Under the pieces are notes generated by a model that ran no database searches, had not been told where the DNA came from, and worked only from the letters and a program-made list of their open reading frames with translations. This document shows, piece by piece, positions 1 through 64,000 of a DNA stretch of 64,000 bases (position 1 is the stretch's first letter; each line of letters opens with the position of its first letter). The position numbers and the translations under genes were made by a program. Origin of the DNA: Phyllobates terribilis (lineage: Eukaryota); contig NW_027362767.1 in the NCBI RefSeq assembly GCF_046119375.1, positions 6,138,001-6,202,000 of the forward strand. The letters are read 5' to 3'.

Positions 1-546
1 CAGCACTGTGGAGAGGTCGGGTAGGATGATTGAGATGAGGAGGAGATGTAGGGCGGTGCAGCATTGTGGAGAGGACAGGTAGGTGGTAGACAAATGAGGA
101 GGAGATATAGGGCATTGCTGCACTGTGCAGAGGACAGATAGGTGATAGACAGATGAGGAGGAGATGTAGGGCGTTGCAGCACTGTGCAGAGGACGGGTAG
201 GGTGGTCGAGATGAGGGAGGAGATGTAGAGCAGTGCAACAGTGTGGAGAGGATGGGTAGAGTGATAGACAGATGAGGAGGAGATGTAGGGCGTTGCAGCA
301 CTGTGCAGAGGACGGGTAGGGTGGTCGAGATGAGGAGGAGATGTAGGGCGTTGCAGCACTGTGCAGAGGACGGGTAGGGTGGTCGAGATGAGGGAGGAGA
401 TGTAGGGTGGTGCAGCACTGTGGAGAGGATGGGTAGGGTGATAGACAGATGAGGAGGAGATGTAGGGCACTGCAGCACTGTGGAGAGGACAGGTAGGTGG
501 TAGACAGATGAGGAGGAGGAGGTGTATGGCGGTGCAGAACTGTGGG
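1..546. repeat. Minisatellite, 58-62 bp unit, about 9 copies, purine/G-rich on + strand; probably continues left of the window
   Basis: Units like cagcactgtggagaggacgggtagggtgatagacagatgaggaggagatgtagggcgttg start at 1, 59, 118, 177, 236, 296, 354, 413, 473, with a partial unit at 535. Confidence 0.95.
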
Positions 547-1065
547 TGAGAGTCCAGGCGAGAATGAATAAGAGGGACAGTAAGAGTTTTGCAGAGTGAA
601 AGGTGAGAAAAGGTCAAATTCTAGAGCTCTAAAATTATGTATGTCTGTGCCAATGGTGATTAATCAAATCAGTGTCAATCTCTGCTTGCTGTCAGTGATT
701 GGTTACATTGGTGAACATTTTCAATAAACTGTACAGATACACAGCTGAGAGTCTGCTACAATTGTATCCAGTTCTGAGTGATTGACATGAGCTAAACAGT
801 GTGGACTGCAGACTGACATATTGTACCTGTAGTGATACATTGTAACAAACTTACAACACAGAAGAGAACTTAGTGCAGATGATGTTTGGCTTAGATAGGC
901 CTGTCTATACCTTTACCCCCTTTAATATTCACATTTCTTCTTTTCTTCTTGCCATTGGGGGTGATCAGATCTCTACTATTAGTGGGCTGCTATTCATAGG
1001 CCATTCCAGGTCACTATGGATGAGCAGCACCATTACTGTGCTTTACCTTTACAGTACAAGCATAG

Positions 1066-1194
1066 CAGGGATGGACATGTGATTGGTGCAACTTAGGCAG
1101 CCGCACAGGGGCCACATCCAGCTTCCAAGTGGAATTTTGTATTGTGATGATACTGTTCTTGCACAGGATCTCTTTTCCGTCCGTGTCCGCGGTG
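1066..1194 (+). mobile_element. hAT-type MITE, family A, copy 1 (129 bp)
   Basis: Left end cagggatggaca, right end tgtccgcggtg (imperfect TIR). Internal gcagccgcacagggg and ttcttgcacagg are shared with the copies at 10480 and 13252. Flanks aagcatag/atgcatac match 6/8, consistent with a decayed 8-bp TSD, which is typical of hAT. Confidence 0.75.
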
Positions 1195-2026
1195 ATGCAT
1201 ACGGTATAAAAAAATAGAACAGAGATGGCGTTCATTTGTAGAGTGAGACTTTTAGTTTTTCCAAAATATGCTGCCATTTGCCTCTGCGCATTTTTCTCGC
1301 CACAAGACATTTTCTTCTCGAACTTTAGTGACTTTTCTGCAATCTGGATCAGAAAACGTGGGTTTTACCCTCCACAGAGGGGGGAAAGGGTTAAAGCTTT
1401 CTCTTTGACAGCTCTAATAACAGGAGTGCAGCAGGTTCTGGAGGTCTCACATATTCCCTAAGTGTACAAGCAGAAACTATTTCTGACAATAAGGTTTGAA
1501 CGTTGCATTATACTCCCCTCAGCCCATAGGGCCCCTCCCAGAGCGCCCGCCGCAGGCTACATCTGCCTTTGTTCTGCTGTCTGCTCTAATCACGAGCATT
1601 TTGTTCTGAGTGCATTGTGACATTCACTGATCAAACACAAAGAAACGCGCCACGTTCGCTGCCACACGAACAGATAAGATGTTTTCCTAATGATTATTTA
1701 GAAATTAGAACCGTATCAAAGTCGGGTAACAGCGACATGAAATGACATCGGCGCGGTCGGCTGCTACGTGGACGCTCTGGTCCATCTGCATCTGAATGGG
1801 ATAGAAGTGTCCTCAATTAGAGGGAGTCTGATGTCTGAAAGGGAAAACAAAAGGGAGCAAACAGGAAACATTGTATCATCTGCAAATGTATCCAGTCAGC
1901 GCTCATCATGAACAGAGGAGGAAGGAGGCGATATCACCTTGTAACATGGAGGTCGCGGGGAGTGAATGTTCCAGTGCAGAAGAAGTTGTAGGCTTGCTGC
2001 TGGGCAGGTATTGGATGGAGTGTATC

Positions 2027-2496
2027 TGTCACCGAGGTGCCAAGACTCGGTGATGTGAAACACGGAGAGAAGGCTCCAGCACGATAGGTGCTGAGAGGGT
2101 TGTTAATGCGCCCAGAAACTGGGTCCGGGCTTTAGGAATGACTAGTAGAGCAGGCGGGACTGGTCGTTCCCCTCCTCCAATCCAAAAGGTGCAGCTGGGA
2201 AAAAGGGCAGCTGAGCTGCTTCACAGGGGTCTGGGAGTAGAGGTGGGATCACCTCTGGGACTTGGGTCTGTGTGTGCAAGGTGGAAAGACCTAGTGTGTG
2301 CTGCTCAAATCTGCTACAGGCTGAGTATTGGACTTCAAGCTTGAGCGGCTGAACAGCTCTGGACTTTTTGCCGGAGAAAGACAATTTGTTTCATTTTTCC
2401 TGAAAGTTTGATGAACTGCAATAAAGCTTCCTGTTTTCCCATACTTTGTACCTGTGTGAACGCTACCAGCTGTCGGGAAGCAGGCGAATCCCTACA
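2027..2496 (+). mobile_element. Possible solo LTR (about 470 bp)
   Basis: Begins TGT and ends ACA, with AATAAA at about 2420, roughly 75 bp before the 3' end. Flanks gtatc/atatt match only 3/5, so the left boundary is uncertain. No internal coding sequence. Confidence 0.4.
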
Positions 2497-2526
2497 ATAT
2501 TTACAACTTTACATACTCTAGACGCC

Positions 2527-2993
2527 TCCAGAGCTGCATTCACAATTCTGATGGTTCACTTTGAAAATAGACTACAGGAATTAAAAGATCTGTCCGCTCT
2601 CCTGACATGTTGGTCTTAGTGAATGCTATGACTCCCTGTAAAATTACAATGTGGAGCATCTCTGTGTTGTGCTGTTACTCTGTTATTCCTCTGGGAAATA
2701 AGTACATGGAAAGTTATGTGTTAGGAGTTGTGTCTGTGCGCCTGTGCAGGGATACGTCCCTTTTGACAAAGAGAATTGGTAACACTCAGTCATCAATTTA
2801 TTCATAAATTTCTAGGAGAAATACAGAGAAATGGCAAAAGACATAGAAAAAAAGAAAAGATGCCCTAAAATTGTTATAGCATAAAGAATACAAGTATTTA
2901 CTACAAACGACAAGTCAGAAAAGTGGACAAGAAGTCAGGGCGCCAAGTGAGTGATGCAAAGAAAACCAGCAGAATTGTGAACGCAGCTCTGGA
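2527..2993. repeat. Inverted pair of a short interspersed repeat motif (2527-2556 and 2964-2993)
   Basis: tccagagctgcattcacaattctg versus cagaattgtgaacgcagctctgga are 23/24 reverse-complement identical, extending a further ~6 bp inward. No TSD was found, so these may be two independent fragments. Confidence 0.55.
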
Positions 2994-3702
2994 TGTAAGC
3001 AGAGAATCTTTCCACTTTCCAGTACTATTAAATTGAGGCATCTCTGAATCTGTACCGAGCACTCTGCCCAGGGGGGTTATGCGACATTAAAGTAAAACCC
3101 CAACCCCCAGAGCAGAAATCAAAATGGCATAACTGTAGAAGAAAAAGACATGGACTACACATCCAAATATTAAGCACTGATCTACTGCAGCAAAGCAAAA
3201 TGATCAGAACTGAACATGAGGTTTTAAGTTACCATTGTGATCAGATTGCATAAGCCCACTGCCATGTCAGAGCAAATCCCTGTAGTAGGTCCCTGCCCTA
3301 TTAGGTGTAGCACTGCACGGGGACCACCGCTGTGACATTGTGCCAGCAGGGCAAGCAACCCAGATGCCCAACAGCACCCAAGCTGCCAAGTCCACACGAC
3401 AGCATCCAATAGGCACAGCAACAATGAGCACCATAAAGCACCAACACCAAATGTACTGATCTGAAAACTCACCTTCCATGGGGTCCCATGTGCCAAACTG
3501 AGGGCGAAATCAGCAGGACCCTTTTTGCAGTCTCTTTTTAAATCACCTGGGCCAAATGAGTAGAGTTCTGGTATGAAGAAAAAAATGGTGACAAACCATA
3601 CAGAATACTATTTGTAGAAAAAAAGACATCCATATATTATAAATTGGTGAATGCCGCACCATGCTAGACCTAATAGCACATGATGTGCCCACTGCAGAGG
3701 TT

Positions 3703-6700
3703 CACCGTGACGTGGCAGTGGGCTTATACACTTGGATCACCGTGACGTGGCAGTAAGATTATACACTTGGATCACCGTGACGTGGCAGTGAGCTTATATA
3801 CTTGGATCACCATGACGTGGCAGTGAGCTTATACACTTGGATCACCGTGACGTGGCTGTGAGCTTATACACTTGGATCACCAGGACTTGGCAGTGGGTTT
3901 ATACACTTGGATCACCGTGACGTGGCAGTAAGATTATACACTTGGATCACCGTGACGTGGCAGTGGGCTTATACACTTGGATCACCGTGACGTGGCAGTG
4001 GGCTTATGCACTTGGATCACCGTGACGTGGCAGTGGGTTTATACACCTGGATCAACGTGACGTGACAGTGGGCTTATACACTTGGATCACCGTGACGTGG
4101 CAGTAAGATTATACACTTGGATCACCGTGACGTGGCAGTGAGCTTATACGCTTGGATCACCGAGACGTGGCAGTGGGCTTATACACTTGGATCACCGGGA
4201 CGTGGCAGTGGGCTTATACACTTGGATCACCAGGACGTTGCAGTGGGTTTATACACTTGGATCACCGTGACGTGGCAGTGAGCTTATACACTTGGATCAC
4301 CGGGACGTGGCAGTGGGCTTTTACACTTGGATCACCAGGACGTGGCAGTGGGCTTATACACTTGGATCACCGTGACGTGGCAGTGGGTTTATACACTTGG
4401 ATCACCAGGACGTGGCAGTGGGTTTATACACTTGGATCACCGTGACGTGGCAGTAAGATTATACACTTGGATCACCGTGACGTGGCTGTGGGCTTATACA
4501 CTTGGATCACCGTGACGTGGCAGTGGGTTTATACACTTGGATCACTGTGACGTGGCAGTAAGATTATACACTTGGATCACCATGACGTGGCAGTGAGCTT
4601 ATACGCTTGGATCACCGGGACGTGGCAGTGGGCTTATACACTTGGATCACCAGGACGTGGCAGTGGGCTTATACACTTGGATCACCAGGACGTGGCAGTG
4701 GGTTTATACACTTGGATCACCGTGACGTGGCAGTAAGATTATACACTTGGATCACCGTGACGTGGCAGTGGGTTTATACACTTGGATCACCAAGACGTGG
4801 CAGTGGGTTTATACACTTGGATCACCGTGACGTGTCAGTAAGATTATACACTTGGATCACCGTGACGTGGCAGTGGGCTTATACACTTGGATCACCGTGA
4901 CGTGGCAGTGGGCTTATACACTTGAATCACCGTGACGTGGCAGTAAGATTATACACTTGGATCACCGTGACGTGGCAGTGAGCTTATATACTTGGATCAC
5001 CATGACGTGGCAGTGAGCTTATACACTTGGATCACCGTGACGTGGCTGTGAGCTTATACACTTGGATCACCAGGACTTGGCAGTGGGTTTATACACTTGG
5101 ATCACCGTGACGTGGCAGTAAGATTATACACTTGGATCACCGTGACGTGGCAGTGGGCTTATACACTTGGATCACCGTGACGTGGCAGTGGGCTTATGCA
5201 CTTGGATCACCGTGACGTGGCAGTGGGTTTATACACCTGGATCAACGTGACGTGACAGTGGGCTTATACACTTGGATCACCGTGACGTGGCAGTAAGATT
5301 ATACACTTGGATCACCGTGACGTGGCAGTGAGCTTATACACTTGGATCACCAGGACGTGGCAGTGGGCTTATACACTTGGATCACCAGGACGTGGCAGTG
5401 GGTTTATACACTTGGATCACCGTGACGTGGCAGTAAGATTATACACTTGGATCACCGTGACGTGGCAGTGGGTTTATACACTTGGATCACCAAGACGTGG
5501 CAGTGGGTTTATACACTTGGATCACCGTGACGTGTCAGTAAGATTATACACTTGGATCACCGTGACGTGGCAGTGGGTTTATACACCTGGATCAACGTGA
5601 CGTGACAGTGGGCTTATACACTTGGATCACCGTGACGTGGCAGTAAGATTATACACTTGGATCACCGTGACGTGGCAGTGAGCTTATACACTTGGATCAC
5701 CAGGACGTGGCAGTGGGCTTATACACTTGGATCACCAGGACGTGGCAGTGGGTTTATACACTTGGATCACCGTGACGTGGCAGTAAGATTATACACTTGG
5801 ATCACCGTGACGTGGCAGTGGGTTTATACACTTGGATCACCAAGACGTGGCAGTGGGTTTATACACTTGGATCACCGTGACGTGTCAGTAAGATTATACA
5901 CTTGGATCACCGTGACGTGGCTGTGGGCTTATACACTTGGATCACCGTGACGTGGCAGTGGGCTTATACACTTGGATCACCGTGACGTGGCAGTAAGATT
6001 ATACACTTGGATCACCGTGACGTGGCAGTGAGCTTATATACTTGGATCACCATGACGTGGCAGTGAGCTTATACACTTGGATCACCGTGACGTGGCTGTG
6101 AGCTTATACACTTGGATCACCAGGACTTGGCAGTGGGTTTATACACTTGGATCACCGTGACGTGGCAGTAAGATTATACACTTGGATCACCGTGACGTGG
6201 CAGTAGGCTTATACACTTGGATCACCGTGACGTGGCAGTGGGCTTATGCACTTGGATCACCGTGACGTGGCAGTGGGTTTATACACCTGGATCAATGTGA
6301 CGTGACAGTGGGCTTATACATTTGGATCACCGTGACGTGGCAGTGGGCTTATACACTTGGATCACCGTGACGTGGCTGTGAGCTTATACACTTGGATCAC
6401 CAGGACTTGGCAGTGGGTTTATACACTTGGATCACCATGACGTGGCAGGAAGATTATACACTTGGATCACCGTGACGTGGCAGTGGGCTTATACACTTGG
6501 ATCACCGTGACGTGGCAGTGGGCTTATGCACTTGGATCACCGTGACGTGGCAGTGGGTTTATACACCTGGATCAACGTGACGTGACAGTGGGCTTATACA
6601 CTTGGATCACCGTGACGTGGCAGTGGGCTTATACACTTGGATCACCGTGACGTGGCAGTGAGCTTATACACTTGGATCACCGGGACGTGGCAGTGGGCTT

Positions 6701-7380
6701 ATACACTTGGATCACCGTGACGTGGCAGTGGGCTTATACACTTGGATCACCGTGACGTGGCTGTGAGCTTATACACTTGGATCACCAGGACTTGGCAGTG
6801 GGTTTATACACTTGGATCACCATGACGTGGCAGGAAGATTATACACTTGGATCACCGTGACGTGGCAGTGGGCTTATACACTTGGATCACCGTGACGTGG
6901 CAGTGGGCTTATGCACTTGGATCACCGTGACGTGGCAGTGGGTTTATACACCTGGATCAACGTGACGTGACAGTGGGCTTATACACTTGGATCACCGTGA
7001 CGTGGCAGTGGGCTTATACACTTGGATCACCGTGACGTGGCAGTGAGCTTATACACTTGGATCACCGGGACGTGGCAGTGGGCTTATACACTTGGATCAC
7101 CGTGACGTGGCAGTGGGCTTATACACTTGGATCACCGTGACGTGGCCGTGAGCTTATACACTTGGATCACCGGGACGTGGCAGTGGGCTTATACACTTGG
7201 ATCACCATGACGTGGTAGTGAGCTTACACACTTGTATCACTGTGACGTGGTAGTGAGCTTACACACTTGGATCACTGTGACGTGGCTGTGAGCTTACACA
7301 CTTGGATCACTGTGACGTGGCAGTGGGTTCATACACTTCGACTACCGTGACGTGGCAGTGGGCTTATACACTTGGATCAC
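3703..7380. repeat. 35-bp minisatellite, 105 units, consensus caccgtgacgtggcagtgggcttatacacttggat
   Basis: First unit starts at 3703 and the last cac starts at 7378 = 3703+105x35. Variation seen is substitution only, and the last few units are more diverged. Confidence 0.99.
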
Positions 7381-7626
7381 ATTATCAACTTAACTCCTAT
7401 GTTAGCTTTGAAAAGGTTACTGAGCTGCAGTAGATCACTGTTAGAGAAACAAGGGAGCAATACAAGAGCAATAGGGTCCTAACCGATAAACCTGTGAGGT
7501 GTTAAAGGATGCTGTAATTGCTCGTCTTATCCGGTTGTGTAAATCACAGAAAGGGTTTGCGCTTTGAAGATAGTATTGCCAGTTGCTGCAACACCAGCAG
7601 GCTGGAGAATCCAATGTACTAGTCAG

Positions 7627-7820
7627 GTAGAAGAAAGAGAGTTGGTAAAACTGCGCTGCTGCTTCTGTATTCACAATGAAGACCCCATGTGCAGTTTCAG
7701 ATCATCCCTGCGGTTTTAATCTCAATGCGTTTCCTCATTAACACACTTCTTCATCAGGAGGGCGACAATAGTTCTCCTGATGAAGCTGCAGCGCAATTTT
7801 ACCAACTGATTTTCTTCTAC
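7627..7820. mobile_element. Fold-back element (39-bp inverted arms) enclosing a hammerhead-like motif; possible Penelope-like element remnant
   Basis: Arms 7627-7665 and 7782-7820 are 34/39 reverse-complement identical. A perfect inner 12-bp inverted repeat cttcatcaggag/ctcctgatgaag lies at 7749-7760 and 7774-7785. Confidence 0.55.
7721..7760 (-). ncRNA. Degenerate minimal type I hammerhead ribozyme-like motif
   Basis: Minus strand reads CTC-CTGATGA-agaagtgtgttaatgag-GAAA-CGCA-TT-GAG. Both core boxes and a 3-bp stem I are present. ACGCAT is one CpG transition from the palindromic ACGCGT helix III. Stem II does not pair, so it is probably inactive. Confidence 0.35.
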
Positions 7821-8035
7821 TTGCAGTAGATCCCTGTATTAGGTTAAGTGCACACTTAGCGTTTTTGATACGTTTTTGCTGTGATTTTCCCGCTCGGAAA
7901 CTCTGCGAAAACGCACCAAAAACGCTCTGCTAGCTATTGCAATGGTAATCCGAATGTGCTGTGCACATGATGCAGAAATTTCCGCTCAGGATTACCATTG
8001 CGAAAAAAAACACAGCATGTCCATTGTGCACGCCC

Positions 8036-8160
8036 TTTCCGCCGCAAATTCGCACCCATTGACTTGAATTGATCCGCAGCAAATCCGCAGGTATAATATT
8101 TATACCCGCGGATTTGCTGCGTTTCAATTAAAGCCAATAGGCGCGAATTCGCGGCAGAAA
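8036..8160. repeat. Near-perfect hairpin, about 61-bp arms with a 3-nt loop
   Basis: gcagcaaatccgcaggtataa-tat-ttatacccgcggatttgctgc (20/21), with pairing continuing outward to tttccgccgc/gcggcagaaa. Confidence 0.9.
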
Positions 8161-8578
8161 CGCGGTGCAGGTGGTACCCAGGTCGGCAGAGGAGGACTAC
8201 TACTCCTCTCATCCGACCACCGCTCCCGCTGATAACAGCGAGAGTGGCTCGGCTGGGGGGGAGTAGTAGTCTGCTCACGTGACCTGATCGCCCACGTGAC
8301 CTCACCGTGGGAACATTCTGAAGAATGTTCCCATGGTGGTGAGCTCAACGGGGCTGATCAGCTGATCTTCAGCTGATGAACCCCAGTGACCTCACTCCTA
8401 CAGCAGCAATGTACACTGACAGGAGTGATTTTACCCATTACCCCACTCGCCACCGCTACAGGGCAGTGGGAAGAGAGAGGCTAAGTGCCAGATTTGGCGC
8501 ATCTTATGAATGCACCATTTCTGGGACTGCTGAGGGGTGATATTAATAGCCATGGAGGAGGCTAGTATTCATGGCACC

Positions 8579-8731
8579 TTCCCTGGCTATTAATATCAGC
8601 CCACACCTGTATGTTTAGCCTTTGCTGTTTAGATTTTATAGGGGGACCCCACGTCAAGTTTTTTCTGTGGTCCCCCTCTAGCCAGTAAAGGCTAAACAAA
8701 CAGCTGTGGGCTGATATTAATAGCCAGGGAA
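8579..8731. repeat. Inverted repeat, 49-bp arms
   Basis: Arms 8579-8627 and 8683-8731 are 46/49 reverse-complement identical. An inner gggggacc/ggtccccc pair lies in the loop. Confidence 0.9.
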
Positions 8732-8840
8732 CATTTTTGGCTAATGGCCCCTTCCCCAACTACTAATATCAGCCCCCAGCGGTCGGCTTTCCCTCTGCTG
8801 GTTATAAAAATGACGCCTTTTTTTTTTTTTTTTAATTTTA

Positions 8841-9401
8841 GGCTCTGTGCCCACGATCCGGACGAAGCAGCGCTTTGGACGCATATTTTTTTGCTGCGTC
8901 CAAAACGTTGCATTCTGTTGAACGCAGGTAAATCCACATGTGTTCACTGAACCATGCATATTTACCGCATTCTATACATTCTAGTGGTCAAATTTATGTT
9001 GCGGAGACTAGCGACTCCACAAGAGAATTTGACATGCTGCGGTCCTGAAAGACGCGTCGAGAGTCAGTGTCCGCGGGTGATTCGCAGCCTCAGATGCACG
9101 CATAGTGGACATGGAATTTCTAGAAATCCCATCCACTATGCTGTAACATCTGGATGCAGCGTCAAACCTGCAGCGGCTCCTGACCATGGCCACGTACCCA
9201 AACTCACCCGCAGCATGTCAATTTCTGTAACGGACACGCTAGTCTTCGCTGCAGATTTTGACCGATTAAAGTGTCATTATATGCGGTAGATTCACATGTA
9301 CCGACAACAAAAGTGCAGCATTAGAACACCGTGTTTTGGACGCAGCAAAAATACGCTGCCTCCAAAGCACTGCTGAGTGCTGATCAGGGGGATGTATCGG
9401 C
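8841..9401. mobile_element. Whole-length palindromic MITE (about 560 bp) nested in the 7842-9922 element
   Basis: Starts tta|ggctctgtgcccac. Mirror pairs include agcagcgctttggacgca...gctgcgtccaaaac, ttgacatgctgcgg/ccgcagcatgtcaa (9029/9208) and a central ttctagaa at about 9121, which matches the midpoint of the two ends. The right terminus is decayed. Confidence 0.7.
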
Positions 9402-10479
9402 TAACGAAACAGCTGTGAGCTGTTAATAATAGCCAGAGAGCATGTTTGCAAATGGCACCTTCCTAGGCTAAAAATAGCAGCTCACAGCTGCCCCAGAAAT
9501 TAAATGAATGGGAATGCTAATGAAGATTGGGTGAATGGAACTTGCTGACACCCAGCTCTTTTGTTTGGTGATGACAAGAGGTCAATCAGACCCTTTTATC
9601 ACCAAACCTAATTGAAGTAAAGTAAAGAGTTAGATAAACACACAGACACAGAGCAAACACTTTATTTGAAATACAACAGACACATTTTTTAATCATTTAA
9701 ATTAACCAATATACTCACCCCAGTTCTCAGGGTAATCCAAGGGTTTAAGCAATGTCCTACCAAATAACTTTATTTAGCTCCAAAAAGCATTCATTGATGT
9801 ACAAAAACGCTTCAAAAACGTGGCAAAACCGCATGTTTTTTTCCGCAGCATTTTTCCTGGCAAGGAGATGCAGAAACTCTCAGGAAATTTCTGCTTCAAA
9901 TCCTGAATGTGCGCACATGGCCTTATATTTAGATGTGCACTCCGTGAATTGTACTACAGTTATAGTAAAAATAGGACTGATATTAACACCAGGGGCCAAA
10001 TAGTTTTGCTTTTGTCCCCCAACTTTCTTCCAGAGGTTTTTGCTTCCCAGCACTAAAGGAGCAGGACCAACCAGAGCTGGGCCCCTCCCTGCACGGTCTG
10101 TCCATACTGTCTGCTTTTGCTTTGGCCTCTTATGTTTGCACACCCCACGGGGTATATGAATTTCTCCCATGTCTCTTCTTCCCGTGCTGAAATGATTGGT
10201 GCTGCCATTGAGAACTCGGCTTTTTGACTTCCAAGATCCTTGAGGTTTCCCCGGTGCGGACTTGGGAGCATCAATAAATCATGGAGTCTCTGAAAATAGA
10301 CCGAGGTCTTGCCGGGAGGTATAAGGAGAGCGCAGAGTCTGTAAGAAGAGAACAGCAGAAGCCCAGCAAGTATTCAGAGCTCACAGACGGACGCACTCCC
10401 TGCTGGCACATTACCAGGGCAGAGACCCTGCAGGACCCTGATGGGAGAATACGGAATAAAAAGTGATTTATCACTAGTT

Positions 10480-10628
10480 CAGGGGTGGACATACCATTAG
10501 TGCAACATGTGCAGCCGCACAGGGGCCCAGGCATAAGGGGGAATTGTGCTTTATGATGAGCTACTGGACTTAAAATGGCTCATATATTGTTCTTGCACAG
10601 GGGCCTCTTCTGTCTGTGTCTGCTGGTG
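10480..10628 (+). mobile_element. hAT-type MITE, family A, copy 2 (149 bp)
   Basis: caggggtggaca ... tgtctgctggtg, with flanks cactagtt/cactaggt (7/8 TSD) and the same internal motifs as copies 1 and 3. Confidence 0.85.
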
Positions 10629-11129
10629 CACTAGGTAAGAATCTGCTGACACAATGAGGACAGTAACGCCCGGTCATCTGCAGATCGTGCTCCCAGCGCT
10701 GCCTGCGTCTTGTGCTGTCACAATGTCACAGATGTTCCACCGTCCTGATTATTATATCTCCTTCAGACCGTGGATGTGACACTTCTGTGCCGGTGTCCAG
10801 GAGCAGCGCTCGTGTCTGCAGCTGCAGATTTATAAGATTCTCACCGAGAAGGAAAGAAGACAATTAGGGCAACAATTTATATCGGAAAAGCAAAGGAAAC
10901 CGCCGTAAATTGTGCAAATAAAAGGACAAGGGATCCAATCCCGGGATTATTTCCTTCAAATTTATGTTGTTTGGTTTATGGGAAAATCCATAGCTGACAG
11001 AATTACATCAAATCCTCCCCGCACCACCCAAACTGAGACCCCACAAGCCGCGGATGTCTCATGACTTGTCTGGACTGTCACAAATACAGTCGCAGACTAA
11101 AACTGTCTACATAATGTGTATAGTGCACT

Positions 11130-11590
11130 GCTGTATCTAAGCCTATCTGTGTTATACTGTCTGCAGAGCCATATATCTAAGCCTATCCTGTGTGATACTG
11201 TCTGCTGAGCTGTGTATCTAATCCTATCCTGTGTGATACCATCTGCTGAGCCGTGTATCTAATCCTATCCTGTGTGATACTGTCTGCTGAGCCGTGTATC
11301 TAATCCTATCCTGTGTGATACTGTCTGCTGAGCCGTGTATCTAATCCTCTCCTGTGTGATACTGTCTGCTGAGCCGTGTATCTAATCCTATCCTGTGTGA
11401 TACTGTCTGCTGAGCTGTGTATCTAATCCTCTCCTGTGTGATACTGACTGAGCCGTGTATCTAATCCTATCCTGTGTGATACTGTCTGCTGAGCCGTGTA
11501 TCTAATCCTATCCTGTGTGATACTGTCTGCTGAGCCATGTATCTAATCCTATCCTGTGTGATACCATCTGCTGAGCCGTGTATCTAAGCC
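11130..11590. repeat. 41-bp minisatellite, about 11.5 units, consensus ctgagccgtgtatctaatcctatcctgtgtgatactgtctg
   Basis: Twelve tatctaa anchors at about 41-bp spacing, with occasional 38-40 bp variants. Confidence 0.97.
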
Positions 11591-11597
11591 AGTGTAT

Positions 11598-11733
11598 TAG
11601 CGGTGCACGTTAGAGGGTGCAGAGGTGCTGGTGGCCCCCAGCCGCTCTGTCACATAGGTTCCACTATTGTGGTGGTTGGTGGGGTCTCTTACAGAATTTG
11701 CAGTGGTGCCCGGGGCTGACCCTTACACCTCTG
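11598..11733 (+). mobile_element. hAT-type MITE, family B (136 bp), decayed
   Basis: Left end tagcggtgcac versus right end ttacacctctg (7/11 inverted), with flanks cagtgtat/tagtgtac (6/8 TSD). Confidence 0.5.
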
Positions 11734-12222
11734 TAGTGTACCTAAGCCGTTTAGCTACATGAGGGCACATTTTTGGTGATGAGACCATGCTGCGCTGTAT
11801 AATCTGCAGAGCAGGGAGTTTGCAGCAGTTGGATGGGAGCGGATGCGTTGTCAGGTTGTGTGTGGCGGATCGCGCCTCCTGATGAATACGCTTGGTTAAC
11901 ATATGCAAATGACAAATCAAAGGAAAGTGGAATCTGCAAAAAGAGAAAGAAAAACCTTTTCTTCTGCACTGATGAGACAAAGTATGAATGATGGCAGGCA
12001 CGGCGTCAGCAGCAGCTTTGTCTCACCCGGGCTGCTGCCCAGACAGGCGGATGATGGGGGCGCGGGGGTCTTACAGGTGACACTGGATCTGGAGTAGGAT
12101 TATCCTTGCACCTGCATTACAGGACTTCTTTAATATCCAGATTCTGGAGGAAAGAGCGGCACTACTGCCCCTGAAGTGTACGAGCTCGAGGAAAGGACCA
12201 CAGTCCTGCCTTCATGTAGGCG

Positions 12223-12561
12223 AAAACCTCAGCACCCAAATGATGATGGAGAACGAAGATCCATGATGCAATAAGTGAATATTATATTTTAATCCGGCAA
12301 GAAAAGGCCCAACATTTCGACCAATAACCGTCTTTATCAAGGACATAATAGGCATAAATCAGATTAGGACGAAAGAACCAGCAGAATTGGCAAAAGAAAC
12401 CATCATGTAGTTGATTGCATGGAGGTATGGGGAGCGGAGACTTGTGGAGCAGCCGGGTTTCGGGTAGATGTAGCAGTGTCCTGCCCTTTGCATATTATTA
12501 TAATATTCAATTATCGCATCAAAATCTTCGTTCTCCATCATCATGTCGGCGCTGAGGTTTT
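12223..12561. mobile_element. Fold-back element (about 64-bp inverted arms) enclosing a hammerhead-like motif; possible Penelope-like element remnant
   Basis: Arm 12223-12286 (aaaacctcagcacccaaatgatgatggagaacgaagat...gaatattata) is mirrored at 12499-12561. Confidence 0.6.
12307..12344 (-). ncRNA. Minimal type I hammerhead ribozyme-like motif, U3-A8 core variant
   Basis: Minus strand reads GTCC-TTGATAA-A-GAC-ggttattg-GTC-GAAA-TG-TT-GGGC. Stem I is GTCC/GGGC and stem II is GAC/GTC. The C3-G8 pair is replaced by U3-A8, and helix III ATGT is one CpG transition from the palindrome ACGT. Confidence 0.55.
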
Positions 12562-13251
12562 TTGGACTTCTTCAAAATCGAATCATTGGACTTCTGTAAA
12601 GTTCCAGCTATTTTTTGGTTGTGTCTATTCAGGGGAAACTTGGGTGATATGTAATATGGCCGCAATGACAGTGACCGCAGGGGTTGTCACCTAGTATGCC
12701 CAGAGACCTCACTATGTACGGAAGGCCCCGCTGATCCTTACTTTATCCAAAGCCCCCAGGGCCTGCAGCCATATTCCTTGGTTTATTGATTGGGCAGTGT
12801 TATGTTGGCGTGGTATGACTGTATATGTGATATATAGTGAACCGTAAGGCAGAGGGGGCATCAAAAAAGGTACTGCACAGGCAAGCACCACCCTCATACC
12901 AGCCTGGGGTCCTAAACAACAAATCTACATAGGAATGTAGCAGTGCCTCCCCTACAAATAAACCAGAAAAATTAGGGGTGTCATTTTACAGAGTCTCCTA
13001 AAACTGCATTACTACATCACAAAAAAATACTCTGTGCCGACACTTCAGCTACATATAGGTTGTCACTCAGCTTTCCTAGAGCCCTGATGGTCCTTTGTGT
13101 GCCAATTTACCTACTCAGGCCACAATAGGATTGAATTGGTGTATTCTGATATCCTGCCACTAGAGAGCACCAGATACACATACTCTAATGGAGAGCTGGA
13201 ACTCATCAGGATGCATTTTATTTTCCTCTTTGCCCTGAGCTTATTGCTCCC

Positions 13252-13406
13252 CAGGGGCGGACAGACCACTGGTGCAATCTATGCAGCCGCACAGGGGATC
13301 AAGAAGTAAGGAGGCTGCTACCACCTCCAAAGCAGGTAGAATTCTGTATTATTATGGCCCATATACTTTTCTTGCACAGGGGCCAATTTCCATTTGTCCG
13401 CCAGTA
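13252..13406 (+). mobile_element. hAT-type MITE, family A, copy 3 (155 bp)
   Basis: caggggcggaca ... tgtccgccagta, with flanks ttgctccc/ttgcccac (6/8 TSD) and shared internal motifs. Confidence 0.8.
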
Positions 13407-14023
13407 TTGCCCACCTAAGAAATATTTCTGTTACCTAGTGAGAACACAGGTCAAAACCTAATTTCTACTCTTTAAAACTTCAAAGGTAAATGGAAATAGG
13501 ACAAAGCCCCCCAATATCGGAGCCCATTAGGTGGAGGAGCAGATATTCTTCTTGACTGCTCTCTAGATCCCTGTCCCTCTTCTCACACCGTGTGATGGAC
13601 ACTTATCTGTTATGACGAGGGGTCAGACTCCTCCAGACCAAGTGCATCCAAGTCCTTCAGGTTCATTGTAGCCGCTCTCCCCTGGATGAGCCAGGAAGAA
13701 AGCGTTCATCTTCTCAAGAGGTTTTCAAGTGGTTTGATAGACTCAGGCCTGGATCTCAAACTATGCATTGTGATAGCAGAGTTACAATCCCACTACCTTG
13801 CTCTTAGTGTCAGTCAGTTCTGGCATTGGATTCAGGAACCAGAAGGATCAGGATGAACAGAGCCATAGGTCTTTCCCAGATAAATGACAACCATTAATGA
13901 CTGACATTACATTGCACATAGCTACACAGTGAGGATGGACAGTTCTGACCTATGAACCTGCAGCCTCAGAACCTACCTCTGAAGGCAGAAGAGACAGAGA
14001 CCCCCTATTTATCCCACCCTTAA

Positions 14024-14140
14024 AGGGACCCTGTCAGCACAGAATGACTGTTGAAACTAAATCCATGGTGGCCAATCATTTATATACACCCTCCCACCTG
14101 CTTGCTTTCCCTCTATCTCCACACTTCTCTGGTCCTATAA
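14024..14140 (+). mobile_element. Truncated left end of a T2/Kolobok-type MITE
   Basis: TTAA followed by agggaccctgtca, matching the TIR type of the 14444 element. No right end was found and the right coordinate is approximate. Confidence 0.4.
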
Positions 14141-14280
14141 AGCTACCGTTCCATTCTAACCGGGATAAAAGTGCCTTGTTGGAGAGTTCCCCAACCTGTC
14201 GATAGGTGCGAGTCCCAGTTATCGAACCCCTCGATAAATAAGTTAACACCTATCCTTATGAAGGAAATGTACAAAAAAAT

Positions 14281-14440
14281 GAAATGGGAAGCGACAGGTA
14301 AAAAAAAGAGAGAAGATAAAGAAAAGAAGATGAAAGTAAAAAAGGAAAGTGGAGGATGAAGGAATTCAAAATGTTCTGGAAAAAGGGGAATAAAATGGAA
14401 AAGATGAGGAGGAGGAGAAGAATAGAGGTAGAGGAAGGGT
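14281..14440. repeat. Purine-rich (GA) low-complexity tract
   Basis: Strongly A/G-biased on the + strand, with gagga and gaaaa iterations. Confidence 0.8.
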
Positions 14441-14443
14441 TAA

Positions 14444-14832
14444 AGGACATGTCATGTCAAAAAACACTATTAACCTGCAGATAAGGGGTTAATCTGCAGC
14501 TTAATAGCGTTCTAAAGCCGTGCAGCCATAGAGGAATGGCTTCTAAGCGCCGGCTGTTACCGCACCCTGGCACTGACTGACAGCCGGCAGCGCAGTACAT
14601 CAGTGCATCAGGCTGTCAGTCAGTGTCGTTACAATAGTGAGAGGTGACTGAAGTCGTGTCAGCCGCACCCCTATGACTGAGAGCCGGAGGCTGCCGGGAG
14701 GAATAAAGCTAATATCCTCCCGGCATCTGGGTGTTTAGTGCGGCGGCCGCACAGCTTCAAAACACCATTAACCTGCAGATTAACCCTATATCTGCAGGTT
14801 AATAGCGTTCTTTTTCACATGACAGGTTCCCT
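14444..14832. mobile_element. T2/Kolobok-type MITE (389 bp) with TTAA TSD
   Basis: TTAA at 14440-14443 and 14833-14836. TIRs are about 70 bp (aggacatgtcatgtcaaaaaacactattaacctgcagata... / ...tatctgcaggttaatagcgttctttttcacatgacaggttccct). AGG..CCT ends with TTAA TSD are the hallmark of amphibian T2 MITEs. Confidence 0.9.
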
Positions 14833-14950
14833 TTAAGGAAATGTAGAAAATGGAGAAGAGAAAGTGATTGGAATTAAAACTAGAAGCTTTATAATATTTT
14901 CTTTTCAATCGAGAAAGAAAGAAACAGACATAAGCAAAAGAAAAGTAAGC

Positions 14951-15038
14951 AATATAAAATATACAACATAATTATAAAATATACAACATAATTATAAAAT
15001 ATACAACATAATTATAAAATATACAACATAATTATAAA
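14951..15038. repeat. 20-bp AT-rich tandem repeat (attataaaatatacaacata), about 4.4 copies
   Basis: Four essentially identical units plus a partial unit. Confidence 0.95.
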
Positions 15039-15147
15039 CAAAATGAACAAGTAGCAAATGATACAATAGAAAACGCTCAAAAGCCGTGACCGCAGCTCCG
15101 GGTGAAAGATGAGTTCTAAGTTCATCCTAAATGCCCTGTTTTCTCTC

Positions 15148-18100
15148 TATCTTATTGACCAGTGGTCTTTCCTCCATCTGACCCTGCTTGCTATATCTTA
15201 TTAGCCAGTGGTCTTTTCTCCATATGACCCTGCTTGCTATCTTATTGACCAGTGGTCTTTCCTCCATATGACCCTGCTTGCTATCTTATTGACCAGTGGT
15301 CTTTCCTCCATATGACCCTGCTTGCTATATCTTATTGACCAGTGGTCTTTTCTCCATATGACCCTGCTTGCTATCTTATTAGCCAGTGGTCTTTTCTCCA
15401 TATGACCCTGCTTGCTATCTTATTAGCCAGTGGTCTTTCCTCCATATGACCCTGCTTGCTATCTTATTAGCCAGTGGTCTTTCCTCCATATGACCCTGCT
15501 TGCTATCTTATTGACCAGTGGTCTTTTCTCCATATGACCCTGCTTGCTATCTTATTAGCCAGTGGTCTTTCCTCCATATGACCCAGCTTGCTATCTTATT
15601 AGCCAGTGGTCTTTCCTCCATATGACCCTGCTTGCTATATCTTATTAGCCAGTGGTCTTTCCTCCATATGACCCAGCTTGCTATCTTATTAGCCAGTGGT
15701 CTTTCCTCCATATGACCCTGCTTGCTATATCTTATTGACCAGTGGTCTTTTCTCCATATGACCCTGCTTGCTATATCTTATTGACCAGTGGTCTTTTCTC
15801 CATATGACCCTGCTTGCTATATCTTATTGACCAGTGGTCTTTTCTCCATATGACCCTGCTTGCTATATCTTATTGACCAGTGGTCTTTCCTCCATATGAC
15901 CCTGCTTGCTATCTTATTAGCCAGTGGTCTTTGCTCCATATGACCCTGCTTGCTATATCTTATTGACCAGGGGTCTTTCCTCCATATGACCCTGCTTGCT
16001 ATATCTTATTGACCAGTGGTCTTTTCTCCATATGACCCTGCTTGCTATCTTATTGACCAGTGGTCTTTTCTCCATATGACCCTGCTTGCTATATCTTATT
16101 GACCAGTGGTCTTTTCTCCATATGACCCTGCTTGCTATCTTATTGACCAGTGGTCTTTTCTCCATATGACACTGCTTGCTATATCTTATTGACCAGTGGT
16201 CTTTTCTCCATATGACCCTGCTTGCTATCTTATTGACCAGTGGTCTTTTCTCCATATGACCCTGCTTGCTATATCTTATTGACCAGTGGTCTTTTCTCCA
16301 TATGACCCTGCTTGCTATATCTTATTGACCAGTGGTCTTTTCTCCATATGACCCTGCTTGCTATCTTATTGACCAGTGGTCTTTTCTCCATATGACCCTG
16401 CTTGCTATCTTATTGACCAGTGGTCTTTTCTCCATATGACCCTGCTTGCTATATCTTATTGACCAGTGGTCTTTCCTCCATATGACCCTGCTTGCTATCT
16501 TATTAGCCAGTGGTCTTTGCTCCATATGACCCTGCTTGCTATCTTATTAGCCAGTGGTCTTTTCTCCATATGACCCTGCTTGCTATATCTTATTGACCAG
16601 GGGTCTTTCCTCCATATGACCCTGCTTGCTATATCTTATTGACCAGTGGTCTTTTCTCCATATGACCCTGCTTGCTATCTTATTGACCAGTGGTCTTTTC
16701 TCCATATGACCCTGCTTGCTATATCTTATTGACCAGTGGTCTTTTCTCCATATGACCCTGCTTGCTATCTTATTGACCAGTGGTCTTTTCTCCATATGAC
16801 ACTGCTTGCTATATCTTATTGACCAGTGGTCTTTTCTCCATATGACCCTGCTTGCTATCTTATTGACCAGTGGTCTTTTCTCCATATGACCCTGCTTGCT
16901 ATATCTTATTGACCAGTGGTCTTTTCTCCATATGACCCTGCTTGCTATCTTATTGACCAGTGGTCTTTCCTCAATATGACCCTGCTTGCTATCTTATTGA
17001 CCAGTGGTCTTTCCTCAATATGACCCTGCTTGCTATCTTATTGACCAGTGGTCTTTCCTCCATATGACCCTGCTTGCTATATCTTATTATCCAGTGGTCT
17101 TTTCTCCATATGACCCTGCTTGCTATCTTATTGACCAGTGCTTTTTCCTCCATATGACCCTGCTTGCTATCTTATTGACCAGTGGTCTTTTCTCCATATG
17201 ACCCTGCTTGCTATCTTATTGACCAGTGGTCTTTCCTTCATATGACCCTGCTTGCTATATCTTATTGACCAGTGGTCTTTTCTCCATATGACCCTGCTTG
17301 CTATATCTTATTGACCAGTGATCTTTTCTCCATATGACCCTGCTTGCTATCTTATTAACCAGTGGTCTTTTCTCCATATGACCCTGCTTGCTATCTTATT
17401 GACCAGTGGTCTTTCCTCCATATGACCCTGCTTGCTATATCTTATTAGCCAGTGGTCTTTCTCCATATGACCCTGCTTGCTATATCTTATTGACCAGTGG
17501 TCTTTTCTCCATATGACCCTGCTTGCTATATCTTATTGACCAGTCGTCTTTTCTCCATATGACCCTGCTTGCTATCTTATTAGCCAGTGGTCTTTTCTCC
17601 ATATGACCCTGCTTGCTATCTTATTAACCAGTGGTCTTTCCTCCATATGACCCTGCTTGCTATATCTTATTAGCCAGTGGTCTTTCCTCCATATGACCCT
17701 GCTTGCTATATCTTATTGACCAGTGGTCTTTCCTCCATATGACCCTGCTTGCTATATCTTATTAGCCAGTGGTCTTTCTCCATATGACCCTGCTTGCTAT
17801 ATCTTATTGACCAGTGGTCTTTTCTCCATATGACCCTGCTTGCTATATCTTATTGACCAGTCGTCTTTTCTCCATATGACCCTGCTTGCTATCTTATTAG
17901 CCAGTGGTCTTTTCTCCATATGACCCTGCTTGCTATCTTATTAACCAGTGGTCTTTCCTCCATATGACCCTGCTTGCTATATCTTATTAGCCAGTGGTCT
18001 TTCCTCCATATGACCCTGTTTGCTATATCTTATTGACCAGTGGTCTTTTCTCCATATGACCCTGCTTGCTATATCTTATTGACCAGTGGTCTTTCCTCCA

Positions 18101-21100
18101 TATGACCCTGCTTGCTATCTTATTAGCCAGTGGTCTTTCCTCCATATGACCCTGCTTGCTATATCTTATTGACCAGGGGTCTTTCCTCCATATGACCCTG
18201 CTTGCTATATCTTATTGACCAGTGGTCTTTTCTCCATATGACCCTGCTTGCTATATCTTATTGACCAGTGGTCTTTTCTCCATATGACCCTGCTTGCTAT
18301 CTTATTGACCAGTGGTCTTTCCTCCATATGACCCTGCTTGCTATCTTATTGACCAGTGGTCTTTTCTCCATATGACCCTGCTTGCTATATCTTATTGACC
18401 AGTGGTCTTTTCTCCATATGACCCTGCTTGCTATCTTATTGACCAGTGGTCTTTCCTCCATATGACCCTGCTTGCTATCTTATTGACCAGTGGTCTTTCC
18501 TCCATATGACCCTGCTTGCTATATCTTATTAGCCAGTGGTCTTTCCTCCATATGACCCAGCTTGCTATCTTATTAGCCAGTGGTCTTTCCTCCATATGAC
18601 CCTGCTTGCTATATCTTATTGACCAGTGGTCTTTTCTCCATATGACCCTGCTTGCTATATCTTATTGACCAGTGGTCTTTTCTCCATATGACCCTGCTTG
18701 CTATCTTATTGACCAGTGGTCTTTTCTCCATATGACCCTGCTTGCTATCTTATTAACCAGTGGTCTTTCCTCCATATGACCCTGCTTGCTATATCTTATT
18801 AGCCAGTGGTCTTTCCTCCATATGACCCTGCTTGCTATATCTTATTGACCAGTGGTCTTTTCTCCATATGACCCTGCTTGCTATATCTTATTGACCAGGG
18901 GTCTTTTCTCCATATGACCCTGCTTGCTATCTTATTGACCAGTGGTCTTTCCTCCATATGACCCTGCTTGCTATATCTTATTAACCAGTGGTCTTTCCTC
19001 CATATGACCCTGCTTGCTATATCTTATTAGCCAGTGGTCTTTTCTCCATATGACCCTGCTTGCTATCTTATTGACCAGTGGTCTTTCCTCCATATGACCC
19101 TGCTTGCTATCTTATTGACCAGTGGTCTTTCCTCCATATGACCCTGCTTGCTATATCTTATTGACCAGTGGTCTTTTCTCCATATGACCCTGCTTGCTAT
19201 CTTATTAGCCAGTGGTCTTTTCTCCATATGACCCTGCTTGCTATCTTATTAGCCAGTGGTCTTTCCTCCATATGACCCTGCTTGCTATCTTATTAGCCAG
19301 TGGTCTTTCCTCCATATGACCCTGCTTGCTATCTTATTGACCAGTGGTCTTTTCTCCATATGACCCTGCTTGCTATATCTTATTGACCAGTGGTCTTTCC
19401 TCCATATGACCCTGCTTGCTATATCTTATTAGCCAGTGGTCTTTCCTCCATATGACCCAGCTTGCTATCTTATTAGCCAGTGGTCTTTCCTCCATATGAC
19501 CCTGCTTGCTATATCTTATTGACCAGTGGTCTTTTCTCCATATGACCCTGCTTGCTATATCTTATTGACCAGTGGTCTTTTCTCCATATGACCCTGCTTG
19601 CTATCTTATTGACCAGTGGTCTTTTCTCCATATGACCCTGCTTGCTATCTTATTGACCAGTGGTCTTTTCTCCATATGACCCTGCTTGCTATATCTTATT
19701 GACCAGTGGTCTTTCCTCCATATGACCCTGCTTGCTATCTTATTAGCCAGTGGTCTTTGCTCCATATGACCCTGCTTGCTATCTTATTAGCCAGTGGTCT
19801 TTTCTCCATATGACCCTGCTTGCTATATCTTATTGACCAGGGGTCTTTCCTCCATATGACCCTGCTTGCTATATCTTATTGACCAGTGGTCTTTTCTCCA
19901 TATGACCCTGCTTGCTATCTTATTGACCAGTGGTCTTTTCTCCATATGACCCTGCTTGCTATATCTTATTGACCAGTGGTCTTTTCTCCATATGACCCTG
20001 CTTGCTATCTTATTGACCAGTGGTCTTTTCTCCATATGACACTGCTTGCTATATCTTATTGACCAGTGGTCTTTTCTCCATATGACCCTGCTTGCTATCT
20101 TATTGACCAGTGGTCTTTTCTCCATATGACCCTGCTTGCTATATCTTATTGACCAGTGGTCTTTTCTCCATATGACCCTGCTTGCTATCTTATTGACCAG
20201 TGGTCTTTCCTCAATATGACCCTGCTTGCTATCTTATTGACCAGTGGTCTTTCCTCAATATGACCCTGCTTGCTATCTTATTGACCAGTGGTCTTTCCTC
20301 CATATGACCCTGCTTGCTATATCTTATTATCCAGTGGTCTTTTCTCCATATGACCCTGCTTGCTATCTTATTGACCAGTGCTTTTTCCTCCATATGACCC
20401 TGCTTGCTATCTTATTGACCAGTGGTCTTTTCTCCATATGACCCTGCTTGCTATCTTATTGACCAGTGGTCTTTCCTTCATGTGACCCTGCTTGCTATAT
20501 CTTATTGACCAGTGGTCTTTTCTCCATATGACCCTGCTTGCTATATCTTATTGACCAGTGATCTTTTCTCCATATGACCCTGCTTGCTATCTTATTAACC
20601 AGTGGTCTTTTCTCCATATGACCCTGCTTGCTATCTTATTGACCAGTGGTCTTTCCTCCATATGACCCTGCTTGCTATATCTTATTAGCCAGTGGTCTTT
20701 CTCCATATGACCCTGCTTGCTATATCTTATTGACCAGTGGTCTTTTCTCCATATGACCCTGCTTGCTATATCTTATTGACCAGTCGTCTTTTCTCCATAT
20801 GACCCTGCTTGCTATCTTATTAGCCAGTGGTCTTTTCTCCATATGACCCTGCTTGCTATCTTATTAACCAGTGGTCTTTCCTCCATATGACCCTGCTTGC
20901 TATATCTTATTGACCAGTGGTCTTTCCTCCATATGACCCTGCTTGCTATATCTTATTAGCCAGTGGTCTTTCTCCATATGACCCTGCTTGCTATATCTTA
21001 TTGACCAGTGGTCTTTTCTCCATATGACCCTGCTTGCTATATCTTATTGACCAGTGGTCTTTTCTCCATATGACCCTGCTTGCTATCTTATTAACCAGTG

Positions 21101-24100
21101 GTCTTTCCTCCATATGACCCTGCTTGCTATCTTATTAGCCAGTGGTCTTTTCTCCATATGACCCTGCTTGCTATCTTATTAACCAGTGGTCTTTCCTCCA
21201 TATGACCCTGCTTGCTATATCTTATTAGCCAGTGGTCTTTCCTCCATATGACCCTGTTTGCTATATCTTATTGACCAGTGGTCTTTTCTCCATATGACCC
21301 TGCTTGCTATATCTTATTGACCAGTGGTCTTTCCTCCATATGACCCTGCTTGCTATCTTATTAGCCAGTGGTCTTTCCTCCATATGACCCTGCTTGCTAT
21401 ATCTTATTGACCAGGGGTCTTTCCTCCATATGACCCTGCTTGCTATATCTTATTGACCAGTGGTCTTTTCTCCATATGACCCTGCTTGCTATATCTTATT
21501 GACCAGTGGTCTTTTCTCCATATGACCCTGCTTGCTATCTTATTGACCAGTGGTCTTTCCTCCATATGACCCTGCTTGCTATCTTATTGACCAGTGGTCT
21601 TTTCTCCATATGACCCTGCTTGCTATATCTTATTGACCAGTGGTCTTTTCTCCATATGACCCTGCTTGCTATCTTATTGACCAGTGGTCTTTCCTCCATA
21701 TGACCCTGCTTGCTATCTTATTGACCAGTGGTCTTTCCTCCATATGACCCTGCTTGCTATATCTTATTAGCCAGTGGTCTTTCCTCCATATGACCCAGCT
21801 TGCTATCTTATTAGCCAGTGGTCTTTCCTCCATATGACCCTGCTTGCTATATCTTATTGACCAGTGGTCTTTTCTCCATATGACCCTGCTTGCTATATCT
21901 TATTGACCAGTGGTCTTTTCTCCATATGACCCTGCTTGCTATCTTATTGACCAGTGGTCTTTTCTCCATATGACCCTGCTTGCTATCTTATTAACCAGTG
22001 GTCTTTCCTCCATATGACCCTGCTTGCTATATCTTATTAGCCAGTGGTCTTTCCTCCATATGACCCTGCTTGCTATATCTTATTGACCAGTGGTCTTTTC
22101 TCCATATGACCCTGCTTGCTATATCTTATTGACCAGGGGTCTTTTCTCCATATGACCCTGCTTGCTATCTTATTGACCAGTGGTCTTTCCTCCATATGAC
22201 CCTGCTTGCTATATCTTATTAGCCAGTGGTCTTTCCTCCATATGACCCTGTTTGCTATATCTTATTGACCAGTGGTCTTTTCTCCATATGACCCTGCTTG
22301 CTATATCTTATTGACCAGTGGTCTTTCCTCCATATGACCCTGCTTGCTATCTTATTAGCCAGTGGTCTTTCCTCCATATGACCCTGCTTGCTATATCTTA
22401 TTGACCAGGGGTCTTTCCTCCATATGACCCTGCTTGCTATATCTTATTGACCAGTGGTCTTTTCTCCATATGACCCTGCTTGCTATCTTATTGACCAGTG
22501 GTCTTTCCTCCATATGACCCTGCTTGCTATCTTATTGACCAGTGGTCTTTTCTCCATATGACCCTGCTTGCTATATCTTATTGACCAGTGGTCTTTTCTC
22601 CATATGACCCTGCTTGCTATCTTATTGACCAGTGGTCTTTCCTCCATATGACCCTGCTTGCTATCTTATTGACCAGTGGTCTTTCCTCCATATGACCCTG
22701 CTTGCTATATCTTATTAGCCAGTGGTCTTTCCTCCATATGACCCAGCTTGCTATCTTATTAGCCAGTGGTCTTTCCTCCATATGACCCTGCTTGCTATAT
22801 CTTATTGACCAGTGGTCTTTTCTCCATATGACCCTGCTTGCTATATCTTATTGACCAGTGGTCTTTTCTCCATATGACCCTGCTTGCTATCTTATTGACC
22901 AGTGGTCTTTTCTCCATATGACCCTGCTTGCTATCTCATTGACCAGTGGTCTTTTCTCCATATGACCCTGCTTGCTATATCTTATTGACCAGTGGTCTTT
23001 TCTCCATATGACCCTGCTTGCTATCTTATTGACCAGTGGTCTTTTCTCCATATGACCCTGCTTGCTATCTTATTAGCCAGTGGTCTTTCCTCCATATGAC
23101 CCTGCTTGCTATATCTTATTATCCAGTGGTCTTTTCTCCATATGACCCTGCTTGCTATCTTATTGACCAGTGCTTTTTCCTCCATATGACCCTGCTTGCT
23201 ATCTTATTGACCAGTGGTCTTTTCTCCATATGACCCTGCTTGCTATCTTATTGACCAGTGGTCTTTCCTTCATATGACCCTGCTTGCTATATCTTATTGA
23301 CCAGTGGTCTTTTCTCCATATGACCCTGCTTGCTATATCTTATTGACCACTGATCTTTTCTCCATATGACCCTGCTTGCTATCTTATTAGCCAGTGGTCT
23401 TTTCTCCATATGACCCTGCTTGCTATCTTATTAGCCAGTGGTCTTTTCTCCATATGACCCTGCTTGCTATCTTATTAGCCAGTGGTCTTTCCTCCATATG
23501 ACCCTGCTTGCTATATCTTATTGACCAGTGGTCTTTCCTCCATATGACCCTGCTTGCTATATCTTATTAGCCAGTGGTCTTTCCTCCATATGACCCTGCT
23601 TGCTATATCTTATTGACCAGTGGTCTTTTCTCCATATGACCCTGCTTGCTATATCTTATTGACCAGTGGTCTTTTCTCCATATGACCCTGCTTGCTATCT
23701 TATTAGCCAGTGGTCTTTTCTCCATATGACCCTGCTTGCTATCTTATTGACCAGTGGTCTTTCCTCCATATGACCCTGCTTGCTATCTTATTAGCCAGTG
23801 GTCTTTCCTCCATATGACCCTGCTTGCTATCTTATTGACCAGTGGTCTTTTCTCCATATGACCCTGCTTGCTATATCTTATTGACCAGTGGTCTTTCCTC
23901 CATATGACCCTGCTTGCTATATCTTATTAGCCAGTGGTCTTTCCTCCATATGACTCTGCTTGCTATGTTATTGACCAGTGGTCTTTTCTCCATATGACCC
24001 TGCTTGCTATATCTTATTGACCAGTGGTCTTTCCTCCATATGACCCTGCTTGCTATCTTATTGACCAGTGGTCTTTTCTCCATATGACCCTGCTTGCTAT

Positions 24101-27100
24101 ATCTTATTGACCAGTGGTCTTTTCTCCATATGACCCTGCTTGCTATCTTATTGACCAGTGGTCTTTCCTCCATATGACCCTGCTTGCTATCTTATTGACC
24201 AGTGGTCTTTCCTCCATATGACCCTGCTTGCTATATCTTATTAGCCAGTGGTCTTTCCTCCATATGACCCTGCTTGCTATATCTTATTGACCAGTGGTCT
24301 TTCCTCCATATGACCCTGCTTGCTATCTTATTAGCCAGTGGTCTTTCCTCCATCTGACCCTGCTTGCTATCTTATTGACCAGTGGTCTTTTCTCCATATG
24401 ACCCTGCTTGCTATATCTTATTGACCAGTGGTCTTTCCTCCATATGACCCTGCTTGCTATCTTATTGACCAGTGGTCTTTCCTCCATATGACCCTGCTTG
24501 CTATATCTTATTAGCCAGTGGTCTTTCCTCCATATGACCCAGCTTGCTATCTTATTAGCCAGTGGTCTTTCCTCCATATGACCCTGCTTGCTATATCTTA
24601 TTGACCAGTGGTCTTTTCTCCATATGACCCTGCTTGCTATATCTTATTGACCAGTGGTCTTTTCTCCATATGACCCTGCTTGCTATCTTATTGACCAGTG
24701 GTCTTTTCTCCATATGACCCTGCTTGCTATCTTATTGACCAGTGGTCTTTTCTCCATATGACCCTGCTTGCTATATCTTATTGACCAGTGGTCTTTCCTC
24801 CATATGACCCTGCTTGCTATCTTATTAGCCAGTGGTCTTTGCTCCATATGACCCTGCTTGCTATCTTATTAGCCAGTGGTCTTTCCTCCATATGACCCTG
24901 CTTGCTATATCTTATTGACCAGGGGTCTTTCCTCCATATGACCCTGCTTGCTATCTTATTGACCAGTGGTCTTTTCTCCATATGACCCTGCTTGCTATCT
25001 TATTGACCAGTGGTCTTTTCTCCATATGACCCTGCTTGCTATATCTTATTGACCAGTGGTCTTTTCTCCATATGACCCTGCTTGCTATCTTATTGACCAG
25101 TGGTCTTTTCTCCATATGACCCTGCTTGCTATATCTTATTGACCAGTGGTCTTTTCTCCATATGACACTGCTTGCTATCTTATTGACCAGTGGTCTTTCC
25201 TCAATATGACCCTGCATGCTATCTTATTGACCAGTGGTCTTTCCTCAATATGACCCTGCTTGCTATCTCATTGACCAGTGGTCTTTCCTCAATATGACCC
25301 TGCTTGCTATCTTATTGACCAGTGGTCTTTCCTCCATATGACCCTGCTTGCTATATCTTATTATCCAGTGGTCTTTTCTCCATATGACCCTGCTTGCTAT
25401 CTTATTGACCAGTGCTTTTTCCTCCATATGACCCTGCTTGCTATCTTATTGACCAGTGGTCTTTCCTCCATATGACCCTGCTTGCTATATCTTATTGACC
25501 AGTGGTCTTTTCTCCATATGACCCTGCTTGCTATATCTTATTGACCAGTGGTCTTTTCTCCATATGACCCTGCTTGCTATCTTATTGACCAGTGGTCTTT
25601 TCTCCATATGACCCTGCTTGCTATCTCATTGACCAGTGGTCTTTTCTCCATATGACCCTGCTTGCTATATCTTATTGACCAGTGGTCTTTTCTCCATATG
25701 ACCCTGCTTGCTATCTTATTGACCAGTGGTCTTTTCTCCATATGACCCTGCTTGCTATCTTATTAGCCAGTGGTATTTCCTCCATATGACCCTGCTTGCT
25801 ATCTTATTAGCCAGTGGTCTTTTCTCCATATGACCCTGCTTGCTATATCTTATTATCCAGTGGTCTTTTCTCCATATGACCCTGCTTGCTATCTTATTGA
25901 CCAGTGCTTTTTCCTCCATATGACCCTGCTTGCTATCTTATTGACCAGTGGTCTTTTCTCCATATGACCCTGCTTGCTATCTTATTGACCAGTGGTCTTT
26001 CCTTCATATGACCCTGCTTGCTATATCTTATTGACCAGTGGTCTTTTCTCCATATGACCCTGCTTGCTATATCTTATTGACCACTGATCTTTTCTCCATA
26101 TGACCCTGCTTGCTATCTTATTAGCCAGTGGTCTTTTCTCCATATGACCCTGCTTGCTATCTTATTAGCCAGTGGTCTTTTCTCCATATGACCCTGCTTG
26201 CTATCTTATTAGCCAGCGGTCTTTTCTCCATATGACCCTGCTTGCTATCTTATTAGCCAGTGGTCTTTCCTCCATATGACCCTGCTTGCTATATCTTATT
26301 GACCAGTGGTCTTTCCTCCATATGACCCTGCTTGCTATATCTTATTAGCCAGTGGTCTTTCCTCCATATGACCCTGCTTGCTATATCTTATTGACCAGTG
26401 GTCTTTTCTCCATATGACCCTGCTTGCTATATCTTATTGACCAGTGGTCTTTTCTCCATATGACCCTGCTTGCTATCTTATTAGCCAGTGGTCTTTTCTC
26501 CATATGACCCTGCTTGCTATCTTATTGACCAGTGGTCTTTCCTCCATATGACCCTGCTTGCTATCTTATTAGCCAGTGGTCTTTCCTCCATATGACCCTG
26601 CTTGCTATCTTATTGAACAGTGGTCTTTTCTCCATATGACCCTGCTTGCTATATCTTATTGACCAGTGGTCTTTCCTCCATATGACCCTGCTTGCTATAT
26701 CTTATTAGCCAGTGGTCTTTCCTCCATATGACTCTGCTTGCTATGTTATTGACCAGTGGTCTTTCCTCCATATGACCCTGCTTGCTATATCTTATTGACC
26801 AGTGGTCTTTCCTCCATATGACCCTGCTTGCTATCTTATTGACCAGTGGTCTTTTCTCCATATGACCCTGCTTGCTATATCTTATTGACCAGTGGTCTTT
26901 TCTCCATATGACCCTGCTTGCTATCTTATTGACCAGTGGTCTTTCCTCCATATGACCCTGCTTGCTATCTTATTGACCAGTGGTCTTTCCTCCATATGAC
27001 CCTGCTTGCTATATCTTATTAGCCAGTGGTCTTTCCTCCATATGACCCTGCTTGCTATATCTTATTGACCAGTGGTCTTTCCTCCATATGACCCTGCTTG

Positions 27101-30100
27101 CTATCTTATTAGCCAGTGGTCTTTCCTCCATCTGACCCTGCTTGCTATCTTATTGACCAGTGGTCTTTTCTCCATATGACCCTGCTTGCTATATCTTATT
27201 GACCAGTGGTCTTTCCTCCATATGACCCTGCTTGCTATCTTATTGACCAGTGGTCTTTCCTCCATATGACCCTGCTTGCTATATCTTATTAGCCAGTGGT
27301 CTTTCCTCCATATGACCCAGCTTGCTATCTTATTAGCCAATGGTCTTTCCTCCATATGACCCTGCTTGCTATCTTATTGACCAGTGGTCTTTCCTCCATA
27401 TGACCCTGCTTGCTATCTTATTGACCAGTGGTCTTTTCTCCATATGACCCTGCTTGCTATATCTTATTGACCAGTGGTCTTTTCTCCATATGACCCTGCT
27501 TGCTATCTTATTGACCAGTGGTCTTTTCTCCATATGACCCTGCTTGCTATCTTATTGACCAGTGGTCTTTTCTCCATATGACCCTGCTTGCTATATCTTA
27601 TTGACCAGTGGTCTTTCCTCCATATGACCCTGCTTGCTATCTTATTAGCCAGTGGTCTTTGCTCCATATGACCCTGCTTGCTATCTTATTAGCCAGTGGT
27701 CTTTCCTCCATATGACCCTGCTTGCTATATCTTATTGACCAGGGGTCTTTCCTCCATATGACCCTGCTTGCTATATCTTATTGACCAGTGGTCTTTTCTC
27801 CATATGACCCTGCTTGCTATCTTATTGACCAGTGGTCTTTTCTCCATATGACCCTGCTTGCTATATCTTATTGACCAGTGGTCTTTTCTCCATATGACCC
27901 TGCTTGCTATCTTATTGACCAGTGGTCTTTTCTCCATATGACCCTGCTTGCTATATCTTATTGACCAGTGGTCTTTTCTCCATATGACACTGCTTGCTAT
28001 CTTATTGACCAGTGGTCTTTCCTCAATATGACCCTGCATGCTATCTTATTGACCAGTGGTCTTTCCTCAATATGACCCTGCTTGCTATCTTATTGACCAG
28101 TGGTCTTTCCTCAATATGACCCTGCTTGCTATCTTATTGACCAGTGGTCTTTCCTCCATATGACCCTGCTTGCTATATCTTATTATCCAGTGGTCTTTTC
28201 TCCATATGACCCTGCTTGCTATCTTATTGACCAGTGCTTTTTCCTCCATATGACCCTGCTTGCTATCTTATTGACCAGTGGTCTTTTCTCCATATGACCC
28301 TGCTTGCTATATCTTATTGACCAGTGGTCTTTCCTCCATATGACTCTGCTTGCTATATCTTATTGACCAGTGGTCTTTTCTCCATATGACCCTGCTTGCT
28401 ATCTTATTGACCAGTGCTTTTTCCTCCATATGACACTGCTTGCTATCTTATTGACCAGTGGTCTTTTCTCCATATGACCCTGCTTGCTATCTTATTGACC
28501 AGTGGTCTTTCCTTCATATGACCCTGCTTGCTATATCTTATTGACCAGTGGTCTTTTCTCCATATGACCCTGCTTGCTATATCTTATTGACCAGTGATCT
28601 TTTCTCCATATGACCCTGCTTGCTATCTTATTAACCAGTGGTCTTTCCTCCATATGACCCTGCTTGCTATCTTATTGACAAGTGGTCTTTTCTCCATATG
28701 ACCCTGCTTGCTATCTTATTGACCAGTGGTCTTTCCTCCATATGACCCTGCTTGCTATATCTTATTAGCCAGTGGTCTTTCCTCCATATGACCCTGCTTG
28801 CTATATCTTATTGACCAGTGGTCTTTTCTCCATATGACCCTGCTTGCTATATCTTATTGACCAGTCGTCTTTTCTCCATATGACCCTGCTTGCTATCTTA
28901 TTAACCAGTGGTCTTTCCTCCATATGACCCTGCTTGCTATATCTTATTGACCAGTGGTCTTTTCTCCATATGACCCTGCTTGCTATATCTTATTGACCAG
29001 GGGTCTTTTCTCCATATGACCCTGCTTGCTATCTTATTGACCAGTGGTCTTTCCTCCATATGACCCTGCTTGCTATATCTTATTAGCCAGTGGTCTTTCC
29101 TCCATATGAACCTGTTTGCTATATCTTATTGACCAGTGGTCTTTTCTCCATATGACCCTGCTTGCTATATCTTATTGACCAGTGGTCTTTCCTCCATATG
29201 ACCCTGCTTGCTATCTTATTAGCCAGTGGTCTTTCCTCCATATGACCCTGCTTGCTATATCTTATTGACCAGGGGTCTTTCCTCCATATGACCCTGCTTG
29301 CTATATCTTATTGACCAGTGGTCTTTTCTCCATATGACCCTGCTTGCTATCTTATTGACCAGTGGTCTTTCCTCCATATGACCCTGCTTGCTATCTTATT
29401 GACCAGTGGTCTTTTCTCCATATGACCCTGCTTGCTATATCTTATTGACCAGTGGTCTTTTCTCCATATGACCCTGCTTGCTATCTTATTGACCAGTGGT
29501 CTTTCCTCCATATGACCCTGCTTGCTATCTTATTGACCAGTGGTCTTTCCTCCATATGACCCTGCTTGCTATATCTTATTAGCCAGTGGTCTTTCCTCCA
29601 TATGACCCAGCTTGCTATCTTATTAGCCAGTGGTCTTTCCTCCATATGACCCTGCTTGCTATATCTTATTGACCAGTGGTCTTTTCTCCATATGACCCTG
29701 CTTGCTATATCTTATTGACCAGTGGTCTTTTCTCCATATGACCCTGCTTGCTATCTTATTGACCAGTGGTCTTTTCTCCATATGACCCTGCTTGCTATCT
29801 CATTGACCAGTGGTCTTTTCTCCATATGACCCTGCTTGCTATATCTTATTGACCAGTGGTCTTTTCTCCATATGACCCTGCTTGCTATCTTATTGACCAG
29901 TGGTCTTTTCTCCATATGACCCTGCTTGCTATCTTATTAGCCAGTGGTCTTTTCTCCATATGACCCTGCTTGCTATATCTTATTATCCAGTGGTCTTTTC
30001 TCCATATGACCCTGCTTGCTATCTTATTGACCAGTGCTTTTTCCTCCATATGACCCTGCTTGCTATCTTATTGACCAGTGGTCTTTTCTCCATATGACCC

Positions 30101-33100
30101 TGCTTGCTATCTTATTGACCAGTGGTCTTTCCTTCATATGACCCTGCTTGCTATATCTTATTGACCAGTGGTCTTTTCTCCATATGACCCTGCTTGCTAT
30201 CTTATTAGCCAGTGGTCTTTTCTCCATATGACCCTGCTTGCTATCTTATTGACCAGTGGTCTTTCCTCCATATGACCCTGCTTGCTATATCTTATTAGCC
30301 AGTGGTCTTTCCTCCATATGACCCTGCTTGCTATATCTTATTGACCAGTGGTCTTTTCTCCATATGACCCTGCTTGCTATATCTTATTGACCAGTGGTCT
30401 TTTCTCCATATGACCCTGCTTGCTATCTTATTGACCAGTGGTATTTCCTCCATATGACCCTGCTTGCTATCTTATTAGCCAGTGGTCTTTCCTCCATATG
30501 ACCCTGCTTGCTATATCTTATTGACCAGTGGTCTTTTCTCCATATGACCCTGCTTGCTATATCTTATTGACCAGTGGTCTTTCCTCCATATGACCCTGCT
30601 TGCTATATCTTATTAGCCAGTGGTCTTTCCTCCATATGACTCTGCTTGCTATGTTATTGACCAGTGGTCTTTTCTCCATATGACCCTGCTTGCTATCTTA
30701 TTGACCAGTGGTCTTTTCTCTATATGACCCTGCTTGCTATCTTATTGACCAGTGGTCTTTTCTCCATATGACCCTGCTTGCTATCTTATTGACCAGTGGT
30801 TTTTCTCCATATGACCCTGCTTGCTATCTTATTAGCCAGTGGTCTTTTCTCCATATGACCCTGCTTGCTATCTTATTAGCCAGTGGTCTTTCCTCCATAT
30901 GACCCTGCTTGCTATCTTATTAGCCAGTGGTCTTTCCTCCATATGACCCTGCTTGCTATATCTTATTGACCAGAGGTCTTTCCTCCATATGACCCTGCTT
31001 GCTATATCTTATTAGCCAGTGGTCTTTCCTCCATATGACCCTGCTTGCTATCTTATTAGCCAGTGGTCTTTCCTCCATATGACCCTGCTTGCTATCTTAT
31101 TGACCAGTGGTCTTTCCTCCATATGACCCTGCTTGCTATATCTTATTAGCCAGTGGTCTTTCCTCCATATGACCCTGCTTGCTATCTTATTAGCCAGTGG
31201 TCTTTTCTCCATATGACCCTGCTTGCTATCTTATTAGCCAGTGGTCTTTCCTCCATCTGACCCTGCTTGCTATCTTATTGACCAGTGGTCTTTTCTCCAT
31301 ATGACCCTGCTTGCTATATCTTATTGACCAGTGGTCTTTCCTCCATATGACCCTGCTTGCTATCTTATTGACCAGTGGTCTTTCCTCCATATGACTCTGC
31401 TTGCTATATCTTATTATCCAGTGGTCTTTTCTCCATATGACCCTGCTTGCTATAACTTATTAGCCAGTGGTCTTTTCTCCATATGACCCTGCTTGCTATC
31501 TTATTAGCCAGTGGTCTTTCCTCCATCTGACCCTGCTTGCTATCTTATTGACCAGTGGTCTTTTCTCCATATGACCCTGCTTGCTATATCTTATTGACAA
31601 GTGGTCTTTCCTCCATATGACCCTGCTTGCTATCTTATTGACCAGTGGTCTTTCCTCCATATGACCCTGCTTGCTATATCTTATTATCCAGTGGTCTTTC
31701 CTCCATATGACTCTGCTTGCTATATCTTATTATCCAGTGCTCTTTCCTCCATATGACCCTGCTTGCTATCTTATTGACCAGTGCTTTTTCCTCCATATGA
31801 CCCTGCTTGCTATCTTATTGACCAGAGGTCTTTTCTCCATATGACCCTGCTTGCTATCTTATTGACCAGTGGTCTTTTCTCCATATGACCCTGCTTGCTA
31901 TCTTATTGACCAGTGGTTTTTCTCCATATGACCCTGCTTGCTATCTTATTAGCCAGTGGTCTTTTCTCCATATGACCCTGCTTGCTATCTTATTAGCCAG
32001 TGGTCTTTCCTCCATATGACCCTGCTTGCTATCTTATTAGCCAGTGGTCTTTCCTCCATATGACCCTGCTTGCTATATCTTATTGACCAGAGGTCTTTCC
32101 TCCATATGACCCTGCTTGCTATATCTTATTAGCCAGTGGTCTTTCCTCCATATGACCCTGCTTGCTATCTTATTAGCCAGTGGTCTTTCCTCCATATGAC
32201 CCTGCTTGCTATCTTATTGACCAGTGGTCTTTCCTCCATATGACCCTGCTTGCTATATCTTATTAGCCAGTGGTCTTTCCTCCATATGACCCTGCTTGCT
32301 ATCTTATTAGCCAGTGGTCTTTTCTCCATATGACCCTGCTTGCTATCTTATTAGCCAGTGGTCTTTCCTCCATCTGACCCTGCTTGCTATCTTATTGACC
32401 AGTGGTCTTTTCTCCATATGACCCTGCTTGCTATATCTTATTGACCAGTGGTCTTTCCTCCATATGACCCTGCTTGCTATCTTATTGACCAGTGGTCTTT
32501 CCTCCATATGACTCTGCTTGCTATATCTTATTATCCAGTGGTCTTTTCTCCATATGACCCTGCTTGCTATATCTTATTAGCCAGTGGTCTTTTCTCCATA
32601 TGACCCTGCTTGCTATCTTATTAGCCAGTGGTCTTTCCTCCATCTGACCCTGCTTGCTATCTTATTGACCAGTGGTCTTTTCTCCATATGACCCTGCTTG
32701 CTATATCTTATTGACAAGTGGTCTTTCCTCCATATGACCCTGCTTGCTATCTTATTGACCAGTGGTCTTTCCTCCATATGACCCTGCTTGCTATATCTTA
32801 TTATCCAGTGGTCTTTCCTCCATATGACTCTGCTTGCTATATCTTATTATCCAGTGCTCTTTCCTCCATATGACCCTGCTTGCTATCTTATTGACCAGTG
32901 CTTTTTCCTCCATATGACCCTGCTTGCTATCTTATTGACCAGAGGTCTTTTCTCCATATGACCCTGCTTGCTATCTTATTGACCAGAGGTCTTTTCTCCA
33001 TATGACCCTGCTTGCTATCTTATTGACCAGAGGTCTTTTCTCCATATGACCCTGCTTGCTATCTTATTGACCAGAGGTCTTTTCTCCATATGACCCTGCT

Positions 33101-36100
33101 TGCTATCTTATTGACCAGTGGTCTTTTCTTCATATGACCCTGCTTGCTATATCTTATTGACCAGTGGTCTTTTCTCCATATGACCCTGCTTGCTATATCT
33201 TATTGACCAGTGATCTTTTCTCCATATGACCCTGCTTGCTATCTTATTGACCAGAGGTCTTTTCTCCATATGACCCTGCTTGCTATCTTATTGACCAGTG
33301 GTCTTTTCTCCATATGACCCTGCTTGCTATATCTTATTGACCAGTGATCTTTTCTCCATATGACCCTGCTTGCTATCTTATTAGCCAGTGGACTTTCCTC
33401 CATATGACCCTGCTTGCTATATCTTATTAGCCAGTGGTCTTTCCTCCATATGACCCTGCTTGCTATATCTTATTGACCAGTGGTCTTTTCTCCATATGAC
33501 CCTGCTTGCTATATCTTATTGACCAGTCGTCTTTTCTCCATATGACCCTGCTTGCTATCTTATTAGCCAGTGGTCTTTTCTCCATATGACCCTGCTTGCT
33601 ATATCTTATTGACCAGAGGTCTTTTCTCCATATGACCCTGCTTGCTATCTTATTGATCAGTGGTCTTTTCTCCATATGACCCTGCTTGCTATCTTATTGA
33701 CCAGAGGTCTTTTCTCCATATGACCCTGCTTGCTATCTTATTGACCAGTGGTCTTTTCTCCATATGACCCTGCTTGCTATATCTTATTGACCAGTGGTCT
33801 TTTCTTCATATGACCCTGCTTTCTATATCTTATTGACCAGTGGTCTTTTCTCCATATGACCCTGCTTGCTATATCTTATTGACCAGTGATCTTTTCTCCA
33901 TATGACCCTGCTTGCTATCTTATTAGCCAGTGGTCTTTTCTCCATATGACCCTGCTTGCTATCTTATTGACCAGTGGTCTTTCCTCCATATGACCCTGCT
34001 TGCTATATCTTATTAGCCAGTGGTCTTTCCTCCATATGACCCTGCTTGCTATATCTTATTGACCAGTGGTCTTTTCTCCATATGACCCTGCTTGCTATAT
34101 CTTATTGACCAGTCGTCTTTTCTCCATATGACCCTGCTTGCTATCTTATTAGCCAGTGGTCTTTTCTCCATATGACCCTGCTTGCTATATCTTATTAGCC
34201 AGTGGTCTTTCCTCCATATGACCCTGCTTGCTATCTTATTAGCCAGTGGTCTTTCCTCCATATGACCATGCTTGCTATATCTTATTGACCAGGGGTCTTT
34301 CCTCCATATGACCCTGCTTGCTATATCTTATTGACCAGTGGTCTTTTCTCCATATGACCCTGCTTGCTATATCTTATTAGCCAGTGGTCTTTCCTCCATA
34401 TGACCCTGCTTGCTATATTTTATTGACCAGTGGTCTTTTCTCCATATGACCCTGCTTGCTATCTTATTGAACAGTGGTCTTTTCTCCATATGACCCTGCT
34501 TGCTATATCTTATTGACCAGTGGTCTTTTCTCCATATGACCCTTCTTGCTATCTTATTGACCAGTGATCTTTTCTCCATATGACCCTGCTTGCTATCTTA
34601 TTGACCAGTGGTCTTTTCTCCATATGACCCTGCTTGCTATATTTTATTGACCAGTGGTCTTTTCTCCATATGACCCTGCTTGCTATCTTATTGAACAGTG
34701 GTCTTTTCTCCATATGACCCTGCTTGCTATATCTTATTGACCAGTGGTCTTTTCTCCATATGACCCTGCTTGCTATATCTTATTGACCAGTGGTCTTTTC
34801 TCCATATGACCCTGCTTGCTATATCTTATTGACCAGTGGTCGTTCCTCAATATGACCCTGCTTGCTATCTTATTGACCAGTGGTCTTTTCTCCATATGAC
34901 CCTGCTTGCTATCTTATTGACCAGTGGTCGTTCCTCAATATGACCCTGCTTGCTATCTTATTGACCAGTGGTCTTTTCTCCATATGACCCTGCTTGCTAT
35001 CTTATTGACCAGTGCTTTTTCCTCTATATGACCCTGCTTGCTATCTTATTGACCAGTGGTCTTTTCTCCATATGACCCTGCTTGCTATCTTATTGACCAG
35101 TGGTCTTTCCTTCATATGACCCTGCTTGCTATATCTTATTGACCAGTGGTCTTTTCTCCATATGACCCTGCTTGCTATCTTATTAGCCAGTGGTCTTTTC
35201 TCCATATGACCCTGCTTGCTATCTTATTGACCAGTGGTCTTTCCTCCATATGACCCTGCTTGCTATATCTTATTAGCCAGTGGTCTTTCCTCCATATGAC
35301 CCTGCTTGCTATATCTTATTGACCAGTGGTCTTTTCTCCATATGACCCTTCTTGCTATATCTTATTAGCCAGTGGTCTTTCCTCCATATGACCCTGCTTG
35401 CTATATCTTATTGACCAGTGGTCTTTTCTCCATATGACCCTGCTTGCTATGTTATTGACCAGTGATCTTTTCTCCATATGACCCTGCTTGCTATCTTATT
35501 AGCCAGTGGTCTTTTCTCCATATGACCCTGCTTGCTATCTTATTGACCAGTGGTCTTTCCTCCATATGACCCTGCTTGCTATATCTTATTAGCCAGTGGT
35601 CTTTCCTCCATATGACCCTGCTTGCTATATCTTATTGACCAGTGGTCTTTTCTCCATATGACCCTGCTTGCTATATCTTATTAGCCAGTGGTCTTTCCTC
35701 CATATGACCCTGCTTGCTATATCTTATTGAGCAGTCGTCTTTTCTCCATATGACCCTACTTGCTATCTTATTAGCCAGTGGTCTTTTCTCCATATGACCC
35801 TGCTTGCTATCTTATTGACCAGTGGTCTTTTCTCCATATGACCCTGCTTGCTATATCTTATTAGCCAGTGGTCTTTCCTCCATATGACCCTGCTTGCTAT
35901 ATCTTATTGACAAGTGGTCTTTCCTCCATATGACCCTGCTTGCTATCTTATTAGCCAGTGGTCTTTCCTCCATATGACCCTGCTTGCTATATCTTATTGA
36001 CCAGTGGTCTTTTCTCCATATGACCCTGCTTGCTATATCTTATTGACCAGTGGTCTTTCCTCCAAATGACCCTGCTTGCTATATCTTATTAGCCAGTGGT

Positions 36101-39100
36101 CTTTCCTCCATATGACCCTGCTTGCTATCTTATTAGCCAGTGGTCTTTCTTCCATATGACCCTGCTTGCTATATCTTATTGACCAGTGGTCTTTTCTACA
36201 TATGACCCTGCTTGCTATATCTTATTGACCAGTGGTCTTTCCTCCATATGACCCTGCTTGCTATATCTTATTAGCCAGTGGTCTTTCCTCCATATGACCC
36301 TGCTTGCTATATCTTATTAGCCAGTGGTCTTTTCTCCATATGACCCTGCTTGCTATCTTATTGACCAGTGGTCTTTTCTCCATATGACCCTGCTTGCTAT
36401 CTTATTGACCAGTGGTCTTTTCTCCATATGACCCTGCTTGCTATCTTATTGACCAGTGGTCTTTTCTCCATATGACCCTGCTTGCTATCTTATTGACCAG
36501 TGGTCTTTTCTCCATATGACCCTGCTTGCTATCTTATTAGCCAGTGGTCTTTCCTCCATATGACCCTGCTTGCTATATCTTATTGACCAGTGGTCTTTTC
36601 TCCATATGACCCTGCTTGCTATATCTTATTAGCCAGTGGTCTTTCCTCCATATGACCCTGCTTGCTATCTTATTAGCCAGTGGTCTTTCCTCCATATGAC
36701 CCTGCTTGCTATATCTTATTAGCCAGTGGTCTTTACTCCATATGACCCTGCTTGCTATATCTTATTGACCAGAGGTCTTTCCTCCATATGACCCTGCTTG
36801 CTATATCTTATTAGCCAGTGGTCTTTACTCCATATGACCCTGCTTGCTATCTTATTAGCCAGTGGTCTTTCCTCCATATGACCCTGCTTGCTATCTTATT
36901 GACCAGTGGTCTTTTCTCCATATGACCCTGCTTGCTATATCTTATTGACCAGTGGTCTTTGCTCCATATGACTCTGCTTGCTATCTTATTGACAAGTGGT
37001 CTTTCCTCCATATGACCCTGCTTGCTATATCTTATTAGCCAGTGGTCTTTCCTCCATATGACCCTGCTTGCTATATCTTATTAGCCAGTGGTCTTTCCTC
37101 CATATGACCCTGCGTGCTATCTTATTGACCAGTGGTGTTTCCTCCATATGACCCTGCTTGCTATATCTTATTAGCCAGTGGTCTTTCCTCCATATGACCC
37201 TGCTTGCTATCTTATTAGCCAGTGGTCTTTCCTCCATATGACCCTGCTTGCTATCTTATTGACCAGTGGTCTTTTCTCCATATGACCCTGCTTGCTATAT
37301 CTTATTGACCAGTGGTCTTTTCTCCATATGACCCTGCTTGCTATCTTATTGACCAGTGGTCTTTCCTCCATATGACCCTGCTTGCTATATCTTATTAGCC
37401 AGTGGTCTTTCCTCCATATGACCCAGCTTGCTATCTTATTAGCCAGTGGTCTTTGCTCTATATGACCCTGCTTGCTATCTTATTAGCCAGTGGTCTTTCC
37501 TCCATATGACCCTGCTTGCTATATCTTATTGACCAGTGGTCTTTTCTCCATATGACCCTGCTTGCTTTATCTTATTGACCAGTGGTCTTTTCTCCATATG
37601 ACCCTGCTTGCTATCTTATTGACCAGTGGTCTTTTCTCCATATGACCCTGCTTGCTATCTTATTGACCAGTGGTCTTTTCTCCATATGACCCTGCTTGCT
37701 ATATCTTATTGACCAGTGGTCTTTTCTCCATATGACCCTGCTTGCTATCTTATTGACCAGTGGTCTTTTCTCCATATGACCCTGCTTGCTATCTTATTAG
37801 CCAGTGGTCTTTCCTCCATATGACCCAGCTTGCTATCTTATTAGCCAGTGGTCTTTGCTCTATATGACCCTGCTTGCTATATCTTATTGACCAGTGGTCT
37901 TTCCTCCATATGACCCAGCTTGCTATCTTATTAGCCAGTGGTCTTTCCTCCATATGACCCTGCTTGCTATATCTTATTGACCAGTGGTCTTTTCTCCATA
38001 TGACTCTGCTTGCTATCTTATTGACCAGTGGTCTTTCCTCAATATGACCCTGCTTGCTATCTTATTGACCAGTGGTCTTTCCTCAATATGACCCTGCTTG
38101 CTATCTTATTGACCAGTGGTCTTTTCTCCATATGACCCTGCTTGCTATATCTTATTGACCAGTGTTCTTTTCTCCATATGACCCTGCTTGCTATATCTTA
38201 TTGACCAGTGGTCTTTCCTCAATATGACCCTGCTTGCTATCTTATTGACCAGTGGTCTTTCCTCCATATGACCCTGCTTGCTATATCTTATTATCCAGTG
38301 GTCTTTTCTCCATATGACCATGCTTGCTATCTTATTGACCAGTGCTTTTTCCTCCATATGACCCTGCTTGCTATCTTATTGACCAGTGGTCTTTCCTCCA
38401 TATGACCCTGCTTGCTATATCTTATTGACAAGTGGTCTTTCCTCCATATGACCCTGCTTGCTATCTTATTATCCAGTGGTCTTTCCTCCATATGACCCTG
38501 CTTGCTATATCTTATTATCCAGTGGTCTTTTCTCCATATGACCCTGCTTGCTATCTTATTGACCAGTGCTTTTTCTCCATATGACCCTGCTTGCTATCTT
38601 ATTGACCAGTGGTCTTTCCTCCATATGACCCTGCTTGCTATCTTATTGACCATTGGTCTTTCCTTCATATGACCCTGCTTGCTATATCTTATTGACCAGA
38701 GGTCTTTTCTCCATATGACCCTGCTTGCTATATCTTATTGACCAGTGGTCTTTTCTCCATATGACCCTGCTTGCTATCTTATTAGCCAGTGGTCTTTTCT
38801 CCATATGACCCTGCTTGCTATCTTATTGACCAGTGGTCTTTCCTCCATATGACCCTGCTTGCTATATCTTATTAGCCAGTGGTCTTTCCTCCATATGACC
38901 CTGCTTGCTATATCTTATTGACCAGTGGTCTTTTCTCCATATGACCCTGCTTGCTATATCTTATTGACCAGTGGTCTTTTCTCCATATGACCCTGCTTGC
39001 TATCTTATTAGCCAGTGGTCTTTTCTCCATATGACCCTGCTTGCCATCTTATTGACCAGTGGTCTTTCCTCCATATGACCCTGCTTGCTATATCTTATTA

Positions 39101-42100
39101 GCCAGTGGTCTTTCCTCCATATGACCCTGCTTGCTATATCTTATGGACCAGTGGTCTTTTCTCCATATGACCCTGCTTGCTATATCTTATTGACCAGTGG
39201 TCTTTCCTCCATATGACCCTGCTTGCTATCTTATTAGCCAGTGGTCTTTCCTCCATATGACTCTGCTTGCTATATCTTATTATCCAGTGGTCTTTTCTCC
39301 ATATGACCCTGCTTGCTATCTTATTGACCAGTGGTCTTTTCTCCATATGACCCTGCTTGCTATCTAATTGACCAGTGGTCTTTTCTCCATATGACCCTGC
39401 TTGCTATCTTATTGACCAGTGCTCTTTTCTCCATATGACCCTGCTTGCTATATCTTATTGACCAGTGGTCTTTTCTCCATATGACCCTGCTTGCTATCTT
39501 ATTGACCAGTGGTCTTTTCTCCATATGACCCTGCTTGCTATCTTATTGACCAGTGGTCTTTCCTCCATATGACCCTGCTTGCTATATCTTATTAGCCAGT
39601 GGTCTTTCCTCCATATGACCCTGCTTGCTATATCTTATTGACCAGTGGTCTTTTCTCCATATGACCCTGCTTGCTATATCTTATTGACCAGTGGTCTTTT
39701 CTCCATATGACCCTGCTTGCTATCTTATTAGCCAGTGGTCTTTTCTCCATATGACCCTGCTTGCCATCTTATTGACCAGTGGTCTTTCCTCCATATGACC
39801 CTGCTTGCTATATCTTATTAGCCAGTGGTCTTTCCTCCATATGACCCTGCTTGCTATATCTTATGGACCAGTGGTCTTTTCTCCATATGACCCTGCTTGC
39901 TATATCTTATTGACCAGTGGTCTTTCCTCCATATGACCCTGCTTGCTATCTTATTAGCCAGTGGTCTTTCCTCCATATGACTCTGCTTGCTATATCTTAT
40001 TATCCAGTGGTCTTTCCTCCATATGACCCTGCTTGCTATCTTATTGACCAGTGGTTTTTTCTCCATATGACCCTGCTTGCTATCTTATTGACCAGTGGTC
40101 TTTTCTCCATATGACCCTGCTTGCTATCTTATTGACCAGTGGTTTTTTCTCCATATGACCCTGCTTGCTATCTTATTGACCAGTGGTCTTTTCTCCATAT
40201 GACCCTGCTTGCTATCTTATTGACCAGTCGTCTTTTCTCCATATGACCCTGCTTGCTATCTTATTGACCAGTGGTCTTTTGTCCATATGACCCTGCTTGC
40301 TATCTTATTGACCAGTGGTCTTTTCTCCATATGACCCTGCTTGCTATCTTATTGACCAGTGGTCTTTTCTCCATATGACCCTGCTTGCTATATCTTATTG
40401 ACCAGTGGTCTTTTCTCCATATGACCCTGCTTGCTATCTTATTGACCAGTGGTCTTTTCTCCATATGACCCTGCTTGCTATCTTATTAGCCAGTGGTCTT
40501 TCCTCCATATGACCCTGCTTGCTATCTTATTAGCCAGTGGTCTTTCCTCCATATGACCCTGCTTGCTATATCTTATTGACCAGTGGTCTTTCCTCCATAT
40601 GACCCTGCTTGCTATCTTATTAGCCAGTGGTCTTTGCTCCATATGACCCTGCTTGCTATCTTATTAGCCAGTGGTCTTTCCTCCATATGACCCTGCTTGC
40701 TATATCTTATTGACCAGGGGTCTTTCCTCCATATGACCCTGCTTGCTATATCTTATTGACCAGTGGTCTTTTCTCCATATGACCCTGCTTGCTATCTTAT
40801 TGACCAGTGGTCTTTTCTCCATATGACCCTGCTTGCTATATCTTATTGACCAGTGGTCTTTTCTCCATATGACCCTGCTTGCTATCTTATTGACCAGTGG
40901 TCTTTTCTCCATATGACCCTGCTTGCTATATCTTATTGACCAGTGGTCTTTTCTCCATATGACCCTGCTTGCTATATCTTATTGACCAGTGGTCTTTTCT
41001 CCATATGACCCTCCTTGCTATGTTATTGACCAGTGGTCTTTCCTCCATATGACCCTGCTTGCTATCTTATTGACCATTGGTCTTTCCTTCATATGACCCT
41101 GCTTGCTATATCTTATTGACCAGAGGTCTTTTCTCCATATGACCCTGCTTGCTATATCTTATTGACCAGTGGTCTTTTCTCCATATGACCCTGCTTGCTA
41201 TCTTATTAGCCAGTGGTCTTTTCTCCATATGACCCTGCTTGCTATCTTATTGACCAGTGGTCTTTCCTCCATATGACCCTGCTTGCTATATCTTATTAGC
41301 CAGTGGTCTTTCCTCCATATGACCCTGCTTGCTATATCTTATTGACCAGTGGTCTTTTCTCCATATGACCCTGCTTGCTATATCTTATTGACCAGTGGTC
41401 TTTTCTCCATATGACCCTGCTTGCTATCTTATTAGCCAGTGGTCTTTTCTCCATATGACCCTGCTTGCCATCTTATTGACCAGTGGTCTTTCCTCCATAT
41501 GACCCTGCTTGCTCTATCTTATTAGCCAGTGGTCTTTCCTCCATATGACCCTGCTTGCTATATCTTATGGACCAGTGGTCTTTTCTCCATATGACCCTGC
41601 TTGCTATATCTTATTGACCAGTGGTCTTTCCTCCATATGACCCTGCTTGCTATCTTATTAGCCAGTGGTCTTTCCTCCATATGACTCTGCTTGCTATATC
41701 TTATTATCCAGTGGTCTTTTCTCCATATGACCCTGCTTGCTATCTTATTGACCAGTGGTCTTTTCTCCATATGACCCTGCTTGCTATCTTATTGACCAGT
41801 GGTCTTTTCTCCATATGACCCTGCTTGCTATCTTATTGACCAGTGCTCTTTTCTCCATATGACCCTGCTTGCTATATCTTATTGACCAGTGGTCTTTTCT
41901 CCATATGACCCTGCTTGCTATCTTATTGACCAGTGGTCTTTTCTCCATATGACCCTGCTTGCTATCTTATTGACCAGTGGTCTTTCCTCCATATGACCCT
42001 GCTTGCTATATCTTATTAGCCAGTGGTCTTTCCTCCATATGACCCTGCTTGCTATATCTTATTGACCAGTGGTCTTTTCTCCATATGACCCTGCTTGCTA

Positions 42101-45100
42101 TATCTTATTGACCAGTGGTCTTTTCTCCATATGACCCTGCTTGCTATCTTATTAGCCAGTGGTCTTTTCTCCATATGACCCTGCTTGCCATCTTATTGAC
42201 CAGTGGTCTTTCCTCCATATGACCCTGCTTGCTATATCTTATTAGCCAGTGGTCTTTCCTCCATATGACCCTGCTTGCTATATCTTATGGACCAGTGGTC
42301 TTTTCTCCATATGACCCTGCTTGCTATATCTTATTGACCAGTGGTCTTTCCTCCATATGACCCTGCTTGCTATCTTATTAGCCAGTGGTCTTTCCTCCAT
42401 ATGACTCTGCTTGCTATATCTTATTATCCAGTGGTCTTTCCTCCATATGACCCTGCTTGCTATCTTATTCACCAGTGGTTTTTTCTCCATATGACCCTAC
42501 TTGCTATCTTATTGACCAGTGGTCTTTTCTCCATATGACCCTGCTTGCTATCTTATTGACCAGTCGTCTTTTCTCCATATGACCCTGCTTGCTATCTTAT
42601 TGACCAGTGGTCTTTTCTCCATATGACCCTGCTTGCTATCTTATTGACCAGTGGTCTTTTCTCCATATGACCCTGCTTGCTATCTTATTGACCAGTGGTC
42701 TTTTCTCCATATGACCCTGCTTGCTATATCTTATTGACCAGTGGTCTTTTCTCCATATGACCCTGCTTGCTATCTTATTGACCAGTGGTCTTTTCTCCAT
42801 ATGACCCTGCTTGCTATCTTATTAGCCAGTGGTCTTTCCTCCATATGACCCTGCTTGCTATCTTATTAGCCAGTGGTCTTTCCTCCATATGACCCTGCTT
42901 GCTATATCTTATTGACCAGTGGTCTTTTCTCCATATGACCCTGCTTGCTATCTTATTGACCAGTGGTCTTTCCTCCATATGACCCTGCTTGCTATCTTAT
43001 TAGCCAGTGGTCTTTGCTCCATATGACCCTGCTTGCTATCTTATTAGCCAGTGGTCTTTCCTCCATATGACCCTGCTTGCTATATCTTATTGACCAGGGG
43101 TCTTTCCTCCATATGACCCTGCTTGCTATATCTTATTGACCAGTGGTATTTTCTCCATGTGACCCTGCTTGCTATCTTATTGACCAGTGGTCTTTTCTCC
43201 ATATGACCCTGCTTGCTATATCTTATTGACCAGTGGTCTTTTCTCCATATGACCCTGCTTGCTATCTTATTGACCAGTGGTCTTTTCTCCATATGACCCT
43301 GCTTGCTATATCTTATTGACCAGTGGTCTTTTCTCCATATGACCCTCCTTGCTATGTTATTGACCAGTGGTCTTTCCTCCATATGACCCTGCTTGCTATA
43401 TCTTATTAGCCAGTGGTCTTTCCTCCATATGACTCTGCTTGCTATGTTATTGACCAGTGGTCTTTCCTCCATATGACCCTGCTTGCTATATCTTATTAGC
43501 CAGTGGTCTTTCCTCTATATGACCCTGCTTGCTATATCTTATTGACCAGTGGTCTTTTCTCCATATGACCCTGCTTGCTATATCTTATTGACCAGTGGTC
43601 TTTCCTCCATATGACTCTGCTTATTATGTTATTGACCAGTGGTCTTTTCTCCATATGACCCTGCTTGCTATCTTATTGACCAGTGGTCTTTTCTCCATAT
43701 GACCCTGCTTGCTATCTTATTGACCAGTGGTCTTTTCTCCATATGACCCTGCTTGCTATATCTTATTGACCAGTGGTCTTTTCTCCATATGACCCTGCTT
43801 GCTATCTTATTAGCCAGTGGTCGTTTCTCCATATGACCCTGCTTGCTATGTTATTGACCAGTGGTCTTTCCTCCATATGACCCTGCTTGCTATATCTTAT
43901 TGACCAGTGGTCTTTTCTCCATATGACCCTGCTTGCTATATCTTATTGACCAGTGGTCTTTCCTCCATATGACTCTGCTTATTATGTTATTGACCAGTGG
44001 TCTTTTCTCCATATGACCCTGCTTGCTATCTTATTGACCAGTGGTCTTTTCTCCATATGACCCTGCTTGCTATCTTATTGACCAGTGGTCTTTTCTCCAT
44101 ATGACCCTGCTTGCTATATCTTATTGACCAGTGGTCTTTTCTCCATATGACCCTGCTTGCTATATCTTATTGACCAGTGGTCTTTCCTCTATATGACTCT
44201 GCTTGCTATGTTATTGACCAGTGGTCTTTTCTCCATATAACCCTGCTTGCTATCTTATTGACCTGTGGTCTTTTCTCCATATGACCCTGCTTGCTATCTT
44301 ATTGACCAGTGGTCTTTCCTCCATATGACCCTGCTTGCTATCTTATTAGCCAGTAGTCTTTCCTCCATATGACTCTGCTTGCTAAGTTATTGACCAGTGG
44401 TCTTTTCTCCATATGACCCTGCTTGCTATATTATTGACCAGTGGCCTTTTCTCCATATGACCCTGCTTGCTATCTTATTGACCAGTGGTCTTTTCTCCAT
44501 ATGACCCTGCTTGCTATATCTTATTGACCAGTGGTCTTTCCTCCATATGACTCTGCTTATTATGTTATTGACCAGTGGTCTTTTCTCCATATGACCCTGC
44601 TTGCTATCTTATTGACCAGTGGTCTTTTCTCCATATGACCCTGCTTGCTATCTTATTGACCAGTGGTCTTTTCTCCATATGACCCTGCTTGCTATATCTT
44701 ATTGACCAGTGGTCTTTTCTCCATATGACCCTGCTTGCTATATCTTATTGACCAGTGGTCTTTCCTCTATATGACTCTGCTTGCTATGTTATTGACCAGT
44801 GGTCTTTTCTCCATATAACCCTGCTTGCTATCTTATTGACCTGTGGTCTTTTCTCCATATGACCCTGCTTGCTATCTTATTGACCAGTGGTCTTTCCTCC
44901 ATATGACCCTGCTTGCTATCTTATTAGCCAGTAGTCTTTCCTCCATATGACCCTACTTGCTATATCTTATTGACCAGTGGTCTTTTCTCCATATGACCCT
45001 GCTTGCTATATCTTATTGACCAGTGGTCTTTTCTCCATATGACCCTGCTTGCTATCTTATTAGCCAGTAGTCTTTCCTCCATATGACCCTGCTTGCTATA

Positions 45101-48100
45101 TCTTATTGACCAGTGGTCTTTCCTCTATATGACTCTGCTTGCTATGTTATTGACCAGTGGTCTTTTCTCCATATGACCCTGCTTGCTATCTTATTGACCT
45201 GTGGTCTTTTCTCCATATGACCCTGCTTGCTATCTTATTGACCAGTGGTCTTTCCTCCATATGACCCTGCTTGCTATCTTATTAGCCAGTAGTCTTTCCT
45301 CCATATGACTCTGCTTGCTAAGTTATTGACCAGTGGTCTTTTCTCCATATGACCCTGCTTGCTATATTATTGACCAGTGGCCTTTTCTCCATATGACCCT
45401 GCTTGCTATCTTATTGACCAGTGGTCTTTTCTCCATATGACCCTGCTTGCTATATCTTATTGACCAGTGGTCTTTCCTCCATATGACCCTGCTTGCTATC
45501 TTATTATCCAGTGGTCTTTTCTCCATATGACCCTGCTTGCTATCTTATTGACCAGTGCTTTTTCCTCCATATGACCCTGCTTGCTATCTTTTTGACCAGT
45601 GGTCTTTTCTCCATATGACCCTGCTTGCTATCTTATTGACCAGTGGTCTTTTCTCCATATGACCCTGCTTGCTATCTTATTGACCAGTGGTCTTTTCTCC
45701 ATATGACCCTGCTTGCTATATCTTGTTGACCAGTGGTCTTTTCTCCATATGACCCTGCTTGCTATCTTATTGACCAGTGGTCTTTTCTCCATATGACCCT
45801 GCTTGCTATATCTTATTGACCAGTGGTCTTTTCTCCATATGACCCTGCTTGCTATCTTATTAGCCAGTGGTCTTTCCTCCATATGACCCTGCTTGATATA
45901 TCTTATTGACCAGTGGTCTTTTCTCCATATGACCCTGCTTGCTATCTTATTAGCCAGTGGTATTTCCTCCATATGACCCTGCTTGGTATCTTATTAGCCA
46001 GTGGTCTTTTCTCCATATGACCCTGCTTGCTATCTCTTATTGACCAGTGGTCTTTCCTCCATATGACCCTGCTTGCTATCTTATTAGCCAGTGGTCTTTG
46101 CTCCATATGACCCTGCTTGCTATCTTATTAGCCAGTGGTCTTTCCTCCATATGACCCTGCTTGCTATATCTTATTGACCAGGGGTCTTTCCTCCATATGA
46201 CCCTGCTTGCTATATCTTATTGACCAGTGGTCTTTTCTCCATATGACCCTGCTTGCTATCTTATTGACCAGTGGTCTTTTCTCCATATGACCCTGCTTGC
46301 TATCTTATTGACCTGTGGTCTTTTCTCCATATGACCCTGCTTGCTATCTTATTGACCAGTGGTCTTTCCTCCATATGACCCTGCTTGCTATCTTATTAGC
46401 CAGTAGTCTTTCCTCCATATGACCCTACTTGCTATATCTTATTGACCAGTGGTCTTTTCTCCATATGACCCTGCTTGCTATATCTTATTGACCAGTGGTC
46501 TTTCCTCTATATGACTCTGCTTGCTATGTTATTGACCAGTGGTCTTTTCTCCATATGACCCTGCTTGCTATCTTATTGACCAGTGCTTTTTCCTCCATAT
46601 GACCCTGCTTGCTATCTTTTTGACCAGTGGTCTTTTCTCCATATGACCCTGCTTGCTATCTTATTGACCAGTGGTCTTTTCTCCATATGACCCTGCTTGC
46701 TATCTTATTGACCAGTGGTCTTTTCTCCATATGACCCTGCTTGCTATATCTTGTTGACCAGTGGTCTTTTCTCCATATGACCCTGCTTGCTATCTTATTG
46801 ACCAGTGGTCTTTTCTCCATATGACCCTGCTTGCTATATCTTATTGACCAGTGGTCTTTTCTCCATATGACCCTGCTTGCTATCTTATTAGCCAGTGGTC
46901 TTTCCTCCATATGACCCTGCTTGCTATCTTATTAGCCAGTAGTCTTTCCTCCATATGACTCTGCTTGCTAAGTTATTGACCAGTGGTCTTTTCTCCATAT
47001 TACCCTGCTTGCTATATTATTGACCAGTGGCCTTTTCTCCATATGACCCTGCTTGCTATCTTATTGACCAGTGGTCTTTTCTCCATATGACCCTGCTTGC
47101 TATATCTTATTGACCAGTGGTCTTTCCTCCATATGACCCTGCTTGCTATCTTATTATCCAGTGGTCTTTTCTCCATATGACCCTGCTTGCTATCTTATTG
47201 ACCAGTGCTTTTTCCTCCATATGACCCTGCTTGCTATCTTTTTGACCAGTGGTCTTTTCTCCATATGACCCTGCTTGCTATCTTATTGACCAGTGGTCTT
47301 TTCTCCATATGACCCTGCTTGCTATCTTATTGACCAGTGGTCTTTTCTCCATATGACCCTGCTTGCTATATCTTGTTGACCAGTGGTCTTTTCTCCATAT
47401 GACCCTGCTTGCTATCTTATTGACCAGTGGTCTTTTCTCCATATGACCCTGCTTGCTATATCTTATTGACCAGTGGTCTTTTCTCCATATGACCCTGCTT
47501 GCTATCTTATTAGCCAGTGGTCTTTCCTCCATATGACCCTGCTTGCTATCTTATTAGCCAGTGGTCTTTCCTCCATATGACCCTGCTTGCTATATCTTAT
47601 TGACCAGTGGTCTTTTCTCCATATGACCCTGCTTGCTATCTTATTAGCCAGTGGTATTTCCTCCATATGACCCTGCTTGCTATCTTATTAGCCAGTGGTC
47701 TTTTCTCCATATGACCCTGCTTGCTATCTCTTATTGACCAGTGGTCTTTCCTCCATATGACCCTGCTTGCTATCTTATTAGCCAGTGGTCTTTGCTCCAT
47801 ATGACCCTGCTTGCTATCTTATTAGCCAGTGGTCTTTCCTCCATATGACCCTGCTTGCTATATCTTATTGACCAGGGGTCTTTCCTCCATATGACCCTGC
47901 TTGCTATATCTTATTGACCAGTGGTCTTTTCTCCATATGACCCTGCTTGCTATCTTATTGACCAGTGGTCTTTTCTCCATATGACCCTGCTTGCTATATC
48001 TTATTGACCAGTGGTCTTTTCTCCATATGACCCTGCTTGCTATCTTATTGACCAGTGGTCTTTTCTCCATATGACCCTGCTTGCTATATCTTATTGACCA

Positions 48101-51100
48101 GTGGTCTTTTCTCCATATGACCCTGCTTGCTATCTTATTGACCAGTGGTCTTTTCTCCATATGACCCTGCTTGCTATATCTTATTGACCAGTGGTCTTTT
48201 CTCCATATGACCCTGCTTGCTATATCTTATTGACCAGTGGTCTTTCCTCCATATGACCCTGCTTGCTATCTTATTAGCCAGTGGTCTTTCCTCCATATGA
48301 CCCTGCTTGCTATCTTATTAGCCAGTGGTCTTTCCTCCATATGACCCTGCTTGCTATATCTTATTGACCAGTGGTCTTCCCTCCATATGACCCTGCTTGC
48401 TATCTTATTAGCCAGTGGTATTTCCTCCATATGACCCTGCTTGCTATCTTATTAGCCAGTGGTCTTCTCTCCATATGACCCTGCTTGCTATATCTTATTG
48501 ACCAGTGGTCTTTCCTCCATATGACCCTGCTTGCTATCTTATTAGCCAGTGGTCTTTGCTCCATATGACCCTGCTTGCTATCTTATTAGCCAGTGGTCTT
48601 TCCTCCATATGACCCTGCTTGCTATATCTTATTGACCAGGGGTCTTTCCTCCATATGACCCTGCTTGCTATATCTTATTGACCAGTGGTCTTTTCTCCAT
48701 ATGACCCTGCTTGCTATCTTATTGACCAGTGGTCTTTTCTCCATATGACCCTGCTTGCTATATCTTATTGACCAGTGGTCTTTTCTCCATATGACCCTGC
48801 TTGCTATCTTATTGACCAGTGGTCTTTTCTCCATATGACACTGCTTGCTATATCTTATTGACCAGTGGTCTTTTCTCCATATGACCCTGCTTGCTATATT
48901 ATTGACCAGTGGTCTTTCCTCCATATGACCCTGCTTGCTATATCTTATTAGCCAGTGGTCTTTCCTCCATATGACTCTGCTTGCTATGTTATTGACCAGT
49001 GGTCTTTCCTCCATATGACCCTGCTTGCTATATCTTATTAGCCAGTGGTCTTTCCTCCATATGACCCTGCTTGCTATATCTTATTGACCAGTGGTCTTTT
49101 CTCCATATGACCCTGCTTGCTATATCTTATTGACCAGTGGTCTTTCCTCCATATGACTCTGCTTGTTATGTTATTGACCAGTGGTCTTTTCTCCATATGA
49201 CCCTGCTTGCTATCTTATTGACCAGTGGTCTTTTCTCCATATGACCCTGCTTGCTATCTTATTGACCAGTGGTCTTTTCTCCATATGACCCTGCTTGCTA
49301 TATCTTATTGACCAGTGTTCTTTTCTCCATATGACCCTGCTTGCTATCTTATTGACCAGTGGTCTTTTCTCCATATGACCCTGCTTGCTATATCTTATTG
49401 ACCAGTGGTCTTTTCTCCATATGACCCTGATTGCTATCTTATTAGCCAGTGGTCTTTTCTCCATATGACCCTGCTTGCTATGTTATTGACCAGTGGTCTT
49501 TCCTCCATATGACTCTGCTTGCTATATCTTATTGACCAGTGGTCTTTTCTCCATATGACCCTGCTTGCTATCTTATTAGCCAGTGGTCTTTTCTCCATAT
49601 GACCCTGCTTGCTATGTTATTGACCAGTGGTCTTTCCTCCAAATGACCCTGCTTGCTATATCTTATTGACCAGTGGTCTTTTCTCCATATGACCCTGCTT
49701 GCTATATCTTATTGACCAGTGCTCTTTTCTCCATATGACCCTGCTTGCTATCTTATTAGCCAGTGGTCTTTCCTCCATATGACCCTACTTGCTATATCTT
49801 ATTGACCAGTGATCTTTTCTCCATATGACCCTGCTTGCTATATCTTATTGACCAGTGGTCTTTCCTCCATATGACTCTGCTTGCTATGTTATTGACCAGT
49901 GGTCTTTTCTCCATATGACCCTGCTTGCTATCTTATTGACCAGTGGTCTTTTCTCCATATGACCCTGCTTGCTATGTTATTGACCAGTGGTCTTTTCTCC
50001 ATATGACCCTGCTTGCTATATTATTGACCAGTGGCCTTTTCTCCATATGACCCTGCTTGCTATCTTATTGACCAGTGGTCTTTTCTCCATATGACCCTGC
50101 TTGCTATCTTATTGACCAGTGGTCTTTTCTCCATATGACCCTGCTTGCTATATCTTATTGACCAGTGGTCTTTTCTCCATATGACCCTGCTTGCTATCTT
50201 ATTAGCCAGTGGTATTTCCTCCATATGACCCTGCTTGTTATCTTATTAGCCAGTGGTCTTTGCTCCATATGACCCTGCTTGCTATATCTTATTGACCAGG
50301 GGTCTTTCCTCCATATGACCCTGCTTGCTATATCTTATTGACCAGGGGTCTTTCCTCCATATGACCCTGCTTGCTATATCTTATTGACCAGTGGTCTTTT
50401 CTCCATATGACCCTGCTTGCTATCTTATTGACCAGTGATCTTTTCTCCATATGACCCTGCTTGCTATATCTTATTGACCAGTGGTCTTTTCTCCATATGA
50501 CCCTGCTTACTATCTTATTGACCAGTAGTCTTAGCTCCATATGACCCTGCTTGCTATCTTATTGACAAGTGGTCTTTCCTCCATATGACCCTGCTTGCTA
50601 TATCTTATTAGCCAGTGGTCTTTCCTCCATATGACCCTGCTTGCTATCTTATTGACCAGTGGTGTTTCCTCCATATGACCCTGCTTGCTATATCTTATTG
50701 ACCAGAGGTCTTTCCTCCATATGACCCTGCTTGCTATCTTATTAGCCAGTGGTCTTTCCTCCATATGACCCTGCTTGCTATCTTATTAGCCAGTGGTCTT
50801 TCCTCCATATGACCCTGCTTGCTATCTTATTAGCCAGTGGTCTTTCCTCCATATGACCCTGCTTGCTATATCTTATTGACCAGTGGTCTTTTCTCCATAT
50901 GACCCTGCTTGCTATCTTATTGACCAGTGGTCTTTCCTCCATATGACCCTGCTTGCTATATCTTATTAGCCAGTGGTCTTTCCTCCATATGACCCAGCTT
51001 GCTATCTTATTAGCCAGTGGTCTTTCCTCCATATGACCCTGCTTGCTATATCTTATTGACCAGTGGTCTTTTCTCCATATGACCCTGCTTGCTATATCTT

Positions 51101-54100
51101 ATTGACCAGTGGTCTTTTCTCCATATGACCCTGCTTGCTATCTTATTGACCAGTGGTCTTTTCTCCATATGACCCTGCTTGCTATCTTATTGACCAGTGG
51201 TCTTTTCTCCATATGACCCTGCTTGCTATATCTTATTGACCAGTGGTCTTTTCTCCATATGACCCTGCTTGCTATCTTAGTGACCAGTGGTCTTTTCTCC
51301 ATATGACCCTGCTTGCTATCTTATTAGCCAGTGGTCTTTCCTCCATATGACCCAGCTTGCTATCTTATTAGCCAGTGGTCTTTGCTCTATATGACCCTGC
51401 TTGCTATCTTATTAGCCAGTGGTCTTTCCTCCATATGACCCTGCTTGCTATATCTTATTGACCAGTGGTCTTTTCTCCATATGACTCTGCTTGCTATCTT
51501 ATTGACCAGTGGTCTTTTCTCCATATGACCCTGCTTGCTATATCTTATTGACCAGTGTTCTTTTCTCCATATGACCCTGCTTGCTATATCTTATTGACCA
51601 GTGGTCTTTCCTCAATATGACCCTGCTTGCTATCTTATTGACCAGTGGTCTTTCCTCCATATGACCCTGCTTGCTATATCTTATTATCCAGTGGTCTTTT
51701 CTCCATATGACCCTGCTTGCTATCTTATTGACCAGTGCTTTTTCCTCCATATGACCCTGCTTGCTATCTTATTGACCAGTGGTCTTTCCTCCATATGACC
51801 CTGCTTGCTATCTTATTGACCATTGGTCTTTCCTTCATATGACCCTGCTTGCTATATCTTATTGACCAGAGGTCTTTTCTCCATATGACCCTGCTTGCTA
51901 TATCTTATTGACCAGTGGTCTTTTCTCCATATGACCCTGCTTGCTATCTTATTAGCCAGTGGTCTTTTCTCCATATGACCCTGCTTGCTATCTTATTGAC
52001 CAGTGGTCTTTCCTCCATATGACCCTGCTTGCTATATCTTATTAGCCAGTGGTCTTTCCTCCATATGACCCTGCTTGCTATATCTTATTGACCAGTGGTC
52101 TTTTCTCCATATGACCCTGCTTGCTATATCTTATTGACCAGTGGTCTTTTCTCCATATGACCCTGCTTGCTATCTTATTAGCCAGTGGTCTTTTCTCCAT
52201 ATGACCCTGCTTGCCATCTTATTGACCAGTGGTCTTTCCTCCATATGACCATGCTTGCTATATCTTATTAGCCATTGGTCTTTCCTCCATATGACCCTGC
52301 TTGCTATATCTTATGGACCAGTGGTCTTTTCTCCATATGACCCTGCTTGCTATATCTTATTGACCAGTGGTCTTTCCTCCATATGACCCTGCTTGCTATC
52401 TTATTAGCCAGTGGTCTTTCCTCCATATGACTCTGCTTGCTATATCTTATTATCCAGTGGTCTTTTCTCCATATGACCCTGCTTGTTATCTTATTGACCA
52501 GTGCTTTTTCCTCCATATGACCCTGCTTGCTATCTTATTGACCAGTGGTCTTTTCTCCATATGACCCTGCTTGCTATCTTATTGACCAGTGGTCTTTTCT
52601 CCATATGACCCTGCTTGCTATCTTATTGACCAGTGGTCTTTTCTCCATATGACCCTGCTTGCTATATCTTATTGACCAGTGGTCTTTTCTCCATATGACC
52701 CTGCTTGCTATCTTATTGACCAGTGGTCTTTTCTCCATATGACCCTGCTTGCTATCTTATTGACCAGTGGTCTTTCCTCCATATGACCCTGCTTGCTATA
52801 TCTTATTAGCCAGTGGTCTTTCCTCCATATGACCCTGCTTGCTATATCTTATTGACCAGTGGTCTTTTCTCCATATGACCCTGCTTGCTATATCTTATTG
52901 ACCAGTGGTCTTTTCTCCATATGACCCTGCTTGCTATCTTATTAGCCAGTGGTCTTTTCTCCATATGACCCTGCTTGCCATCTTATTGACCAGTGGTCTT
53001 TCCTCCATATGACCCTGCTTGCTATATCTTATTAGCCAGTGGTCTTTCCTCCATATCACCCTGCTTGCTATATCTTATGGACCAGTGGTCTTTTCTCCAT
53101 ATGACCCTGCTTGCTATATCTTATTGACCAGTGGTCTTTCCTCCATATGACCCTGCTTGCTATCTTATTAGCCAGTGGTCTTTCCTCCATATGACTCTGC
53201 TTGCTATATCTTATTATCCAGTGGTTTTTCCTCCATATGACCCTGCTTGCTATCTTATTGACCAGTGCTTTTTCCTCCATATGACCCTGCTTGCTATCTT
53301 ATTGACCAGTGGTCTTTTCTCCATATGACCCTGCTTGCTATCTTATTGACCAGTGGTCTTTTCTCCATATGACCCTGCTTGCTATCTTATTGACCAGTGG
53401 TCTTTTCTCCATATGACCCTGCTTGCTATATCTTATTGACCAGTGGTCTTTTCTCCATATGACCCTGCTTGCTATCTTATTGACCAGTGGTCTTTTCTCC
53501 ATATGACCCTGCTTGCTATCTTATTAGCCAGTGGTTTTTCCTCCATATGACCCTGCTTGCTATCTTATTAGCCAGTGGTCTTTCCTCCATATGACCCTGC
53601 TTGCTATATCTTATTGACCAGTGGTCTTTTCTCCATATGACCCTGCTTGCTATCTTATTAGCCAGTGGTATTTCCTCCATATGACCCTGCTTGCTATATC
53701 TTATTGACCAGTGGTCTTTCCTCCATATGACCCTGCTTGCTATCTTATTAGCCAGTGGTCTTTCCTCCATATGACCCTGCTTGCTATATCTTATTGACCA
53801 GGGGTCTTTCCTCCATATGACCCTGCTTGCTATATCTTATTGACCAGTGGTCTTTTCTCCATATGACCCTGCTTGCTATCTTATTGACCAGTGGTCTTTT
53901 CTCCATATGACCCTGCTTGCTATATCTTATTGACCAGTGGTCTTTTCTCCATATGACCCTGCTTGCTATCTTATTGACCAGTGGTCTTTTCTCCATATGA
54001 CCCTGCTTGCTATATCTTATTGACCAGTGGTCTTTTCTCCATATGACCCTGCTTGCTATGTTATTGACCAGTGGTCTTTCCTCCATATGACCCTGCTTGC

Positions 54101-57100
54101 TATATCTTATTAGCCAGTGGTCTTTCCTCCATATGACTCTGCTTGCTATGTTATTGACCAGTGGTCTTTCCTCCATATGACCCTGCTTGCTATATCTTAT
54201 TAGCCAGTGGTCTTTCCTCTATATGACCCTGCTTGCTATATCTTATTGACCAGTGGTCTTTTCTCCATATGACCCTGCTTGCTATATCTTATTGACCAGT
54301 GGTCTTTCCTCCATATGACTCTGCTTGTTATGTTATTGACCAGTGGTCTTTTCTCCATATGACCCTGCTTGCTATCTTATTGACCAGTGGTCTTTTCTCC
54401 ATATGACCCTGCTTGCTATATCTTATTGACCAGTGGTCTTTTCTCCATATGACCCTGCTTGCTATCTTATTAGCCAGTGGTCTTTGCTCCATATGACCCT
54501 GCTTGCTATCTTATTAGCCAGTGGTCTTTCCTCCATATGACCCTGCTTGCTATATCTTATTGACCAGGGGTCTTTCCTCCATATGACCCTGCTTGCTATA
54601 TCTTATTGACCAGTGGTCTTTTCTCCATATGACCCTGCTTGCTATCTTATTGACCAGTGGTCTTTTCTCCATATGACCCTGCTTGCTATATCTTATTGAC
54701 CAGTGGTCTTTTCTCCATATGACCCTGCTTGCTATCTTATTGACCAGTGGTCTTTTCTCCATATGACCCTGCTTGCTATATCTTATTGACCAGTGGTCTT
54801 TTCTCCATATGACCCTGCTTGCTATATCTTATTGACCAGTGGTCTTTCCTCCATATGACCCTGCTTGCTATATCTTATTGACCAGGGGTCTTTCCTCCAT
54901 ATGACCCTGCTTGCTATATCTTATTGACCAGTGGTCTTTTCTCCATATGACCCTGCTTGCTATCTTATTGACCAGTGGTCTTTTCTCCATATGACCCTGC
55001 TTGCTATATCTTATTGACCAGTGGTCTTTTCTCCATATGACCCTGCTTGCTATCTTATTGACCAGTGGTCTTTTCTCCATATGACCCTGCTTGCTATATC
55101 TTATTGACCAGTGGTCTTTCCTCCATATGACCCTGCTTGCTATATCTTATTGACCAGTGGTCTTTTCTCCATATGACCCTGCTTGCTATCTTATTAGCCA
55201 GTGGTCTTTGCTCCATATGACCCTGCTTGCTATCTTATTAGCCAGTGGTCTTTCCTCCATATGACCCTGCGTGCTATATCTTATTGACCAGGGGTCTTTC
55301 CTCCATATGACCCTGCTTGCTATATCTTATTGACCAGTGGTCTTTTCTCCATATGACCCTGCTTGCTATCATATTGACCAGTGGTCTTTTCTCCATATGA
55401 CCCTGCTTGCTATATCTTATTGACCAGTGGTCTTTTCTCCATATGACCCTGCTTGCTATCTTATTGACCAGTGGTCTTTTCTCCATATGACCCTGCTTGC
55501 TATATCTTATTGACCAGTGGTCTTTTCTCCATATGACCTTGCTTGCTATGTTATTGACCAGTGGTCTTTCCTCCATATGACCCTGCTTGCTATATCTTAT
55601 TAGCCAGTGGTCTTTCCTCCATATGACTCTGCTTGCTATGTTATTGACCAGTGGTCTTTCCTCCATATGACCCTGCTTGCTATATCTTATTAGCCAGTGG
55701 TCTTTCCTCTATATGACCCTGCTTGCTATATCTTATTGACCAGTGGCCTTTTCTCCATATGACCCTGCTTGCTATATCTTATTGACCAGTGGTCTTTCCT
55801 CCATATGACTCTGCTTGTTATGTTATTGTCCAGTGGTCTTTTCTCCATATGACCCTGCTTGCTATCTTATTGACCAGTGGTCTTTTCTCCATATGACCCT
55901 GCTTGCTATCTTATTGACCAGTGGTCTTTTCTCCATATGACCCTGCTTGCTATATCTTATTGACCAGGGGTCTTTTCTCCATATGACCCTGCTTGCTATC
56001 TTATTGACCAGTTGTCTTTTCTCCATATGACCCTGCTTGCTATATCTTATTGACCAGTGGTCTTTTCTCCATATGACCCTGCTTGCTATGTTATTGACCA
56101 GTGGTCTTTCCTCCATATGACCCTGCTTGCTATATCTTATTGACCAGTGGTCTTTTCTCCATATGACCCTGCTTGCTATATCTTATTGACCAGTGGTCTT
56201 TTCTCCATATGACCCTGCTTGCTATGTTATTGACCAGTGGTCTTTCCTCCATATGACCCTGCTTGCTATATCTTATTGACCAGGGGTCTTTTCTCCATAT
56301 GACCCTGCTTGCTATCTTATTGACCAGTGGTCTTTCCTCCATATGACCCTGCTTGCTATATCTTATTGACCAGGGGTCTTTTCTCCATATGACCCTGCTT
56401 GCTATCTTATTGACCAGTTGTCTTTTCTCCATATGACCCTGCTTGCTATATCTTATTGACCAGTGGTCTTTTCTCCATATGACCCTGCTTGCTATGTTAT
56501 TGACCAGTGGTCTTTCCTCCATATGACCCTGCTTGCTATATCTTATTAGCCAGTGGTCTTTTCTCCATATGACCCTGCTTGCTATGTTATTGACCAGTGG
56601 TCTTTCCTCCATATGACCCTGCTTGCTATATCTTATTGACCAGTGGTCTTTTCTCCATATGACCCTGCTTGCTATATCTTATTGACCAGTGCTCTTTTCT
56701 CCATATGACCCAGCTTGCTATCTTATTAGCCAGTGGTCTTTCCTCCATATGACCCTACTTGCTATATCTTATTGACCAGTGGTCTTTTCTCCATATGACC
56801 CTGCTTGCTATATCTTATTGACCAGTGGTCTTTCCTCCATATGACTCTGCTTGCTATGTTATTGACCAGTGGTCTTTTCTCCATATGACCCTGCTTGCTA
56901 TCTTATTGACCTGTGGTCTTTTCTCCATATGACCCTGCTTGCTATCTTATTGACCAGTGGTCTTTCCTCCATATGACCCTGCTTGCTATCTTATTAGCCA
57001 GTAGTCTTTCCTCCATATGACTCTGCTTGCTATGTTATTGACCAGTGGTCTTTTCTCCATATGACCCTGCTTGCTATATTATTGACCAGTGGCCTTTTCT

Positions 57101-60100
57101 CCATATGACCCTGCTTGCTATCTTATTGACCAGTGGTCTTTTCTCCATATGACCCTGCTTGCTATATCTTATTGACCAGTGGTCTTTCCTCCATATGACC
57201 CTGCTTGCTATCTTATTAGCCAGTGGTCTTTCCTCCATATGACTCTGCTTGCTATCTTATTATCCAGTGGTCTTTTCTCCATATGACCCTGCTTGCTATC
57301 TTATTAGCCAGTGGTCTTTCCTCCATATGACCCTGCTTGCTATATCTTATTGACCAGTGGTCTTTTCTCCATATGACCCTGCTTGCTATCTTATTAGCCA
57401 GTGGTCTTTTCTCCATATGACCCTGCTTGCTATGTTATTGACCAGTGGTCTTTCCTCCATATGACCCTGCTTGCTATATCTTATTGACCAGTGGTCTTTT
57501 CTCCATATGACCCTGCTTGCTATATCTTATTGACCAGTGCTCTTTTCTCCATATGACCCAGCTTGCTATCTTATTAGCCAGTGGTCTTTCCTCCATATGA
57601 CCCTACTTGCTATATCTTATTGACCAGTGGTCTTTTCTCCATATGACCCTGCTTGCTATATCTTATTGACCAGTGGTCTTTCCTCCATATGACTCTGCTT
57701 GCTATGTTATTGACCAGTGGTCTTTTCTCCATATGACCCTGCTTGCTATCTTATTGACCTGTGGTCTTTTCTCCATATGACCCTGCTTGCTATCTTATTG
57801 ACCAGTGCTTTTTCCTCCATATGACCCTGCTTGCTATCTTTTTGACCAGTGGTCTTTTCTCCATATGACCCTGCTTGCTATCTTATTGACCAGTGGTCTT
57901 TTCTCCATATGACCCTGCTTGCTATCTTATTGACCAGTGGTCTTTTCTCCATATGACCCTGCTTGCTATATCTTATTGACCAGTGGTCTTTTCTCCATAT
58001 GACCCTGCTTGCTATCTTATTGACCAGTGGTCTTTTCTCCATATGACCCTGCTTGCTATATCTTATTGACCAGTGGTCTTTTCTCCATATGACCCTGCTT
58101 GCTATCTTATTAGCCAGTGGTATTTCCTCCATATGACCCTGCCTGCTATCTTATTAGCCAGTGGTCTTTCCTCCATATGACCCTGCTTGCTATATCTTAT
58201 TGACCAGGGGTCTTTCCTCCATATGACCCTGCTTGCTATATCTTATTGACCAGTGGTCTTTTCTCCATATGACCCTGCTTGCTATCTTATTGACCAGTGA
58301 TCTTTTCTCCATATGACCCTGCTTGCTATATCTTATTGACCAGTGGTCTTTTCTCCATATGACCCTGCTTACTATCTTATTGACCAGTGGTCTTTTCTCC
58401 ATATGACCCTGCTTGCTATCTTATTAGCCAATGGTCTTTCCTCCATATGACCCTGCTTGCTATATCTTATTGACCAGTGGTCTTTCCTCCATATGACCCT
58501 GCTTGCTATCTTATTGACCAGTGGTATTTTCTCCATATGACCCTGCTTGCTATATCTTATTGACAAATGGTCTTTCCTCCATATGACCCTGCTTGCTATC
58601 TTATTATCCAGTGGTCTTTCCTCCATATGACCCTGCTTGCTATATCTTATTGACCAGTGGTCTTTCCTCCATATGACCCTGCTTGCTATCTTATTGACCA
58701 GTGGTATTTTCTCCATATGACCCTGCTTGCTATCTTATTGACCAGTGGTCTTTCCTCCATATGACCCTGGTTGCTATATCTTATTGACCAGTGCTCTTTT
58801 CTCCATATGACCCTGCTTGCTATCTTATTAGCCAGTGGTCTTTCCTCCATATGACCCTACTTGCTACATCTTATTAACCAGTGGTCTTTTCTCCATATGA
58901 CCCTGCTTGCTATATCTTATTGACCAGTGGTCTTTCCTCCATATGACTCTGCTTGCTATGTTATTGACCAGTGGTCTTTTCTCCATATGACCCTGCTTGC
59001 TATCTTATTGACCAGTGGTCTTTTTTCCATATGACCCTGCTTGCTATCTTATTGACCAGTGGTCTTTCCTCCATATGACCCTGCTTGCTATCTTATTAGC
59101 CAGTGGTCTTTCCTCCATATGACTCTGCTTGCTATGTTATTGACCAGTGGTCTTTTCTCCATATGACCCTGCTTGCTATATTATTGACCAGTGGCCTTTT
59201 CTCCATATGACCCTGCTTGCTATCTTATTGACCAGTGGTCTTTTCTCCATATGACCCTGCTTGCTATCTTATTGACCAGTGGTCTTTTCTCCACATGACC
59301 CTGCTTGCTATATCTTATTGACCAGTGGTCTTTTCTCCATATGACCCTGCTTGCTATCTTATTAGCCAGTGGTATTTCCTCCATATGACCCTGCCTGCTA
59401 TCTTATTAGCCAGTGGTCTTTCCTCCATATGACCCTGCTTGCTATATCTTATTGACCAGGGGTCTTTCCTCCATATGACCCTGCTTGCTATATCTTATTG
59501 ACCAGTGGTCTTTTCTCCATATGACCCTGCTTGCTATCTTATTGACCAGTGATCTTTTCTCCATATGACCCTGCTTGCTATATCTTATTGACCAGTGGTC
59601 TTTTCTCCATATGACCCTGCTTACTATCTTATTGACCAGTGGTCTTTTCTCCATATGACCCTGCTTGCTATCTTATTAGCCAATGGTCTTTCCTCCATAT
59701 GACCCTGCTTGCTATATCTTATTGACCAGTGGTCTTTCCTCCATATGACCCTGCTTGCTATCTTATTAGCCAGTGGTCTTTCCTCCATATGACCCTGCTT
59801 GCTATCTTATTGACCAGTGGTATTTTCTCCATATGACCCTGCTTGCTATATCTTATTGACAAGTGGTCTTTCCTCCATATGACCCTGCTTGCTATCTTAT
59901 TATCCAGTGGTCTTTCCTCCATATGACCCTGCTTGCTATATCTTATTGACCAGTGGTCTTTCCTCCATATGACCCTGCTTGCTATCTTATTGACCAGTGG
60001 TATTTTCTCCATATGACCCTGCTTGCTATCTTATTGACCAGTGGTCTTTCCTCCATATGACCCTGGTTGCTATATCTTATTGACCTGTGGTCTTTTCTCC

Positions 60101-63100
60101 ATATGACCCTGCTTGCTATCTTATTGACCAATGGTCTTTTCTCCATATGACCCTGCTTGCTATCTTATTAGCCAGCGGTATTTCCTCCATATGACCCTGC
60201 TTGCTATTTTATTGACCAGTGGTCTTTCCTCCATATGACCCTGCTTGCTATCTTATTGACCAGTGGTCTTTTCTCCATATGACCCTGCTTGCTATCTTAT
60301 TGACCAGTGGTCTTTCCTCCATATGACCCTGCTTGCTATCTTATTGACCAGTGGTCTTTTCTCCATATGACCCTGCTTGCTATATCTTATTGACCAGTGG
60401 TCTTTTCTCCATATGACCCTGCTTGCTATCTTATTGACCAGTGGTCTTTTCTCCATATTACCCTGCTTGCTATCTTATTAGCCAGTGGTCTTTCCTCCAT
60501 ATGACCCTGCTTGCTATCTTATTGATCAGTGGTCTTTCCTCCATATGACCCTGCTTGCTATCTTATTGACCAGTGGTCTTTCCTCCATATGACCCTGCTT
60601 GCTATATCTTATTGACCAGTGGTCTTTCCTCCATATGACCCTGCTTGCTATATCTTATTGACCAGTGGTCTTTCCTCCATATGACCCTGCTTGCTATCTT
60701 ATTGACAAGTGGTCTTTTCTCCATATGACCCTGCTTGCTATCTTATTGACCAGTGGTCTTTCCTCCATATGACCCTGCTTGCTATATCTTATTAGCCAGT
60801 GGTCTTTCCTCCATATGACCCTGCTTGCTATATCTTATTGACCTGTGGTATTTTCTCCATATGACCCTGCTTGCTATATCTTATTGACCAGTGGTCTTTG
60901 CTCCATATGACCCTGCTTGCTATCTTATTATCCAGTGGTCTTTCCTCCATATGACCCTGCTTGCTATATCTTATTGACCAGTGGTCTTTCCTCCATATGA
61001 CCCTGCTTGCTATCTTATTGACCAGTGGTATTTTCTCCATATGACCCTGCTTGCTATCTTATTGACCAGTGGTCTTTCCTCCATATGACCCTCCTTGCTA
61101 TATCTTATTGACCAGTGGTCTTTTCTCCACATGACCCTGCTTGCTATCTTATTGACCAGTGGTCTTTTCTCCATATGACCCTGCTTGCTATATCTTATTG
61201 ACCAGTGGTCTTTCCTCCATATGACCCTGCTTGCTATCTCATTGACCAGTGGTCTTTTCTCCATATGACCCTGCTTGCTATATCTTATTGACCAGTGGTC
61301 TTTTCTCCATATGACCCTGCTTGCTATCTTATTAGCCAGTGGTATTTCCTCCATATGATCCTGCTTGCTACCTTATTGGCCAGTGGTCTTTTCTCCATAT
61401 GACCCTTCTTGCTATATCTTATTGACCAGTGGTCTTTTCTCCATATGACCCTGCTTGCTATCTTATTGACCAGTGGTCTTTTCTCCATATGACCCTGCTT
61501 GCTATCTTATTAGCCAGTGGTCTTTCCTCCATATGACCCTGCTTGCTATCTTATTGATCAGTGGTCTTTTCTCCATATGACCCTGCTTGCTATATCTTAT
61601 TGACCAGTGGTCTTTCCTCCATATGACCCTGCTTGCTATCTTATTGACCAGTGGTCTTTTCTCCATTTGACCCTGCTTGCTATCTTATTGACCAGTGGTC
61701 TTTTCTCCATATGACCCTGCTTGCTATCTTACTGACCAGTGGTCTTTTCTCCATATGACCCTGCTTACTATCTTATTAGCCAGTGGTCTTTCCTCCATAT
61801 GACCCTGCTTGCTATCTTATTGACCAGTGGTATTTTCTCCATATGACCCTGCTTGCTATATCTTATTGACCAGGGGTCTTTCCTCCATATGACCCTGCTT
61901 GCTATCTTATTGACCAGTGGTCTTTTCTCCATTTGACCCTGCTTGCTATCTTATTGACCAGTGGTATTTTCTCCATATGACCCTGCTTGCTATATCTTAT
62001 TGACCAGGGGTCTTTCCTCCATATGACCCTGCTTGCTATCTTATTATCCAGTGGTCTTTCCTCCATATGACCCTGCTTGCTATATCTTATTGACCAGTGG
62101 TCTTTCCTCCATATGACCCTGCTTGCTATCTTATTGACCAGTGGTCTTTTCTCCATATGACCCTGCATGCTATATCTTATTGACCAGTGGTCTTTTCTCC
62201 ATATGACCCTGCTTGCTATATCTTATTGACCAGTGGTCTTTCCTCCATATGACCCTTCTTGCTATCTTATTGACCAGTGGTATTTCCTCCATATGACCCT
62301 GCTTGCTATCTTATTGACCAGTGGTCTTTTCTCCATATGACCCTGCTTGCTATATCTTATTGACCAGTGGTCTTTCCTCTATATGACCCTGCTTGCTATC
62401 TTATTGACCAGTGGTCTTTTCTCCATATGACCCTGCTTGCTATATCTTATTGACCAGTGGTCTTTTCTCCATATGACCCTGCTTGCTATCTTATTAGCCA
62501 GTGGTCTTTCCTCCATATGACCCTGCTTGCTATCTTATTAGCCAGTGGTCTTTCCTCCATATGACCCTCCTTGCTATCTTATTGACCAGTGGTCTTTTCT
62601 CCATATGACCCTGCTTGCTATCTTATTGACAAGTGGTCTTTCCTCCATATGACACTGCTTGCTATCTTATTAGCCAGTGGTCTTTCCTCCATATGACCCT
62701 GCTTGCTATATCTTATTAGCCAGTGGTCTTTCCGCCATATGACCCTGCTTGCTATATCTTATTGACCAGTGGTCTTTTCTCCATATGACCCTGCTTGCTA
62801 TCTTATTAGCCAGTGGTCTTTCCTCCATATGACTCTGCTTGCTATGTTATTGACCAGTGGTCTTTTCTCCATATGACCCTGCTTGCTATCTTATTGACCA
62901 GTGGCCTTTTCTCCATATGACCCTGCTTGCTATCTTATTGACCAGTGGTCTTTTCTCCATATGACCCTGCTTGCTATCTTATTGACCAGTGGTCTTTTCT
63001 CCATATGACCCTGCTTGCTATATCTTATTGACCAGTGGTCTTTTCTCCATATGACCCTGCTTGCTATCTTATTGATCAGTGGTCTTTTCTCCATATGACC

Positions 63101-64000
63101 CTGCTTGCTATATCTTATTGACCAGTGGTCTTTCCTCCATATGACCCTGCTTGCTATCTTATTGACCAGTGGTCTTTTCTCCATATGACCCTGCTTGCTT
63201 TCTTATTGACCAGTGGTCTTTTCTCCATATGACCCTGCTTGCTATCTTACTGACCAGTGGTCTTTTCTCCATATGACCCTGCTTGCTATCTTATTAGCCA
63301 GTGGTCTTTTCTCCATATGACCCTGCTTGCTATATCTTATTGACCAGTGGTCTTTCCTCCATATGACCCTGCTTACTATCTTATTAGCCAGTGGTCTTTC
63401 CTCCATATGACCCTGCTTGCTATCTTATTGACCAGTGGTATTTTCTCCATATGACCCTGCTTGCTATATCTTATTGACCAGTGGTCTTTTCTCCATATGA
63501 CCCTTCTTGCTATCTTATTAGCCAGTGGTCTTTACTCCATATGACCCTGCTTGCTATCTTATTAGCCAGTGGTCTTTCCTCCATATGACCCTCCTTGCTA
63601 TATCTTATTGACCAGTGGTCTTTCCTCCATATGACCCTGCTTACTATATCTTATTGACCAGTGGTCTTTTCTCCATATGACCCTGCTTGCTATCTTATTA
63701 GCCAGTGGTCTTTTCTCCATATGACCCTGCTTGCTATCTTATTAGCCAGTGGTCTTTCCTCCATATGACCCTCCTTGCTATATCTTATTGACCAGTGGTC
63801 TTTCCTCCATATGACCCTGCTTACTATATCTTATTGACCAGTGGTCTTTTCTCCATATGACCCTGCTTGCTATCTTATTAGCCAGTGGTCTTTTCTCCAT
63901 ATGACCCTACTTGCTATATCTTATTGACCAGTGGTCTTTTCTCCATATGACCCTGCTTGCTATCTTATTAGCCAGTGGTCTTTCCTCCATATGACCCTGC
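15148..64000. repeat. Satellite DNA array, 44/46-bp monomer (ta)tatcttatt[ga/ag]ccagtggtcttt[t/c]ctccatatgaccctgcttgc, roughly 1,090 copies, continues past the window
   Basis: Continuous head-to-tail monomers in one orientation, with no insertion or inversion seen. The 44-bp consensus is 43% GC and 68% pyrimidine on + and has no CpG. Confidence 0.99.

What the first reader, a model, noticed from the sequence alone, without database searches (positions are those of the whole stretch)
7627..12561. Same architecture twice with unrelated sequence: inverted arms around a minimal hammerhead, no coding capacity
The 194-bp and 339-bp units share no obvious primary sequence. Both are fold-backs whose loop holds a minus-strand minimal type I hammerhead with an extra A after the first core box, a CpG-decayed palindromic helix III and U at the cleavage position. 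This suggests a class of tiny non-autonomous ribozyme-bearing retroelements, either Penelope-mobilised or retrozyme-like, whose RNA would fold into a long stem. It is the best candidate here for an undescribed system, but it rests on two decayed examples.
Basis: inference. Interest (0 to 1): 0.7.

Follow-up and report, generated by a model that had tools for sequence, protein, structure and literature searches.

The report
Head-to-head Penelope leader retrocopies
The two mirror-image units are old, decayed members of two repeat families that carry the hallmarks of Penelope-type jumping genes, and one is a precisely spliced copy, so they are likely short by-products copied from the front end of such a gene's RNA rather than a new class of ribozyme element.

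Summary
The arms and hammerhead boxes are real, but the units were drawn too small. Target-site duplications of 16 bp bound 7442-7821 (U1) and 12138-12563 (U2). Each is one copy of an old dispersed family (43 and 38 loci sampled). 52 of these 81 loci are head-to-head pairs of part-copies. All 36 pairs with two classifiable outer ends join one short and one long 3' end, the Penelope-like element (PLE) 'tail'. The hammerhead usually lies in the arms; it is in the loop here only because the inverted arm is deleted or short. U2 is a spliced copy: unspliced relatives show two GT-AG introns. An intact RT + GIY-YIG family in the same genome has the same leader layout and has left the same spliced, ORF-less copy. 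Best reading: cDNAs of a PLE mRNA leader, likely primed at both internal start sites. No young copies, no tandem dimers, no sign of self-propagating sub-lineages; not retrozymes. No ORF partner was found for U1. An unreviewed note of this scan reached a similar sense-template reading on other DNA. Known kind, with a useful mechanistic footprint.

The parts
7442..7821 (.). U1 insertion, whole (380 bp): long direct arm on -, short inverted arm on +
   Evidence: bounded by TSD; family mapping
7426..7441 (+). U1 target-site duplication, left copy (16 bp)
   Evidence: 15 of 16 identical to 7822-7837; score 13, null maximum 7 of 200
7822..7837 (+). U1 target-site duplication, right copy
7442..7622 (-).
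   Evidence: arm ends fall at S in 30 and at L in 34 of 75 arms
7623..7771 (-). U1 direct arm from the fixed 5' end to S
   Evidence: 55 of 75 arms start within the first 20 positions of the unit
7721..7760 (-). U1 minimal type I hammerhead, C3-G8 core, extra A, helix II broken in this copy, cleavage U at 7724
   Evidence: up to 6 bp of helix II in other copies
7772..7821 (+). U1 inverted arm ending at S; about 80 nt with most of its own hammerhead deleted between 7786 and 7787
   Evidence: maps to unit positions 17-31 and 115-156
12138..12563 (.). U2 insertion, whole (426 bp)
   Evidence: bounded by TSD; family mapping
12122..12137 (+). U2 target-site duplication, left copy (16 bp)
   Evidence: 14 of 16 identical to 12564-12579
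12564..12579 (+). U2 target-site duplication, right copy
12442..12479 (-). U2 leader exon 1, starting at the family's fixed 5' end (inferred transcription start)
   Evidence: followed by a GT intron of about 295 nt in unspliced copies L197 and L200; 31 of 58 arms start here
12347..12441 (-). U2 leader exon 2
   Evidence: flanked by AG and GT in L197 and L201; skipped with one shared junction in 18 arms
12138..12346 (-). U2 exon 3: hammerhead, S end at about 12215, tail 12138-12214 to the L end
   Evidence: preceded by AG in L030, L197, L200, L254; arm ends at S in 27 and at L in 24 of 58 arms
12309..12344 (-). U2 minimal type I hammerhead, U3-A8 core variant, extra A, cleavage U at 12311; core starts 6 nt after the splice junction
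12480..12498 (.). junction filler between the two arms, not in the family unit
12499..12563 (+). U2 inverted arm ending at S, stopping short of the hammerhead
   Evidence: maps to unit positions 205-270

Best explanation
Both units are old, ORF-less insertions with Penelope-like hallmarks (minimal hammerhead, head-to-head arms, one short and one long 3' end, 16-bp target duplication), U2 is a spliced copy, and they were likely made when a Penelope-like reverse transcriptase copied only the 5' leader of its own kind of mRNA. Shown: boundaries, two 3' ends, short-long pairing, fixed 5' ends, GT-AG splicing in U2, and the same spliced ORF-less product from an intact RT + GIY-YIG family in this genome. 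Inferred: the GIY-YIG nuclease nicks both strands about 15 bp apart. One nick primes at the long start site and the other at the short start site of one sense-strand RNA. Both cDNAs run toward the RNA's 5' end and are joined head to head. The fold-back is a product of insertion, and the copies have since decayed without function.
For: Families: 92 and 51 matches among 40 and 39 scored candidates; 43 and 38 non-redundant loci. Head-to-head in 32 of 43 and 20 of 38 loci; 36 of these 52 have both outer ends classifiable and all 36 are short + long (p 1.5e-11 against a coin toss). TSD score of 8 or more in 15 of 32 and 8 of 20 head-to-head loci, lengths 8-20, median 15; 0 of 200 random positions reach 8. 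Splicing: two GT-AG introns in unspliced U2 copies. Of 48 arms examined, 25 have the exon 2-3 junction, 18 the exon 1-3 junction, 3 keep intron 2 and 2 are unclear; both arms carry the same form in 8 of 8 fully typed pairs, 7 of them spliced. ORF links for U2: a PLE N-terminal remnant (E 1e-22) between U2 arms in L254; a decayed RT + GIY-YIG ORF with an inverted U2-like tail (68%, E 2.5e-10) in L236; pLTRs of L270 65% alike. Positive controls: the family of L238 (799 aa; RVT_1, GIY-YIG) has the same leader layout and two 3' ends, and 1 of 30 of its loci (L308) is a three-exon spliced, ORF-less leader copy. The family of L097 also makes short-long head-to-head pairs. Papers: PMC11167929 (both strands cut and extended, two internal start sites), PMC3846280 and PMC8557442 (inverted pLTR, one-sided tail), PMC4209133 (the hammerhead type).
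Against: No ORF partner for U1: none in its 43 loci and no U1 sequence in about 155 PLE-containing loci; its splicing is not shown. The direct U2-ORF link rests on one rearranged locus with only an N-terminal remnant, whose DNA has no second match. ORF-less copies dominate U1 and U2, whereas ORF-linked copies dominate the family of L097 and spliced leader copies are rare in the family of L238 (1 of 30). The transcription start is inferred from the fixed 5' end only. The S and L windows were set after seeing the two peaks; 16 of 52 pairs could not be classified. Searches score only the best 40 candidates, and the first two queries held both arms.
Confidence: 0.8

Rival explanations
1. U1 and U2 are true non-autonomous, SINE-like families: ORF-less masters were transcribed from an internal promoter and were mobilised in trans by Penelope-like proteins over several generations.
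For: None of the 81 mapped loci has a GIY-YIG ORF running into the unit; fixed 5' ends; no U1 partner found. D. virilis Penelope has an internal promoter (PMC2377424, passages), so a leader copy could be transcribed again.
Against: U2 splice forms do not cluster on a tree of exon 3 (19 changes against a shuffled mean of 19.8), as expected if each copy was spliced anew from one master, but the tree is star-like and weak. Unspliced and ORF-flanking U2 copies exist. An autonomous family makes the same product.
Confidence: 0.25
2. The inverted arm is made by fold-back self-priming (of the cDNA, or on an antisense template as proposed in PMC3846280), not by a second priming event on the RNA.
For: Arms within a locus are more alike than between loci (U1 0.90 against 0.82, n 11; U2 0.86 against 0.82, n 9) and share the splice form; some centres are short palindromes.
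Against: Spliced arms require a sense-strand RNA at some step, which argues against an unspliced antisense template. Fold-back gives no reason to stop at S, and single arms end at S on their own (4 U1, 10 U2). Both strands are extended in vitro (PMC11167929). cDNA fold-back is not excluded.
Confidence: 0.2
3. They are non-LTR retrozymes that spread through circular RNA.
For: Unit size of about 345 nt and a type I hammerhead; frog retrozymes are related to pLTRs and leave monomers (bioRxiv 10.64898/2026.07.22.740005).
Against: No head-to-tail dimer among 81 loci (one partial same-strand overlap); unit ends are S/L and a fixed 5' end, not the hammerhead cut site; spliced exons; no young copies.
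Confidence: 0.04
4. They are MITE-like DNA elements or chance fold-backs around chance motifs.
For: Short, non-coding, inverted arms; the permissive motif count is at chance level.
Against: Arms are not terminal and vary in length; the duplications are 8-20 bp long; introns were removed; the motif is family-wide.
Confidence: 0.01

Closest known systems
EN+ Penelope-like element insertions with inverted pLTR, tail and TSD (PMC3846280, passages; PMC8557442, passages, fig. 2 legend)
   Same: Head-to-head inverted part-copy at the 5' end, tail on one end only, target duplication, solo pLTRs.
   Different: No ORF in these copies; tails of about 75 and 180 nt instead of 30-40; duplications of about 15 bp instead of 8-10; fixed rather than random 5' ends; most typed U2 arms have lost their introns.
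Minimal hammerheads of metazoan PLEs (PMC4209133, parts 1-2 of 4 read)
   Same: Extra nucleotide between 9 and 10.1, palindromic helix III, U3-A8 variant, mostly ORF-less dispersed copies (about 9,000 in X. tropicalis), pairs 100-700 bp apart on opposite strands, intron ending at helix I in D. virilis.
   Different: The paper calls such copies probably truncated PLEs and does not dissect ends, duplications or splice forms in the parts read.
Poseidon of Anolis (PAc) in vitro mechanism (PMC11167929, parts 1-2 of 4 read)
   Same: Two internal RT start sites that define the tail; both strands cut and extended; AT-rich targets (duplications here 66% A+T).
   Different: The ORF-bearing relatives of U2 carry the Cys linker of the Neptune/Nematis type (PMC8557442). 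Strict short-long pairing and spliced leader copies are not described in the parts read.
Non-LTR retrozymes (PMC7229834, passages; bioRxiv 10.64898/2026.07.22.740005, part 1 of 5 and passages)
   Same: Small, non-coding, type I hammerhead, related to pLTRs.
   Different: Retrozymes are head-to-tail tandem repeats processed to circles; these are head-to-head, bounded by PLE start sites, and spliced.

Membership tests
EN+ Penelope-like element (derived copy) | Minimal type I hammerhead in the pLTR | tested here: met
   Both core boxes intact in 20 of 54 (U1) and 19 of 48 (U2) arms that span the motif; also helix II of 4 bp or more and the palindrome in 3 and 9
EN+ Penelope-like element (derived copy) | Inverted 5' part-copy, head to head | tested here: met
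   32 of 43 and 20 of 38 loci
EN+ Penelope-like element (derived copy) | Two 3' ends, tail on one end only | tested here: met
   36 of 36 classifiable pairs short + long; 16 of 52 not classifiable
EN+ Penelope-like element (derived copy) | Target-site duplication | tested here: met
   16 bp at both window copies; 23 of 52 head-to-head loci
EN+ Penelope-like element (derived copy) | Spliceosomal intron in the 5' leader, retained in some copies | tested here: met
   U2 only; for U1 no unspliced form among 11 single-arm loci
EN+ Penelope-like element (derived copy) | Linked RT + GIY-YIG ORF | tested here: inconclusive
   U2: one N-terminal remnant between arms and two ORF-bearing sister families. 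U1: none found
EN+ Penelope-like element (derived copy) | Hammerhead self-cleavage and mobilisation by the PLE protein | not testable with these tools
   needs bench work
Non-LTR retrozyme | Head-to-tail tandem units, each with a hammerhead | tested here: not met
   0 full dimers in 81 loci
Non-LTR retrozyme | Circular RNA of unit length | not testable with these tools
   no raw RNA reads were available for this stretch
MITE | Constant terminal inverted repeats | tested here: not met
   shorter arm 34-165 nt (U1) and 27-268 nt (U2); tail outside the arms
Already named repeat family (Repbase, Dfam) | Match to a library consensus | not testable with these tools
   no such library is held

The most novel reading that the evidence does not exclude
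Penelope-like elements routinely spawn a SINE-like class of spliced leader retrocopies because their RT starts inside the RNA. Every two-armed insertion records twin priming on a single sense-strand RNA, one nick at each start site. In U1 and U2 these copies went on to spread without their own ORF. That would settle from genome data the sense-versus-antisense template question left open in PMC3846280 and reinterpret many 'truncated' minimal-hammerhead copies in amphibian genomes.
Probability: 0.35. Interest if true: 0.6.

Novelty: new member of a known kind. Interest (0 to 1): 0.33.

Why it matters
As a proposed new class of ribozyme element it does not stand. What is useful is the footprint. 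PLEs are known for keeping introns, and their inverted ends were explained by self-priming on an antisense template. Here both arms of single insertions are spliced in the same way, and every classifiable pair joins a short and a long end across a duplication of about 15 bp. That fits the 2024 in vitro result and makes a one-RNA, two-primer model testable by counting in any frog-sized genome. It also warns annotators that such units look like MITEs or hairpin RNAs and that the visible arms understate the boundaries.

Tried and rejected
Rfam scan: no hammerhead family hit, three weak miRNA-like hits elsewhere. A GIY-YIG remnant beside U2 copy L007 belongs to another PLE family, not to U2. Widely spaced arms in L061, L062 and L066 hold no PLE ORF. 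tblastn of 150 PLE proteins found no coding similarity in the U1 or U2 units. A stretch shared upstream of L035 and L053 is an unrelated repeat. Exact-pattern search for young copies: 0 matches for a 30-mer of U2 and 2 for a 32-mer of U1 in 10.6 Gb. The exon-2-less form was first read as a deletion subfamily and rejected once GT-AG introns were found. Folding the isolated hammerheads gave no signal over shuffles (z -0.2 to -0.9), as expected for a minimal motif. Tree of splice forms: no clustering, low power. Sequencing runs: no RNA holder listed. Literature searches listed no paper on spliced PLE leader retrocopies or strict short-long pairing; subscription journals are mostly missing and no supplements were read, so repeat libraries or supplementary figures (for example fig. 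S2 of PMC11167929 and the tables of the 2026 preprint) may already show them.
Full report
Setting. The window lies in a 10.6-Gb genome of 9,343 contigs; I take it for an amphibian from the look of its repeats (recalled, not tested). Most of the window is satellite DNA. The finding covers two short units in the non-satellite part, here U1 (near 7700) and U2 (near 12300).

Observation. The arms and the two minus-strand hammerhead-like motifs are there. A permissive pattern matches only these two places in the window, but two matches are what shuffles give (mean 1.65); a stricter pattern written afterwards is above chance (0 of 300 shuffles reach 2). Rfam has no hit. The two units share no sequence.

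Families and true ends. Each unit is one copy of a dispersed family: 92 matches among 40 scored candidates for U2 and 51 among 39 for U1, with more from queries that held no inverted arm. After dropping duplicate loci I mapped 43 U1 and 38 U2 loci; median identity of the longer pieces to the unit model is 83% and 89%. Arms end at one of two places, short (S) or long (L): 30 and 34 of 75 U1 arms, 27 and 24 of 58 U2 arms. They start at a fixed place in 55 of 75 and 31 of 58. 32 and 20 loci are head-to-head pairs; of these 52, 36 have two classifiable outer ends and all 36 are S + L. Duplications scoring 8 or more flank 23 of the 52 pairs and 2 of 29 single arms, median 15 bp; none of 200 random positions scored 8. 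An earlier null that did not exclude tandem repeats had a long upper tail. The hammerhead lies in both arms of 23 of 52 pairs. In the window it sits in the loop because U1's inverted arm lost about 80 nt and U2's stops short. Exact patterns found 0 and 2 undecayed motifs in the genome, so both families are old.

U2 is spliced. Eighteen arms lack the same 87 nt at one shared junction. Two loci had other sequence ending in AG before the hammerhead or close to it. A search with that sequence returned unspliced copies with exon 1, a GT-AG intron of about 295 nt, exon 2, a GT-AG intron of about 285 nt and exon 3 with the hammerhead. The window copy is exon 1-2-3 spliced. In 8 of 8 pairs with both arms typed the arms have the same form, 7 spliced and 1 intron-keeping; 2 more pairs had one unclear arm. 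Splice forms are not clustered on a weak, star-like tree.

Link to Penelope-like ORFs. The genome holds many RT + GIY-YIG families. One U2 locus has a PLE N-terminal remnant between its arms; that DNA has no second match. A decayed RT + GIY-YIG ORF carries an inverted tail 68% like U2, and the two pLTRs of another copy are 65% like U2's intron 2 and hammerhead. The young family of L238 (799 aa; RVT_1 just under and GIY-YIG above the Pfam cut-off, Cys linker) has the same plan: a 5' boundary about 720 nt before the hammerhead, short exons, AG just before helix I, the U3-A8 core, and ends at about +131 and +203. One of its 30 sampled loci is a three-exon spliced leader copy with no ORF. The family of L097 gives S + L head-to-head pairs too, and a recurrent 5' boundary. 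For U1 no ORF and no unspliced form was found; both protein queries were of one PLE type, so a partner of another type would have been missed.

Mechanism. Shown: the anatomy above. From PMC11167929 (parts 1-2 of 4 read): a PLE protein cuts and extends both target strands and starts at two internal sites that define the tail. Inferred: when those sites are used in the leader near the mRNA's 5' end, the cDNA is short and ends at the transcription start. One nick primes at L and the other at S on the same RNA, which gives two arms of one splice form, head to head, between duplications of about 15 bp. Fold-back of the first cDNA gives the same picture and is not excluded. An unspliced antisense template (PMC3846280, passages) cannot give spliced arms. 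Whether U1 and U2 copies were copied again as non-autonomous masters is open.

Comparison. Inverted pLTRs, one-sided tails and solo pLTRs are described (PMC3846280; PMC8557442, passages). So are minimal hammerheads with the extra nucleotide, the U3-A8 variant, opposite-strand pairs 100-700 bp apart and an intron ending at helix I (PMC4209133, parts 1-2 of 4), a leader intron and internal promoter (PMC2377424, passages), non-autonomous PLEs (PMC8557442) and pLTR-derived retrozymes (PMC7229834, passages; bioRxiv 10.64898/2026.07.22.740005, part 1 of 5 and passages). Four searches listed nothing on spliced leader retrocopies or strict S + L pairing; supplements and repeat libraries were not seen. 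An unreviewed note of this scan (e1-10606534), read after my reading was formed, argues for a sense-strand template from a palindrome in another animal; I did not check it.

Verdict. Two new members of a known kind: decayed ORF-less Penelope-like insertions. The proposed new class is not supported. The splicing and end-pairing data are a modest, testable contribution to how these elements copy themselves. Interest 0.33.

Noticed in passing
window 7842-9923: A 2.1-kb element between the two units with short terminal inverted repeats flanked by TTA on both sides and several nested hairpins; looks like a PIF/Harbinger-type non-autonomous element (label recalled).
   Followed up: partly
window 15147-64000: A 44/90-bp satellite starts at 15147 (tandem scan run to 18000 only); uniform composition with strong strand skew continues to the end of the window.
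   Followed up: no
window 3702-7380 and 11132-11587: Tandem arrays of 35 bp (105 copies) and 41 bp (11 copies).
   Followed up: no
L238, L242, L243, L244, L245, L246, L247 (G000): At least several distinct Penelope-like families with open frames of 799-862 codons and near-identical copies, so likely recently active; hammerhead cores vary among them.
   Followed up: partly
L106-L133 (G000): In the family of L097 about 20 of 30 loci share one 5' boundary 841 nt before the hammerhead, inside the endonuclease-coding region: a recurrent 1-kb RT-less unit.
   Followed up: partly
G000:C9:379.92-379.96 Mb (L224-L231): A head-to-tail array of at least seven copies of the 799-codon family at about 4.7-kb spacing.
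   Followed up: no
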